Of a stretch of DNA of 64,000 nt, positions 1 to 64,000 are shown piece by piece. The position numbers were made by a program, and so were the translations under genes. Source of the DNA: Candidatus Eiseniibacteriota bacterium (GTDB taxonomy: Bacteria; Eisenbacteria; RBG-16-71-46; JABDJR01); assembly GCA_963783375.1 (NCBI GenBank), contig CAWANH010000028.1, positions 512,001 through 576,000 of the forward strand, written 5' to 3'. The notes under the pieces were generated by a model. That model saw only the letters and a program-made list of their open reading frames with translations. It searched no databases and was not told the DNA's origin. Positions within the stretch are counted from its first letter, which is position 1. Every line of letters begins with the position of its first letter.

Positions 1-59
1 GCCCCCCACACCAGGGCGACGGCCAGGCTCATGATGACGATGCCGTACCGCTTCTTCAT
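1..59 (-). CDS. N-terminus of a secreted or lipoprotein CDS running off the left edge (partial)
   Basis: Reverse strand reads ATG AAG AAG CGG TAC.. = MKKRYGIVIMSLAVALVWG (basic n-region plus hydrophobic h-region). A GGGAGG RBS lies upstream, and it follows the NHL gene directly. Confidence 0.7.
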   Translation of the reverse strand, partial: MKKRYGIVIMSLAVALVWG

Positions 60-72
60 GTCGTCCTCCCGG

Positions 73-1284
73 TCAAAGGGTTACCCGGCGAATCCGGTGG
101 TTGTAGGTATCCGCGATGTAGAGCCGGCCGTCGGGGCCGAAGGAAACGCCGGCGGGACGATTGAGCTGGGCCGAGGTGGCCGGACCGCCGTCTCCGCTGA
201 AGCCCTCCTCCCCGGTGCCCGCCACCGTGGTGATGATGCCGGTGGTGAGATCGATGGCCCGAACGCAGTGGTTCAGTTCGTCGGCCACGTAGAGCCGCTG
301 ATCGGGACCGAAGCAGAGATCGCGGGGGTTGTAGAGCGAAGCCCGGACGGCCGGGCCGCCGTCCCCGGCGAGCCGCCCCTGGCCGTCCCCGGCGATGGTC
401 TCGATCGTGTTGGCGGTGAAGTCGATCCGCCGGATCCGGTTGTTCTGGGTGTCCGAGAGGTAGAGCCGTCCCTGGTTGTCCAGCACCAGCCCTCCGGCGG
501 GAGACGGGTTCGACCCGTCGGGGAACGCGAACTGGGCCAGGAGCGGATCCCCTCCGTCTCCGCTGAACCCCTTGACCCCGGTCCCGGCCACGGTGTGGAT
601 GATTCCCTGGGGATCGATCTTCCGGATTCGCTCGTTTCGCTGATCCCAGATGTAGATGCTCCCGTCGACGTCCTCGGCCACCGAGGCCGGCTGGTTCAGC
701 CGGGCCGCGTCGGCCGGCCCCCCGTCGCCGGCGAAGCCCGCCCCCCGGCCGCAGGTGACCAGCACCATGCCGGTGGCCGGGTTGTAGTGGCGGAGCTTGT
801 GGTTGTGCCACGCGGCGAGGAGCATGGTGCCGTCGTGGAGGGAGATGATATCGGTGGGGTGGTTCAGGTTGATGGTCGTCCCGGGAGCGCCGGGGGCCAC
901 CAGGTCCTCCTGGTTGGGCGGACCGTCCCCCACGTACCCGGTTCCGATCACGGTCAGGAACTTCCCGTCCGCGGTAACCTTCCGGATCGCGTGGTTGTTC
1001 CAGTCCACCACGTAGGTGTCTCCGGACGGGGTGAAGGTGACGTCCACCGGCCAGTACATGTCGCTGTCCAGGAGGGCGCGGCCGTCGCCGTTGAATCCGG
1101 CGAAACCGGTGCCGGCCCAGGTGCAGATGACGCCGGGACCGTCCTTGCACGCGGTGTCCTTGGGCTGGGTGCTGCCGTTGCAGCCGAAGACCAGGGGCAG
1201 GGCGGTGAGAGAGAGACAGAGAATTCCCAAAGGCGAAAGGAGCCGCCGCCGGGAACGAGCGCGCTGAGGGGTGCGGTCGTTCAT
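73..1284 (-). CDS. NHL-repeat beta-propeller lipoprotein
   Basis: Repeated AGTG..GFSGDGGPA..A.LN.P..V...DG.LYIAD..N.RIR units; signal peptide with lipobox LVFGC. Start moved to MNDRT (GAGAGG RBS). Confidence 0.85.
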   Translation of the reverse strand: MNDRTPQRARSRRRLLSPLGILCLSLTALPLVFGCNGSTQPKDTACKDGPGVICTWAGTGFAGFNGDGRALLDSDMYWPVDVTFTPSGDTYVVDWNNHAIRKVTADGKFLTVIGTGYVGDGPPNQEDLVAPGAPGTTINLNHPTDIISLHDGTMLLAAWHNHKLRHYNPATGMVLVTCGRGAGFAGDGGPADAARLNQPASVAEDVDGSIYIWDQRNERIRKIDPQGIIHTVAGTGVKGFSGDGGDPLLAQFAFPDGSNPSPAGGLVLDNQGRLYLSDTQNNRIRRIDFTANTIETIAGDGQGRLAGDGGPAVRASLYNPRDLCFGPDQRLYVADELNHCVRAIDLTTGIITTVAGTGEEGFSGDGGPATSAQLNRPAGVSFGPDGRLYIADTYNHRIRRVTL

Positions 1285-1437
1285 GTTGAACCTCTCACTG
1301 GGGAGGAAAGGACAAGGTTGGGACAGGGAAACCAAACAATTATAGTCCTCCATGAGGCTTCATGCAAGCGGACCGAATGCGTCGGAATTTTGCTAGACTG
1401 ATACGGTTGTTCCCTGATCTCAGACAGGAGCTTGCCC

Positions 1438-2593
1438 ATGCACCGCCTTCCCCACCCCAACCGCCTCCTGCCCGTCGCAGCGATCGCGACTTCTCACCGC
1501 CGCCACCGCGTTTCTCATCTCCTGCGGAGGCGGGTCCTCCCCCACCGGTCCCTCGAACCGGTGCGGGGAGCCCGGCATCATCTGCACGGTCATGGGAATG
1601 AGCCGGGCCGCCTACATCGGCGAGGGGGAAACGCCCGACAAGGTCGCCCTCTACTACCCGATCGATCTTGCCTTCGACCAGGAAAACCGGCTTCTGGTAT
1701 TGGACTGGAACAACCTGCGGATTCGGCGCCTCGATCACGACGGGCGGGTGCGCACCATCATGGGAACGGGGTGGGAGGCCACGCCGGTCCCCGGCCAGCC
1801 CGCGTCCCAGACCCCCCTCCACCACACCTTCTCCATGTGTTTCGACTCCCACTGGATGCTCTACATGGCCGGCTTCCACGTGCCCATGATCGTGACCCTG
1901 GACGACAGCCTGAAGGTCGGGATCCTCGCGGGGGTGGACAGCGTGGGGTTCGGCGGGGACGGCGGACCGGCGTCCCGGGCCCTCATGAACAACCCCTGCG
2001 GGGTGGCGGTGGATCCGTCGGGATACCCGGTCTGGATAGCCGACACCTACAACAACCGGATCCGGCGGATCGACGCGGACGGAACGATCCGCACCGTGGC
2101 CGGCACCGGGGCGCGGGGATACGCGGGCGACGACGGCCCGGGAACCGCGTGCGAGTTCAACCACCCCTACCGGGTCCGCCTCGACACCGCCACCGGCGAT
2201 CTCTACATCTGCGACACCGAGAACAGCGCGATCCGGAGGCTGGACCCCCAGGGAATTGTCCACGCGGTGGCCGGCACCGGCGTGGCGGGCTATTCCGGCG
2301 ACGGCGGCCCCGCCGTCCAGGCCCGGCTCGACAACCCGCTCGACGCCAGGGTCGGTCCCGACGGTCTCCTGTACATCGTGGACAGCGCCAACAACTGCAT
2401 CCGGCGGGTGGACGCCCAGGGGAACATTCACACCGTGGTGGGAACCGGAGAGGCCGGAAACTCCGGGGACGGCGGCCCGGCGGAGAAGGCCCGGCTCAAG
2501 AACCCCTCCTGCGTCATCTGGGACAAGGACGGGAACCTGTGGCTAACCGACATGTTCAACTGTAATGTCCGGGAAGTCACCGCCTGGGACTAG
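1438..2593 (+). CDS. NHL-repeat beta-propeller lipoprotein (apparent +1 frameshift near 1489-1492)
   Basis: ATG at 1438 after AGGAG gives MHRLPHPNRLLPVAAIA; the next frame continues LLTAATAFLISCGG..CGEPGIICTVMG into NHL repeats (ORF 1592-2593). That frame has no start of its own upstream (TGA at 1415). Confidence 0.75.
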
Positions 2594-2631
2594 CCCGTCC
2601 CCGCGGCCGTCTTGCAAAGGGGAGGTGTTTC

Positions 2632-3141
2632 TTGTCGAATTCCCGCGTCAAACATGCCGATCGGTTCCGCCCGCTGCCGGTCCTGATCGCGGCGGTCTCG
2701 GGGGCGGCGCTCCTGACCTACGTGGCCGCCTGCGGCGGCGGCTCCACCACCAAACCCCCTCCCCCCGCGGATTGCTCCAGCGTGGCCGACACCACCCAAC
2801 CCGCCACCGTGAGCTACGCGAACGACATCGTGCCGCTCTTCGCCGAACTCTCCAACGGCGGATACGGATGCGCCGACGCCGGCTGCCACGGCGGGGCCTT
2901 CCTGAGCTCCAACTACAGCGTGGCGTCGCGGGATGACGTTCTGATCCCGGGGGACGAGGCGGTGAACCGCAGGCTCTGCGTGGTCAAGCCCGGCGCCCCC
3001 GAGGACAGCTACCTCGTCATGAAACTCGAAGGCCGGCTGGGAATCGACGGGGTGCAGATGCCCAACGGCCAGAACCCGATGACCGCCGAGGATCTCCAGA
3101 AGGTGAAGACCTGGATCCTGGAGGGGGCACGGGACAACTGA
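2632..3141 (+). CDS. Lipoprotein with cytochrome c-like domain (CX4CH motif)
   Basis: Lipobox VAAC; motifs CADAGCHGG, V.PG.PEDSYLVMKL, QMP (possible Met axial ligand) and WILEGA resemble planctomycete-type cytochrome c domains. Confidence 0.65.
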   Translation: MSNSRVKHADRFRPLPVLIAAVSGAALLTYVAACGGGSTTKPPPPADCSSVADTTQPATVSYANDIVPLFAELSNGGYGCADAGCHGGAFLSSNYSVASRDDVLIPGDEAVNRRLCVVKPGAPEDSYLVMKLEGRLGIDGVQMPNGQNPMTAEDLQKVKTWILEGARDN

Positions 3142-3167
3142 CCGCGCCGACCGGAGGAGACCGCTCC

Positions 3168-4094
3168 ATGCTGCGCATTCGCTTGCTTCAGTTTGTCCTC
3201 TGCACGTTGGCGGTCGTTGCCGCCGGGTCCCACGCAACCCCGGCCCGCGCCGCCGACGGCGTCCCCGCCCTGGATCACGTGATCGTGATCATCATGGAAA
3301 ACCACTCCTACGACGAGGTGCGGACCCAGACCTACACCGCAAGCCTGATCCAGAACGGCACCTCGTTCTCCGATTCCCACGGGGTCACCCACCCCTCGCA
3401 GCCCAACTACCTGGCTCTGTGGTCGGGATCGACCCAGGGAGTGACCGGGGACCAGTGCCCGGCGCCGGGTCAACCCTTCTCGGGTGAGAACCTCGGGCAT
3501 GCCTGCGAGGCGGCCGGGCTCACCTGGAAGGCCTATTCCGAAGACCTCCCCTCGGCGGGCTCCACCGACTGCACCGCGAACTCGAGCCTCTACACCCGGA
3601 AGCACGATCCCTGGACCGATTTCACCAACGTCGACCACACGAACGAGGTCCCGTTCTCCCAGCTGGCCGCGGATGAGGCGGGTGGCACGCTTCCCGATCT
3701 CGCCTTCGTCATCCCCAACAACTGCGACAACTCCCACAACTCGGGATGCTCGGTGGCCGAGGGCGACACCTGGCTCTCCCGGAACGTGCCGGCCATGCTG
3801 GATGCGGTGGGAGCCAGGGGAATGGTCGTCCTTACCTGGGACGAGGACGACTTCACCGCCTCCAACCACATTCTCACCGTGTTCCAGGGGGTGCTGGTGA
3901 AGGGCGGCGCCAACGTCTCCACACGCCACGTCACCCACTACACCGTGCTGAGGACGATCTGCGACGTGCTGGGCCTTCAGCCGTTCGGCGCCGCCGCCCT
4001 CGAGTCCCCTCTGACGGACATCTGGAACGATTCGACCGGCGTTCCGACCGAGCGCGCGAGCTGGGGAAGAATCAAGGCTCGCTACGGGGACTAG
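3168..4094 (+). CDS. Secreted phosphoesterase / acid phosphatase family protein with SWGRIKARYG C-terminal tail
   Basis: Signal peptide; motifs DHVIVIIMENHSYD, HPSQPNYLAL, YTRKHDPW, TWDED, HYTVLRTI; GGAGGAG RBS. Confidence 0.85.
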   Translation: MLRIRLLQFVLCTLAVVAAGSHATPARAADGVPALDHVIVIIMENHSYDEVRTQTYTASLIQNGTSFSDSHGVTHPSQPNYLALWSGSTQGVTGDQCPAPGQPFSGENLGHACEAAGLTWKAYSEDLPSAGSTDCTANSSLYTRKHDPWTDFTNVDHTNEVPFSQLAADEAGGTLPDLAFVIPNNCDNSHNSGCSVAEGDTWLSRNVPAMLDAVGARGMVVLTWDEDDFTASNHILTVFQGVLVKGGANVSTRHVTHYTVLRTICDVLGLQPFGAAALESPLTDIWNDSTGVPTERASWGRIKARYGD

Positions 4095-4161
4095 CCCGAC
4101 TCTTCACGGTCCAGCGTCACGAGGGGGCCCGGGAGCAACCTCTGCTCGCCGACGGTCCGGG

Positions 4162-4680
4162 CTATGACTTCCGCGTGTAGCGGATGACCCAGACGTCCTT
4201 CCAGGTCTTCCCCCCGTCCACCGAGCGCTGCCAGTTCCAGTCGAAGGCGTCGTGGGTGATGTTCTGCCACACCATCCGCTGGATGTAGGTCTTGCCCTCG
4301 TGTTCGGCTTCCCGGGTGAACATCATCTTCCCGTCCTTGAAGCCCCCGGTGAAGTCCAGGTAGCCGCCCTCGTTGTCCACCCAGGTCTGCCGCCAGACCC
4401 CCTGCTTCGGGTCGTAGGTGGATACGCTCTTTCCCACCAGCCCGTTTCCCTCGGGGCCCGAGGCGTCGAAGTTCTCCTCGATCACGCAACCGCCGAGGGT
4501 TTTCCGGATGGTGTTGGTGCCCTTCCCACCTTCCCAGACGGCGTTCCACTCCCCCACCCAGAAGTCGAACTGGGCGAACTCGGGGGCGGAGCATGGGGGC
4601 GGGGCCTCTTTCTCCTGGGCAGAGGCCACGCCGGGAGCGAGGGCGAGAACGATGGCGAACAGGGTGAGCGGACGCTTCAT
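4162..4680 (-). CDS. Secreted DUF1579-like protein
   Basis: Signal peptide (ASA-Q); QFDFWVGEW, WRQTWVDN and S.DGGKTW patterns; AGGAGG RBS. Confidence 0.7.
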   Translation of the reverse strand: MKRPLTLFAIVLALAPGVASAQEKEAPPPCSAPEFAQFDFWVGEWNAVWEGGKGTNTIRKTLGGCVIEENFDASGPEGNGLVGKSVSTYDPKQGVWRQTWVDNEGGYLDFTGGFKDGKMMFTREAEHEGKTYIQRMVWQNITHDAFDWNWQRSVDGGKTWKDVWVIRYTRKS

Positions 4681-5025
4681 GACGGAGTCCTCCTGGTGGG
4701 CCGGCGGAATGCGTCTTCCGGCTCTGTTGGCGGACCGAGGGGTATGGGCTCGGGTACGGCCCGGGGCCGCGTGACGGCAAGGGGGGATGCGCCGATCCTA
4801 CCACGGCCGGGCGCCCGTCTGCATTCCGCGAGCCGGGGCCGCCCGCGCGACGGCGCCCCGGTCCGGTTTCGCCCCACCGGGCCCCCCGTCCATCCGGCGG
4901 CCGGCGGGTGGGGCGGGGGGAACCGGTTTGGTAGTCTCGGATCCATCAGCCCGGCCCGTCCGCGACCCGGCCCCCCGGCCGGCCCGGGCTTCATGGGCGG
5001 GAACCGCTCATCGAGGAGACCTACC

Positions 5026-6030
5026 ATGCCCAAGCATCGAGCCCCGAATGCCATATTGGTCCTGGGCGCCGTCCTGGTGATCCTCGGGATGGACGCCTGC
5101 GGCTCCCGGGAGCCGGCCGGTGATTCCGCCGCCCGCTCGGACCGGCCCCACCAGGAGCCGGCAGGAGCTTCGGTGACCAACCCGACCCGGGTCCTCTGGA
5201 CGGACGGGGTGAAAAACGCCTACCCCCGTTGGTCCCGGGACGGGACGCGGATCCTCTACCAGACGAACCGGGGCGGGACGTGGCAGATCCACGTCATGAA
5301 CCGGGACGGCACCGGCGACCGGCGCGTCACCGAAGACGCGTTCAACGACAATTACGTCGACTGGTCGCCGGACAACACGCGGATCGCCTTCGTCTCCGAC
5401 CGCACCGGGAACGAGGACGTGTTCGTGATGGACATGGACGGCGGAAATCTCAGGAATCTCACCCGCCACCCGGGACGCGACATCCATCCCTACTGGGCGC
5501 CCGACGGGAAGAGCGTGCTCTTCAATTCCGATCGCGACGGAGCGGACCAGTTCGACGTGTACCGGGTGAACGTCGACGGGTCGGGGCTCCGGCGGCTGAC
5601 CGCGACCGGGTCGACCGAGACCTGCGCGCGGCTCTCCCCGGATGAGAGCCGGGTCGTCCTCCTCCACGGGGCCATGAACGACGAGGTCTACGCCATGGAC
5701 GCCGACGGCGGGAACCCGGTCAACCTCACCCGGACCGCCGCCGCGGAAGGGTGGCCGGCTTGGTCTCCCGACGGGACCCGGATCGTCTACTCCTCGGACT
5801 CCCCCGGCACCATGAGCCTCTTCCTCATGAACGCCGACGGCTCGGGGAAGCGGCAGATCACCAGCCCCCTCCCCACCTTCCGGGACGGCCGGGCCATGAT
5901 CTCACCGGACGGGAAGGAGATCGTCTTCAACCGCGAGGACGACCGGACCATCGGGATCTACACCATGCCGCTCGGGGGAAGTCTCCCGCCCCTTCCGGGG
6001 GGAGAAGCGGGTGCGGAGACAGGGGGCTAG
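5026..6030 (+). CDS. TolB-like PD40-repeat beta-propeller lipoprotein
   Basis: Repeated P.WSPDG..I.F.SDR.G...(V/I)..M..DG units; lipobox MDAC; ATG at 5026 after GAGGAG. Confidence 0.85.
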   Translation: MPKHRAPNAILVLGAVLVILGMDACGSREPAGDSAARSDRPHQEPAGASVTNPTRVLWTDGVKNAYPRWSRDGTRILYQTNRGGTWQIHVMNRDGTGDRRVTEDAFNDNYVDWSPDNTRIAFVSDRTGNEDVFVMDMDGGNLRNLTRHPGRDIHPYWAPDGKSVLFNSDRDGADQFDVYRVNVDGSGLRRLTATGSTETCARLSPDESRVVLLHGAMNDEVYAMDADGGNPVNLTRTAAAEGWPAWSPDGTRIVYSSDSPGTMSLFLMNADGSGKRQITSPLPTFRDGRAMISPDGKEIVFNREDDRTIGIYTMPLGGSLPPLPGGEAGAETGG

Positions 6031-6073
6031 CCGGTCGAAGGAGCGGTGCTGACCGCGGGCGCGGCCGGCCCGC

Positions 6074-7604
<1,531 letters not shown>

Positions 7605-7609
7605 CAGGC

Positions 7610-8299
7610 TCACTTCTCCTTGGTAGGAGCCGGGCTGTAGCCCTTCAAGGTGAAGTAGTAGTTTCCTCCCAGGCGGAGTTCCGCGAAGGAGGTGTTCTGA
7701 TTTCCCCACCTGTCGGGAAAGCGCGAGGCGTCCTCGGAGAAGATGGTGTGGTAGAGGAAATCCAGGTTGATGGACACCGCGTTCTCGAACAGGTACTCGG
7801 CGCCAACCTTCATGTAGAGTCCGGGGCTCGTCCAGGTGAGGCGCGCCTTGCCGCTGTCGGCGTACGCCCAGCTGCGGTAGGTGTCCTTCACCCCCAGGGA
7901 ATAGAGCCCGGCGCCCACGCCGACGTGGGGCCAGATGGGGCCCTCGCTGGGATTCCAGCGGTACTCGATCCCGAAGGTGGTGGGGATCACCGTGGCCAGG
8001 GTGTCGGTCGCCGAGGTCGCCCCCGGGTAGGCGTTCCACCCCCAACCGCTATCCAGCTCGCCGGCCAGATGACGGGTGAAGTTGTACTTGAAGACGGCCT
8101 GGCCGATGAAGCGGACCTTCCCGTTCCCGAAGTCATCCCCGGTCAGGAACTTCATGCCTCCGAGGCTTCCCCCCAGGCTTCCCCGACCCACGATGTCCGC
8201 GGCCTCGGTCACCGGCGCGAGGAGCGCGAGACCGACCAGCGCCGCCAGAAGGGCGGAAACCGGAACGCAAGGAACCGGCAGGTTGCCGAAGCGTTTCAT
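7610..8299 (-). CDS. Outer-membrane beta-barrel protein (small OmpW/OmpA-barrel-like)
   Basis: Signal peptide; alternating amphipathic strands (FGIEYRW, PHVGVGAGLY, KVGAEYLF, LRLGGNYYF); AGAGGAG RBS. Confidence 0.75.
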   Translation of the reverse strand: MKRFGNLPVPCVPVSALLAALVGLALLAPVTEAADIVGRGSLGGSLGGMKFLTGDDFGNGKVRFIGQAVFKYNFTRHLAGELDSGWGWNAYPGATSATDTLATVIPTTFGIEYRWNPSEGPIWPHVGVGAGLYSLGVKDTYRSWAYADSGKARLTWTSPGLYMKVGAEYLFENAVSINLDFLYHTIFSEDASRFPDRWGNQNTSFAELRLGGNYYFTLKGYSPAPTKEK

Positions 8300-8381
8300 A
8301 ACGCGAATTGACTCCTCTTTGGGGATCGTGAGCAAGCGGGCTCTCGGCGTTCGGGGATGCCTCTCGGGTTTGGAGCCGCCG

Positions 8382-8410
8382 AGTATAGGGAGGGGTCCAG
8401 GGGGTGTCAA
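8382..8410 (-). promoter_or_regulatory. sigma70-type promoter for the OMP gene
   Basis: Minus strand TTGACA-17 bp-TATACT. Confidence 0.75.
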
Positions 8411-8421
8411 GGAAGCCGGCC

Positions 8422-8451
8422 TTGACAGGCCACGAGGCTGTTTTCTAGACT
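8422..8451 (+). promoter_or_regulatory. sigma70-type promoter for the tRNA
   Basis: TTGACA-18 bp-TAGACT, back to back with the divergent promoter. Confidence 0.65.
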
Positions 8452-8535
8452 CTTCTGCCCTGTCCGCCCCGGGGTATCCGGGGCGGTTGCGTGTTTTCGG
8501 GCGCCGGTCCACGGATCGGGGCCCGCGGTCCTGGG

Positions 8536-8612
8536 GGCGGCTTAGCTCAGCTGGTTAGAGCAGCGGAATCATAATCCGCGTGTCCGGGGTTCAAGTCCCT
8601 GAGCCGCCACCA
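8536..8612 (+). tRNA. tRNA-Met (CAT), probably elongator
   Basis: Cloverleaf with acceptor GGCGGCT/AGCCGCC, D-arm AGCTCAGCTGGTTAGAGC, anticodon arm GCGGA-ATCATAA-TCCGC, T-loop GTTCAAGTC and encoded CCA. The G1-C72 pair argues against initiator; G2-C71/C3-G70 favour Met over Ile2. Confidence 0.93.
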
Positions 8613-8739
8613 TTCATCTTCTTGTCTTCTTGTCGATCGCCCACCGTCCGTGGTCCGTGTGCCCCCCGCGGGTGCCCGTCCGGGTCGACCGGCCCGGATC
8701 CGACCACCGACGAGCCCGGGCCTTTCCCCGGATAAGGCG

Positions 8740-10092
8740 TCAGTTGCCGATCACCGATTTGAAGACGGCGACGGCGATCCTCAGGTCCACCGAGGCGCCC
8801 CAGAAGCCGCTCGACGTCCTCCACCGGTACCGGATGGGAAGATCCCCGGTCTTCCCCACGAACGTGTCCCCCTCGCGCACCGACCCGTCGAGTTCGGGGA
8901 CCCGCGCGTACTGCACCGCCCAGACCACGTCGAGCCCTCGCGCCAGCTCGGCGGTTACGCCGAACAGGTACTCCTTCCCGAGGTCCTTCACGCCGACGCC
9001 CAGGAAGGGGTTGAACCGATCCAGGAACTCCGGCTGTTCGTCGAGATCCCGCCCGTTCCAGAACCCATCCCGCCAGAACTGCCAGGTGTAGAAGACCACG
9101 GCCAGGTACGAGCGCGGCTCACCGTCGGGGGCGGCGTGGTTCATGACCGTTCCCGTATCGCCCGAGGCCCCGGATCGCGGGGCAACGTAGAAGTCGTTGA
9201 ACCGGATCGGTGACTGCCCCACGCCGAATCGAAACGCGGCCAGATAGTTGGGAGACACCCGGATCTTGTAGTCGCGAAGCTCGGCCTTGTCCCGGATGAT
9301 CTTGATCTCCAGGGAACCGGCGGAGAAGGGCCCATAGGTTCCCATGTTGTAGACATTGAGCGTATCCCCTGTCGCGCTCATGATCGCTCCGCTCGATTTG
9401 CCGACAATGGGGCCGGCCCCCGAGGCCAGAACCGGGTATCCCCCCGAAGCGAACTTCCCGGAAACGGTGATCGAATAGTCCCCGATCGATCCTTTATTGC
9501 CCTCGGTCAGCACGAGGTTCACCCGGATGCCGTCGTTGTCGTCCACGTCGGTCGGCATCTCGCCGATCGGCAACCCGTCCTCGTCGAAGACCAGGGTGAT
9601 CCGGTTTCGCCTGCGATCGTAAACGGTGCTGGCCGGGAGAGAGGACCCACCATCGAGCCACGGAAGCCGGCTTCTCCCCCCACCGCCCGGCGCCTCGTCG
9701 ACCGGGAGTTCCAGCGTCTCCGGCCTCAGACTCAACGTCCCGTTGGAGGCGACCAGCTTCAAGTCGACCTTTCCGGACAGAGGCTGGACCTTGCTGCCGG
9801 CGGGGAGGCGGAAGGTCGGGTGGGTCGAGGAGTCCACGCCGGCCAGCTCCACTCCCCCCAGCTCGAAGCGCCAGCCGGGCCGGTCCCCGTCGAGGTTTGC
9901 GACCCGGACCACGTAGGCCCGGCCGCGGCGGAAGGGGGTGGCGGCCCCATGGACCTCGAGCACCTCCTGGTCGCCCACCGATCGGAGATTGAGGGTATCC
10001 GCTTGGGCGGTTTCCTGCGCCTCCGCCCGGGCGCCCGGAGCACATCCAAGGAGCAGGACCAGAGCTGCGATGAACGCGCGCATGGAACTCAT
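8740..10092 (-). CDS. Hypothetical secreted protein, possible C-terminal beta-barrel
   Basis: AGGAGG RBS; signal peptide (..GARA-E); C-terminal alternating aromatic/hydrophobic strands. Confidence 0.65.
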   Translation of the reverse strand: MSSMRAFIAALVLLLGCAPGARAEAQETAQADTLNLRSVGDQEVLEVHGAATPFRRGRAYVVRVANLDGDRPGWRFELGGVELAGVDSSTHPTFRLPAGSKVQPLSGKVDLKLVASNGTLSLRPETLELPVDEAPGGGGRSRLPWLDGGSSLPASTVYDRRRNRITLVFDEDGLPIGEMPTDVDDNDGIRVNLVLTEGNKGSIGDYSITVSGKFASGGYPVLASGAGPIVGKSSGAIMSATGDTLNVYNMGTYGPFSAGSLEIKIIRDKAELRDYKIRVSPNYLAAFRFGVGQSPIRFNDFYVAPRSGASGDTGTVMNHAAPDGEPRSYLAVVFYTWQFWRDGFWNGRDLDEQPEFLDRFNPFLGVGVKDLGKEYLFGVTAELARGLDVVWAVQYARVPELDGSVREGDTFVGKTGDLPIRYRWRTSSGFWGASVDLRIAVAVFKSVIGN

Positions 10093-10145
10093 GTCGGCAC
10101 CTCCTGAGAGCGGCAATCACCAAACCCCGTCGTATCGCTTCAGCC

Positions 10146-11147
10146 TCACGTCGCCGGATCGGAAAGCCCCAGGGCCTTGGCCGTCTCGCCCAGATGCATG
10201 AAGAAGGACCGCGTCGCCGAGCTTCCCACGAGCATGCCGATGGGCCTCCGGCCGGCATCCACCAGGAGACCGCCGGAGTCACCGGGTGAGACCGGGATGT
10301 CGGTGGCGATCAGGCCGGCCATGTTCAGCCCTCCGGGCCAGTCCGGGTACCGCATGGGAAAGAAGGACGGGAACTCGTAGACGTGTCCGGTGGAGGGGGC
10401 GGGAGCGCCGGCCGCCAGCCGGACCGGCTCGCCCGCTTCACCCTGGAGATCCTGGATCCCGAGATAGCGCAAGGGGCCCATGCTGCCGATGTATCGGATG
10501 TACCGCGCCGCCTCGGCGGCGGGGTGCAGCCTCACCGTACCCACGTCGAACTGGCGGTCACGGCGTGCGTACCACACCCGGCCCATGGGATAGGCATGGC
10601 TTCCGGGAGGGTCGTCGGCCGTTCCGAGGATCCGCTCGGGATCGCTCGGAGCGTGGACGTACTCCTGGGCGATCCGTTTCGCCGGATACCCGGTGAGAGG
10701 ACGCATGAGAACGTGATAGGCGGCGCAGACGACCGTCTCTCCGATTTGGCCGTCCCGGGCCACCCATCCGACCGTTCCCCAATTCTCCGGATGATCACGA
10801 TTGAAGATCCTGTGGCCCGGAATGACCACCGGGGATACCGGCGGCCCGGACGTCGCCTCCGCGATGTTCCCGACCTCGTCCTCCACGATGTCCACGGGGA
10901 GCCACTCCGACCGCCCCTCCAGGACGATGCGCACCCGGTTCGGAATCCGAGCATGTCTCGGCAGGCGCCGCGGATCCTCGGCCTTCCGGCCCTTGCGGAC
11001 GTACACGACCAGGGCCGGCTCGTCGGTTCGGCGCCCGCCGCGAATCCTGAACCCGATCCCATACCCCAGGACGCCGACCTTCCCGAGCAGGTAGGACTTG
11101 TCCGGCACCGCTCCGGCAAGTTTTTGAAGAAATTCGGCGGAACTCAT
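10146..11147 (-). CDS. Trypsin-like (clan PA) serine protease with N-terminal prodomain-like region
   Basis: His motif VCAAYHVL, Asp in FDVG, catalytic PGDSGG, GTVG motif; no clear signal peptide; start uncertain. Confidence 0.75.
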   Translation of the reverse strand: MSSAEFLQKLAGAVPDKSYLLGKVGVLGYGIGFRIRGGRRTDEPALVVYVRKGRKAEDPRRLPRHARIPNRVRIVLEGRSEWLPVDIVEDEVGNIAEATSGPPVSPVVIPGHRIFNRDHPENWGTVGWVARDGQIGETVVCAAYHVLMRPLTGYPAKRIAQEYVHAPSDPERILGTADDPPGSHAYPMGRVWYARRDRQFDVGTVRLHPAAEAARYIRYIGSMGPLRYLGIQDLQGEAGEPVRLAAGAPAPSTGHVYEFPSFFPMRYPDWPGGLNMAGLIATDIPVSPGDSGGLLVDAGRRPIGMLVGSSATRSFFMHLGETAKALGLSDPAT

Positions 11148-11423
11148 GCTGGCATTCCCGGCGATCTCCACCCCGGGGCGGGGCGTGAGATTCGAGCCCG
11201 TGGCGAACGACTCGTGATCATCCAGGAGAACGGGAGCGGCCGGGGGAAAGACTCCGTTCCTCGTGCGGCGGCTGGTGTGGGGGGATTCTGTGCATTCCGC
11301 GCCGCAAATATGAAAGGAATATAGTACCGAAGTAATGGGGGCGCAACCGGCGAATCGCTCCGGAACCGGCGGCCATGTCACGAAGCCGGGCGAGCGGGTC
11401 CCATCGCGCCGGCGGGCCCCCCC

Positions 11424-12569
11424 CTACCTGTCGGTGATCGAGATCTCCAATCCCCGCTTCCCCAACTCCTCCAGGAACCGATCCGGATCGATGCACCGCT
11501 CCTGGGGGTGCGCCCCCTTGGCCTCGACTTCGCCGCGCGCGAGCATCATCAGCACCGTGGTGGCCGGGTACGCCGTGCACCGCATCATCGCGGTGAGCCC
11601 GTTCTCCGCATCTGGGTAGTCGATCATCTGGTAGACCCGGCGCGCCGCGCGCCCGCCCCGCTTCCCCGTCGCGGTCAGCCGCATCAGGATCACGTCGGGC
11701 TCGCCCCGGTCCAGGACCGGCTCCGCCACCTTCGCGAATACCGCCCGCGGCGCCACCCGGACCCCGTCCACCTCCACCGGCTCCCAGGACAGGAGCCCCA
11801 GCTCCTTCATGACCCGGATCACCCCCCCGTGGCCCGGATAGCGGATGGTCTTGTAGTTCAGCCGCCTGACGCGCCCGCGATAGGTCTCGGGAAGGGTCGA
11901 CGTCCCTCCCGAGGTCGCGAACGCCTCCATCCGCCCGAAGGGCGGCGGGAACTCCAGCTCCTCGAAGGAACCCGGGCACGGCACCGACCGGATCTCCCCG
12001 TCCTCGATCACCACCGCATCCTCGACGTACTCGTTGATGAGGCCCTGGATGTTGAAGACGAGCGAGTAGTCGAGGATCCCGCCCCGCTTCTGGGGGAGAC
12101 CGCCCACGCGGATCTCCAGCGACTCCGTCTCGTCGAACGAGGCCACGGCGTGGGCGGCCAGGACCGCCACCATCCCCGGGGCCAGGCCGCAGTCGGGGAC
12201 CACCGTCACCCCGGCCTCCCGGGCCGCTCCGTCGAGCGCCAGTTCCTCGGACACCACCGCGTTGTTCCCCCCCAGATCGCAGAACGAACACCCCGCCCCG
12301 ACCGCCGCCCGCGCGAGCCCCGCGTTGAAGCGATACGGCACCGCGCTCAGGGCGGCCCGGGCGCCGGCGAGCAGCCGGCCCGCCGCCTCGGGGTCCGCCG
12401 CGTCCAACGCCACCGGGCGGACCCGCGGATCCCCCCATCGCCGGGCCAGGGCCTCCGCCCGGGCCGGGTCGGCGTCGGCCACCGTGATCTCGGTCAGGTC
12501 CTTCTGTAGCACCAGGTCGTGACCGGCGGCCTGGGCCTGCAATCCCGCCCCCAAGAGCACCACGCGCAT
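11424..12569 (-). CDS. Saccharopine dehydrogenase-like oxidoreductase (lysine 6-dehydrogenase type)
   Basis: Rossmann VLLGAGLQA, DLGGN, PDCGLAPG, VGGLPQ, GLINEY, EAFATSGG, YKTIRYPGH, TAMMRCT. Confidence 0.88.
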   Translation of the reverse strand: MRVVLLGAGLQAQAAGHDLVLQKDLTEITVADADPARAEALARRWGDPRVRPVALDAADPEAAGRLLAGARAALSAVPYRFNAGLARAAVGAGCSFCDLGGNNAVVSEELALDGAAREAGVTVVPDCGLAPGMVAVLAAHAVASFDETESLEIRVGGLPQKRGGILDYSLVFNIQGLINEYVEDAVVIEDGEIRSVPCPGSFEELEFPPPFGRMEAFATSGGTSTLPETYRGRVRRLNYKTIRYPGHGGVIRVMKELGLLSWEPVEVDGVRVAPRAVFAKVAEPVLDRGEPDVILMRLTATGKRGGRAARRVYQMIDYPDAENGLTAMMRCTAYPATTVLMMLARGEVEAKGAHPQERCIDPDRFLEELGKRGLEISITDR

Positions 12570-12733
12570 CCATTCCTCCTTCAAGACCCCCGCGGCCGGC
12601 CGGTTCCCGATCGCGTTTTAGGGGTGGACATTCCCGGGGAACATTGCACCATACATGGAGGGTTCCGGTCTCCCCCCGCCTCGGACCCCCGGCACGAGGC
12701 GCCGGCCCCCCGGCCCCAACCAGGAGGGGTGCC

Positions 12734-14173
12734 ATGCTCGAACACAGGGTCCTCGACTTCTTCACCTCGGTCTGCCCCACCCGGCCCGGGGACACCCTTC
12801 TGGTGGCGGTTTCGGGAGGTCCCGACTCGGTGGCCCTCCTCCACCTCCTTCTCAGGGTCCGGGACACCCTCGGCCTGAACCTTCACGCCGCCCACTTGAA
12901 CCACCGGATCCGCGGCGAAGAGGCCCGGGAGGACGCCCGGTTCGTGGCCGAGCTGGCCGCGGCCCACGGCCTGACCCTCCACGGAAGAACGGTGGACGTC
13001 CCCGCCCTCCGGGAGAAGGAAGGCGGATCCCTGGAGGCCCTGGCCCGCCGCGAGCGCTACGGGTTCCTGGAGGAGGCGCGGGCGGTGGCCGGAGCCAAGT
13101 GGGTGGTGACCGGCCACACCGCCGACGATCAGGTGGAGACCTTTCTCCTGAACATGATCCGGGGAGCGGGCCCCCGAGGCCTCGGCGGCATGCTTCCGGT
13201 CGGACCCGGCTCCATGTGCCGGCCGCTCCTCACCAGCTGGCGGGCGGAGATCCTGGCCTTCCTCGATGAGGAGAACGCCGATTACCGCATGGATTCCTCC
13301 AACCGGGACGTCACCCTGACCCGGAATCGGGTCCGGGAGCACGTGGTACCCCTCTTGACCGAGGAGTTCGGGAAGGGCGTGACGTCGGTCCTGGCTCGTG
13401 AGTCCCAGCTCATGAACGAGGTGGACGATTTCCTGAGCCTGGAGGGGGCCCGGATCCTCCGGAGCGCCAACCTGGGCCGGGAGCCGGGGGAAGGCGGACC
13501 CGAGATCCGCCTGTCCATTCCGGAACTCAAGAAGTACCACAAGGTTCTGCAACGATCGGCGCTCCGGGCGGCGGTGGAGGACCTGGTCGGCGATCTCGAC
13601 GAGGTCACCCTGGCCCACGTGGACGCGGTCCTGGACCTGTGCGGCAGCGACCGGGGAACGGGGGGGGTCGACCTCGCCCGGGGGCTCACCGCCCGGCGGG
13701 AATACGACGCCCTCACCCTGGGGCCCGCGGGGGAGCCCGCGGAGTTCGCGGCTCCCCAGCCGTCTCCCCCCATCGACCTGAACCGGGACGGTGAGACCCG
13801 GTGGGGGGCGATCCATCTCAGCTGGGGGCTGGCCCCATCCGGGGGTCCGGACCTGGAATCCTGCGTGGGAGCGCCGGAAAAGAGCTGTTTCGACCGGGAA
13901 GGGCTGGTTCCGCCGGTCTATCTCCGGGCGGCCCGGACCGGGGACCGGATCGAGCCCCTGGGGATGGAGGGAAGCCAGAAGATCAGTGATCTCCTCATCA
14001 ATCGAAAGGTCCCGCGACGGCTCAGGACTCGGGTGGCCCTTCTGTGCGACAATGGGGGGGCGGAGGGCGGAGAACGGATTCTCTGGGTCACCGGCCACCG
14101 CCGGGCCGGCCACGCCCCGGTCCTTCCGGATACGTCTCAAGTCGTGATCTTTGAAGCCGAAACGATAATCTGA
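12734..14173 (+). CDS. tilS: tRNA(Ile)-lysidine synthetase
   Basis: PP-loop [46 protein letters not shown]-terminal RxGD..P.G and ILWV; adjacent to ftsH. Confidence 0.95.
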
Positions 14174-14262
14174 CGGCGGGTATTCCGTCCGAACCGCCGG
14201 CCGTCGGGGCCCCGCGACGGCGCGGAAACCCCGATCCCTGTGTTCGAAAGGAAGATTTGCGG

Positions 14263-16359
14263 ATGTCCTCCAAGAAACCCGATTTCATCGACGCGGTCCA
14301 TCGGCGCCTCGGCGGGGGCGGCGACGACGAGGAGCCGCCCGGTCCGCGTCGCCGGGAACCCCCGGGAGGGCCCGGCGGGCGGAAGCCCCCCCCTCTCATG
14401 ACCCCAAGGCCGCTGAAGACCGTGGCCTTCTGGCTCATGATGCTCGTCCTGGTGCTCCTGGCGGTGAACTTCTACCACCTGAGCCGCCCCGAAGAGCGCC
14501 GGCTCACCTATTCCCGTCTCTCCGAGGAGATCGAGGCCGGAAACATCAAGGTCCTCAAGATCGCCGACAAGGAAGCCACCGGCGAGCTTCGTCAGCCGGT
14601 GATGGTAAGCACCGACGGTCGGAACGAGAGCGTGAAGAGCTTCACCACCGACCTCCCGATGCAGCCCAGCGACGACTTCATCGCCAAGATCCAGAACAAG
14701 AACCCGGACGCGGAGATCGACGGGGCCAAGGAGCGGACCAACTGGTTCCAGATCCTCCTCACCTGGTTCCCGATCCTCCTCATCGTCGGCTTCTGGCTCT
14801 TCTTCATCCGCCAGATGCAGTCCGGCGGGTCGGCGGCGCTCAAGTTCGGAAAGAGCAAGGCCAAGCTCCTGATCGAGAACAAGCCCAAGATCACCTTCAA
14901 GGACGTGGCCGGGGCGGACGAGGCCAAGGAGGAGCTCCAGGAGATCATCGAGTTCCTCAAGGACCCGAAGAAGTTCCAGGTCCTGGGCGGGCGCATCCCC
15001 AAGGGGGCGCTGCTCCTGGGTCCGCCCGGCACCGGGAAGACGCTCCTGGCCAAGGCGGCGGCCGGCGAGGCCGGTGTGCCCTTCTTCAGCATGTCCGGCT
15101 CGGATTTCGTGGAGATGTTCGTGGGGGTGGGCGCCTCGCGGGTGCGCGACCTCTTCGAGCAGGGGAAACGCCACGCCCCCTGCATCATGTTCATCGATGA
15201 GATCGACGCGGTGGGCCGCCACCGGGGCGCAGGCCTGGGGGGCGGTCACGACGAGCGTGAGCAGACCCTGAACCAGCTCCTGGTGGAGATGGACGGCTTC
15301 GAATCCAACGAGGGCGTGATCCTGGTGGCCGCCACCAACCGCCCGGACGTGCTCGACCCCGCGCTCCTGCGTCCCGGCCGCTTCGACCGGCAGATCGTGG
15401 TGGACGCTCCCGACGTCAAGGGCCGCGAGGAGATCCTCCGCATCCACACCCGGAAGATCCCGCTCTCCGACGACGTCGAGCTGAACGTGATCGCCCGGGG
15501 AACCCCGGGGATGGTGGGGGCGGACCTGGCCAACATGGTGAACGAGGCCGCGCTCCTGGCCGCCCGGCACAACCATCGCCGGGTCACCATGCGGGACTTC
15601 GAGGACGCCAAGGACAAGGTGATGATGGGGGCCGAGCGCAAGAGTCGCATCATCAACGAGGACGAGAAGAAGGTCACCGCCTACCACGAGGCGGGTCACA
15701 CCCTGGTCGGGAAGCTCACCCCCGGGGCGGACCCCATCCACAAGGTGACCATCGTCCCGCGCGGGCGGGCGCTGGGGGTGACCCATTTCCTCCCCCTCGA
15801 CGAGCGCCACACCTACACCCGTGAGTACTGCGAAGGGGTCCTGGCCCGGATGCTCGGCGGCCGGGGCGCCGAGGAGGTCATCTTCGGCGAGATCACCACC
15901 GGGGCCGGGAACGACATCGAGCAGGCCACCAACCTGGCCCGCAAGATGGTATGCGAGTGGGGCATGAGCGAGGATCTGGGCCCCCTCACCTACGGCAACA
16001 AGCAGGAGATGGTCTTCCTGGGGAAGGAACTCGGGCACGAGCGCAACTACTCCGAGGCCACCCAGCAGAAGATCGATCGGGAGATCCGCCGCCTGGTGGA
16101 GGAGAGCCACCAGCGGGCGCTGACGATCCTCCGGGAGAACGAGCCCAAGCTCCATGCCCTGGCCGTCGCCCTCCTGGAACGCGAGATCCTCGACGCCAAG
16201 GAGATCGACAAGCTGATCCGGGGAGAGGAGCTCGATCCCTTCCGGCCCGAGGAGGAGACGGCCGACAAGCCGGTCCTCCCTCCCACCCGGGAGGAGGAGC
16301 CCGATCGCCCGAAGGGCCGGATCCAGCCCTCACCGGACCCCCATCCGGGTCCGGCCTAG
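14263..16359 (+). CDS. ftsH: ATP-dependent zinc metalloprotease FtsH
   Basis: Two TM segments, Walker A GPPGTGKT, Walker [25 protein letters not shown]. Confidence 0.98.
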
Positions 16360-16369
16360 CGCTCCCGGC

Positions 16370-17232
16370 ATGACCGACTTCAAGGCTCCCTCCCCCCCGC
16401 CCTGGCGGCTTCGGGGAGGGAGCCTCGATTTTTCCCGGGCCCGCATCATGGGGATCGTCAACGTCACCCCCGACTCCTTCTCGGACGGGGGCCGCTTCCC
16501 GGACGCCGCCGCCGCCTGCCGCCATGCCGAGGCCCTGGTGCGCGAGGGAGCGGACCTCCTGGACGTGGGGGGGAGAGCACCCGGCCCGGCGCCGATCCCG
16601 TCCCCGAGGGTGAGGAGCTTCGCCGGGTGGCGCCGGTGGTGCGGGAAGCGGCGCGGTTGGGGGTCCCGGTCTCGGTGGATACCTCCAAGCCCGGGGTGGC
16701 GCGAGCGGCACTGGAGGCGGGAGCGGCGGTGGTGAACGACATCACCGCTCTCGGCGACCCGGCCATGGGGCCCCTGGTGGCCGAAACCGGGGCCGGGGTG
16801 GTCCTCATGCACATGCGGGGCACTCCCCGCACCATGCAGGACGATCCCCGCTACCCGGACCTGATGGTGGAGATCATCCGCTTCCTGGGGGATCGCCGGG
16901 ACCGGGCGGAGGCCGCCGGGGTGGGGCGCTCGGCCATCGTGCTGGACCCGGGGATCGGTTTCGGGAAGCGGGCCGAACACAACCTGGAAATCCTTCGCCG
17001 CCTGACCGAGGTCGCGGCCCTGGGCTCGCCGGTGCTGGTGGGGGCGTCCCGGAAGCGGTTCATCGGGATCCTGACCGGCGTCGAGGATCCGGCGGAGCGG
17101 CGGGACGGGAGCGTCGCCGCGGCGGTGGCGGCCCGCCTGGCCGGGGCCTCGATCCTTCGCGTCCACGACGTGGGGGCCACCCGCCGGGCCCTCCGGGTGG
17201 CTGACGCGGTCCTCGGCCTCGAGCGAACCTGA
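16370..17232 (+). CDS. folP: Dihydropteroate synthase (frameshift in G7 run at about 16567-16573)
   Basis: MGIVNVTPDSFSDGG in the first frame; SVDTSK, VNDIT, LMHM, DPGIGFGK, GASRK, LRVHDV in the second. Adding one G restores DVGGESTRPGA. Confidence 0.92.
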
Positions 17233-17392
17233 CCCCGGACCGGCATCGGCGGGGTTGCCCCCGATTTGCCCGGAAATTCGCGTTGTTTTCCAGTAACCGC
17301 TCGCATCGAACCCCGCTCAAATGAGAGAATGGGAAGCGAGGGCGTCCAACCTTCGCTTGTCGTCGCCTTCAACCGTTTGAGTAAGCGAGACC

Positions 17393-18205
17393 ATGCTGGA
17401 CTTTCTGGGAAATCACTGGCGAGACATCCTCGACGTCGCTCTCTTGTCCGGCCTGTTCTATTACCTTTTCCGCTTCATCCGGGGCACCCGCGCGGCACAG
17501 ATGTTCGTGGGGCTCCTCATCATCCTCCTCGTCTCCCTCGCCGCCAGCGTCCTCCAGCTCGAAGGGCTCAACTGGATCATCTCGAGCCTCAAGACGGTGT
17601 GGGTGCTGGCCTTCCTCATCCTCTTCCAGCCGGAGCTCAGGAAGGCGCTCACCTCCCTGGGCGGCGGAAAGCTCTTCCGGTCCTTCACCCGCACCCAGGA
17701 GACGTCGATCCTCGGCGAGCTGGTTCGCGCGGTGGAGGGGTTGTCCGAGAAGAGCCTGGGCGCCCTGATCGTGATCGAGCGGAACGTGGGCCTCAAGAAC
17801 ATCATGGAAACCGGCACCCTTCTGGAGGCCCGGGTCTCCGCCGAGCTCCTGATGACCATCTTCACCCCGCCTTCCCCCCTCCATGACGGCGCGGTGGTGA
17901 TCGCGGGAAGCCAGGTGACCGCGGCCGGATGCATCCTTCCCCTGAGCCTGAACCCCCGTCTTGCCTACGCCCTGGGGACCCGGCACCGGGCCGCGCTGGG
18001 GATCAGCGAGGAGAGCGACGCCATCGTGGTGGTGGTGAGCGAGGAGACCGCCCACGTGTCCATCGCCGAGGGAGGCCGGCTCATTCCCAACCTCGACGCC
18101 GGAGCCCTCAGGAGCACCCTGGCCACCCTCTTCAACACCCGCCCCCAGGCCGAGACCGAAACCGAAACCACCCCCGCCCAGGAGGAAGCCCCGGCCCGGC
18201 CCTGA
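17393..18205 (+). CDS. cdaA: Diadenylate cyclase CdaA/DacA (c-di-AMP synthase)
   Basis: Three N-terminal TM helices, FQPELR, GALIVIER, catalytic LHDGA and GTRHRAA, VVSEET. Confidence 0.93.
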   Translation: MLDFLGNHWRDILDVALLSGLFYYLFRFIRGTRAAQMFVGLLIILLVSLAASVLQLEGLNWIISSLKTVWVLAFLILFQPELRKALTSLGGGKLFRSFTRTQETSILGELVRAVEGLSEKSLGALIVIERNVGLKNIMETGTLLEARVSAELLMTIFTPPSPLHDGAVVIAGSQVTAAGCILPLSLNPRLAYALGTRHRAALGISEESDAIVVVVSEETAHVSIAEGGRLIPNLDAGALRSTLATLFNTRPQAETETETTPAQEEAPARP

Positions 18206-18614
18206 CCCCCGTTCCCGCGCGCCCAACCCGCTGATGCTCCGCACCATGACAGGATTTCGCACCCGCGAAAACCCGACCGTATCCGTCGGTGATCCTCCTC
18301 CGGCAATCCGTTTCGGATCTTTTTCTGCCGGGAACCATCCAAAGAATGTATGGCGCGCGGCGATCCGGCGGCAGTATGATCCCGGCCGCTCAAACTGCCG
18401 GGACAACGCCCCCATGCGGGGGCGTTCCCATGTGGGCTCGTTCTAACCCAGGGTTCCGCGGCTTGCCGCACCGGCGAACCCCCGATCGAGCGGGCACGGG
18501 AGCGTGTACCAAGGTGAAGCGTCCGCCCGAGCGAAGGCGGCCTCCACCGGGGCCCGGACGGGCCCTTCGCGGCAGCCGGCATTCGCCGGCTAAGAAGTGA
18601 AGGCAGTGACAACC

Positions 18615-19214
18615 ATGAAGACGAAGCTCTTCGTCTCGTTTCTCGTGTTGACGACGGCGGCCATGGGCTGCGCCAAGGCCCCCAGCGACCAGGTGGCCGC
18701 GACGGAAAGCGCCATTTCCACCGCCACCTCGGCCGACGCCGAGACCTACGCCCCCGAGGCGATGGCGGCGGCCCGGGACTCCCTCGCCGCGGCCAAGGCG
18801 GTGATCGATGCCCAGGGCAAGTCCTTCGCGCCCTTCCGCAAGTACGGAAAGGCCGAGGCCCTGCTGGCCCAGGCCCAGGAAGCGGCCCGGGAGGCCGAGA
18901 CCGAAGCCCAGGCCAAGAAGGCCGAGGTGAAAACCCAGGTCGAGGGTCTCCTGGCCGAGGCCACCGCGGGCATCGACTCCGCGGCCCAGATGCTCTCCTA
19001 CGCTCCCGCGGGGAAGGACAACCGCGCGGACCTGGAGATGATGAAGGCCGATCTCGACGCCATGCGGACCTCGCTAACCGACGCGCAGGCGCTCTTTGAC
19101 GGCGGCAACTACATGGAAGCCCAGACCAAGGCCCAGGTCCTGGTGGATCAGCTCCAGAAGATGAACTCCGAGCTCTCCGCCGCGACCGCGAACAGGAAGG
19201 CCAAGAAGTCCTAG
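18615..19214 (+). CDS. Alpha-helical lipoprotein (DUF4398-like), Lys-rich C-terminus
   Basis: Lipobox AMGC; Ala/Glu/Lys-rich helical sequence with A..YAPE motif; ends ANRKAKKS. Confidence 0.75.
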   Translation: MKTKLFVSFLVLTTAAMGCAKAPSDQVAATESAISTATSADAETYAPEAMAAARDSLAAAKAVIDAQGKSFAPFRKYGKAEALLAQAQEAAREAETEAQAKKAEVKTQVEGLLAEATAGIDSAAQMLSYAPAGKDNRADLEMMKADLDAMRTSLTDAQALFDGGNYMEAQTKAQVLVDQLQKMNSELSAATANRKAKKS

Positions 19215-19305
19215 CAAGCAGGCCGCAATCGTAGATCGGGAAGCCGGGTCCGCATGGACCCGGCTCTCTCGTATTCGCACCCCGCCTCGGGTACGATGGG
19301 GTTCC

Positions 19306-20448
19306 ATGAAACGCCACCGCCTTCGAGCTTCTCTATTCGCCGCCGCCGCCCTGGTCCTCACGGTGGCCGGCGGACTCTTCTTGATGGTGGCCACCGGCTA
19401 CGGTCGACTGGGCGACGAGAGCTTCCGCGCCGCCCGCACCGCGATCTCCGAGGCCTCGTTGGCCCGGGGGGACGAGTACGCGTCCGCCCCCATGGACTCC
19501 GCCCGCGTCTGGCTGGCCCGGGCCGAGGCCATGAACGTGGACATCCCCCGCACCTGGTACGGCCGGCCCCGCGCCGACCTGGTCCACGCCGCGCTCTCCC
19601 AGGTGCCCCGGTGGACGGCGGCGGCCCTGGCCCAGGCCGAGAGCGCGCGAGCGGTACGGATGACCGCCGCCCGGGCGCGGCTGGCCTCGGCCGAGGCGGA
19701 TCTGGCGACCATGAAGGTCCGCGCGGGTCGCGCCTCCGGAAAGCGAACCAACCGGACCCTGGCCACCCGGGCCGAACTGGAGGTGGCCGAAGCCCGGCGG
19801 TGGCTGGAGCGGGGGGAGCCGGCCCGGGCCGAAACCGCCCTCTCCCGGCTGGAGTCCCGCTCCTCCCGGTTGGGTGAGCGGCTGGACGAGGACTCCCGGC
19901 GGTTCGACTCGGCCGACTCCCAGGCCCGTTGGCGCACCTGGGTGGCCGAGGGAACCCGGCTCAGCCGGAGCGGGACCAAGGTTCTGGTGGTGGAGAAGGA
20001 GTCGCGGAGCGCGTTCCTGATCCGGGGCGGAAAGGTGTCCCGGGTCTATTCGGTCGACCTCGGGGTGGAGGGCACGCGGCCCAAGACCCGGCAGGGGGAC
20101 CTGGCCACCCCGGAAGGCCTCTACACGATCACCCGGAAGAAATCGGGGGGGGAGACGCGGTACCACAAGGCGCTTCTCCTCAACTACCCCAACGCCGAGG
20201 ACCGGGCCCGGTTCCAGCGGCGGAAGCGGGACGGGGAGATCGCCCCGGGGACGAAGCTCGGGGGGTCGATCGAGATCCACGGCGACGGAGGTCGCCGGAC
20301 GGATTGGACGCTGGGGTGCGTCGCTCTGGCGAACCCGGACATGGATGCGCTCTACGGCGCGCTTTCGGTGGGGGATCGGGTGGTCATCGTGGGCCGGGTG
20401 CCGGAGGGGCTACTGGATTCCGCGGCGCTGAGGGAGGCCAGGCGATGA
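19306..20448 (+). CDS. L,D-transpeptidase (YkuD family) with N-terminal anchor and helical domain
   Basis: K..QGD..TPEG.Y, LNYPN..D, IEIHG..DWTLGCVAL.N catalytic motif. Confidence 0.88.
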   Translation: MKRHRLRASLFAAAALVLTVAGGLFLMVATGYGRLGDESFRAARTAISEASLARGDEYASAPMDSARVWLARAEAMNVDIPRTWYGRPRADLVHAALSQVPRWTAAALAQAESARAVRMTAARARLASAEADLATMKVRAGRASGKRTNRTLATRAELEVAEARRWLERGEPARAETALSRLESRSSRLGERLDEDSRRFDSADSQARWRTWVAEGTRLSRSGTKVLVVEKESRSAFLIRGGKVSRVYSVDLGVEGTRPKTRQGDLATPEGLYTITRKKSGGETRYHKALLLNYPNAEDRARFQRRKRDGEIAPGTKLGGSIEIHGDGGRRTDWTLGCVALANPDMDALYGALSVGDRVVIVGRVPEGLLDSAALREARR

Positions 20449-21098
20449 AACGGGGGTGGGGACGGCGCGCGGCCCGGGTGTTCGGGCTCGCCGGGCTGCT
20501 CGCGGCCTCGGCGGGGGTGACGGGGTGCGGGCGGAGCGAGGCCAGGGTGGACGTGGAGGCGCTCCGGACCGAGGACATCGCCCTCGCCAAGGAAGTGAAC
20601 CGGATGCGCGCGGCGCGGGAGAGGGTGCTCGCGGAGATCGACCGGCTGGAGCCCGCGGGAAACTACATCGTGGTCGACACCTACCGGAACCGGGTCCGGC
20701 TCATGAAGGGGAGCCGGGTGGTGCTGGAGGACGTGTGTTCCACCGGCACCAACGCCTCCCTCGCCGACACCGCTTCGGGCCGGGAGTGGACCTTCCGAAC
20801 CCCGCGGGGCCGGCGCGCGGTCCGGGGATCCGCGCTCGAGGATCCGGTGTGGATGCGGCCGGACTGGGCGTTCATCGAGGAGGGCGAGGCTCCGCCCGAC
20901 AACCCGCGCGACCGGGCCGAGGGCGGCGTCCTCGGGAAGTACGCCATTCCCATCGGGGACGGTTACTTCATCCACGGCACGCTCTACACCCGGCTCCTGG
21001 GGTACCCCGCCACTCACGGCTGCGTGCGGCTCGGGGACAAGACCCTGGCCCGGATCGTGAAAGTGGCCAAGCCGGGCACTCCGGTCATCATCTACTAG
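20445..21098 (+). CDS. L,D-transpeptidase (YkuD family) lipoprotein
   Basis: Lipobox VTGC; CSTG, TPRG, P.W.RPDW, YFIHGT..ATHGCVRL; ATGA overlap with the upstream gene. Confidence 0.88.
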   Translation: MKRGWGRRAARVFGLAGLLAASAGVTGCGRSEARVDVEALRTEDIALAKEVNRMRAARERVLAEIDRLEPAGNYIVVDTYRNRVRLMKGSRVVLEDVCSTGTNASLADTASGREWTFRTPRGRRAVRGSALEDPVWMRPDWAFIEEGEAPPDNPRDRAEGGVLGKYAIPIGDGYFIHGTLYTRLLGYPATHGCVRLGDKTLARIVKVAKPGTPVIIY

Positions 21099-21111
21099 GC
21101 GGGGGACGACC

Positions 21112-21863
21112 GTGCACCACGTGATCTCCTGCCCGGCGCGCGCTCTTCTGGCGCTGGCGGTTTTCCTTTCGATGCTCGGCGGCGCGGGCTGTCGCGGGTC
21201 GGACCGGCGCGACGCCGGCCGGGAGGCGGCGCGGGAAGCCGAGCACCTCCAGGCCAGGCGCGACTCCCTCACCGTCCTCCGCGACCAGGAGCGCTACGAC
21301 CTCGCCTTTGCACGGGGCGAGCTCACCGCGGCGCGGGGACGGCTTCCCTACCTGGTCCTGGACCTTCAACAGGGGAAGGTGCTCCTCGAGGTGGCAGGCA
21401 CGGTCTACGACACCCTGGCGGTCTCGAAGTTCGAGCTGGGAGAGGGGGCCGCGGATTCCCTGGCCGCCCATCCCCTGCACCACCTGATCGCGGCCCAGAT
21501 CCTGGCCGCGCACCCGGCCGAACTGGAGGCCGACACCACGGTGGACAAGGCGGCCGCGGTCCTGGCCCGGATCATCCCCCCCGCCCGAGGCCGCTCCGCC
21601 TGGCCCTCCACACCGACGGTCTGACCGTCCGGGCCACCGCCTCCGACGTGAAGAGCCCCTGGGACGATTTGAAGCTCTTCGTACAGCGGACCTGGGGGAA
21701 GACGCCGGAGGAGAACCCGTCGTCCCCCCCCGTGCGGCTGGATCTGGAGGTGGAGGGGAGCGAGCTCGGCCGGCTGGAACACTTCCTCGAGGGGGGGATG
21801 CCGGTCCTCGTCCACCTTCCCGCCGAGGACCACGCGAGGATGGTGCGCAGATCGGAGGAATGA
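21112..21863 (+). CDS. Hypothetical lipoprotein (frameshift in C7 run at about 21576-21582), possibly a degenerate LDT-like fold
   Basis: Lipobox GAGC; YLVLDL..GKVLLE resembles the first YkuD strands. Adding one C joins ORF 21112 to ORF 21648-21863 via PRPRPLRLALHTDG. Confidence 0.55.
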
Positions 21864-21866
21864 CGC

Positions 21867-22376
21867 GTGCAGAACATCGAGATCAAGGCGCCGGTCCGCG
21901 ACGTCGCCGAGCTCACCGCGCGGATCGAGAGGCTCGGCGCGTCCCGGGAATGGGCCCGCGGCCAGCGGGACGTCTTCTTCCGCGTGGCCGAGGGCTACCT
22001 GAAGCTCCGGACGGTGGCAGGTGAACCGGGAGAGCTGATCGCCTACGTCCGCGCTTCGGGGAGCGAGCCTCGCCCCTCGGACTACGACATCGCGCCGGTG
22101 GACGACCCGGCGAAGCTGGAGCGGGTGCTCACCCGGAGCCTCGGCGTTCGCGGCGTGGTGAAGAAGACGCGGACGCTCCATCTCTGGCGCCACACCCGCA
22201 TCCACCTGGACCGGGTGGATGGGCTGGGCGACTTCATGGAGCTCGAAACCGTGGTCCAGGGGATCACCCCGGAGGAGGCCCGGGCGGAGACCCACACGGT
22301 CATCGGGGCCCTCGCCCTGGATCCGGACGACTTCCTCGACCGGCCGTACCTGGAGCTCCTGGAGGCGGCGGGGTAG
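21867..22376 (+). CDS. CYTH-domain protein (class IV adenylate cyclase-like)
   Basis: NIEIKA, Q.DVFF, LKLR, V.K.R, RIHLD.V.GLG.FMELE, PYLELL. Confidence 0.88.
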   Translation: MQNIEIKAPVRDVAELTARIERLGASREWARGQRDVFFRVAEGYLKLRTVAGEPGELIAYVRASGSEPRPSDYDIAPVDDPAKLERVLTRSLGVRGVVKKTRTLHLWRHTRIHLDRVDGLGDFMELETVVQGITPEEARAETHTVIGALALDPDDFLDRPYLELLEAAG

Positions 22377-22427
22377 CGACCGGCCGGGAGCATGACCCGG
22401 CCTGGAGGCGAGAGCGAAGCGCCCGGG

Positions 22428-24230
22428 CTAGTCCAGGTCCGCCCGGTCCGAGTCCCCCATCTCCATTCCCCCGGGGAAGTACTCCTTCCAGCGGGCGTCC
22501 ACCTTCCGAGCGGTCTCCGGATCGCAGAAGAGCTCGTCCGGGAAGTCCGGTTTCAGGCGCGCATCGATCACCACCGGCGGCGTGTAGGAAACGTGGTGGC
22601 GGAGGGTGGACACCGATGCCGCGTAGATGTCCGCGGCGGGCTCGAACCGGGTGAAGGTCGTCCACAGGAACCGCGGGACGCTCCGGACCGCCTCGCGGGC
22701 ATCGTCCACCAGGACCACCAGCGGCCACTCCCGGAAGGCGGGGTGCGCGGCCAGGCGCGACGGGGCCTCGCGGTCGGCGGCCACCGAAGGCCCGGACACC
22801 ACCAGACACCCCGCGCAGAACACCTCCACCGCGGCGACCTCCGCCGGCGGCTCCCCGCGGAACTCGCGGGGAAGTTCGCGGACCGGATCGCCCACCCCCA
22901 ACAGAACCCCCTTCGATCCCTCGTTCACCGCGGGGCCGGTGTAGTCGAGGGTGTCCATGGAGAGGTTGGCGAAGACGTAGAGATCGGTGCGGAGGTCGGC
23001 CCGTTCCAGGACGTGCTCCAGCACCGATCGGAAATCGCGGAGGTCCTGTTCGCGATCCAGGACCAGGAGGAACTTGGTGAGCGAGAGCTGGCCCTCGCCC
23101 AGGATGCGAAACGCCGAGGCCATGGCCTCGCGTTTGTAGCGTTGCCGCACCACCGCCGCGGCCAGCGAGTGGTAGCCGGTTTCTCCGTAGGACCAGAGAT
23201 CCCGCACCGCGGGCATGACCAGGGGGAAGACCGGGGCGAGGAGCTCCTGGAGAAAATCCCCGATGTAGAAATCCTCCTGACGGGGCTTTCCCACCACGGT
23301 GGCGGGCAGCACCGCGTCCCGGCGGTGGAAGAGCGCCCGGCAATGAAAGACCGGGTAGTCGTGGCGGAGGGAGTAGTAGCCGTAGTGATCGCCGAAGGGA
23401 CCCTCGGGGGCGCGCTCCCCGGCCGGAACCCCGCCCACCAGCGCGAACTCCGCGGTGGAAGCCACCGGAAGCGGCCCCTCGGGGTTCTCGCTCATCGGCA
23501 GGCGCCGCCCGAGAACCAGGGAGGCCAGGAGAAGCTCCGGCACGTTCTCCGGGAGCGGAGCCACCGCGGCCAGGATCAAGGCCGGCGGCCCCCCCAGGAA
23601 CACGTTCACCGGGAGCGCCTCCCCCCGGGCCTCGGCCGCCGCGTAGTGGAACCCGCCCCCCTTCCCGATCTGCCAGTGCATGCCGGCCCGTTCGCGGTCG
23701 TACACCTGCATGCGATAGATCCCGAGGTTGTGGCCCGCCCCCCCGGGATGCTCGGTGTAGACCAGGGGAAGGGTGAGGAACGGGCCCCCGTCCTCGGCCC
23801 AGGTGGTGAGGACGGGTAGGCGGGTGAGATCGGGGGACCCCTCGGCGCGCTCCAGGACCGGGGCCGAGGCCCGCCGGTCGAGCCCGATCCGGGTGAGCCT
23901 TCCGAGCACCCCCCGCTCCGCCCACAGCCCGCCCACCGACGGCGGCATGAGCCGCTCGGGAAGGCGGGCGATGGCTTCGACGGTCTCCCGGGGGCGGGAA
24001 CCGAAGGCCATCTCCACCCGTTTCCGGGTCCCGAAGAGGTTGGTCACCACCGGAAACGGCGAGTCTCCCACCCGCTTGAACAGGAGCGCGGGACCCCCGG
24101 CGGCGATCACCCGCCGGTGGACCTCCGCCGCTTCCAGGCGCGGGTCGACCGGGACCTCGATCTCGGCCAGGTCCCCCTCGGCCCGGAGGGCGTCGAGAAA
24201 GGACCGCAGATCCAGATGGGCTTCGGCCAC
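22428..24230 (-). CDS. UbiD-family prFMN-dependent decarboxylase (menaquinone-pathway type)
   Basis: NLFGT, W.EDGGPFLT, NLGIYRMQ, EGPFGDH.GYY, VGKP.QED. Confidence 0.9.
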   Translation of the reverse strand: MAEAHLDLRSFLDALRAEGDLAEIEVPVDPRLEAAEVHRRVIAAGGPALLFKRVGDSPFPVVTNLFGTRKRVEMAFGSRPRETVEAIARLPERLMPPSVGGLWAERGVLGRLTRIGLDRRASAPVLERAEGSPDLTRLPVLTTWAEDGGPFLTLPLVYTEHPGGAGHNLGIYRMQVYDRERAGMHWQIGKGGGFHYAAAEARGEALPVNVFLGGPPALILAAVAPLPENVPELLLASLVLGRRLPMSENPEGPLPVASTAEFALVGGVPAGERAPEGPFGDHYGYYSLRHDYPVFHCRALFHRRDAVLPATVVGKPRQEDFYIGDFLQELLAPVFPLVMPAVRDLWSYGETGYHSLAAAVVRQRYKREAMASAFRILGEGQLSLTKFLLVLDREQDLRDFRSVLEHVLERADLRTDLYVFANLSMDTLDYTGPAVNEGSKGVLLGVGDPVRELPREFRGEPPAEVAAVEVFCAGCLVVSGPSVAADREAPSRLAAHPAFREWPLVVLVDDAREAVRSVPRFLWTTFTRFEPAADIYAASVSTLRHHVSYTPPVVIDARLKPDFPDELFCDPETARKVDARWKEYFPGGMEMGDSDRADLD

Positions 24231-24336
24231 GTCGCTCCTCGGCTCACGCCTACCGGCCCGCCGGGCGGCGCCTCAGGGCGTCCCTCCCCCGGCCGGATGA
24301 TCCGCCCGGCCCGTCCCGGCGCGATCGCTACTGCGC

Positions 24337-26619
24337 CTAGTCCTTCCCCTGCATCCGCAGGAGGTTCAGCGCGCTCCCCGCCTTCCACCACGCCACCTGC
24401 TCCATGTTCAGGGTGTGCTTGAGCTCCACCTCGTCGGTGGCGCCGTCCCGGTGGTGGATGATGGCGGTCAGGGTCATGCCGGGCGCAAGATCCTGGAGAC
24501 CGGTGATGGTGATCTCGTCGGTTTCCTGCACCTTCTCGTAATCCGCCGGGTCCACGAAGGTCAAGGGCAGGAGCCCTTGCTTCTTCAGGTTCGTCTCGTG
24601 GATGCGGGCGAAGGAGCGGGCGATGATGGCCGCCGCCCCCAGGAACCGCGGCGACATCGCCGCGTGCTCACGGCTCGAGCCCTCGCCGTAGTTGTCGTCC
24701 CCCACCACCACCCAGCGCTTCCCGGCCGCCTTGAGCGCCCGGGCCACTTCCGGCACCGGCTGGTCCGCCTTGCCGGTGAGGGGGTTCCGGGTCGTTCCCC
24801 GCCCCCCGGTGAAGGCGTTGATGGCCCCGGTGAACATGTTGTCGCTGATCTTGTCCAGATGACCGCGGTAGCGGAGCCAGGGGCCCGCCGGGGAAATGTG
24901 ATCGGTGGTCGTCTTGCCCTTGGTCTTGAGGAGAAGCGGCAGGCGGTGGAACGCCTGCTCCCCGTTGGGGCGGGTGAAGGGCTGTAGCCTCTGGAGCCGG
25001 TTGCTCTCGGGATCCACCGCGACCTCGACCGACTCCGGGTTCTCGACCGGGGCGACGTACCCCTCGCGCGCGAACACGAACCCCTGGGAGGGGATGTCCG
25101 GCGCGGGCTTGGGCGGCTCGAGCTTCCACTCCGTTCCGTCCGGTCCGGCGATCGGGTCGGTGAGGGGGTTGAAGGAGAGCCGTCCGGCCAGGCCATAGGC
25201 CATGACCACCTCGGGGCTGGCGATGAAGGCCAGGGTCTCGGGGTTGGCGTCGTTTCGTCCGGGGAAATTCCGGTTGAACGAGGTGATGATGGTGTTCTTT
25301 TCCCCTCGTTTCACCTCGTCCCGTTGCCACTGGCCGATGCAGGGTCCGCAGGCGTTGGCCAGCACCGTCGCCCCCACCGCCTCCAGCTTCTGCATCTGTC
25401 CGTCACGGCGAATGGTGGCGAAGACCTGCTCGCTCCCCGGGGTGACCATGAGCGGGGTGGCCATCTTGTTCCCGTGCTTCGCCGCCTGCTCGGCCACGTC
25501 GGCCGCGCGCCCGATGTCCTCGTACGAGGAGTTGGTGCAGGAGCCGATGAGGCTCACCGAGATCCGGTCGGGGTACCCCTCCCGCTTCACCGCCTCGGCC
25601 ATCTTCGACACCGGACGGGCAAGATCGGGGGTGTGCGGGCCCACCAGGTGCGGCTCGAGGGTGGACAGGTCCAGCTCGAGCAGCTGGTGGTAGAACTTCC
25701 TCGGGTTCTGGAGCACCTCCTTGTCGGGAACCAGGAGATCCTCGTACTCGCGGGCGAGGGCGGCCAGCTCGCCCCGTTGGGTGGCCTCGAGGTAGGTGTC
25801 CATCCGTTCGTCGTGGGCGAAGACCGAGGTGGTGGCGCCGAGTTCGGCCCCCATGTTGCAGATCGTCCCCTTGCCGGTCGCGCTGATCGAGGCCGCCCCG
25901 GGGCCGAAGTACTCCACGATGTGGTTGGTGCCCCCCTTCACCGTGAGCTGGCCGCAGACCCAGAGGATCACGTCCTTGGGCGCGGTCCAGCCGGACAGGG
26001 AGCCGGTGAGATGCACCCCGATCAGCTTGGGCTGGAGGACCTCCCAGGGAAAGCCGGCCATGACGTCCACCGCGTCGGCTCCGCCGACCCCCACCGCGCA
26101 CATGCCCAGGCCGCCGGCGTTGGGGGTGTGGGAATCCGTCCCGATCATGAGCCCGCCGGGGAACGCGTAGTTCTCCAGCACCACCTGGTGGATGATCCCC
26201 GCCCCGGGCTGCCAGAATCCGATCCCGTACTTGGAGCTCACCGAACGCAGGAAATCGTAGACCTCGCGGTTCTCGGTGTTGGCGACGTTCAGATCGGCGG
26301 TCGAGCCGGAATGAGCGCGGATCAGGTGGTCGCAGTGGACGGTGGAGGGAACCGCGGCCTCTTGCTTCCCCGCCATCATGAACTGGAGGAGGGCCATCTG
26401 GGCGGTGGCGTCCTGCATGGCCACCCGGTCGGGACGAAGGGCGAGATACGCCTTGCCGGCATCGAGGTCCTGCTCCCGCGGGTTGTCGAGATGGCCGAAC
26501 ACGATCTTCTCGGCCAGGGTCAGGGGACGCTCCAGGCGGTCGCGGATGAGCTCCAGGTTCTTCCGGGATCGTTCGTAGGAGCTTCGGACCATTTCCGGAG
26601 TGGTTTCGATTCGGGCCAT
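24337..26619 (-). CDS. acnA: Aconitate hydratase (mitochondrial-like type)
   Basis: [55 protein letters not shown]. Confidence 0.95.
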
Positions 26620-27008
26620 TTGATGGTTCTCCCTGCTAAGTTCAAAAAAGTCTATGGATTATGGCGATCCAGACCGAGGCCTCGCCGCCGCCGCCCCACC
26701 GCCACCGCTCCACGGCCGGCGCGCGACGCGGGGATCGAGCCGGGGGACAACCAAGAATACGGCATTCCGCCGCCGCTTGCACGATCCCGGGGCACTCTCC
26801 GGTTGCCTGGCGCCGGGGCATCCCGACTTGTTCGATCCGGGGCGAAATGATACAAATACGATCCGATGAGCTGAGCGCCCCCGGCGTGCTTCGGCCCGGA
26901 AACGCCGGGGCGCGCGTGGGAGCCTCGGTCAGACGGAACCGGCGGCCCGTCCAGGCGACGACCGTCCGGGACGAGAGCAAGTCCATCAGCCACCAAGGAG
27001 GGTCCCCG

Positions 27009-27173
27009 ATGGAGAACGAGAACCGGAACCCCGCCCCCCGGTCCGAAGACGCGGCCGCCCAGGAAGACGTCGAACTCTTCGCGTCCTACACGGTGGAAGA
27101 GATCAACGAGCGCCGGGAGCTTTTCACGCCCGGCGCGACGATCTGGTACAGCTCGAACCAGCCCATCAGCTAG
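27009..27173 (+). CDS. Putative RiPP precursor peptide (54 aa)
   Basis: Strong AAGGAGG RBS. MENENRNPAPRSEDAAAQEDVELFASYTVEEINERRELF-TPGATIWYSSNQPIS has an acidic leader-like part and an uncharged core-like tail, and sits directly upstream of an RRE-peptidase. Confidence 0.75.
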   Translation: MENENRNPAPRSEDAAAQEDVELFASYTVEEINERRELFTPGATIWYSSNQPIS

Positions 27174-27255
27174 GCGCCCCTTGGAGGCGCGGATTCGACC
27201 GACTTCGGGTCGCCGGAGGGACGGATCCCGGGCGCGCCGGGAGGAGGACACGGTT

Positions 27256-28446
27256 GTGGCCGGCGTCCCCCGCCTCGGCGAAGGCATTGAAGTTCCCACG
27301 CCCCGCGGGAGCGAGGACGACGTCGTGGTCGCTCTCCCCTCGGGGCGTTTCCTTGCCCTATCCGCCGATGCCGCCCGCTTTCTCCGCCTGGTCGACGGCC
27401 GGCGGGATCTTGCGGAGCTGGCCCGGCTCCACGCCGCCGAGCGCGACCGTCCCTTCACCCCCGAGGCGGCGGAACGGTTGATCCGGACGACCTTCCTCCC
27501 CGCGGGCCTGATCCATTTCGGCCAACCTCCCCCCGACCCCGGGCCTCCCCGCTCCCGCCTCTGGCTCCGCCTCCCCCTCATTCCCGCGGGAGCGGCCTCG
27601 TCCCTGGGCCGCCGCCTCGCCCCTCTCTTCGGCCGCCGCAGCGTGGTCCCCGGCCTCGTCCTGGCCGCGGGGCTCCACCTCGCGTTCTACCTGTCCCGCC
27701 CCCGGCTGGGCCTGGAGGGCGCCGGGCTCGGGAGCGAGGGCTGGCTCCCCGCGACCGCGCTCTACCTCCTGGGGTCGATCTGGCACGAGCTGGGGCACGT
27801 CGCCGCCCTCCGACGGTCCGGGGAAGCGCCGGGGGGAATCGGCCTCGGCATGTACTACGCCGTCCCGGTCTTTCACTCCGACGTCTCCCGCGCCTGGCTC
27901 CTCTCGCGCCGCGACCGGGCGACGGTGGACCTGGGGGGGATGTACTTCCAGGCGCTCTTCGCCGGCGGACTCTGCGCGGTCTACCTCGTTCTGGGGGGAG
28001 CGGCCTGGTCCAAGGCGATCCTCTTCACCGACCTCGCCCTGCTCCTCAACCTGAACCCGTTCCTTCGCATGGACGGCTACTGGCTGGTGGCCGATCTCAC
28101 CGGTTCGCTCGACCTCCGGGACAGTTCGCTCCGGCGCCTTCGATCGCCGGCCCGAGGCGCCCCGGCCCGCGCCTTCCGCGGACTCGGGATCTACGCCGTG
28201 GCGAGCCTCGTCTATCTCCTGGCCCTCTCCGCGTGGATGGCGGTGGCCGTCCTTCCCCGCGCGGTGACCACCCTCGCCGGGGCCGGGAGGGGGGCGCCGC
28301 TTCCCGGCCTGCTCTTCGCCGTTCTGGTGGTGGCCGGGACCGGCGTTTTCCTCGTCCGCTCGGCCGGGCTCATCTACCGGTTCGCCGCCGGCCCGCGAGC
28401 GGGCTCCTCCGATCCCCTCCCCGAGGGGCGGGCCGCCGGGCGATGA
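27256..28446 (+). CDS. RRE(PqqD)-like domain fused to M50 membrane zinc metallopeptidase (YydH-like)
   Basis: GGAGGAGG RBS plus GTG; N-terminal three-strand/three-helix pattern (..GRFLALS..A..LRLVDGRR.LAELA..L..AGLI); HELGH and NLNPFLRMDGY motifs; multiple TM helices. Confidence 0.85.
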   Translation: MAGVPRLGEGIEVPTPRGSEDDVVVALPSGRFLALSADAARFLRLVDGRRDLAELARLHAAERDRPFTPEAAERLIRTTFLPAGLIHFGQPPPDPGPPRSRLWLRLPLIPAGAASSLGRRLAPLFGRRSVVPGLVLAAGLHLAFYLSRPRLGLEGAGLGSEGWLPATALYLLGSIWHELGHVAALRRSGEAPGGIGLGMYYAVPVFHSDVSRAWLLSRRDRATVDLGGMYFQALFAGGLCAVYLVLGGAAWSKAILFTDLALLLNLNPFLRMDGYWLVADLTGSLDLRDSSLRRLRSPARGAPARAFRGLGIYAVASLVYLLALSAWMAVAVLPRAVTTLAGAGRGAPLPGLLFAVLVVAGTGVFLVRSAGLIYRFAAGPRAGSSDPLPEGRAAGR

Positions 28447-29660
28447 TGCCCGGCCTCCACCGCTCACTCCGGGACCTGGGGATCCTGGGCCGGGCCCTGG
28501 CCGGGGTTCCGCGCCGCCGCCGGGCCCTGGGGGGATTCGCCCCCCTCCTCCCGGTGAGCTTCTCCACCGCCCTCAGCGAGACCCATTCCCCCCGCGAGCT
28601 TCGGGCGCTGGCCCGCCGGTATCCCCTGGAACTGACCTTGAACGATCTCCTGAACCGGGAGGTCTCCCGGGGCCGCCCCGCCCACCGGATCGAGAACCCG
28701 TCCGCGGTCCGCCCGGAAGGCGGCGCCGGGATCCTGGTCTGCGCCATGCACCTCGGTCCGTTCCACCAGGTCACCGCCGAGCTCCTCCGGATCCGCGACC
28801 GGGCCGCGGTCTTCGCCTCCCGCCACATCGCCGGGCAGCTCCAAAGCGCCTGGAGCGGCGGCGCCCGTGCCCACGGGAAGCATCTCGAGGTCCTGGTGAG
28901 CGACGAGCGGCGAAGCGTCCCCCGGGCCTTGCGAACGCTGGCCGCGGGCGGTTGCGTGGTCATCTACATGGACGCCGACAACCGGGTGCGGGGGCTCGAA
29001 GGCCGGAGCGGCGGCTCGGTGGACCTCCGGTTTCTCGGGCTACCCCTTCGGGTCAGCTCGGGACCGGCGCGGCTGGCCCGGGCGGCCCGGGCGGACACCG
29101 TGCTCGCGGCGAGCTGGCGGGAGCGGGGGTTCCGCACGGTGGTGCGGTTCTCGCATCCCCTGCCCCCCCTGACCGAGGCCTCGGAGGAGACGGTCACTAG
29201 GCGCGTGGGGGCCATGTACGCCTGGTTCGAACCCCTCCTGCGCGCCCATCCCGAACAGTGGGACGGATGGCTTCCCCAGGTTCTCTACTGGTCGGAGACC
29301 GGGAAGCCGCCTTCGGCCGGCCGGACCCGGTTCGAGGCGGAGCGGCGGCGTCTGGAGAAACTGGTCCGCTCGGGGGAAAAGCGCGCACGCCTGTCCGCCG
29401 AGCCGGCCCACGTGGGATGGCTCTCGCGGGGGGAGGAGCGCTTGTTGATCCACGGGCCGCGGCGGCTGATTCTCAAGGGGGACCCGCTGGCGTGCGATCT
29501 GCTGGACGCCGCGCTCCGCCGGCGGAAGGTCTCCACGCTCCGCCGTTCCTTCCACGAGGAGCCGGAGCGATTGGCCGAGACCCTGGCCCGGCTCGAGCTT
29601 GCCGGGCTCCTCGCGGTCGAGACCGGGGCCCCGCGCCCGGCGGAGCCGGCAACACCCTGA
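28443..29660 (+). CDS. Lipid A (LpxL-like/LPLAT) acyltransferase with C-terminal RRE-like domain
   Basis: GILVCAMHLGPF, VVIYMDAD, FLG..GPARLA and HPEQW motifs; C-terminal approx. 80 aa ending LARLELAGLL; ATGA overlap with the peptidase gene. Confidence 0.75.
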   Translation: MMPGLHRSLRDLGILGRALAGVPRRRRALGGFAPLLPVSFSTALSETHSPRELRALARRYPLELTLNDLLNREVSRGRPAHRIENPSAVRPEGGAGILVCAMHLGPFHQVTAELLRIRDRAAVFASRHIAGQLQSAWSGGARAHGKHLEVLVSDERRSVPRALRTLAAGGCVVIYMDADNRVRGLEGRSGGSVDLRFLGLPLRVSSGPARLARAARADTVLAASWRERGFRTVVRFSHPLPPLTEASEETVTRRVGAMYAWFEPLLRAHPEQWDGWLPQVLYWSETGKPPSAGRTRFEAERRRLEKLVRSGEKRARLSAEPAHVGWLSRGEERLLIHGPRRLILKGDPLACDLLDAALRRRKVSTLRRSFHEEPERLAETLARLELAGLLAVETGAPRPAEPATP

Positions 29661-29668
29661 CACAGCGC

Positions 29669-29699
29669 CGCCCCGAGGGGTTTCGAACCCCCCGGGGCG
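29669..29699. terminator. Strong hairpin between convergent genes (possible bidirectional terminator)
   Basis: CGCCCCGAGGGGTT-TCG-AACCCCCCGGGGCG, a 14-bp stem with one mismatch; no U-tract. Confidence 0.45.
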
Positions 29700-29730
29700 C
29701 GCGGTGAGGGCACCGTGTTACCCCGATCGA

Positions 29731-30426
29731 TCAACGATACAGCGACTTCACCCGCCCCCAGCTCACCGCCTCGACCGGCACCACCGGGATACAGCCGGGG
29801 ACGGGGAGACCCCCGCCGTCGGTGAGAAAGACCACGTCGCGATGCGAACTCGATCCGAACCCAAGGTCCCCGTCCAGCTTCCGCCCCCCCTTGACCACCC
29901 ACTCCCCGTCCTGGGACCCGCCCAGGGCCAGGAACCGGATCACCAGAACCGGATCGTCGGGGTCGGCCGGGTAGGAGATCCCGTCCCCGTCGGGGACCAG
30001 GGCCCCGCTACAGAGGGTGATCTTGAGCCCGTTCACCCGGCAGCCGGAGCCGAGGCCGGGCTCGGCCATGCCCTGCGGGTCATCGGCCAGTTCCAGCTCG
30101 CAGGCCGCGCCGGGCGCTCCCGAAACCAGGAGACCGGCTAGCCCCCCGATCACCAGATCGGCGGCGCCCTGGCCGTCGCAGGCGAACTGGATGCTCAGGT
30201 GGCTCGGATCCCGGTAGGTGATTTGTCCCTGATCGACCCTGTAGATCTTGTAGGTATAGGCGGCGACACCCTGCGTGCCGGGACCCTGAACGTCGGCCTG
30301 GATCACGAAGTCGAACCCCAGGTCGTGGCCCTCCTGGACCGAATCCCAGCAGGTATCCCCGGCCGCCGCCCCGGCCAATACAAGCACGCACAATACGGGG
30401 AGTGTTCCTCCCAGGATGCCTCTCAT
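29731..30426 (-). CDS. Hypothetical secreted Cys-containing protein with SWGRVKSLYR C-terminal tail
   Basis: Signal peptide (AAAG-D); several Cys; ends VPVEAVSWGRVKSLYR. Confidence 0.7.
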   Translation of the reverse strand: MRGILGGTLPVLCVLVLAGAAAGDTCWDSVQEGHDLGFDFVIQADVQGPGTQGVAAYTYKIYRVDQGQITYRDPSHLSIQFACDGQGAADLVIGGLAGLLVSGAPGAACELELADDPQGMAEPGLGSGCRVNGLKITLCSGALVPDGDGISYPADPDDPVLVIRFLALGGSQDGEWVVKGGRKLDGDLGFGSSSHRDVVFLTDGGGLPVPGCIPVVPVEAVSWGRVKSLYR

Positions 30427-30522
30427 CTTCGGTGCTATCCCTTCGTTGCGTCGGCAATCACACCCCGCCCGCGCCCACACCCCCCGCGCCTACGGGTTGT
30501 CATCTGCACTTGACACGTCGGA

Positions 30523-30573
30523 CAAAAAGAAAGGAGCCACCCTCCAACGCCGGTACGACGATGGAGGCGCCCC
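30523..30573 (-). terminator. Terminator-like hairpin plus U-tract in the leader of the 29731-30426 gene
   Basis: Minus strand GGGGCGCCTCCATCG..CGTTGGAGGGTGGCTCC-TTTCTTTTT. Confidence 0.5.
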
Positions 30574-30642
30574 TAGGTCTTGTCCTGCAATTCCAACCGG
30601 AGCCGTTGTATTGCGGCTACCGGCCCGTGTCCCCGTGGAACA

Positions 30643-30671
30643 AGCATAGCAAACCGCAAGACCCGATTCAA
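30643..30671 (-). promoter_or_regulatory. sigma70-type promoter
   Basis: Minus strand TTGAAT-17 bp-TATGCT with an extended -10 TG. Confidence 0.55.
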
Positions 30672-30932
30672 CGATTCTCGGGGTTCTTGCCCGCCTGGAG
30701 CCGATTTCAAGGTGATGCGCAATTCCATGTTCCGATCCGATATCTACGTAGACCTGATTTTATGTGATACAGGCGAAGTCCCCCGAAGCCGGGTGAGATC
30801 ACCCTTCGGTCGTCATGATGGACGCCCGGACCCGGCTTCGGTTACAGGACCGTCCCGGCAATTTGAAGAGGGGAAGCGGGGTGGGTTAAATTCCCCAGCC
30901 GGGCCGGGGACAGACCGGATCAATCGATCCGG

Positions 30933-32042
30933 TCATCCGAAATGCCGGAATCCTCCGCCGGTCATCCGGATCGCACCGGACGGACCGGCGGTCCACACTC
31001 CGGCACGCCCCGCTTCCACCCGCCCGATCCGGTGGGCCGACATGTCGCCTAGAAGCGCGCGCGCTCCGAGACGCGCAGCGGTCGAGGGACTCACGGTGAA
31101 GAGAAGCTCGTAGTCTTCGCCCCCGTGAAGCGCGGCGGCGGTGGGCTCGATACCCAGGCTTCCGGCAAGACGGGCGAAGCCTGACGGAAGCGGCAGCGCC
31201 TCCGGTTCCACCACCAACCGCGCTCCCGCGTCGGCGAGGTGGTGAAGATCGAGGTTCAGCCCGTCGCTCACGTCGATGAGCGAGGTGGGACGATGGGCGC
31301 GGAGGGCGCGCGCGGCATCGAGCCTCGCCTCGGGGGCCAGGAACCTGCGGAGGGCCCGGGCCTCCCAGGGCCCCCGCCGCCGGAGCGCCGCCCGCCAATC
31401 CGGTTCCCGCCGGGGAGGTGGGGCCCAGGCGTCCTCGGGGTCCGTCGTCCCCGCCCGCGACCCGCGCCGGCCCCGGCCCCCGCTCGCCGAGGCCTCGGCG
31501 AGAAGAAGGCGGAGACCGAGATGGGCAAGGCCGGGCTGCCCCGTGACGTAGATGCGATCGCCGGGACGGGCGCCGCGGCGGAGCGCCGGCTTGCCGTACG
31601 GAAAGTCCCCGGTCAGGGTCACCGACACCGACAGGGTTTCGCCGCCGGCCACGTTCCCGCCCACCAGCGCTACCCGGGCTCCGCGAGCGACCCGGAGCAT
31701 TCCCCGGTAGAGCCTCTGCACCGCGTCCACCCGGGTCTCGGGGGGCAGAATCAGGGAGACCAGCGCATAGGTGGGGCGCCCCCCCATGGCCGCGGCATCG
31801 GAGAGGTTCGCGGCCAGGGCTTTCATCCCCAGCTCCTCGGGGCGGAACCAGGCGCGACGGAAGTGGGTTCCCTCTACCATGACGTCGGTGGTGAGAAGAT
31901 TGGAGCCCCGCCCGCGGGGGACGACAGCGGCATCGTCCCCCAATCCCAGCACCCCGGCGGGTGAGGGTCCGATCAGGCGGGCCAGCCGGCGAAGGAGTCC
32001 GACCTCCCCGACCTCGGCCACCGTGAGCGCGGCGGCGGTCAT
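30933..32042 (-). CDS. thiL: Thiamine-monophosphate kinase
   Basis: GE..L, GLGDDAA, TTD.MVEG.HF, NLSD.AAMGG, VGGN, IDVSDGL, GGEDYELLFT. Confidence 0.93.
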   Translation of the reverse strand: MTAAALTVAEVGEVGLLRRLARLIGPSPAGVLGLGDDAAVVPRGRGSNLLTTDVMVEGTHFRRAWFRPEELGMKALAANLSDAAAMGGRPTYALVSLILPPETRVDAVQRLYRGMLRVARGARVALVGGNVAGGETLSVSVTLTGDFPYGKPALRRGARPGDRIYVTGQPGLAHLGLRLLLAEASASGGRGRRGSRAGTTDPEDAWAPPPRREPDWRAALRRRGPWEARALRRFLAPEARLDAARALRAHRPTSLIDVSDGLNLDLHHLADAGARLVVEPEALPLPSGFARLAGSLGIEPTAAALHGGEDYELLFTVSPSTAARLGARALLGDMSAHRIGRVEAGRAGVWTAGPSGAIRMTGGGFRHFG

Positions 32043-32059
32043 GATACGGTTGGGCGCGG

Positions 32060-32263
32060 TCAGCGGGGGTTCAGCCGGACCAGGTATCCCGCGCCTTTCC
32101 GGCTGATGACGATCTTGTCCTCGCGGGCGAGCCAGCCCACCCCCATCTGGATCATGGCGGGAGTCTGCTTGAGTTCCTTCTTGAGATCGTTCAGCGAGGC
32201 CTCGCCGTGGCGATCGAGAAGGTGGAAGATGTCACCGGCGATGGAGCCGATCTGTCCGGTCAT
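32060..32263 (-). CDS. Small winged helix-turn-helix protein (DUF2582-like)
   Basis: IG..AG.I...L and GVGWLAREDKI signature; AAGGAG RBS. Confidence 0.85.
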   Translation of the reverse strand: MTGQIGSIAGDIFHLLDRHGEASLNDLKKELKQTPAMIQMGVGWLAREDKIVISRKGAGYLVRLNPR

Positions 32264-32335
32264 GGCGTGTCTCCTTCAATTGAATGTTCCAAATGACCTC
32301 TCGAGCCTACACCCATCCAGGGGGATGAGTTCAAG

Positions 32336-34123
32336 ATGAACACGATTGTACGGCGGCCCGGGCCTCTTCAACGAGCAAAATCGCAGCGTACCCCCCGGAT
32401 GGACCAAATTCACCCGGAGAGGAGCCGATTCACCCCCCGGATGGAGCGGGTTCACCCGGAGAGGAGCCGATTCACCCCCCGGATGGAGCGGGTTCACCCG
32501 GAGAGGAGCCGGTTTACCCCGCGAATGGACCCCGCTCACCCCGAAAGGCGTCCCGGCCACCGGATCGTCCGGCGGGTTGCGGTCGCGGTTCTATGGCTGG
32601 TCCTGGGGCTCCTTCCCGGCCTCTCCGAGGCCTCGAACCGGATTACCATCCTTCACTTCAACGACTTCCACTCCCAGATCGAGCCCCGGGACGCGGGCCA
32701 CGGCGCGCTCCGGGGGGGCGCCGCCTACCTGGCCGGCGCGGTCGACATCGTGCGGCGGGATACCCCCAACTCCCTCCTCCTCGATGCCGGGGACAACGTC
32801 CAGGGAACCCCGTACTTCAACTTCTTCCGGGGCGAGGTGGAGGTCCGTCTCCTGAACCTGATGCAGGTCGACGCCACGGTCCTCGGAAACCACGAGTTCG
32901 ACAACGGCTTCGCGGCGGCGGAAACGATGCTCGCCCCCGCCCGCCTCCCGGTTCTCTCCGCCAACGTCGTCGTCGCCGACAGCGCCGAAGCCGCCCGCCC
33001 GGAGCGCTCCTTCGACATGACGGCCGGCCTGGTGGAAACCCCGTCCGCCGGGGACCGGGCCGCCGGGCTTCCCGCCGGGGTCCACCGGCTAGCCCTTCCC
33101 TATGCGGTCTACGCGGTGGGGGGGGTGCGGATCGGGGTGGTGGGGGTCACCACCGCCGATCTGCCCCGGCTGGTCCTTCCCACCGTCAACCGAGGCCTCG
33201 CCGCGCTTCCCCCCGTCGAAGCAGTCCGCCCCTGGGTGGAGCGGATCCGCCCCCGGGTCGATCTCGTGGTGGTGCTCAGCCACTGCGGGCTCGAACCGGA
33301 CTCGCTCCTGGCCGTCGCGGTCCCCGGGATCGACATCATCGTCTCGGGGCACGATCACGTGGCCCTTCCCGAGCCGCGGCTCGTCCCCAACCGCAACCGG
33401 AACGGGATCGGCGGAACCCTGCTGGTGGAAGCGGGCTCCCGCGGCGATTTCCTGGGCCGGTTGGACCTGGAGATGGAAGGCCGGCGAATTCTCGACTTCC
33501 GGGGACGGCTCCTGCCGGTGGGTCCGGACCTTCCGCCCGATCCGGCGGCGGCGGAGATGATCGCGGGGTATCGCGAGCGACTGGGGGAGGAGATCGGGCA
33601 GGTGATCGCCACCGCCCCGCGCGGCCTCTCCGGGGAGGGGAGGTTCCGGCGGGCCACCCCCCTCGGCACGTTCATCGCCGAGGTGATGCGCGAGGCGGCG
33701 GGGGCGGACCTCGCGATCGAGAACAGCGGAGGCATCCGGGCCTCGATTCACCCCGGCCCGGTGACCCTGGGGGACGCCTACGCCGTGATTCCCTTCGAGA
33801 ACACCATCGTCCGCTGCACCCTGAAGGGATCCCAGGTACGCCGCCTCCTCGAGGACGCGGTGGCGCGCCGAAGCCGGGACGAGTATCCCCAGCTCGCCGG
33901 AGTGAGCTTCACCGAGGACAACGGAAGACCGGTGGGGATCGAGGTGGGCGGACTTCCGCTGCGTGAGGACGGAGCGTACCGGGTGGCCACGAACAACTAC
34001 GTCTTCGCCGGAGGAGACGACTTTCCGGAGTTCGACAAGGCGGAAAATGCGATGGATACCGGACTGAACCTGCGGGAAGTGTTCATCGAGGCGGTCAAGA
34101 AGCAGAAAATCCTTCTTCCCTAG
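32336..34123 (+). CDS. Secreted 5'-nucleotidase / UDP-sugar hydrolase family
   Basis: LHFNDFH, LDAGD, LGNHEFD, LSHCG, SGHDH, NSGGIR, PFEN, ATNNY..GGD; signal peptide after the repeat region; true start uncertain. Confidence 0.9.
   Translation: MNTIVRRPGPLQRAKSQRTPRMDQIHPERSRFTPRMERVHPERSRFTPRMERVHPERSRFTPRMDPAHPERRPGHRIVRRVAVAVLWLVLGLLPGLSEASNRITILHFNDFHSQIEPRDAGHGALRGGAAYLAGAVDIVRRDTPNSLLLDAGDNVQGTPYFNFFRGEVEVRLLNLMQVDATVLGNHEFDNGFAAAETMLAPARLPVLSANVVVADSAEAARPERSFDMTAGLVETPSAGDRAAGLPAGVHRLALPYAVYAVGGVRIGVVGVTTADLPRLVLPTVNRGLAALPPVEAVRPWVERIRPRVDLVVVLSHCGLEPDSLLAVAVPGIDIIVSGHDHVALPEPRLVPNRNRNGIGGTLLVEAGSRGDFLGRLDLEMEGRRILDFRGRLLPVGPDLPPDPAAAEMIAGYRERLGEEIGQVIATAPRGLSGEGRFRRATPLGTFIAEVMREAAGADLAIENSGGIRASIHPGPVTLGDAYAVIPFENTIVRCTLKGSQVRRLLEDAVARRSRDEYPQLAGVSFTEDNGRPVGIEVGGLPLREDGAYRVATNNYVFAGGDDFPEFDKAENAMDTGLNLREVFIEAVKKQKILLP
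32390..32550 (+). repeat. 42-bp tandem repeat (about 3.7 copies)
   Basis: CACCC recurs at 32411, 32453, 32495 and 32537; unit CACCCGGAGAGGAGCCGATTCACCCCCCGGATGGAGCGGGTT (encodes HPERSRFTPRMERV). Confidence 0.9.
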
Positions 34124-34184
34124 CCGATGGCCCCGGCTGATCGGTCCGTCGCCCCTCGACTTCGCAAATTTTTTACAATTAGCT

Positions 34185-34212
34185 GGTTACTTCGTAACCG
34201 GCCAACTATAAT
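34185..34212 (+). promoter_or_regulatory. Palindromic operator-like site next to a -10 box
   Basis: GGTTAC-TTC-GTAACC at 34185-34199, followed by TATAAT at 34207-34212. Confidence 0.5.
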
Positions 34213-34356
34213 GCATGGGTCGAGGTTTCGCGGGGAGTCACCCTCCTGTGAGGTTCATCTCACAGTCCATTCGCCCCCCGAAGCCACCGGCCCGGCTCCT
34301 CCCCGCGGGCCACCGCCCGGAACATCCGCGGTCCACCGATGCCTTGGGGGTTCGTC

Positions 34357-36633
34357 ATGCCTGCGTCGCCTCCCGCACGCTCTGCGTCCCGTCGTCTGCT
34401 GCTGCTTCTTCTTCTCACCGTCGCGGGGCTGGTCCTCCTCGCCGCATCCGCCCCGGCCGGGGTCACCGACCAGACCATGGGGGCCGGGGGAGCCTGGCTG
34501 GATCTGGACGGAGACGGGTTCCTGGACCTGGTTTACCTGACTCCGGATGGGCACATCACCGTGCTTCGCTACAATCCGGCCCAGGATGCCTTCGAGAACC
34601 GCAGCACGGCCGCCGTTCCCGCGCTCATCCGCTCCGGCGACGACCCCATGGAGGGTTTGAGCGCCGGGGACGTCAACAACGACGGTTTCGACGACCTCTT
34701 CCTCACCTGCAACGGCCCCAACTACCTCCTGATCAACAACGGCGACGGCACGTTCCGGGTCCTCAGCCGTTCCGCGGGAATCCTGGGAGGGATGACCCCC
34801 ACCGGAGACGGGCACTGGATTCAGGGAGAGGGCCTCTCCGCCAGCTCCGCGATGTTCGACTACGACAACGACGGCCTCCTCGACATCTACGTGACCAACT
34901 ACGGCGACTACTACCTGGGCGGCTCCGCGAACCAGCTCTTCCACAATGTGGGGGTGGATGAACAGGGGAACCCGCACTTCCAGGACGTGGCTCCCGCCCT
35001 TCACATGGACCTGGCCTCCCAGGGGGAGAGCGACTGGTCGCTGGGGCTGGCCGCCGGGGACTACGACAACGACGGGGACATGGATCTCTACGTGGGGAAC
35101 GACTTCAACGGGCCGGACTGGAGCGGGTATCTGAACCCCGGGTTCAACATCCTCTACCGGAACGAGGGCGACGGCACCTTCACCGATGTCTCCTACACCG
35201 CCGGAGCCACCGATACCAGCTGGACGATGGGGGTGACCTTCGGGGACTTCAACGAGGACGGCTACCTCGACATCTTCAGCGCCAACTACTGGGACGACCG
35301 GATGTACCGGAACAACGGGGACGGGACCTTCACCGACGTGGCCGCGAACATGGGGCTGGTGGCCGCCGACCCCCGGAGGGAGAACGGCTGGGGGAACGCG
35401 TTCATCGACATCGACAACGACGGCGACCTGGACCTCCACGTGGCCAACGGCTTCATCCCCAACGACCTGGGCTTGAGCCCCGGCCAACCCAACCAGCTCT
35501 GGGAGAACCTGGGGCCGAGCGGGTCGACCCCGTACCACTTCCACGAGATCGGCCACGGGGCGGGAATCGACGACGACGGCGACGCGCGCGGAGCGGTCTA
35601 CGGGGACTTCAACCGCGACGGGTTCATCGATTTCCTGATGATCAACAACAGCTTCGTGAGCGGGCCCGAGACCGACACCGCTCCCCTCCGCATCCTCTAC
35701 GTCAACCAGAAGAACGGGACCTTCTGGGATCGGACGGTGCACTACGGACTGCGGACCTCGCCCCCCGACGTGCCCGCCCCCGCTCCCCGGGGGGATTTCA
35801 GCGGAAACCACTGGGTCCAGTTCGCGCTCCGCGGCACCAAGTCCAACCGCAGCGCCATCGGCGCCCGGGTCACGGTGAAGGCTGGAGACCGGACCTGGAT
35901 GCGGGAACTGGGACAATCGTCCTACTGCTCCCAGAATTCCCCTTACCTTCACTTCGGCCTCGGCCAACACGCCGTCCTCGACGAGGCCACGGTGCGCTTC
36001 CCCAGCGGCAAGGTCGTGCATCTGGCTCCGGAGGACCGGGGGGTGGACCAGGTGATCACCGTGGTGGAGCCCGACGAGACCCCGGTGGGCATCCTCTCCT
36101 TCGGCATCACCTCCGATCCGGAGGGGGCGCGGATCCGTTGGCGGTACCGCGACGACGGCGACCTGGCCGCCTTCTCCCTGTATCGCAACGAGGCGGGGAC
36201 CGAGATTCCGGTGGCCACGCACATCCGCACCGAGAACGGGGCCGGGGAGTTCCTGGACCGGGAGGCGCCGGTGGACCGGAACGTGGTCTACACCCTGGAG
36301 GCCGCCTATCGGGACGGAAGCCGCGAACAGCTCCGGAGCCAGGCCTTCCGCTTCCATCCCCCGGAGCTGACCGTCCTCCGGCAGAACTTCCCCAACCCCT
36401 TCACTTCGGCCACCACCATTCCGCTCCTGGCGCCGCGAGGCGGGGCGGTGACCGTCGACATCTTCGACGTCTCGGGCCGCCGGGTTCGACGCCTGGAGAG
36501 CGCCGTGGCCGGGGGGGAAGGTTCGGTGGCCTGGGACGGAACCGACGGCGGCGGGAAGGAGGTTCCCTCGGGAATCTACTTCTACCGCGTGGAGGGCGCC
36601 TCGAAGACTCTCAAGATGATCCGCCGGCGCTGA
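34357..36633 (+). CDS. FG-GAP repeat / ASPIC-UnbV (CRTAC1-like) secreted protein with C-terminal FlgD-Ig domain
   Basis: Repeated D.DNDG..D(L/I)YV.N units; NRSAIGARV..HFGLG (ASPIC/UnbV); NFPNPF..IFDVSGRRVR.L..WDG.D..SGIYFYR. Confidence 0.88.
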   Translation: MPASPPARSASRRLLLLLLLTVAGLVLLAASAPAGVTDQTMGAGGAWLDLDGDGFLDLVYLTPDGHITVLRYNPAQDAFENRSTAAVPALIRSGDDPMEGLSAGDVNNDGFDDLFLTCNGPNYLLINNGDGTFRVLSRSAGILGGMTPTGDGHWIQGEGLSASSAMFDYDNDGLLDIYVTNYGDYYLGGSANQLFHNVGVDEQGNPHFQDVAPALHMDLASQGESDWSLGLAAGDYDNDGDMDLYVGNDFNGPDWSGYLNPGFNILYRNEGDGTFTDVSYTAGATDTSWTMGVTFGDFNEDGYLDIFSANYWDDRMYRNNGDGTFTDVAANMGLVAADPRRENGWGNAFIDIDNDGDLDLHVANGFIPNDLGLSPGQPNQLWENLGPSGSTPYHFHEIGHGAGIDDDGDARGAVYGDFNRDGFIDFLMINNSFVSGPETDTAPLRILYVNQKNGTFWDRTVHYGLRTSPPDVPAPAPRGDFSGNHWVQFALRGTKSNRSAIGARVTVKAGDRTWMRELGQSSYCSQNSPYLHFGLGQHAVLDEATVRFPSGKVVHLAPEDRGVDQVITVVEPDETPVGILSFGITSDPEGARIRWRYRDDGDLAAFSLYRNEAGTEIPVATHIRTENGAGEFLDREAPVDRNVVYTLEAAYRDGSREQLRSQAFRFHPPELTVLRQNFPNPFTSATTIPLLAPRGGAVTVDIFDVSGRRVRRLESAVAGGEGSVAWDGTDGGGKEVPSGIYFYRVEGASKTLKMIRRR

Positions 36634-36669
36634 CCCGGCCGCGGGCCCGGGCGGCGTTCGCCCGGGAGG

Positions 36670-39600
36670 TCAGCGACCGAGGCGGACGAGCTTCCGCACC
36701 CGGGTGCGTCCACCCGCCTCCAGGCGATAGAAGTAGACCCCGGGAGGGGTCGCCCGGCCCCGGTCGTCTTCACCGTCCCACCCCGCGATCTGGGTTCCCG
36801 CCTCCATCCGCCGATCGATGAGAGTTCGTACCCTCCGCCCGGACAGATCGAAGATTTCCACCCGGACGTCCGTGGCCACGGAAAGCTTGAACGCCACCCC
36901 GGTGGCCCCGACGAAGGGGTTGGGGGTGGGGGCGTTGAGGACCACTGAAAATGTCGGCGTCACCGGCGGCGGGAGGACCGGCGTGCTCGGGTCCTCGGTG
37001 ATCCTGAGGACGGTGTCAAGAGCGGGATTCAGCACCACGCTGCGAGCGGTGGACGGCCAGAACACCGTCACCGAATCCACCGTGGCTCCGTCGGGAAACC
37101 CGAAGAGCTCGGGAAGGCGACTCTTCGAGGCCCACCCGGTTCCGGAGCCGACCTCCCTCGTCTGGACCAGGCTCCCCGAGTGGACCTCGATCCGGGCTCC
37201 GATCCCGTCCCGATTGGAGAGAACGCCCTGAAGCACGACCTCCATCCAGGGGCGGGGGGAGGAGCCGTCGTTCAGGGCGTTCCGGTACAGGAGGTTGGGC
37301 ATCCCCGATCCCCGGGTCACGTAGAGATCGGGATCACCGTCCAGGTCCACGTCGGCCCATCCGCATCCATAGTCCGGTCCCGGATCGGGATTGGGCACCC
37401 CGGCTCCCGACGTCCGGAGCATGGTCGAGCCCAGGTTCTGGAACAGGATGTTGGGGCTGACGAGGTTCACCACGAACAGGTCGAGGTCTCCGTCCAGGTC
37501 TACGTCAGCCAGGGCGGCCCCCACCGCGGTGCCGGGGTCGTTGACCCCCCAGGCCGCACCGGCTTCCTCGAAGGTGCCGTCGCCGCGGTTCAGGTAGAGG
37601 GCGTCGGCTCCGGAGGACGCGACGAAGAGATCCACCCATCCGTCGCCGTTCAGATCCCCCCAGACTGCGCCGTGGGCGGGAGTGGTCGAGGCGATCCCGG
37701 CGGCCCCGGTCACGTCCTCGAACCGGTTCCCCCCCAGATTTCGGTAGAGGGAGTGATAGGGGGCGCCTAGCCGGGCGATGAACAGATCCGGCATCCGGTC
37801 CCGGTCGTAGTCCGCCCAGGCGCAACCGTAGGCGTCGGCTCCATCGGCGGGGAAGACGAAGCCGGCCTGGGGGGCGACGTCGGTGAACGTCCCGTCGCCG
37901 TTGTTGTGCCAGAGGGCCGAGGGACCGTCACGCCGGAGGACAAAGAGGTCCAGGCGGCCGTCTCCGTCCGCGTCCACCCAGGCCGCGTCGAACTCCCTCC
38001 CGATGTCGAGCACCCCCGAGACCGCGCTGACGTCGGTGAAGTGGGCGTTTCCGTCGTTCCGGAAGAGCCCGTGATCGGTCACGAAGAGATCGGGACGGCC
38101 GTCGTTGTCGTAGTCGCCCCAGGCCGCTCCCACCCCGCCCTCGGGGTTTCCGAATCCCGCGGAAGTCGTGGCGTCGGAGAAGGTCCCGTTGCCGCCGTTC
38201 CGGTAGAAGGCGTCCTTCTCGGCGCCCGGTACGGCGGTGTTGTTCACCACGTAGAGATCGGGATACCCGTCCCCGTCGGCGTCGGCGAAGGCCAGGCCCA
38301 CCCCGTAGCCGGTGTTGGCCACCCCCGCCTCGGCAGCGGTCGAGATCAACGAAATCGGCTCGGGAACCGCGCCCAGGGCCCGGATATCGTAGGAGCCGTA
38401 GTGAACCTGGGCGGCATAGCCGCCCGATGCCCGCGACACCTTCACGGTGTAGGTCCCCGATGAAGGGGCGGTGAAGGCGACCAGGGAAGAGAGATCCCCG
38501 GCCGCGCGGTTGTCGTTCGAGGCGATCAAGGCCTGGCCCGGGTCGTAGACGTCGAGCCGGGTATCCCCGTAGCTCAGGATGTTCAGGGTTTCCACCGAAA
38601 CCTCGTCGCCCCCGGTGAGATGCATGTCGTGATAGTCCACGTCTCCGGCGGGGTAGAAGGTGTGATGGACGGGGGTTCCGTCGAGATCCAGGGGGGTGGC
38701 CAGCGCGGGGGTGTCGTCCCCTTCCAGCGTGTCCGGATGGAACTCCGCTCCCAGGGCGTCGAAGGTGACTTCCATTTCCGGTTGGTGACCCAGCGCCAGA
38801 GCGGGGGCGAACCAGGAGTCCCAGAAGCTCTCCAGGGTCACCCAGGGACCGGCGGAGGACCAGCTCGAGACCACCGACCAGGTGAGCGAGCGGGAGAGAT
38901 GGAGGGGATCGTCGTCGGTTCCCGGCCAGAGATCCGGAGTGGCCGGTCCGTCCTCGATGTCCCACAGGGCGGCCTGGACCACCACCTCGCTCCCGGTCCC
39001 CTTGAGGGGGAAGCTCGGCCCCTCGCACTCGTAGGAGAAGCTGAGCTGGCCGGCTCCGGACTGGTCGGTCATGTCCACGTACCAGCTCGGGTAGGGGTCC
39101 CCGGCCCGCGCCCGTGCCGCGGCCTGGAAGTAGGAGGCCCATCCCTCGTTCCAGGAGAGAATGGGGGGCTGGTTTCCGTCGTCGATGTAGTGAGTGCCTC
39201 CGGCGGGATTGAGCTTGGAATAGAGATCGGCGATGTAGTGCCCGTACTCGTGGATGATCACGCAGTCGTCATAGCCTTCCTCGTCGGGGCTCGACGGATT
39301 CGCGCCTCCGTAGAGCTGAATGCTCCAGCCCGAGTAGAAGGTGCCCTGATTGCCGGAGTCGGTATTCCAGTACACGCTCACCGGATGGGCCGGCCAGGCG
39401 CCGGTCAGGGATCGCACCAGATCGGCTCCGACCAGGCAGTTGTCCAGGACGTTGAAGGCCTCGCCTCCTGAACCGGGCTCGGCGATGAAGTCGCCGAGAT
39501 CGGTGCTCTCTCCGGGTTTGGACAGGGGGGAAGCGGCGCTGTAGAGGGTGGGCTGGGCGGAACTCCGCTTCACCCGGATGTCGGTTCCCCCCCACCCGTC

Positions 39601-40386
39601 GGTGGAGCTCAGGGCCCGGACCTGGTAGACGTCGCCGGCAACTCCGTTGTAGGCGAAGGCGAACGCACCGGTGGTGTCGGTGGAGCTGGAGCTCTTGTAC
39701 ACCCCGTTGACGAGCAGTTCCACGTTCGCGTGGCGGACGGGCCGGAGGGGATCGTCCCCGCTGTCGGCATTCAGGAAGCCGTTGGGTCCGAAGACCCGGT
39801 CCCGATAGAAGAAGCGCCCGGTGACGGTGACGGGAAGCGCGCCGGGGGTGGAGGTCGCCGATCGTGCCCCGATCGGGGCCCGGGCCGCGGCGGGAAACTC
39901 CAGCAGGTCTCCCCGCGGGGTGCTCACCATCCGTCCCCCGTGGGCGGCGGGGCTGTCATCCCGCGGGGGACTCAGATCCAGCCAGGCCCCGGTCCGGTAC
40001 CCGCCCTCGCCGCCCTCCACGGCGATCCGGGCCTCGATGGGTGGCGTGGTCCCCGAGGGCGTCCGGACCCGGAGCGGAAAGACGAGGGTCTCGCCCGGCT
40101 CCACGGGTCCGTCGTAGACGGGCAGGGGACCGGCGGTTTCCAGCCCCGCGGGGACGAGGGTCTCCAATCGGAGCCGCTCCACCGGGAACCGGGAATCCAC
40201 CAGAAGCCGGGCGTCGGTGAACGATCCGGGGGTGGAGACCCCGTCGAACACCCAGCGCGCCTCCACCCCGGTCCGGGGTTTCCCGTCGGAAAGCGCGCCG
40301 CGGGACCTCGCCGCTCCCACCGCGAGAGCGGCCAGGAGCAGAACCAGGAACGGGATCAACCGTCGGGGCCGGGGTATCGAAGCCAT
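36670..40386 (-). CDS. Large secreted protein: HExxH metallopeptidase + PPC-like + FG-GAP repeats + ASPIC-UnbV + FlgD-Ig
   Basis: Signal peptide; IIHEYGH..WNEGWA; D.D....DT.L..Y.....ASND; FG-GAP repeats; NRDGIGARI; PNPF..WDGED..PGVYFYRL. Confidence 0.85.
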   Translation of the reverse strand: MASIPRPRRLIPFLVLLLAALAVGAARSRGALSDGKPRTGVEARWVFDGVSTPGSFTDARLLVDSRFPVERLRLETLVPAGLETAGPLPVYDGPVEPGETLVFPLRVRTPSGTTPPIEARIAVEGGEGGYRTGAWLDLSPPRDDSPAAHGGRMVSTPRGDLLEFPAAARAPIGARSATSTPGALPVTVTGRFFYRDRVFGPNGFLNADSGDDPLRPVRHANVELLVNGVYKSSSSTDTTGAFAFAYNGVAGDVYQVRALSSTDGWGGTDIRVKRSSAQPTLYSAASPLSKPGESTDLGDFIAEPGSGGEAFNVLDNCLVGADLVRSLTGAWPAHPVSVYWNTDSGNQGTFYSGWSIQLYGGANPSSPDEEGYDDCVIIHEYGHYIADLYSKLNPAGGTHYIDDGNQPPILSWNEGWASYFQAAARARAGDPYPSWYVDMTDQSGAGQLSFSYECEGPSFPLKGTGSEVVVQAALWDIEDGPATPDLWPGTDDDPLHLSRSLTWSVVSSWSSAGPWVTLESFWDSWFAPALALGHQPEMEVTFDALGAEFHPDTLEGDDTPALATPLDLDGTPVHHTFYPAGDVDYHDMHLTGGDEVSVETLNILSYGDTRLDVYDPGQALIASNDNRAAGDLSSLVAFTAPSSGTYTVKVSRASGGYAAQVHYGSYDIRALGAVPEPISLISTAAEAGVANTGYGVGLAFADADGDGYPDLYVVNNTAVPGAEKDAFYRNGGNGTFSDATTSAGFGNPEGGVGAAWGDYDNDGRPDLFVTDHGLFRNDGNAHFTDVSAVSGVLDIGREFDAAWVDADGDGRLDLFVLRRDGPSALWHNNGDGTFTDVAPQAGFVFPADGADAYGCAWADYDRDRMPDLFIARLGAPYHSLYRNLGGNRFEDVTGAAGIASTTPAHGAVWGDLNGDGWVDLFVASSGADALYLNRGDGTFEEAGAAWGVNDPGTAVGAALADVDLDGDLDLFVVNLVSPNILFQNLGSTMLRTSGAGVPNPDPGPDYGCGWADVDLDGDPDLYVTRGSGMPNLLYRNALNDGSSPRPWMEVVLQGVLSNRDGIGARIEVHSGSLVQTREVGSGTGWASKSRLPELFGFPDGATVDSVTVFWPSTARSVVLNPALDTVLRITEDPSTPVLPPPVTPTFSVVLNAPTPNPFVGATGVAFKLSVATDVRVEIFDLSGRRVRTLIDRRMEAGTQIAGWDGEDDRGRATPPGVYFYRLEAGGRTRVRKLVRLGR

Positions 40387-40620
40387 CGAGCGGACCTTCG
40401 AGAGAGTCAGGGATGCAACCCGGGCCGTTCACGAGCGCGCTTCGCGGTCCCACCACGGGGTTCATGAATCATCCGGGTCAGGGGGGAAGCGTCCATGATT
40501 CTACCTGCTCGACGGGGCCGGGTAAACGTCCCGGGTGCCCCGGGCCGGAAGCTCGCGCGGGATGGAGAGGAGGAAGCGGTCCGGCGGGTTCGGGCGCCGA
40601 GGTTCGGGGAGCGCTCCCGA

Positions 40621-41873
40621 TCAGGGAATCCGGACCAGCCGGGTTCCCCCCGCGGCTCGCCCATCCTGGACCAGCTTGACGAAGAAGACCCCCGCCCCCA
40701 CGTCCCGCCCCTCGGAATCCCGGCCGTCCCAACGGATCCGATGGACCCCGGGTGAAAGAACGCCCGGCGCCAGCTCGCGCACCTCGCGGCCAGAGGCGTC
40801 CACCACCAGCGCGCGCACCGTCACTCCTTCGGGCTGGTCGGTTCCCACCGTGAAGCTCAGCTCCACGCCGCTGGCCGTGGGGTTGGGGAATGCCCGGAGC
40901 GGCCGGAGATCCGCTCCCGGTCCCCCGTCTCCCGGCACGGCGACGACCGGATACTGGTAGATGTGGACCACGTCATCCTCGGCGTCGGTCACGTAGAGGC
41001 TCACCCCGGAGCCGGTACCGGTGGCCAAGCCGGCGGGCCTGGCCAGGAACTGGCCCGGAGCGGCGGCGTTCCACTGGCTGAGAAAGGTTCCGTCGGTCTT
41101 GAACTTCTGGATCCGACCGTTTCCGGTATCGGCGATGTAGATGGTCTGGTTCAGGTCCATGGTGATGCCCTCCATGGATCCGAACTGACCCGGGCCGGTT
41201 CCGAAGCTTCCCCAGGTCGATCGGAAGCCTCCCTGGCGGTTGAACTCGACCACGCGGCTGTTGCAGTTGTCGCACACGAAGATCCCCGAACCCGTGGCCA
41301 GAAGCGCGGTCGGACAGCGGAGCTCCCCCGCCGTCCCCGCCCCGGTCCAGCCGTACAGGTACTGGCCTTCGAAATCGAAGACCTGGATCCGGTTGTTGCC
41401 GTTGTCGGCGACGAACAGCCGGCCCAGACCGGCGGTCGAGATCCCCCACGGGAAACTGAACTCCCCCGCCTGGCTCCCCGGGGTCCCCCAGGTCAGAAGC
41501 AGCGCGCCGGTGCCCGAGAACTTCATCACCCGGTGGTTGTTGGAGTCGCACACGAACACCGTGCTGTCGTTCGCGGCCACGATGCCGTGAGGGTTGAAGA
41601 GCCCCCCCACTTTCCCAGGTACGTGCCGCCGGGACTGAAGTACTCAACGCGGTCGTTCTGGGAGTCCACCACGTAGACCGTTCCATTGGGGGCGACCGAC
41701 ACCGCCGAGGGCCCGTAGAAATAGCCGTTGCCCGCGCCCAGCCCGCAGCAGTCGTACCCTCCCCAGCTCGTCTGCCAGTCGGGAGGAGAATCCGCCCAGG
41801 AGTTTGGGGCCAATCCCCCGATCAACCCCGCCAGGAGCAATGCCGCGCCGAACTGTTTCATGGGTATCCTCAT
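40621..41873 (-). CDS. Secreted NHL-repeat propeller with FlgD-Ig C-terminus (frameshift in C7 run at 41602-41608)
   Basis: Signal peptide and first NHL repeat lie in the ORF ending 41526; the remaining repeats lie in 40621-41610. One extra G gives KWGGLFNPHG. GAGGAG RBS before ATG 41873. Confidence 0.8.
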
Positions 41874-42275
41874 CTCCTCGCGACCGGCGCCCGTCCGGGC
41901 CGGACCCTCATAAACATAACCCGTTGAATGAATTACCGGCGCGATCCGGAATGCTCCAGTTCCCTGCGCCGGGTTCGGTCGGTCCCCTGGAAATCGGTCC
42001 CACGCGGGCGCCGGGGGACCGTGCCCCCATTGTAGAGCCAGAAACATGCCATGGGCTCCGGCACGGCCCGCCGAGGCCTCGGCGATGGGAGCGCGACCGC
42101 CGGAAATTGACACCGAGTCGCTCCATCCGTTTCATTTCGAATCAAATCCTGCCATTTGGGCAAGCGAATTGCGCTCTTTCAATATCGTGTGCCAAAATAG
42201 AACAGCATCTTGCGCTTGTCTAAACCGCCCAATTGCTGTAGATTAGATCCCCTGATCGGTCGCGTGTTTAGCACG

Positions 42276-42290
42276 TGGCATTGTCATTGC
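42276..42290 (+). promoter_or_regulatory. sigma54-type (-24/-12) promoter upstream of groES
   Basis: TGGCAT-TGTCA-TTGC matches TGGCAC-N5-TTGC with exact GG-N10-GC spacing. Confidence 0.6.
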
Positions 42291-42454
42291 CTTAGTGATC
42301 GGTTGGAGATGGCCGTGGCGTCGATCAGCGTGCCCAAGTGGCACAAACTCATCCGACGGCTCGGCCCTCAACAGGTCTGATTGTTCCTCCATCGGTCCAT
42401 TTGACTCGGACCGGTGAGATTCCATCGGTTACAACCCAACAAAGGAGTGAGACC

Positions 42455-42742
42455 ATGAAGGTCACGCCTCTTTCGGATCGTGTTCTCGTCCGCCGCCTCG
42501 AGGCTGCGGAGGAGAAGCGGGGCGGGATCATCATCCCCGACACCGCCAAGGAAAAGCCCCAACAGGGTGAAATCATCGCTGTCGGCCCCGGTCGCGTGAC
42601 CGAGGACGGAAAGCGCGTCGCCCCCGAGGTCAAGAAAGGCCAGCGGGTGCTGATCGGCAAGTACTCCGGCACCGAGGTCAAGATCGACGGCGACGAATTC
42701 GTGATCCTGCGCGAAGACGACATCCTGGGGATCGTCGCCTGA
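42455..42742 (+). CDS. groES: Co-chaperonin GroES
   Basis: [42 protein letters not shown]; AAGGAG RBS. Confidence 0.98.
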
Positions 42743-42778
42743 TCGACGCGGATCCAAAAGCTTGAAGTCGTTTTGTGA

Positions 42779-44536
<1,758 letters not shown>

Positions 44537-44562
44537 TCCCTCCGGTCCTTCGGTACCAACGG

Positions 44563-44595
44563 AAAGCCCCGGGAGCGATCCCGGGGCTTTTTGTT
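44563..44595 (+). terminator. Rho-independent terminator of groESL
   Basis: AAAGCCCCGGGA-GCGA-TCCCGGGGCTTT followed by TTGTT. Confidence 0.88.
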
Positions 44596-44681
44596 GGGGC
44601 CCGGAGCGGCTCCGGCGGCGACGGTTGCGCGCGGGGACATCGACCGGCGCGGTCCGACCCGCCCCCGGCGCCCGACCCGGG

Positions 44682-44843
44682 TCAGGGGAGATAGGCGCGG
44701 GATATACGTATCCCGAGGTACATGCCCACCCCGGATAGGATCGTGCTCACGAAAAAGGCGGTCATGATGCCGACGAACGCTCCGAGCCACCACCCCACCG
44801 CGCCGCCCACCGTGGCTCCCAGAAGAACGACGATGCGTTGCAT
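44682..44843 (-). CDS. Small two-TM membrane protein (53 aa)
   Basis: MQRIVVLLGATVGGAVGWWLGAFVGIMTAFFVSTILSGVGMYLG..; GGAGG RBS. Confidence 0.7.
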   Translation of the reverse strand: MQRIVVLLGATVGGAVGWWLGAFVGIMTAFFVSTILSGVGMYLGIRISRAYLP

Positions 44844-44938
44844 GGGGGTCCTCCGATCAAGACGTATCCCGGGGTGATCGGCACCCGGGGCGGGCCGGCT
44901 TAGCCGGACCGGCGGGACTTCGGAGTCCTCCCTGGAGA

Positions 44939-45424
44939 CTACACCCCCAGCCGCCGCCGGATCTCCGCCACCAGCTCGCCGGGGTCGCCGGCGGCGTCCA
45001 CGGTCAGGGCGTGTTCCGGCTCCTCCAGCGTTTCGAACTGGCTCCGGAGGAGGTCCGCCTTGAAGAAGTGCCCGCGGCGCGTTTGGAGCCGCCGGTGGAA
45101 GAGCTCGTAGGACCCCTTCAGGTACACGAAGTGAAGGTCGGGGTGGTCCCGTCGCAGGAATTCGCGGTAGGCGCGCCTGAGGGCGGAGCAGGCGATGACC
45201 GCGGAGACGCGTTCCTCCTCCAGGCCGTCGATGAGCCCCCGGATCGCCTCCAGCCACGGCGCGCGGTCCCGGTCGTCGAGGGGCTCCCCCCGAGCCATCT
45301 TCTCCTTGTTCGACTCGGGGTGGAAGTCATCCCCCTCGTGGAAGGGCCAGTCCAGGGCATGGGCGAGCCGCTTACCCACCGTGGTCTTCCCCGAACCCGA
45401 GACCCCGATCACGGTGACGATCAC
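44939..45424 (-). CDS. gntK: Gluconokinase
   Basis: GVSGSGKTT, EGDDFHP..N..KM..G.PL.D.DR.PWL, ACSAL, SQFETLE; GTGA overlap with the upstream gene. Confidence 0.92.
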   Translation of the reverse strand: MIVTVIGVSGSGKTTVGKRLAHALDWPFHEGDDFHPESNKEKMARGEPLDDRDRAPWLEAIRGLIDGLEEERVSAVIACSALRRAYREFLRRDHPDLHFVYLKGSYELFHRRLQTRRGHFFKADLLRSQFETLEEPEHALTVDAAGDPGELVAEIRRRLGV

Positions 45425-46203
45425 GCGGTGTCCTCGGAGCTCCAGGAGAGGGGATCCTGGCGGTAGAACCGTTGAAGCTCCCCGTAGAGCGCGGGATGCC
45501 GGCGCTTCAGGGCCCCCGGCATCTGGAAGAAGGTCTCGGTGGCCACGGCGAAGAACTCGGCCGGGTTGGTGGCTCCGTAGGGATTCAGCAGGGTGGGAGC
45601 GCCCGTCTCGGCATCGCGGCGGAGGGCCGCGTATTCGTCCCCCAGGACCCGGGCCCAGGCCACGTACATGCTCCGGCGGGGAAGAACGGGCGCGCCGTCC
45701 GAGGCTCCGTCCTCCTGGTCGAGCTGGTGGGCGAACTCGTGGAGGGTCACGTTCCTCCCGTCCTGGACGTCGGCGGCTCCCGACTGCGCGTGATCCCAGG
45801 AGAGCACGACCACCCCGGTCTGCCAGGCCTCGCCCAGCCGCCCCATCTCCCCCTCGGCCACCACCCCGTATCCCACGCGTTCGCTGACCCGGGCCACGTA
45901 GGCGCTGGGGTAGACCAGGATGGTGACCAGCCGGGGATAGACGTCGGTGTCGCGATGAAGAAGCAGGAGACAGGCCTGGGCGGCGATCACGACCCGGATG
46001 TCGTCGGTCACTTCCAGCCCGCCGCAACCCTCGAAGCGCTTCTCGGCGAGGAAGACCTGGATCAGCCGCTCGAGTTCCTCGCGGTCGGCTTCGGAGAGCC
46101 GGCGGTAGAGGGCGAAGTTCCGCTCCAGGACGGCGCGGAAGGCCTCGGGAAACGTGTGGTTCCGAAGGCGCTTCCGCCGGAGCCATTTGAGCGGATCGAG
46201 CAT
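45421..46203 (-). CDS. MtfA-like zinc peptidase (M90)
   Basis: FLAEK.FEGC.GL, IAAQAC, ILVYP, GEAW, HEFAHQLD, YGATNPAEFFAV.TE.FF. Confidence 0.9.
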   Translation of the reverse strand: MLDPLKWLRRKRLRNHTFPEAFRAVLERNFALYRRLSEADREELERLIQVFLAEKRFEGCGGLEVTDDIRVVIAAQACLLLLHRDTDVYPRLVTILVYPSAYVARVSERVGYGVVAEGEMGRLGEAWQTGVVVLSWDHAQSGAADVQDGRNVTLHEFAHQLDQEDGASDGAPVLPRRSMYVAWARVLGDEYAALRRDAETGAPTLLNPYGATNPAEFFAVATETFFQMPGALKRRHPALYGELQRFYRQDPLSWSSEDTA

Positions 46204-46376
46204 GGATTCCTTCTCCGGACCGGGTCTGGGGGGCCGGCGACCAGTATGACAGACCGGCCCCGGCCGGACGCCCGAACCCGATGAGCGGCCCGGCCTTTTC
46301 CGCGGGCCTCGGTTGGAGTAGCATGGCCGACCGCGATCGAAAACAGCAAGGATTCCCCGATGCACCAGGAGACGAA

Positions 46377-48134
46377 ATGTCCGATCACGATCCATCCCTC
46401 GATTACACCCTCCGGTTCAGCGAACCCTGGGCCCATTACGTGGACGTGGAGCTTCGCTTCGCCGCGCCGGCCGGCCGGCCCGCGGTAACCCTCTGGATGC
46501 CGGTCTGGACGCCGGGTTCGTACCTCGTTCGTGAGTTCTCCCGGAACGTGGAGTCGTTCCGCGCCGAGGCCTCGGAGGGGCGGACCCTGCGGTGGCGGAA
46601 GACGCGGAAGAACCGGTGGGAGATCGCGGCGGACGGCACCCCGGAGATCCGCGTCACCTACCGCGTCTACGGCCGGGAGCTGACGGTGCGCACCAACTGG
46701 ATCGACGACGGCTTCGCGCTCCTGAACGGCGCCGCGACCGTCCTCGCCGTCGAGGGGCGGGAAGGCGAGCCCCACCGGATCCGGGTGGAGCTTCCCCGGG
46801 GATGGGCCGGGGTGTGGACGTCGCTGGACTCCGAAGACGGTCCCGACGGCCGGACCTACGTGGCCCGGGACCTGGACGAGGTGGTGGATTCACCGATCCT
46901 CGCCGGCTCTCCCGCGGTCCACGACTTCGAGGTGGACGGAAAGCCGGTGAGCCTGGTGAACGTGGGCGAAGGCGGGCTCTGGGACGGCGCCAAGGCCGCC
47001 GGGGACGTGAAGACCCTGGTCGAGGGCTACCGCGCGATGTACGGCTCCCTCCCCTTTCCCCGCTACCTCTTCCTGAACCTGATCACCGAGTCCCGCGGCG
47101 GCCTGGAGCACAAGGGGTCGAGCGTGCTCATGACCTCGCGCTACGCGTTTCGCCGCCGCAAGAGCTACGTGGACTGGCTGGGGCTGGTGAGCCACGAATT
47201 CTTCCACGTATGGAACGTGAAACGCAGCCGGCCGGAGGCGCTCGGTCCCTTCGACTACGAGAACGAGGTCTACACCCGAAGCCTCTGGGTGGCGGAGGGG
47301 CTCACCAACTACTACACCGATCTCCTCCCCCGCCGGACCGGACTCATCACGCCCGACGAGTACCTGGAGAAGCTCTCCAAGCACATCGACACCGTCCAGA
47401 CCACCCCGGGGCGCCTCTTCGCCTCGCTGGAGGAGTCGAGCTTCGACGCCTGGATCAAGCTCTACCGCCCCGACGAGAACAGCGCCAACACCACCATCAG
47501 CTACTACGTGAAGGGCGCGGTGGTGGGCTGGCTCCTGGACGCGGCCATCCGCCGGGCGAGCGGCGGGAAGCGGACCCTGGACGACATGATGCGCCACCTC
47601 TACGAACGCTTCGCCGGGGAACGCGGCTACTCCGATCGGGCGGTCCAGGCCGCGGCGGAGGAGATCGCCGGCGCGCCCCTGGGGAGCTTCTTCGATCGTC
47701 ACATCCGAGGCACCGAGGAGGTGGACTACGCCCCCGCCCTGGCGCTCTTCGGGCTTCGCTTCCGCGACCCGGCGGCGGGCCGGGGGGAGGACGCGCCGTC
47801 GATCCAGGTGGGGTTCGAGACCCGGGAAGACCAGGGACGGCTGCTGGTGAAGTCGGTGCGCCGGGACGGCCCCGCGCACGAGGGAGGGCTCGACGCGGGG
47901 GACGAGATCCTGGCCGTGGGGGGCTACCGGATCACCCCCGACACCTTCGCCGAGCGGCTCCTCCAGTACGCCCCCGGGGATCGGCTCGAGTTCCTGGTGG
48001 CGCGGCGGGATGCGATCCGGATCGTTCCGCTGACCGCGGCCGGGCACCCGGGCTCCCCCTGGCGTCTGGAACCGGATCCCGAGGCCTCGGAGGAGGCGGT
48101 CGCCGCGCGCGAGGCGTGGCTGGGGGGCCGATAG
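46377..48134 (+). CDS. M61 glycyl aminopeptidase with PDZ domain
   Basis: MPVWTPGSY, GGLEH, HEFFHVWNVKR, LWVAEG, SYYVKG, C-terminal PDZ (GPA..GGL..GDEILAV). Confidence 0.92.
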   Translation: MSDHDPSLDYTLRFSEPWAHYVDVELRFAAPAGRPAVTLWMPVWTPGSYLVREFSRNVESFRAEASEGRTLRWRKTRKNRWEIAADGTPEIRVTYRVYGRELTVRTNWIDDGFALLNGAATVLAVEGREGEPHRIRVELPRGWAGVWTSLDSEDGPDGRTYVARDLDEVVDSPILAGSPAVHDFEVDGKPVSLVNVGEGGLWDGAKAAGDVKTLVEGYRAMYGSLPFPRYLFLNLITESRGGLEHKGSSVLMTSRYAFRRRKSYVDWLGLVSHEFFHVWNVKRSRPEALGPFDYENEVYTRSLWVAEGLTNYYTDLLPRRTGLITPDEYLEKLSKHIDTVQTTPGRLFASLEESSFDAWIKLYRPDENSANTTISYYVKGAVVGWLLDAAIRRASGGKRTLDDMMRHLYERFAGERGYSDRAVQAAAEEIAGAPLGSFFDRHIRGTEEVDYAPALALFGLRFRDPAAGRGEDAPSIQVGFETREDQGRLLVKSVRRDGPAHEGGLDAGDEILAVGGYRITPDTFAERLLQYAPGDRLEFLVARRDAIRIVPLTAAGHPGSPWRLEPDPEASEEAVAAREAWLGGR

Positions 48135-48206
48135 CCGGCGCCGGCGCGCCCCCCGACGATCCTCCCGTTCTACCGGGGACCGGGCGTCAGCCGAGGATCG
48201 TGGAAC

Positions 48207-51200
48207 CTACCAACCGGGCGCGATCTGGAATCCGAAGTGGGCGCCCTTTTCCGGCCTCTGGAAGGGGTAGGCGTAGTAGATCTCCATGACCAGGGCGCCC
48301 AGCACGTTGATGCGCGCCGAAAGCCCGGTGCTGAACACCGGCACCCGGTCGGCCGACTGTTCCCTGAGCTTGAACACCGGGTGCTCCTCACGGGTCCAGG
48401 CCACGCCCCCGTCCAGGAAGGCGGCCAGCTCGGTGGGCACGTAGGGGAAGTTGATCAGCCCGAACTGGCTGGTCCCCAGGACCGGCACCCGGACCTCGAG
48501 GTTGGCCACTCCGATCCGACTCCCGATCAGCCGGTTGAAGGCCGGACAGTTGGGATCGTTCCCGCACTCGGTGAGATCGAAGGAGCCGGTGCTGTAACCG
48601 CGGACCAGGCTCGAATAACCGAGGAAGAGCGGGTTCAGCCGGTCGGTTTCCGCGTCCCGGCCGTAGCGCCCCACGTGGATCGCCCGGGCGGCGACGGTGA
48701 CGGGGTTCAGGAAGAGATAGCGGCGGTAGTCCACCAACAGGGTCTGGAAGTTCAGGGTGCCCACGGTGGGGTCCACCTCCAGGCGGTAGCGTCCTCCCTT
48801 GATGGGGGAGGTGAACCCGAAGTAGGAGTTGTCGCCGACCAGGGCCACCGAGGCTTCGGCGAGGCTAAGCCCCGCGGGCGCGGACCCGCTCACCGTCCGG
48901 TGATCGATGACCGCCCCGCCCGCCGAGACCTCGCTCTCCACCTCGCGATCGAAGCCGAGATGGGTATAGCCCAAGGTGGCCTCCACCCGACGGGTCGAGG
49001 AGAACGGGTAGATTCCCAGGAGCGCCCCGCTGTCCACGAAGGTGCGGTCCCGGACCTGGCTGACCTTGTAGCCCTGGTAGCTGTTCCCCTGGATGTCCAC
49101 CGTGGTGTCCTGCAGGGTGGTGTAGTAGCTCAGGTAGGGAATGTGACCGGCCATCACCCCCCAGTTCCATCGGTGGGTCCGGTTCTGATAGACGAGCTGT
49201 CCCCCGATGTCCTTTACCCCCCCGTTGGCGGCCAGGGCCCCGGCCAGGACGTGGTTACCCAGCATGTCGCTGAAGTAGCCGCTCACCCCGCCGCCCAGGC
49301 CCGCGCCGTAGCGGTCCACCGCCACGCCGACCCCGGTGGCCCCGATGAAGTCGAGCTGGAGCTTGGGGTGATAGGGATGGATCTTGAAGTCCGCCCCGCT
49401 CGGAAGGCCGGTGTAGGGATCGGCCAGGTAGGCGGTGATCACGCTTCGCGCCCGCGGCCTTTCCGGAGGAAGGTTCCAGGGAGCATCGATCAGCGAGTCC
49501 GGGAGCGGGGGCTGAAACGCGGCCATCAAGGTGTCCACCGCCGCGCTCTCCGCCGCCGCCCGCACCGAGTCCGCCTTCGCCGAGGCCTCGTCGCGGCGAT
49601 GCGATCCGTCCCGGTCCCCCTTCTCGCCGTGGGCGCGGTGCGCGGTCCGGGTCTCCCCCGCCTCCACGGGCGGGCCGGCGGGATCCCCGGTCGCCGGGGG
49701 CGCGGCGGGAAGCGCGCCCGGCTGGGCGGCGATCGCCGCGGTGTCCGCACCGGCCGCCGAGGCCACGATCGACGGCGGCGGCACCGGCGCCTTCCCCAGG
49801 GGAACGCCCTGGGCCGCCTCCCCCTCCAGGGAGTAGACGTTGTAGTTCCCCTTGATGAACACCGAGAACATCACCCGCCCGGACTCACGGGCCACCGACA
49901 TGGCCGGCGAGAGGCCGGTGATCCCGCTCACCCCGGTCACCACGTTGGTGACCTGGTACACCTCCCGGGTGGCCAGGTCGATCCGGTAGACGTCGCTGAA
50001 CCCGCCCCGGTCGGAGATGAAATAGAGGCTCTTCCCGTCGGGGGCGAACTCGGGGTTCATGTGCTTGAAGTTGCCGAAGGGGGCCAGGGTGCGGATGTCC
50101 CCGGTGGCCACGTCGATGAGGCCCAGGCGCATGGGACCGGCGGTGAGCTCCTCGAAATCGGTCCGGGGTCCCCGGTCGGTCACCCAGGCGATGGTCTTCC
50201 CGTCGGGAGACCAGGCGGGGCTCAGGTCGGCGTTCCGGTCGTCGGTGAGCCGGCGGGTCTTCTCGGTGGCCACGTCCATCAGGTAGAGATCGCTGATCCC
50301 CCCCGAGGACCCGGCGAAGGCGATGGTCTTCCCGTCCGGGGACCACGACGGGTTCGAGATGTCCCCCACCTCGGGAACGCGGATTCGCTTCACGAAGTCC
50401 CCGGTCTCCGCATTCACGATGGCCAGGTCGTTGTTGCCCTTGGCAAAGACCGCGAACACGAACTGCTTCCCGTCCGGGGACCAGGAGCCGGCGGAGTCGA
50501 TGAAGCGCATGGAGTCGAAATGGGGGTTCGAGCTCGAGCTCACCAGGCGCCGGATGATCTTTCCCGTCTCGGCGTCGGCCAGGAAGAGGTCGATGGAGAA
50601 GAGGTCCTTCTCGGAGAGGAAGGCCACCCGGCGGCCGTCCGGGCTCACCGAGGGGGCCAGGTTCATCTTGCCCGAGTCCATGTCGGGGGCGAGCACCTTG
50701 CGTCCGCTGGAATCGGGAGCGCTCCGTCCGGCCATTGCCGGCTCATAGGACGCCTTGACCGCCTGCTTCCACACCTTGGACAGGGAGTCGCTCCGCATGC
50801 CGATGTACTTGGCCAGGGCGTACTCCATCCCCCGCCGCCCGCTGGCGTTGTAGATCTTGGGCACCGTCCGGTCGCCCCAGGTTCCCCCCACGAACGCCCA
50901 GAGGGCCTCGCCGTAGCGGTAGGGAAAGTACTTGGGATCGGTGGTGAGCTGCTTGATGGTGGGGAAGTCGTCGAAATAGAGGGCGTCCCGCATCCACATG
51001 GCGGTGTTGGAGTCGTCCCGCCCCAGAGAGATGTACTCGGCCATCCCCTCGATGAGCCAGAGGGGGAGGGCGTCGATCCGGAAGCCCGTGGTGTCGTCCG
51101 CCGCGTTGGCGATGTCGTACTGGAACACGTGCACCAGCTCGTGGCCCAGGACGTGGTCGTTGGCCGCGTAGTCGCCGGTCAGCGGCAGGACCACCCGGTT

Positions 51201-51566
51201 CTTGAGCGACTCGGTCACCCCGCCCGTCCCCTCGCTCACGAAGCCGGACAGGACGTTGGTCTGCTCGAAGTCGGCGTGGTTGGCGTAGAGGACGATGGGC
51301 TTCTTGACCTCGAAGGTGTGCGCGAAGAGCCGGCGGTAGCGGCTGTACCACCGCTCGGCCATCCGCCCCATGTCCTTGGCCGCCTCTTCCTCGCTGGGAT
51401 AGAAGTAGATGTTGAAGTGATCGGTGGAGAGAACCTTGAACTGGAAGGTCTCGTACTGGACCTTGTTGCGACCGAAATACTGGGCCGAAGCCCCCGGCGA
51501 CCATGCCGCCGTCGCGGCGATCACGAGGAGCGCCAGACCGATCGCCCGATTCCTGGAGGAGCCCAT
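48207..51566 (-). CDS. Gluzincin peptidase + TolB/PD40 propeller + BamA/TamA(Omp85)-like barrel fusion protein
   Basis: Signal peptide then QYFGRNKVQY; HELVH..WLIEGMAEY; WSPDG repeats; barrel with VRGY motif, FLDGG.AW and terminal FQIAPGW. Confidence 0.85.
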   Translation of the reverse strand: MGSSRNRAIGLALLVIAATAAWSPGASAQYFGRNKVQYETFQFKVLSTDHFNIYFYPSEEEAAKDMGRMAERWYSRYRRLFAHTFEVKKPIVLYANHADFEQTNVLSGFVSEGTGGVTESLKNRVVLPLTGDYAANDHVLGHELVHVFQYDIANAADDTTGFRIDALPLWLIEGMAEYISLGRDDSNTAMWMRDALYFDDFPTIKQLTTDPKYFPYRYGEALWAFVGGTWGDRTVPKIYNASGRRGMEYALAKYIGMRSDSLSKVWKQAVKASYEPAMAGRSAPDSSGRKVLAPDMDSGKMNLAPSVSPDGRRVAFLSEKDLFSIDLFLADAETGKIIRRLVSSSSNPHFDSMRFIDSAGSWSPDGKQFVFAVFAKGNNDLAIVNAETGDFVKRIRVPEVGDISNPSWSPDGKTIAFAGSSGGISDLYLMDVATEKTRRLTDDRNADLSPAWSPDGKTIAWVTDRGPRTDFEELTAGPMRLGLIDVATGDIRTLAPFGNFKHMNPEFAPDGKSLYFISDRGGFSDVYRIDLATREVYQVTNVVTGVSGITGLSPAMSVARESGRVMFSVFIKGNYNVYSLEGEAAQGVPLGKAPVPPPSIVASAAGADTAAIAAQPGALPAAPPATGDPAGPPVEAGETRTAHRAHGEKGDRDGSHRRDEASAKADSVRAAAESAAVDTLMAAFQPPLPDSLIDAPWNLPPERPRARSVITAYLADPYTGLPSGADFKIHPYHPKLQLDFIGATGVGVAVDRYGAGLGGGVSGYFSDMLGNHVLAGALAANGGVKDIGGQLVYQNRTHRWNWGVMAGHIPYLSYYTTLQDTTVDIQGNSYQGYKVSQVRDRTFVDSGALLGIYPFSSTRRVEATLGYTHLGFDREVESEVSAGGAVIDHRTVSGSAPAGLSLAEASVALVGDNSYFGFTSPIKGGRYRLEVDPTVGTLNFQTLLVDYRRYLFLNPVTVAARAIHVGRYGRDAETDRLNPLFLGYSSLVRGYSTGSFDLTECGNDPNCPAFNRLIGSRIGVANLEVRVPVLGTSQFGLINFPYVPTELAAFLDGGVAWTREEHPVFKLREQSADRVPVFSTGLSARINVLGALVMEIYYAYPFQRPEKGAHFGFQIAPGW

Positions 51567-51667
51567 GGCGTCTCCCTGTACTCTGGTAAGCCCGTGTGCG
51601 AGGGGTCGGCGGGGCCGCGGGCCGGACGCCGACGATACCAAGTGTAAGCCTTTTTTCCGGTCCTCGG

Positions 51668-52804
51668 TCAGCTCGCGTCCAATTCGACCTTCATGGACAG
51701 GAAGCTCATGAGGTCCTTGAGCGAGAGAATCCCCACCAGACGCTCTCCCTCCACCACCATGAGCCGGCTCGCGTGGTACCGGCGCATCCGGGTCAACGCC
51801 TCCATGGCGTCGGTGTCCGGGGAGAGCGTGTTCTCCTCCGAGCACCCCGAGGCGAGGTCCCGGACCCGGGTCCAGTCCCACTTCTCCCGGGGAACCTCCT
51901 TGACCTGGGCCAGGGTCACACACCCCAGGAGCCGGCCGTCGTCCACCACCGGATAGAGCTTGTGATGGGTACGGAAAACGTACTGCTCCACCAGGTCCCG
52001 GACGTAGACGTCCGGATCCACGGTGACCGGATCCGAGGTCATGAACCGGCGGACCGGCTCCCCCTCCAGCTCCCGGCGCAGGAGGAGCTGGCGGTAGGAC
52101 TGGCCGGCCGCTCCCCGCAGGAACATGCCGATCAGGAACCACCAGACCCCGGAGACGACGTTCCCGGTGATGAAGGAAACCACCCCCAGAACGATCAGGA
52201 GGGCTCCGAAACCCGATCCGATTGAGGATGTTACCCGCGTGGCCCGCTTGATGTTCCCGTGGCGGCCCCAGAGGATGGCCCGGAGCACCCGGCCCCCGTC
52301 CAGGGGGAAAGCGGGGATGAGGTTGAACACGGCCAGGACGAGGTTGATCTCGCCGAGATAGAGAAGCACGCCCTTGGCCGGGGAGGCGGCCTTCAGGAAG
52401 GGTCCGGGCATGAGCCAGGCCCCGGCCAGAACCGCCAACCCCAGGAGGATGCTGGATATCGGACCCGCGGCGGCCATGAAGAACTCGGCCTTGGGGCTCG
52501 GGGGCTCATCGGTCATCTCCGCCACCCCGCCGAAGATGAAGAGGGTGATCCCGCTCATCTCCATCCCGAAGCGCCGGGCCACCAGGGAGTGGCAAAGCTC
52601 GTGGAAGATGATGGAGAGAAACAGCCCCAGCGCGCCCAGGGACCCCATGGCCCAGTAGACGAGGGGGGTCTGACCCTTCACCTGGGCGGGGAAGATCCCC
52701 TGGGCCAGGGACCAGGTGACCAGGACCGCGATGAAGATCCAGGTCACATCGATCCGGACCGCGAACCCGAACAGACGGAACAGGGTGATGGATCGCCCGA
52801 ACAT
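51668..52804 (-). CDS. Site-2 protease (M50) with tandem CBS domains
   Basis: HELCH, LFIFGGVA, AAGP, NLIPAFPLDGGR, C-terminal CBS pair. Confidence 0.92.
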   Translation of the reverse strand: MFGRSITLFRLFGFAVRIDVTWIFIAVLVTWSLAQGIFPAQVKGQTPLVYWAMGSLGALGLFLSIIFHELCHSLVARRFGMEMSGITLFIFGGVAEMTDEPPSPKAEFFMAAAGPISSILLGLAVLAGAWLMPGPFLKAASPAKGVLLYLGEINLVLAVFNLIPAFPLDGGRVLRAILWGRHGNIKRATRVTSSIGSGFGALLIVLGVVSFITGNVVSGVWWFLIGMFLRGAAGQSYRQLLLRRELEGEPVRRFMTSDPVTVDPDVYVRDLVEQYVFRTHHKLYPVVDDGRLLGCVTLAQVKEVPREKWDWTRVRDLASGCSEENTLSPDTDAMEALTRMRRYHASRLMVVEGERLVGILSLKDLMSFLSMKVELDAS

Positions 52805-52815
52805 GGTCCGGTTCC

Positions 52816-53514
52816 TCAGAAGGGGTTGGTGGCCCAGACCGAGAATTCCGGGATGAATCCCCGGTCGTCGATGGTGAGCGCCCCCACCACCGCGTCCGCG
52901 ATCTCGCGCGCGGTGAGCTTCCTGGGATTCAACTCCGTGGGCTCCTCGGGCCGGCCGAAGTTGGTCTGCACCTCGCTCGGGCTCACCAGCATGACCCTCA
53001 CGTTGTGGGGGCGAAGCTCGGCCCGCCAGCATTCGGTGAGACCGCGCAGGGCGAACTTGGAGGCGACATAGGCGCTTCCCCCCGGGTACCCCTTGTAGCC
53101 CGCGGTGGAAGAGACGTTGACGATGTTTCCGGACTTCTGGCCGATGAAGTGGGGCGCCGCCGCGCGGGTCATCAGCATGGCTCCGGTCACGTTCACCTCG
53201 AGCACCTGCCGGAAGTGCTCGGGATCCATCTCGGTCAGCGGGGCGTAGACCGCGCCGGCGGCGTTGTTGACCAGGAGGTCCAATCCACCGAACTCCTCCA
53301 CCGTGCGCCCGACCGCCCGGGTTGCGTCCTCGTCCCGGGAAACGTCGCCGGGGATGGCCAGGGCCCCGAGTTCCTTGGCCGCGGCCTGGAGCCGGTCGGC
53401 GTGGCGGGCGGTGACCGCCACCTTCGCCCCGCGCTCGATGAGGGAGGCGGCCAGGGCCCGGCCGATTCCCTTGCTCCCGCCGGTGATGAGGACGCGGGCG
53501 TTCTTCAACTCCAT
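52816..53514 (-). CDS. Short-chain dehydrogenase/reductase
   Basis: TGGSKGIG, NNAA, SS, YVASK; GGAGG RBS. Confidence 0.92.
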   Translation of the reverse strand: MELKNARVLITGGSKGIGRALAASLIERGAKVAVTARHADRLQAAAKELGALAIPGDVSRDEDATRAVGRTVEEFGGLDLLVNNAAGAVYAPLTEMDPEHFRQVLEVNVTGAMLMTRAAAPHFIGQKSGNIVNVSSTAGYKGYPGGSAYVASKFALRGLTECWRAELRPHNVRVMLVSPSEVQTNFGRPEEPTELNPRKLTAREIADAVVGALTIDDRGFIPEFSVWATNPF

Positions 53515-53614
53515 GATGACCTCCTTGGCAAAGGGCTCGAGCCCGAATTCACGGTCGAACCGGGCCCCTTCCAGCTTATACGATCTCTCTGGATCGCGTG
53601 CTAGGATCGCCCCC

Positions 53615-56600
53615 ATGCCGAAATCCCCGGATCTGCGTGTCCTCATCCACCCCGATCCCCTTCGGTTGGAACAGGAACTCGCCGAACGGGTTCGGGGATA
53701 TCGGACGGGACCCGGGGACGCGTTCGATCCCATCCTGATCCTGACCGCATCCCGCCGCCAGGCCGAGCGGATCCGGGAGGTTCTGGCCGCGGATGCGGGA
53801 GCGCTCCTCGGGGTGGAGGTCCTCACCCACCAGGCCCTGGCGTTCCACCTGATCGAGGAGGATCCCCACGATCCGACGCCCGGCCTCGCCCCCCGCCCGC
53901 TCCTCGACACCCTTCTCGAGCGGGTGCTGGCCGCGAACCCCGAAGCCCGGCTTGCCCGCTACGCCGCCGACCACCCCACCGCCGCGCGGGGAATCGGGGG
54001 GTTGCTCCGGGAGCTCCGCGAGGCGGGGATCTCCCCGGCCGACCTGGGCCGGCTGGCCGCCCGAGGGGACGCCTCGCCATGGACGGCGGAGCTCGGCGAT
54101 CTTCTCTCCGGCTACGAGAGCGCGGTGGCGCGCCTGGAGGATCCGGGCTCCCCCGGGGGCGGGTTCACCGACCGGGCCGGTCTGGCCCGGCGCGCGGTCC
54201 GGGCCGCCGGGCGGCGCCCCCCCTACCGCGCGGTCTTCCAGATCGGGGCCTACGAGCTGGTGGGGATGAACCTGGACCTGGTGCGGGCCCTCCCCACCCG
54301 CGAGGGAGTGGTGTTCCTGGTGCCCGCCGATCCCGAGGCTCCGGCCTGGCGCCGCGCCCTCGTCTTCACCGGGGAGCGCCTGGGGGTGAAGCCGGAGGCC
54401 CTGGAAGACGGGGCCGACGGCGCGCGGCCGCTGGTACGGGCGACCCGGATCTTCCGGCGCCGCGACGACCGCCCCGCCGAGGCCTCGGTGGACGCACCGG
54501 TGCGCCTGGCCCATGCCCAGGGGCCGGAAGCCGAGCTGAACTTCGCGGCCCGCCATGCCTTGAAACTGGCCGCCGACGGAGTTCCGCCCCACGAAATCGG
54601 GATCGTGGCGCGCACCCTGGAGCCCTACGCCGCCCTGGCCGAGACGGTGTTCGGACGGCACCGGCTTCCGGTGGAAAGCTCGACCGCGCTTCCCCTCTCC
54701 CGCCATCCCAAGGCGCGCGCGTTCCTGCTCCTCCTCGCCGCGCTGGCCCGAGGGTTCGAGCGGCAGACCGTGGTGGACCTGTTGCGTTCGCCGTACCTGG
54801 CCCGTCCCGAAGGTGGCGGCTGGCGGCCGGACGCCTGGGACCGCTGGTCGCGGAAGCATCGGATCGTGGAGGGGGCGGCCGCGTGGTCGGAGGACCTCCC
54901 CGCGGCGATCCGGGAGGAGGTGCCGCCGGAATGGATCCGCGCCGATCCCGAGGAGGCGCGCCGGTTCGCCGAGCGCCGCCGCGACGACGCGGCTTCGGCC
55001 GAGGTGCTCGCGGAGACGGTGCGCGCCTGGGCCGAGGCCCGCCGGCGCTGGAACGCCTGCCGGAGCGGAGCCGAACACGCGGACTTCGCGCGCGCCCTGG
55101 CCGCGCGGTGGATCTGGAGGTGGGGAGCGACGGAGGGGACGGACCCGGCCGGGGACTTCGCGGCGGCGGCCCGAACCACCCAGTCGGTGAACGACGCGCT
55201 GGCCGGGGTGCTGGACGATCTCGAATTGCTGGACGTCCTGGAAGGGGACGGCGCGGACGCCGGGCTCACGGTGGTCGAGGCCCTGACGTTCCTGGAGTCG
55301 GCGGTGGAGGAGGCCGAGCTTCCCTGGCCGTCGACCCCCGGCGGGGTGCGCTTCCTGGACGTGATGCAGGCCCGAGGCCTCACCTTCCGCCACCTGTTCC
55401 TGATCGGGTTCAACGCGGATCTCATGCCGCGCCGCCCGCGCGAAGATCTGTTCCTCTCCGACGCGTCGCGCCGGGCGCTGCGCGAGGCCACCGGGCGGCC
55501 CCTGGCCGTGCGCCTGGAAGGGCGCGAGGAGGAGTGGCTCCTCTTCGCCCAGACCGTGGCCGCGGCGACCGGGAGCCTGACCGTGACCTGGCAGCGCGCC
55601 GACGCGGGAGGCAAGGCGCGGACGGTGTCGATCTTCCTCCGCGAGCTGGCCCGGGCGCTTCCCGGCCAGCCGACGCTCCGGGAGGTGCTGGAGGCAACCG
55701 CCGGGACTCCGCCCGAGCGGGTGCCCACCCACCCCACCCGGGCCGCGGCCTGGCTCGCCGCGGGGACCGGACTCCTCTCCCGCGAGGAGGGGGCGCTCTG
55801 GGTGTCGGACCGGGCCCGGGGGGGCGCTACCGCCCTGGAGACTTTCCTCCGGGAGATCGATCCGGCGGCGGCGGAGGCCCTGGCTCCGGGGATCCGCCTG
55901 GCCCGGACCATCGAGCGGTTCCATCCCCCGGGACCGGCGGCGGAGGCGCTGGCCTACGACGGCTTCCTCCCCGCGGGGAGCGGCTGGGACCGCCCCTTTT
56001 CCGCCTCCAGCTTCGGGGACCTGGGGCGCTGTCCCCAGAAGTTCTTCTTTCGATACGTCCTGGGGGCACGCCCCCTGGACGAGGCGACCGAGGAGTTCCG
56101 CTTCGAGGCCCGGGAGCTTGGAAGCTCCATCCATCTCGTCCTGGAACGGGTGTTCGACGAGCTTCGAGATGCCGGGCTGCTGAACGGCGACACCCCGGCG
56201 GCGCGGCTGGTGGAGCGCGGCCTGGCCTCGGTGGAGCGGCACTTCGCCGAGGTCCTGGAGCCGATCGCCCGGCGGGTGGAGCCCCACTTCCCCGTCCTCT
56301 ACCGGAACGCGATCCGGATGTGGCGGGCGGAACTCGACGCCTTTCTCCGCGCGGATCTCACGCGGCTGGCCGGGGAAGGACAGCGGCTGGTGGGAACCGA
56401 GCTTTCCTGGACCACTTCGGTGCCCCTGGAGCGGGGCGCCGCCCTCCGCGACGCTTCGCCGGAGGCGGACGCGGTGGCCGTCCGGGGGGTCCCCGACCGG
56501 GTGACCGCCGATTCCGGCGAGACCTGGTTGGTGAGCGACTACAAGACGTCGGGAAAGCTCGACGGCCGGATCGATCCCAAGGAGTACCTGACCGGCCACC

Positions 56601-57001
56601 AGGTGCAGCTCCCGCTCTACGTGCTCATGGCCGGGGCCTCGGGGGCGCCGGGCCCGGTGGCCGCGGAGCTTCTGGGCCTGGGACCCTTCTACCTTCCCGA
56701 CGCCGGGTTCGCGCGGACGGGGGCGGTAGCGCTTCCCGAGGACTTCGAGACGCTTCGGGCCGGGTTCGAGGAGACCCTGCTCGTGCTGGCGGAGACCGCC
56801 CGGGACGGACGGTTCCCCTTCAACGAGGGATTCCACTGCGATTGGTGCGACTTCCGGCCCGCCTGCCGCCGCCATCACTACCCGAGCGCGGTGCGCCTGG
56901 GGGAGCACGACGCCTACCGGGAGTATTTCCGGACCCAGCGGAAGTCCAAGACCAAGTCCACCCTGGCCGAGGTCGCGGCCAAGGACGGAGAGGAAGCATG
57001 A
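53615..57001 (+). CDS. addB: AddB/RexB-like subunit: inactive helicase scaffold + PD-(D/E)XK nuclease with Fe-S cysteines
   Basis: ARGL.F..LFLIG; C in GRCPQKFF; G..DRV, DYKT, QLPLY, CDWCDF..AC; coupled to a UvrD helicase gene. Confidence 0.8.
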   Translation: MPKSPDLRVLIHPDPLRLEQELAERVRGYRTGPGDAFDPILILTASRRQAERIREVLAADAGALLGVEVLTHQALAFHLIEEDPHDPTPGLAPRPLLDTLLERVLAANPEARLARYAADHPTAARGIGGLLRELREAGISPADLGRLAARGDASPWTAELGDLLSGYESAVARLEDPGSPGGGFTDRAGLARRAVRAAGRRPPYRAVFQIGAYELVGMNLDLVRALPTREGVVFLVPADPEAPAWRRALVFTGERLGVKPEALEDGADGARPLVRATRIFRRRDDRPAEASVDAPVRLAHAQGPEAELNFAARHALKLAADGVPPHEIGIVARTLEPYAALAETVFGRHRLPVESSTALPLSRHPKARAFLLLLAALARGFERQTVVDLLRSPYLARPEGGGWRPDAWDRWSRKHRIVEGAAAWSEDLPAAIREEVPPEWIRADPEEARRFAERRRDDAASAEVLAETVRAWAEARRRWNACRSGAEHADFARALAARWIWRWGATEGTDPAGDFAAAARTTQSVNDALAGVLDDLELLDVLEGDGADAGLTVVEALTFLESAVEEAELPWPSTPGGVRFLDVMQARGLTFRHLFLIGFNADLMPRRPREDLFLSDASRRALREATGRPLAVRLEGREEEWLLFAQTVAAATGSLTVTWQRADAGGKARTVSIFLRELARALPGQPTLREVLEATAGTPPERVPTHPTRAAAWLAAGTGLLSREEGALWVSDRARGGATALETFLREIDPAAAEALAPGIRLARTIERFHPPGPAAEALAYDGFLPAGSGWDRPFSASSFGDLGRCPQKFFFRYVLGARPLDEATEEFRFEARELGSSIHLVLERVFDELRDAGLLNGDTPAARLVERGLASVERHFAEVLEPIARRVEPHFPVLYRNAIRMWRAELDAFLRADLTRLAGEGQRLVGTELSWTTSVPLERGAALRDASPEADAVAVRGVPDRVTADSGETWLVSDYKTSGKLDGRIDPKEYLTGHQVQLPLYVLMAGASGAPGPVAAELLGLGPFYLPDAGFARTGAVALPEDFETLRAGFEETLLVLAETARDGRFPFNEGFHCDWCDFRPACRRHHYPSAVRLGEHDAYREYFRTQRKSKTKSTLAEVAAKDGEEA

Positions 57002-60000
57002 GCCGCCCCCTCCCCGATCGCGACGACCGCCTCCGCGCGGCCACCGACTTCGACACCAACCTGGTGGTGATCGCCGGAGCGGGGACCGGGAAGACCAGCC
57101 TCCTGGTGGAGCGGTTCCTGAACCTGGTGCTCTCGGGACGGGCGGAACTCCGCGAGGTGACCGCCATCACCTTCACCGAGAAGGCGGCGGGAGAGATGCG
57201 GCAGCGGGTGGCCCAGGCCCTGGACGACGTGCTGGCGGCCACGGGCCCCGGGGCTCCGCCGGCCCTGGACGAGCGCACCGAGGCGGGGCGAAGCCTGGGC
57301 TGGCTGCTGGAGACGTGCGGCCTGGCTCCGGACGAGGTCCGCGCGCGCGCGATCGGCGCTCTGGAGGACCTGGACGCGGCGGGGATCAGCACCATCCACT
57401 CCTTCTCGTCGGATCTTCTCCGGCGGAACGCCGTCCACGCCGACCTTCCTCCGGAGTTCTCGGTGGACGAGGGGCTGGCCCAGGAGCTCCTGTTCGACGA
57501 GGTCTGGCCGGAGTTCCTGGCCCGGGAGCTGGGGCCGGGGGCGACGCGGATCCCGCTCTGGGAACGGGTGCTTTCCGCCTTCACCGAGGAGGCGATCGAG
57601 GAGATCGCCCGGGCGACGGCGATGGACCCCGCGGCATGCGATCTTCTGGCCCGGGAGGGATACCGGGCGGTGGATCCGGTGGCCGCCTTCGGGGAGCGGG
57701 CAGCGGCGCTCCTCGACGACCTGGGCGTGTACCGGGGAGAGGTCACGGCCAAGCGGACCGGGAAGATGCAGGCCTTCATGGACACCGCGCTGGCGCTCCT
57801 GCGGGAGTTTGCGGACGGCGGCCCCGAAGCGCTCCGGGCCGCCGATCCGGGGGCGTTTCCGCTCCCGGTGTTCTGGGAACGCAAGGAAGCGTTCTCCGCC
57901 GGCCCGGACAAGATCCTGGGCGGGAGGAAGGCGATCATCGAGGACGCGTCGGTCGAGGCGCTGAAGCTCCTCAAGACCCTCCGCGAGATCGACGAGGGCG
58001 CCTTCCCCGATCTCTTCGAGGCGCTCCGCCCCTTCGCCGCCGCGTTCCGCCTCCGGGCGGTCCGGGAGGGAAAGCTGGCCTTCGAGGATCTCCTTCTCCT
58101 GTCCCGAAACCTCCTTCGCGACCGGCCCGACGCGCGCGCGCGCGAGGCGGCCCGCCACCGGACCATCCTCCTGGACGAGTTCCAGGATACCGATCCGCTT
58201 CAATACGAAATCGTTTTCTATCTCTCGGCCCTGAATCCCGGCCAGCCGATCGACGACCCCTTCGCGGTGGATCTCGCCCCGGGGCGGCTCTTCATCGTGG
58301 GGGACCCCAAGCAGTCCATCTATCGCTTCCGGGGAGCGGACATGGCCGCGTTCATGCGGGCCCGCGACCGGGTGCTGGTGGAGGGGGCCACCGGAAGCCT
58401 CCGGTCCAATTTCCGGAGCGTCCCCGAGGTGCTCGAACCCCTGAACGACCTGTTCGCCGGATGGATCGGGCCGGCGGAGGAGGCCGACCGCGACGTCGAG
58501 CCGGAGTACGAGCCGATCACCGCGGCGCGGCCGAAGGCGGGGGACGGCCCCCGGGTGGAACTCTGGTCGGTGCGCGCGCCGGAGGGGACGAAGACCGAGT
58601 TCACCCGGGCCGCCGAAGCCTCGATCATCGCGGCCAGGATCCTGGAGCTTCTGGGGAGCCCGGGCCGCGACCGCCCCCTCACCCTCCGCGACTTCGCCGT
58701 GCTCTTCCGGTCGCTGAACGACGTGGTGGTCTACGGCCGCGCGTTCCGGGAGGCGGGGATCGACTTCGTGGTGGACGGCGGGAAAGCGTTCACCGAGCGG
58801 CCCGAGGTGGTGGAGGCGCTGGCGCTCCTGGCCGCCCTGGCCAACCCGGCCGATCCGGTGGCCACCCTGGCCGTGCTCCGCTCGGCGGTGGGCGGCGCGC
58901 CCGACCCTGAGCTGGCCGCCTACGCCCGCGGGGGCGGCCGGTTCTACTGGCCGGGAGCGTCGAGGCGGAGGGCGGATCCGGCGCCTTCCCGGAACGCCGC
59001 GAGCATGGGGGAGGACGGGGGCGCGGCGGGGTTCCCGCGCGTCGCCGCCGGGCTCGCGTTCCTCGATCGCCTCCACGAGGCCACCGCCCGGCTCCCGGTG
59101 GACCGGCGGATCATGGCCGTCCTCACCGAGGGGGAGTTCCTCCTGGTCCAGGGGGCTTTCGCGGAGGGGGCCCAGCGCACCGCCAACGTCCGGAAGCTGG
59201 CCGAGCGCGCGGCCACCCTGGCCCGCGAGCAGGGGCTCACCCTGGAGGGGGCGATCACCTGGCTCCGGGACGAGTTCACCGGGAACCGCACCGAGGGGGA
59301 GAGCCCCCTGGCCGACGAGGCGGTGGACGCGGTCCGGTTCCTCACCATTCACAAGGCCAAGGGACTCGAGTTTCCGGTGGTGTTCCTCCCCGACCTGAAC
59401 CGCGGGACCCGGCCGAACCAGGCGGTGACCCGGGTGACCGCCCCACCGGTGGACGGCCGGCGGTTCCTGGCCGCGGTCTCGGCCGGGCGCCGCACGATCC
59501 GGAACACCGCGGCGGTGATCGCCGACGAGGAGACCCGGCGCCACGAGGCGGCGGAACAGAAGCGGGTCCTCTACGTCGCCTCCACCCGGGCCGGGGACCG
59601 GCTCTTCCTCCTGAACAGCGGGGTCTCGAAGCTCAGCCCGTGGGTCAAGGCGCTCCAGGAACAGTGGGGGTACCGGATCGACAAGCAGCACGAAGAGGAT
59701 CCCTTCGCGGGAAACGGCGGGACCCTCTGCGACGGCCGGGTGATCCATCGCTCGATCCTGGTCGCCGAATCGCCGTCCGAGCCCGCGCCGCGGCTCGAAG
59801 TGGACGCGGAGAAGGCGGCCCGGGCGTTTCGCGCCGCGGGGGAAACCGCGGCCGGGGCGGCGAAGCGCCGGTGGCGAACCCCCAGCGCCGACCATCGCGC
59901 CCGGGCGACCGACGCCGCGGCGCGGGAAACCGAGCTTCCCCACCCCCGGGAACGTGACCTGGCCCGGGCGGCGGGGCGTGCGGTTCACGCCGCGCTCGAG

Positions 60001-60441
60001 CACGCGGACTTCACCCGTCCCGGGGAGATCGTCGGGGGATTGGAGGCCGCGGCCCGCGCCGCCGCCGGGGAGTTCGGGCTCGATCCGGCCGCGGTGCGCG
60101 CCGCCGCCGAGGCCGCCCTGGCCGCGTTCCTGGGCTCCGATCTCCCCGCCCGCCTGGCCCGGGCGGAGATCCTGGGCCGCGAGACCGCGGTGCTCTTCCG
60201 GGACGACGCGGGAACGACGGTGCACGGCTATGCCGATCTCGTCTATCGTCTCGACGGCCGCGTCCACGTGGCGGACTACAAGACCGACGCCGGGGACCCG
60301 GCCGGGCTGGCCTCGGCCTACCGCGACCAGCTTCGGGACTATGTCACGGCGGTCCGAACCGCCATGAGCCTCGACATCGACCCGGTGGCCGAGCTTCTCC
60401 TGGTCCGCTCGGGAAAGCGGGTGGAGATCGACCTCGGATGA
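56998..60441 (+). CDS. addA: AddA/RexA-like UvrD helicase-nuclease
   Basis: AGAGTGKT, ITFTEKAA, DEFQDT, VGDPKQSIYRFRGA, NFRS, TIHKAKGLEF, LYVASTRA, C-terminal G.AD..DYKT..QL..Y; ATGA overlap. Confidence 0.88.
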   Translation: MSRPLPDRDDRLRAATDFDTNLVVIAGAGTGKTSLLVERFLNLVLSGRAELREVTAITFTEKAAGEMRQRVAQALDDVLAATGPGAPPALDERTEAGRSLGWLLETCGLAPDEVRARAIGALEDLDAAGISTIHSFSSDLLRRNAVHADLPPEFSVDEGLAQELLFDEVWPEFLARELGPGATRIPLWERVLSAFTEEAIEEIARATAMDPAACDLLAREGYRAVDPVAAFGERAAALLDDLGVYRGEVTAKRTGKMQAFMDTALALLREFADGGPEALRAADPGAFPLPVFWERKEAFSAGPDKILGGRKAIIEDASVEALKLLKTLREIDEGAFPDLFEALRPFAAAFRLRAVREGKLAFEDLLLLSRNLLRDRPDARAREAARHRTILLDEFQDTDPLQYEIVFYLSALNPGQPIDDPFAVDLAPGRLFIVGDPKQSIYRFRGADMAAFMRARDRVLVEGATGSLRSNFRSVPEVLEPLNDLFAGWIGPAEEADRDVEPEYEPITAARPKAGDGPRVELWSVRAPEGTKTEFTRAAEASIIAARILELLGSPGRDRPLTLRDFAVLFRSLNDVVVYGRAFREAGIDFVVDGGKAFTERPEVVEALALLAALANPADPVATLAVLRSAVGGAPDPELAAYARGGGRFYWPGASRRRADPAPSRNAASMGEDGGAAGFPRVAAGLAFLDRLHEATARLPVDRRIMAVLTEGEFLLVQGAFAEGAQRTANVRKLAERAATLAREQGLTLEGAITWLRDEFTGNRTEGESPLADEAVDAVRFLTIHKAKGLEFPVVFLPDLNRGTRPNQAVTRVTAPPVDGRRFLAAVSAGRRTIRNTAAVIADEETRRHEAAEQKRVLYVASTRAGDRLFLLNSGVSKLSPWVKALQEQWGYRIDKQHEEDPFAGNGGTLCDGRVIHRSILVAESPSEPAPRLEVDAEKAARAFRAAGETAAGAAKRRWRTPSADHRARATDAAARETELPHPRERDLARAAGRAVHAALEHADFTRPGEIVGGLEAAARAAAGEFGLDPAAVRAAAEAALAAFLGSDLPARLARAEILGRETAVLFRDDAGTTVHGYADLVYRLDGRVHVADYKTDAGDPAGLASAYRDQLRDYVTAVRTAMSLDIDPVAELLLVRSGKRVEIDLG

Positions 60442-60466
60442 AGCGCCGGCCGCCCCGGCTCCCGGC

Positions 60467-61351
60467 GTGGTACAAGTCGAAAGGATCCCGGTGAGCTTCG
60501 ATTCGGTTCCGCGCCTCGGCGCGTCCGCGCTCCTCGAGCGCTACCCGTTCCTCCTCCTCGACGCCTACGGCGTCCTCATCACCCATGACGGGCTGATCCC
60601 GGGGGCGGCGGCGTTCGTCGACCGCCTGAACGAGTCCGGGAAGCCCTACCTCATCCTCACCAACGACGCCTCGCGAAGCGCCGCGACCTCGAGCGCCCGG
60701 TACCGGCGAATGGGTCTGGCCGTCGACCCGGCCCGCATCGTGAGCTCGGGGATGCTCCTGGCCGGGTATTTCCGGGAGCACGGCATGGAGGGGATGCGCT
60801 GCGCGGTGCTCGGCCCCGAGGACGCCTCGATCTACGTGTCCGAGGCGGGCGGAGAGCCGGTCCCGATCCTCGACGACATGGACGCGGACGCGGTGATCGT
60901 GTGCGACGAGGGCGGCTACTCGATGCTGGAGGCGATGGACCGGGTGCTGAGCCTTCTCTTCCGGAGGCTCGACGCCGGAGAGCCGACGCGCCTGGTCCTG
61001 GCCAACCCGGACCTGGTCTACCCGGCCGGGCCGGGGCGGTTCGGGATCACCGGCGGGAGCATGGCCCTGATCCTGGAGAAGGCGCTCCGCCACCGGTATC
61101 CGGGGCGGGACGACCTCCGATTCGCGCGCCTGGGCAAACCACACGCCCCGATGTTCGCCGAGGCCTTGCGGCGCTCGGGCACCCGCGAGATGGTGATGGT
61201 CGGGGACCAGCTCGCCACCGACATCCGGGGCGCGGTCGACTTCGGGATCGACTCCGCCCTGGTCACGACCGGCATGACCCGGGTCGAGGGGCCGGCCCCG
61301 GAGGGAGGGCCGATCCCGACCTGGATCCTCCCTTCCCTGGCGCTCGACTGA
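60467..61351 (+). CDS. HAD-superfamily subfamily IIA hydrolase (NagD-like)
   Basis: LDAYGVL, LTND, ANPD, GKP, MVGDQL.TDI.GA, V.TG. Confidence 0.88.
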   Translation: MVQVERIPVSFDSVPRLGASALLERYPFLLLDAYGVLITHDGLIPGAAAFVDRLNESGKPYLILTNDASRSAATSSARYRRMGLAVDPARIVSSGMLLAGYFREHGMEGMRCAVLGPEDASIYVSEAGGEPVPILDDMDADAVIVCDEGGYSMLEAMDRVLSLLFRRLDAGEPTRLVLANPDLVYPAGPGRFGITGGSMALILEKALRHRYPGRDDLRFARLGKPHAPMFAEALRRSGTREMVMVGDQLATDIRGAVDFGIDSALVTTGMTRVEGPAPEGGPIPTWILPSLALD

Positions 61352-61421
61352 CCCGGAGCGGAACCGGCGCGTCGCCGATCGACCCGGCGCGGCGGCCGAC
61401 AAACGGGGCCGCGAGGAAACC

Positions 61422-62447
61422 ATGACCTGGATCTTCACGATCGTCGTCCTGGCCGCGATCGCCGCCGGCGGAACCGCGGCGCTTCGCGCGGCGACCCGTT
61501 TCCCGGGGCGGTCCCACCGCGGTCCGCTCCCCCCGTCGGACCCCGCGGAACGCGCCGCCGCCGTCCGTCTCCGCGGTCACGTTGAGACGCTCGCCGGGGA
61601 GATCGGCGAGCGGAACATCTGGACCCCGGACGCACTCCGGGCCGCCACCGGCTACGTGAAGACCGAGCTGGCCGGATTCGGCTACGCGGTCACCGAGACC
61701 GCCTTCGACTGCGAAGGGGTCACGGTCTCCAACCTGGAGGTGGCGCTTTCCGGCGCGGAGCGGCCGGACGAGATCGTGGTCGTCGGCGCCCACCTCGACA
61801 CCGTCCGCGGCTCCCCGGGGGCCAACGACAACGGCTCGGGGGTGGCGGCGCTCCTGGAGCTGGCGCGGCGCTTCGCCGACGCGCGGCCGGCCCGGACGTT
61901 GCGGTTCGTGGTCTTCGCCAACGAGGAGAACCCGTTCAGCCGGACCGAGACGAGCGGGAGCATCCGCTACGCCCGCCGGTGCGGCGCGACCCGCGAGCGG
62001 GTGGAAGCCATGATCTCGGTGGAGACCATCGGCTACTACCGCGACGACCCCGGATCCCAGCGCTACCCGTTCCCCCTGGCCCGCCTCTACCCCGATCGCG
62101 GGGACTTCATCGCCTTCGTGGGAAACCTCCGTTCGCGAGGCCTGGTGGCCCGCGCGGTGGCCTCGTTCCGGGAGCACGGCCGTCTCCCCAGCGAGGGCGG
62201 GGCCCTCCCCGGACGGCTCCCCGGGATCGGCTGGTCGGACCACTGGAGTTTCTGGCAGGAGGGCTATCCCGCGATCATGGTCACCGATACCGCGCCCTTC
62301 CGCTATCCCGCCTACCACCGGCCCGAAGACACGCCGGAGCGGATCGACTACGATCGCACCGCGCGCGCCACGGCGGGACTGGCCGGAGTGGTGGCCGACC
62401 TGGCCGGCATGGACCGGATCCCGAGGGACGCGCCGGAGGAGGCATGA
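61422..62447 (+). CDS. M28 family peptidase
   Basis: GAHLD, PGANDNGSG, NEE, SDH, YH..DT. Confidence 0.88.
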   Translation: MTWIFTIVVLAAIAAGGTAALRAATRFPGRSHRGPLPPSDPAERAAAVRLRGHVETLAGEIGERNIWTPDALRAATGYVKTELAGFGYAVTETAFDCEGVTVSNLEVALSGAERPDEIVVVGAHLDTVRGSPGANDNGSGVAALLELARRFADARPARTLRFVVFANEENPFSRTETSGSIRYARRCGATRERVEAMISVETIGYYRDDPGSQRYPFPLARLYPDRGDFIAFVGNLRSRGLVARAVASFREHGRLPSEGGALPGRLPGIGWSDHWSFWQEGYPAIMVTDTAPFRYPAYHRPEDTPERIDYDRTARATAGLAGVVADLAGMDRIPRDAPEEA

Positions 62448-62454
62448 AGCCGGC

Positions 62455-62970
62455 ATGAAACCGATTCGCGACTGCATCGGAAGAACCCTGCGCTGGACCC
62501 AGCCTCGCGTGTTCAAGCGGGAATACGAGCTTCGCGCGGGGGAAGACCTGCTGGCCACCCTCCGGTACGAGGGGTTCTTCGGCCGCGCCGCGCGGGCCGA
62601 AGCCTCCGGGGGGGTCTGGACCCTGAGCCAGGCCGGGTTTCCGGTGTCGCGGACGGTGGTGCGCCGCGAGGGCTCGGACGTGGAGCTGGCCGGGTACTCG
62701 CGCCGATGGCGGGGGGGCACCCTGGAGTTCGCCGGGGGACGGGTGTTCACCTCCAAATCGCTCCGCTTCTGGCCGCCGGAGTGGGGGTTCACGGACCGGG
62801 AAGATCACGTGCTGGTCCGCTTTCGCTCGGCGTGGAATCCCTTCAAGGCGTCGGCCCGGGTGACGATCGATCGGCGAGCCGACGGCCTGGAGGAGCTGCC
62901 GCTCCTCCTCTTGGTGGGCTGGCACGCGGCGATCCTGGCCCGGCGAGCCCGCCACCGAAGCGGGGGCTGA
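62455..62970 (+). CDS. Hypothetical protein
   Basis: ORF in operon position with typical codon bias; W.Q...KREYEL..G...ATL pattern. Confidence 0.65.
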   Translation: MKPIRDCIGRTLRWTQPRVFKREYELRAGEDLLATLRYEGFFGRAARAEASGGVWTLSQAGFPVSRTVVRREGSDVELAGYSRRWRGGTLEFAGGRVFTSKSLRFWPPEWGFTDREDHVLVRFRSAWNPFKASARVTIDRRADGLEELPLLLLVGWHAAILARRARHRSGG

Positions 62971-63113
62971 GCCCCGGACGGACGCCCCGACGGCCGCGCC
63001 GCGAGCGGCCGTCTTGCGCTAGACTCACCCGCTTCCCCGCTCCAAGACCCCATGAAGGCCGGGTCGGCCGACCACGCTCCTCTCGTGGGCAGGCCGGGCC
63101 AAGGAGGTTCAAG

Positions 63114-63701
63114 ATGGCACGCGGATGGGAGGGAGACCTGGTCCGCCTCGTCCCCCTCGACAAGGAGAAGCATCTCCAGAACGCCGTCGACTGGATGAAC
63201 GACCCCGAGGTCACCGAGTGGCTGGAGCGCGGCGACTTCCCCATGACCCACCTGGAAGAAGAGGCCTTCTTCGACCGGGTGTCGCAACCCTCCTCCACCG
63301 ATGTGGTGTTCGCCATCGAGACCCTGGAGGGGGTCCACCTGGGGTTCTCGGGCACCCACGGTATCGACTGGCGGAGCCGGGTGGGGAGCACCGGGAGCTT
63401 CATCGGCCGGAAGGACTTCTGGGGAAAGCGCTACGGCTCCGACGCGGTCCGCGTCCGCACCCGGTATCTCTTCGAGGTCCTGGGCCTTCGCCTGCTCCTG
63501 GCCGCGGTGATGGCGGGGAACGAGCGTTCCCTCCGGATGCTCAAGAGCTCCGGCTACCGCGAGGTGGGCCGGATCCCCGAACGCTGGTGGAAGCGGGGGG
63601 AATACCGGGACGAGATCGTCCTGGCCGCCGATCGGGCCTCGTGGACCGAGGCGATCGAGAAGGAGCCGGCCCCCGGCCCCATCGGAGAAGCTCCCCGATG
63701 A
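63114..63701 (+). CDS. GNAT acetyltransferase (RimJ/RimL family)
   Basis: V.L.P, WMNDPEV, FWGKRYG, N.RS..M..S.GY..VG; AAGGAGG RBS. Confidence 0.88.
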   Translation: MARGWEGDLVRLVPLDKEKHLQNAVDWMNDPEVTEWLERGDFPMTHLEEEAFFDRVSQPSSTDVVFAIETLEGVHLGFSGTHGIDWRSRVGSTGSFIGRKDFWGKRYGSDAVRVRTRYLFEVLGLRLLLAAVMAGNERSLRMLKSSGYREVGRIPERWWKRGEYRDEIVLAADRASWTEAIEKEPAPGPIGEAPR

Positions 63702-64000
63702 GCCGCGAATTCACCTACGACCGGCCCGCCGCGGACGAAATCAAGTCCTTGGCCGAGATTCTATCCGATTCGTTCGCCGTCCCCCTCGAGTCGGCGATCC
63801 ACCGCATGGAGACCTTCGCCCCGGACGTCCCCCGGGTGATCCGGGCGGACGGACGCGTGGTGGGGGGGATGTGGCTGGTCGACATGGGGCAGTGGTTCGG
63901 CGGCCGTAGCGTCCCCATGACCGGGGTGGCAGCGGTAGGCGTCGCGCCCGAAGCCCGAGGCACCGGCGCGGCCCTGGCTCTCATGAAGTCGGCCATGAAG
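63698..64000 (+). CDS. GNAT acetyltransferase, Eis-like (partial, runs off the right edge)
   Basis: ATGA overlap; translation MSREFTYDRP..MGQWFGGRSVPMTGVAAVGVAPEARGTGAA. Confidence 0.8.
   Translation, partial: MSREFTYDRPAADEIKSLAEILSDSFAVPLESAIHRMETFAPDVPRVIRADGRVVGGMWLVDMGQWFGGRSVPMTGVAAVGVAPEARGTGAALALMKSAMK

Follow-up and report, generated by a model that had tools for sequence, protein, structure and literature searches.

Gene organization of the cassette

We have analysed a 64,000-nt stretch of DNA, hereafter the window, from a Candidatus Eiseniibacteriota bacterium (assembly GCA_963783375.1, contig CAWANH010000028.1, positions 512,001–576,000 of the forward strand), which belongs to a candidate phylum with, to our knowledge, no cultured members. 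The window holds a three-gene cassette of ~2.7 kb, in which a gene for a short precursor peptide (P0001) is followed by genes for an M50/site-2 protease (P0002) and an acyltransferase-like protein (P0003), and then by a hairpin (Table 1). An initial annotation of this DNA had described a 54-aa ORF with a strong ribosome-binding site, translational coupling of the second and third genes and a closing hairpin, and all three are borne out. The ribosome-binding site recurs at the related locus L023; the P0003 start codon overlaps the P0002 stop codon TGA in an ATGA; and the RNA 3' of the P0003 stop codon folds with −40.4 kcal/mol, as compared to −28.1 ± 3.4 for shuffled sequences (z −3.6; 1 of 200 shuffles as stable), although this hairpin has no T-run and is absent from the output of our terminator scan. 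None of the RNA runs covers this DNA. P0002 can be read from a TTG at 27181, but the likelier start is the GTG at 27256, which has GGAGGAGG 8 bases upstream (27240–27247).

Table 1. Features of the cassette, by position in the window
Feature	Positions	Strand	Basis
Ribosome-binding site AAGGAGGG	26995..27002	+	Read from the sequence; 6 bases 5' of the precursor ATG
Precursor peptide gene P0001, 54 aa	27009..27173	+	Member of the 33-member precursor alignment A4
Conserved leader recognition motif, V21–F39 (VELFASYTVEEINERRELF)	27069..27125	+	Conserved block of A4
Hypervariable C-terminal core, about T40–S54 (approximate boundary)	27126..27170	+	Length and sequence variation in A4
Predicted RRE-fused M50 (site-2-type) intramembrane metalloprotease P0002	27181..28446	+	Sub-cutoff NCBIfam matches; TM-like segments
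Putative N-terminal PqqD/RRE-like domain of P0002, ~residues 30–115	27268..27525	+	PF05402 match
HELGH zinc-binding motif of P0002	27784..27798	+	Residues 202–206 (TTG form)
NLNPFLRMDG motif of P0002 (third zinc ligand region of site-2 proteases)	28048..28077	+	Residues 290–299 (TTG form)
Acyltransferase-like gene P0003, 405 aa, with predicted C-terminal RRE-fold domain	28443..29660	+	Sequence and structure model
Codon of His103 (HLGP) of P0003	28749..28751	+	Profile alignment to the His of PatA PHSGNW
Codon of Asp177 (YxDGN) of P0003	28971..28973	+	Sole invariant column of family alignment A1
Predicted C-terminal RRE-fold domain of P0003, residues 313–395	29379..29627	+	Structural matches to RREs
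G+C-rich hairpin separating the cassette from the convergent gene downstream	29655..29710	+	RNA folding energy

The precursor peptide family

P0001 belongs to a genuine family of precursors, whose leader is conserved and whose core is hypervariable. The conserved peptide that the initial annotation had led us to expect upstream of homologous gene pairs was found at 19 of 21 loci, which together yield the 33 ORFs of alignment A4; the two loci lacking such an ORF are both cut by contig ends. The leader core motif across the family is VELFxxFxVEEI (A4 consensus VELFxAxxVEEIxER), with L23 invariant in the alignment, while the core region varies in both length and sequence and is rich in Ser, Tyr, Trp and Cys. 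Every core contains Ser, Thr or Tyr (33/33), fewer contain Lys (15/33) or Cys (13/33), and many end in Ser-rich tails. Precursor genes often occur in tandem, with four copies at each of L025 and L028, three at L036, L037 and L040, and two at L033 and L038; P0001 is present in single copy within its own genome. A clade of low-G+C acyltransferase–protease pairs (L045–L047) has no recognisable upstream precursor nearby.

Distribution and genomic context

Among 206 genomes of the phylum, the acyltransferase (E <= 3.9e-15) was found in 21, the peptide (E <= 2.6e-9) likewise in 21, and both together in 20; in the genomes that make up the exceptions (G086 and G109), a contig end lies beside the match. 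The peptide–protease–acyltransferase type of arrangement is also recurrent, being counted at 19 of the 21 loci examined. Protease and acyltransferase form a single polypeptide at eight loci, as they do in P0006, and are adjacent at six more, while no protease was found in the examined stretch of 6 of the 21 loci. A search with P0002 in the genomes of five of those six retrieved a protease elsewhere in two; the three others are 65, 83 and 93% complete. This recurrence, taken with the genome-by-genome co-occurrence of peptide and acyltransferase, argues that the association is more than chance.

The cassette is an accessory insertion or deletion. In the window, it occupies a 3156-bp gap at a site defined by genes for aconitase, a 249-aa protein and ThiL, and at the same site in three genomes of the same genus (G048, G049 and G051) it is absent, the gaps being 294, 393 and 133 bp. 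The genes flanking the window cassette are housekeeping genes. Within the cassette itself there are no acyl-carrier, acyl-activating or exporter genes, nor any gene for an amino-acid-adding, oxidising, aminotransferase, methyltransferase or radical-SAM epimerase enzyme. Neighbours differ at other loci: a gene of the PLD superfamily with two HKD motifs adjoins the cassette at 5 of the 21 (L030, L034, L036, L037 and L038), at L034 overlapping the acyltransferase stop codon and being followed by a PAP2 phosphatase gene. Downstream of the cassette at L029 and L024 we also observe MBOAT, PMT_2 and UbiA genes.

The protease

The two protease motifs named in the initial annotation, HELGH and NLNPFLRMDG, are both present in P0002, and their family forms, HExxH and (N/D/E)xxPxxxxDG, are each kept in 14 of 14 homologous proteases. 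Both lie within hydrophobic segments, as is characteristic of site-2/M50 proteases, and P0002 has TM-like segments; the role of the Asp of the DG motif would be that generally known for site-2 proteases. The Pfam scan did not report PF02163 for P0002. The NCBIfam model daptide_HExxH (NF041824) matches end to end (residues 30–392) with E 3.3e-32 and 112 bits, below its cutoff of 300, and the YydH/LiaK model (NF058609) matches residues 195–303 only (E 4.5e-12, 46 bits, cutoff 225). Judged by sequence, P0002 is thus related to the daptide RRE-protease, but below the cutoff of that family.

The N-terminus of P0002 had been read as PqqD/RRE-like, and sequence comparison leans the same way: PF05402 matches 10 of 13 homologous protease N-terminal segments (best E 4.7e-4), the window segment itself falling below the cutoff of 23.4 bits (19 bits, E 0.0018; E 0.02 for the whole protein).

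The acyltransferase fold and putative active site

The initial annotation assigned the third gene to the LpxL family, and structure prediction upholds this at the level of fold. The high-confidence model of P0003 (pLDDT 91.1, pTM 0.88) has the LpxM/PatA fold (LPLAT alpha/beta), matching LpxM (5knk) with Z 21.9 over 250 residues at rmsd 3.2 and PatA (7ojt) with Z 20.9 over 233 residues at rmsd 3.0; the corresponding Foldseek E-values are 7.2e-12 and 8.7e-11. By sequence, a profile of 29 homologues (alignment A1) retrieves PatA with E 3e-9 and LpxM with E 1e-8. P0003 itself scores below the gathering cutoff of PF03279 (12.8 bits, E 0.068, cutoff 22.3); seven of the 17 homologous ORFs in the scan reach it (24.0–36.8 bits), as do further relatives.

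The profile places the P0003 histidine on that of PatA PHSGNW, and an equivalent of His103 is present in 25 of the 29 A1 rows, with the HxGP motif kept in at least 19 of the 21 locus copies. The classical HX4(D/E) catalytic motif is incomplete: in place of its acid, P0003 has His108, at a position that is variable across the family. The only invariant column of A1 is instead Asp177, and a FLGxPxRxxxG block is also conserved. PatA reportedly employs a His/Glu catalytic pair that includes Glu200; by analogy, the missing acid of HX4(D/E) may be replaced by Asp177.

The RRE-like domain and predicted leader binding

Residues 313–395 of P0003 are modelled as a strand, a three-stranded sheet, three helices and a further strand. 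The best structural matches of this C-terminal domain are almost all RiPP recognition elements (RREs), namely TigE (Z 8.0), CteB (7.7), MccB (7.3), MibB (7.2), lasso B1 (7.0), TbiB1 (6.9) and PqqD (6.8), with others including PbtF, LynD, TbtB and NisB in a set that spans Z 5.6–8.0; TglHI follows at Z 5.4, and winged helices of the OmpR/ArsR type reach Z ~5 or less. When the domain is modelled alone (pLDDT 92.9), the top Foldseek matches are TbiB1, CteB, lasso B1, TbtB, LynD, TruD and TigE, with every E-value above 1e-3 (TbiB1: E 8.4e-3, TM 0.61). The model thus has an RRE-like fold, as the initial annotation had proposed for this region, but the proposal does not extend to sequence: PF05402 (PqqD) matches none of 17 family C-terminal domains at E <= 1, and in an hhalign comparison with the alignment of protease RREs the probability is 2%, that is, no kinship at the profile level.

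That the acyltransferase uses this domain to grip the leader is supported by prediction. Models of the precursor–P0003 complex give ipSAE values of 0.76, 0.75 and 0.81 in three runs as against 0.11 for the best of three controls, scores to which memory of solved RRE–leader complexes may contribute; of 157 solved complexes, 116 come up to the mark that this model passes, as do 2 of 215 mismatched pairs. The three runs share at least 55% of their contacts, the partner pLDDT is 56–59, and the core is placed without confidence. Precursor residues 18–29 and 36–41 contact P0003, and the lowest-error contacts join L23–Y27 to residues 343–346 and 383–387. The leader motif is accordingly predicted to lie as a strand along beta-3 (342–346) and against alpha-3 (383–387), in the canonical RRE groove.

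A candidate lipopeptide pathway and its alternatives

The locus combines the features by which RiPP clusters are recognised, a short precursor, conserved in its leader and variable in its core, that adjoins enzymes predicted to recognise the leader. On balance, the evidence leans towards a self-contained RiPP-type cassette in which an RRE-held precursor is acylated on its core by the LpxM/PatA-fold enzyme and its leader is cut by the M50 protease. The product is likely a fatty-acylated ribosomal peptide of a new kind, and the cassette is a well-supported candidate for a new RiPP class. The lipopeptide reading of the initial annotation has held in those parts that could be checked; the acylation itself is what we infer.

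In the pathway that we propose, the acyltransferase would grip the VELF...EEI leader of the precursor with its C-terminal RRE-fold domain and would attach an acyl group to a side-chain hydroxyl (or thiol) in the variable core, acting through His103 and Asp177 much as PatA would through its His/Glu pair. The acyl donor would be a long-chain acyl-ACP or acyl-CoA, by analogy with LpxL, LpxM and PatA. Because it is the acyltransferase that carries the leader-binding domain, acylation would precede leader removal, so that a side chain is a better candidate for the acceptor than the new N-terminus; the O-acyltransferase chemistry of the family would favor Ser, Thr or Tyr. The putatively RRE-fused site-2-type M50 protease would then remove the leader at the membrane, the acyl group serving to bring an otherwise polar core to this intramembrane enzyme, and release or export of the product may likewise fall to this protease, as proposed for EpeP.

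A rather unlikely alternative keeps the RiPP-type system but has the LpxM/PatA-fold domain perform no fatty acylation, serving instead as a leader-binding scaffold for the protease or carrying out other chemistry, such as transfer of a short acyl group or formation of an intramolecular ester, such that the product is a processed, unlipidated peptide. It would explain why the HX4(D/E) acid is unconserved and the histidine missing in 4 of 29 homologues, and it fits the sub-cutoff Pfam score of P0003 and the absence of an acyl-donor gene from the cassette; fusion to the protease would suit a scaffold as well. Yet His103 aligns with the PatA histidine within a widely kept HxGP, and an invariant Asp177 together with the conserved FLGxPxRxxxG block is unexpected for a decayed enzyme. 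Moreover, the six loci that have peptide and acyltransferase with no protease nearby indicate that the peptide is consistently paired with the acyltransferase, not with the protease.

We consider it quite unlikely that the peptide is instead joined to a membrane lipid, with the acyltransferase acting, perhaps in concert with a phosphatidyl transferase of the PLD type, on a lipid-linked or phospho-linked intermediate to give a phospholipid-like conjugate. The two-HKD PLD genes at five loci, the PAP2 phosphatase gene at L034, the MBOAT, PMT_2 and UbiA genes at two further loci and the Ser-rich tails of many cores would suit such a product. Against it, the window cassette has only housekeeping genes on either side, and the PLD-type genes are confined to a single family (f17) within the phylum, where adjacency may reflect shared ancestry, and score under every NCBIfam cutoff.

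Very improbable is a pearlin-like system, in which the M50 protease would clip a small modified C-terminal piece, as do TglG and TmoG, from a peptide that serves repeatedly as a scaffold. M50 proteases of pearlin clusters are described as cutting the peptide C-terminus (PMC10885120), and TglHI is among the fold matches of the RRE-like domain, but the C-terminal regions here vary in length and sequence with no conserved last residue, and the cassette has no amino-acid-adding or oxidising enzyme. Finally, it is hardly credible that an ordinary late acyltransferase of lipid A and a housekeeping site-2 protease lie beside a chance ORF, despite the annotation of relatives and nearest Atlas clusters along those lines, a reading that is contradicted by two canonical PF03279 genes elsewhere in the genome (162 and 159 bits), by the lack of the cassette in genomes of the same genus with a completeness of 98 and 93%, by conservation of the small ORF with the enzyme in 20 genomes, and by the RRE-fold domain on the acyltransferase.

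Comparison with known systems

The candidate lipopeptide cassette can be compared to several characterised systems. The daptide protease MpaP is described as an RRE fused to an intramembrane site-2 protease, and daptides as having an ELExMEAP leader, an invariant C-terminal Thr, and genes for an oxidoreductase, an aminotransferase and a methyltransferase (10.1101/2023.03.08.531785). P0002 resembles MpaP in its predicted N-terminal RRE, M50 membrane protease and adjoining short precursor gene(s). It differs in scoring 112 bits against the NF041824 cutoff of 300, in a leader of the form VELFxxFxVEEI with variable C-termini lacking the invariant Thr, and in its partner, an LpxM/PatA-fold acyltransferase in place of the three daptide enzymes. 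EpeP is thought both to cleave and to export (PMC10885120), and the cassette shares with YydH/LiaK/EpeP systems an M50 protease in a small RiPP cassette with no separate exporter; unlike them, it has no radical-SAM epimerase, and its NF058609 match is partial.

P0003 shares with LpxM/LpxL and PatA its fold, the placing of the catalytic His and an FFG/FLG block, but lacks the HX4(D/E) acid and has an added, predicted RRE-fold domain of ~90 residues; moreover, its gene is accessory, and its family is fused or adjacent to RiPP-type proteases and precursors. The domain shares with the RREs of PqqD, lasso B1, LynD, NisB and CteB a three-stranded sheet with three helices and a predicted beta-3/alpha-3 leader groove, and differs from known RREs in having no PqqD signal at the sequence level. 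Our literature search found no paper describing an RRE at the C-terminus of an LPLAT-fold enzyme, and none linking LpxL-type enzymes to RiPPs; it retrieved only acyltransferases of the GNAT type and the lipoprotein pathway, in agreement with the earlier statement that known RiPP-acylating enzymes are not LpxL-type.

In GNAT-lipidated RiPPs, a ribosomal peptide is described as being fatty-acylated with a group that primary metabolism supplies (PMC13647313). If its core is acylated as proposed, the cassette product would join selidamides, lipolanthines, goadvionins, lipoavitides and aphotorhaptins as a fatty-acylated ribosomal peptide. GNAT-fold enzymes are N-acyltransferases that act on Lys, Orn or the N-terminus, whereas the cassette enzyme is LPLAT-type, under half of the cores contain Lys, and the chemistry would be O- or S-acylation.

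Significance and wider family

Peptides become membrane-active through lipidation, and large non-ribosomal synthetases are the source of most lipopeptide drugs. If our reading is right, an RRE-guided enzyme with the fold of lipid A and PIM acyltransferases would constitute a new family of RiPP maturases, probably with a new linkage (O- or S-acyl), and its packaging in three genes and 2.7 kb, with cores that are hypervariable in nature, would be attractive for genetically encoded lipopeptide libraries.

More tentatively, the cassette may represent a possible unrecognised and widespread superfamily, in which RRE-bearing LPLAT-fold enzymes from several phyla would be the first RiPP maturases to link fatty acids as esters or thioesters to Ser, Thr, Tyr or Cys of leader-bound peptides. 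Their leaders would be unrelated, comprising VELF...EEI, MKIDLKN...SVRSQIK...FDEF (with CC...CC cores) and, on low-G+C metagenome contigs, IFAxxxSxEELEAxF (with SCC cores), and some clades would add PLD-type phospho-transfer to give phospholipid-like peptide conjugates.

Relatives are annotated in the sources as ‘lauroyl/myristoyl acyltransferase’ or ‘putative peptide zinc metalloprotease’, and the nearest Atlas clusters are named alike; the proposed pathway, if true, would provide a concrete function for many proteins now annotated as lauroyl/myristoyl acyltransferases.

Cassette layout and accessory status

The ORF list and the sequence place three forward-strand genes in the window: a 54-codon ORF, a protease ORF (P0002) and an ORF for an acyltransferase-like protein (P0003). 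The ribosome-binding site of the short ORF, the ATGA coupling of the two larger genes and the closing hairpin described in the initial annotation are all present in the sequence (see table). The protease probably starts at the GTG codon; the NCBIfam daptide match begins at residue 30 of the longer, TTG-initiated form. The G+C-rich hairpin lies in the RNA past the last stop (-40.4 kcal/mol, z -3.6 against 200 shuffles); it lacks a T-run, and a simple terminator scan did not report it. A sigma-70 promoter scan returned no sites, and no RNA run was listed that contains this stretch.

The cassette is flanked by housekeeping genes. The aconitase gene, the gene for the 249-aa protein and ThiL are syntenic in two genomes of the same genus, G048 (98% complete) and G049 (93%), and in G051 of the same family; the gap between the aconitase and 249-aa genes is 294, 393 and 133 bp in these genomes, respectively, and 3156 bp in the window. 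The cassette is present in the window's own genome (G000) and in G050, and absent at the same site from G048, G049 and G051; as a whole it is an insertion or deletion, an accessory unit. Cassette and peptide are each single-copy in the window's own genome, which has two canonical PF03279 genes elsewhere (162 and 159 bits). The N-terminal, pre-catalytic part of the 5'-nucleotidase/metallophosphoesterase gene contains a 42-bp tandem repeat (3.3 copies, 91% matches) that encodes repeated HPERSRFTPRME units.

Coordinates of the cassette genes, their neighbours and related features in other loci
Feature	Location	Strand	Remarks
Interval compared with G048, G049 and G051 (contains the cassette)	window 26620-29730		
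Precursor ORF	window 27009-27173	+	54 codons; AAGGAGGG six bases upstream
Protease ORF (P0002)	window 27181 (TTG) to 28446	+	421 codons
Alternative protease start	window GTG 27256	+	396 codons; GGAGGAGG eight bases upstream, ribosome-binding site much better than for TTG 27181
Acyltransferase ORF (P0003)	window 28443-29660	+	405 codons; ATG overlaps protease stop (ATGA)
UbiD, aconitase	upstream of cassette	opposite	
249-aa protein of no family, ThiL-like AIRS protein, 5'-nucleotidase	downstream of cassette		
42-bp tandem repeat	window 32390-32529		
5'-nucleotidase/metallophosphoesterase gene	window 32336-34123		
Trans-encoded RRE-M50 proteases (L081-L083)	G102:C68:5045-6088; G103:C19:184720-185985		42-44% identity
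PLD-superfamily gene	L034 (oriented) 5677-6987; L036 155-1405; L037 2931-4181; L038 2318-4048; L030 382-2499		
HlyD, ABC ATPase, ABC-2 permease	L032 (oriented) 2431-5461	as precursor	
1043-aa protein	L028 751-3882	as precursors	
Coupled acyltransferase-protease pair	L045 4493-6447		

A conserved precursor family

We fetched 20 related loci and analyzed them together with the window (21 in all). The initial annotation had proposed looking beside homologous gene pairs for a conserved upstream peptide. With tblastn and motif searches we detected homologous short ORFs immediately before the enzyme genes in 19 of the 21 loci; in the remaining two, L026 and L035, a contig end truncates the locus at that point. 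Thirty-three precursor ORFs align, each with a short polar N-terminus followed by the conserved block (V/I)ELF-x-(A/S/T)(F/Y)-x-V-E-E-(I/L)-x-x-R, in which Leu is invariant, and a C-terminal region of variable length and sequence that contains much Ser, Tyr, Trp, Cys, Gly and Asp. A Shine-Dalgarno-like site precedes every script-called precursor ORF except one, and tandem paralogues occur in several loci (four each in L025 and L028, three each in L036, L037 and L040, two each in L033 and L038). Judged by sequence, the small ORF is a member of a real precursor family. No model in NCBIfam release 20.0 covers these acyltransferases or peptides, and the source records call the relatives 'lauroyl/myristoyl acyltransferase', 'putative peptide zinc metalloprotease' or 'hypothetical'.

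Co-occurrence and locus architectures

A word-based homology search gave only three relatives, so an exhaustive HMMER search and a scan of the phylum were needed. The former retrieved 233 representative proteins at E <= 1e-3, with 57 at <= 1e-10 and 30 at <= 1e-30; several matches are 680-850 residues long, with the similarity to P0003 in their C-terminal half. A related-locus search with a six-sequence alignment (A6) returned only two genome loci.

The phylum scan covered 206 genomes, and one of those tallied (G072) is unpublished; none of the claims made here depends on it. For the acyltransferase there were 35 matches at E <= 1e-5, of which 21 are full-length class matches (E <= 3.9e-15) and 14 span the catalytic core only (E ~1e-6). 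The precursor profile gave 24 matches at E <= 0.01, 21 of them strong (E <= 2.6e-9) and three of them weak and inside long open frames of 449-867 codons. The two strong sets share 20 genomes. G086 has the enzyme only, on a contig that ends 35 bases upstream of the gene, and G109 has peptides only, on a contig that stops 166 bases away from them in the direction expected for the enzymes. Because the precursor profile was built from these loci, matches within them are expected; the informative result is that, save for contig-edge G109, no enzyme-less genome has a strong peptide match, and since the compared genomes are kin, the co-occurrence counts are not independent events.

A separate protease gene lies between peptide and acyltransferase in six loci (the window, L023, L024, L027, L033 and L040), and the two enzymes form a single polypeptide in eight (L025, L028, L030, L031, L035, L036, L037 and L038), as also in the fused relative P0006. 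In L029, L032, L034, L039, L041 and L042 the peptide gene directly precedes the acyltransferase, and no protease was found in the stretch fetched. When five of these six genomes were searched with P0002, an RRE-protease was found elsewhere in G102 (E 5.6e-69) and G103 (E 1.2e-55), with no acyltransferase or VELF-type peptide within ~1.5 kb, and none was found in the other three (65, 83 and 93% complete). Since the peptide lies beside the acyltransferase even where no protease is in the stretch, the acyltransferase, not the protease, is the peptide's constant partner.

Other neighbors are confined to a few loci. A two-HKD PLD-superfamily gene adjoins the cassette in five of the 21, and all five loci come from a single family of the phylum; the L034 copy overlaps the stop codon of the acyltransferase gene, and a PAP2 phosphatase comes next. 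These PLD genes score below every NCBIfam cutoff, the nearest models being DrmC, cardiolipin synthase and NucT, and may point to a phospho-linked step in the clusters that have them or reflect no more than shared synteny. Only L032, among the 21 loci, shows an obvious exporter: HlyD, ABC ATPase and ABC-2 permease genes immediately precede its precursor. In L028 the gene immediately before the four tandem precursors encodes a 1043-aa protein of no Pfam family, whose sole signal is a faint TPR match in NCBIfam.

Predicted structure of the acyltransferase-like protein

By sequence P0003 belongs only faintly to the lipid A acyltransferase family: it scores 12.8 bits on PF03279 (cutoff 22.3) and E 2.9e-5 on the PIM acyltransferase model, and when 17 homologous ORFs from related loci were scanned, seven passed the PF03279 cutoff. 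A single-sequence search of P0003 against solved structures gave nothing relevant; a profile of 29 homologues matches PatA (E 3e-9) and LpxM (1e-8), placing the family HLGP histidine (His103) on the PHSGNW histidine of PatA. The model built from the 29-homologue alignment (pLDDT 91.1, pTM 0.88) retrieves LpxM (E 7.2e-12) and PatA (8.7e-11) first in Foldseek, then PlsC and a GPAT; VIA-align gives Z 21.9 for LpxM (250 residues, rmsd 3.2) and 20.9 for PatA (233 residues, rmsd 3.0). The lipid-A-type acyltransferase assignment originally given to this gene is supported by profile matches and predicted fold. The aligned active site nevertheless departs from the classical HX4(D/E) motif: the acid is not kept (His108 in P0003, variable in other family members), and the histidine is missing from four of the 29 homologues. 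Asp177, in YxDGN, is the alignment's sole invariant column.

In the model, residues 313-395 begin with a short strand, continue with a three-stranded sheet and three helices, and end in one more strand. Among ~48,000 representative chains searched, matches to this domain start right below the top three LPLAT matches, mixed with weaker LPLAT matches, and almost all are RiPP recognition elements (RREs). By Z these are TigE 8.0, CteB 7.7, MccB 7.3, MibB 7.2, PqqD 6.8, PbtF RRE 6.1 and LynD 6.1, together with the leader-bound lasso-peptide B1 protein (7.0) and TbiB1 (6.9); MadB, TbtB, NisB, TglHI, ThcOx and McbBCD are also matched, and DNA-binding winged helices of OmpR and ArsR type score ~5 or less. 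Modeled alone (pLDDT 92.9), the domain matches TbiB1, CteB, lasso B1, TbtB, LynD, TruD and TigE first (TigE with TM 0.70, rmsd 1.8), with no Foldseek E-value < 1e-3. A PqqD sequence signal was found in 0 of 17 C-terminal domains of this type, and hhalign against the protease RRE alignment gave a probability of 2%, no profile-level kinship. The second RRE-like domain claimed in the initial annotation therefore holds at the level of predicted fold, where RRE structures match best, and not as a PqqD sequence: the domain appears RRE-like, without sequence support for PqqD descent.

Predicted leader binding

Modeling of a peptide-RRE complex had been suggested as a check, and we folded the acyltransferase (29-row alignment) with the precursor (33-row alignment). 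Three runs gave ipSAE values of 0.76, 0.75 and 0.81, against 0.11 for the best of three controls. The runs share at least 55% of contacts, with a partner pLDDT of at least 56. Of 157 solved complexes 116 attain the ipSAE mark, as do 2 of 215 mismatched pairs, counts that hold only roughly here because our own alignments were used; the pass may also stem partly from likeness to the many solved RRE-leader complexes. On the acyltransferase, the confident interface comprises residues 342-346 (LILKG, third strand), 383-387 (RLELA, third helix), 327-335 and 350, and also takes in 277-297, 28-32 and, from the conserved FLGxPxR block, Arg203; the precursor contributes residues 18-29, 32-33 and 36-41. 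Errors are lowest between acyltransferase 343-346 / 383-387 and precursor L23-Y27. The predicted contact follows the canonical RRE mode, on exactly the conserved leader block, and supports putative binding of the leader.

The site-2 protease

P0002 carries HELGH (residue 202) and NLNPFLRMDG (residue 290) among hydrophobic segments, and HExxH and (N/D/E)xxPxxxxDG are kept in all 14 homologous proteases. The NCBIfam daptide intramembrane metalloprotease model spans residues 30-392 (E 3.3e-32; 112 bits, cutoff 300), and that for the YydH/LiaK epipeptide protease covers residues 195-303 (46 bits, cutoff 225). A weak PqqD match at the N-terminus, and PF05402 matches in 10 of 13 homologous N-terminal segments (best E 4.7e-4), agree with the PqqD/RRE-like pattern noted there from the outset. 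The daptide preprint (10.1101/2023.03.08.531785) describes an intramembrane site-2 protease with an RRE fused at its N-terminus, the architecture predicted for P0002; the daptide leader motif, ELExMEAP, differs from that of the cassette.

Proposed mechanism

The gene set, motifs, predicted folds, conservation, fusions and co-occurrence are observed, the leader-RRE contact is predicted, and the steps that follow are inferred. Because it carries a putative leader-binding domain, the acyltransferase should act on the precursor while the leader is still attached, and action before leader removal would place the acyl group on a core side chain rather than on the N-terminus that proteolysis exposes. 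Acyl-ACP or acyl-CoA serves as donor for the O-acyltransferases LpxL, LpxM, PatA and PlsC. Ser, Thr or Tyr is found in all 33 cores, Lys in 15 and Cys in 13, counts for which leader and core were split at an alignment column, not at a mapped cleavage site. From the family chemistry and the universal hydroxyl residues we propose O-acylation of the core, or S-acylation where Cys is present. Lys N-acylation as a general mode was dropped on the Lys count, and N-terminal acylation after leader removal was dropped since an RRE on the enzyme would then be pointless. Side-chain acylation would bring the polar core to the membrane, where site-2 proteases cut, and the RRE-protease would then remove the leader. 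The protease may also release the product, a role proposed for the M50 protease EpeP (PMC10885120); this would explain the absence of an exporter from the cassette.

A search of PMC (to 17 November 2026) and bioRxiv (to ~30 October 2026), with subscription journals outside its scope, found no paper tying LpxL/PatA/PlsC/LPLAT-fold enzymes to ribosomal peptides. In an October 2026 paper (PMC13647313), the RiPP acyltransferases given are all GNATs, those of selidamides, lipolanthines, goadvionins, lipoavitides and aphotorhaptins; an alternative lipidation route (PMC13056109) borrows the lipoprotein pathway.

Related LPLAT proteins with C-terminal extensions

A metagenome scan seeded with low-G+C relatives gave 26 loci. 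In L045-L047 the acyltransferase and an RRE-M50 protease are translationally coupled in reverse order, and the L045 protease matches daptide_HExxH at 3.6e-16; no leader-like ORF was found near these pairs by eye or with the leader HMM. The pairs adjoin a TonB-type barrel or a two-component system. In many other metagenome loci the LPLAT protein is 360-490 residues long and ends in a ~100-residue C-terminal extension. By hhalign the low-G+C and Eisenbacteria C-terminal domains align in register, weakly (probability 12.5%, E 0.0023), and neither this result nor that for the protease RRE establishes sequence homology.

Short upstream ORFs also occur in several low-G+C loci; their N-terminal parts are conserved in other forms, and their C-terminal parts contain Cys. 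One leader type is common to L052, L055 (two copies), L066 and L068 (two copies), with mostly CC-containing cores, and a second to L060 and L064; L048 and L059 share an IFAxxxSxEELEAxF block, which recalls the VELF...EELEAR leaders and precedes SCC. These loci may represent sister RiPP families on the same enzyme. Three proteins, P0029 (854 aa), P0047 (829 aa) and P0161, have two PF03279 stretches in tandem (71-78 bits) and may be double acyltransferases belonging to this family.
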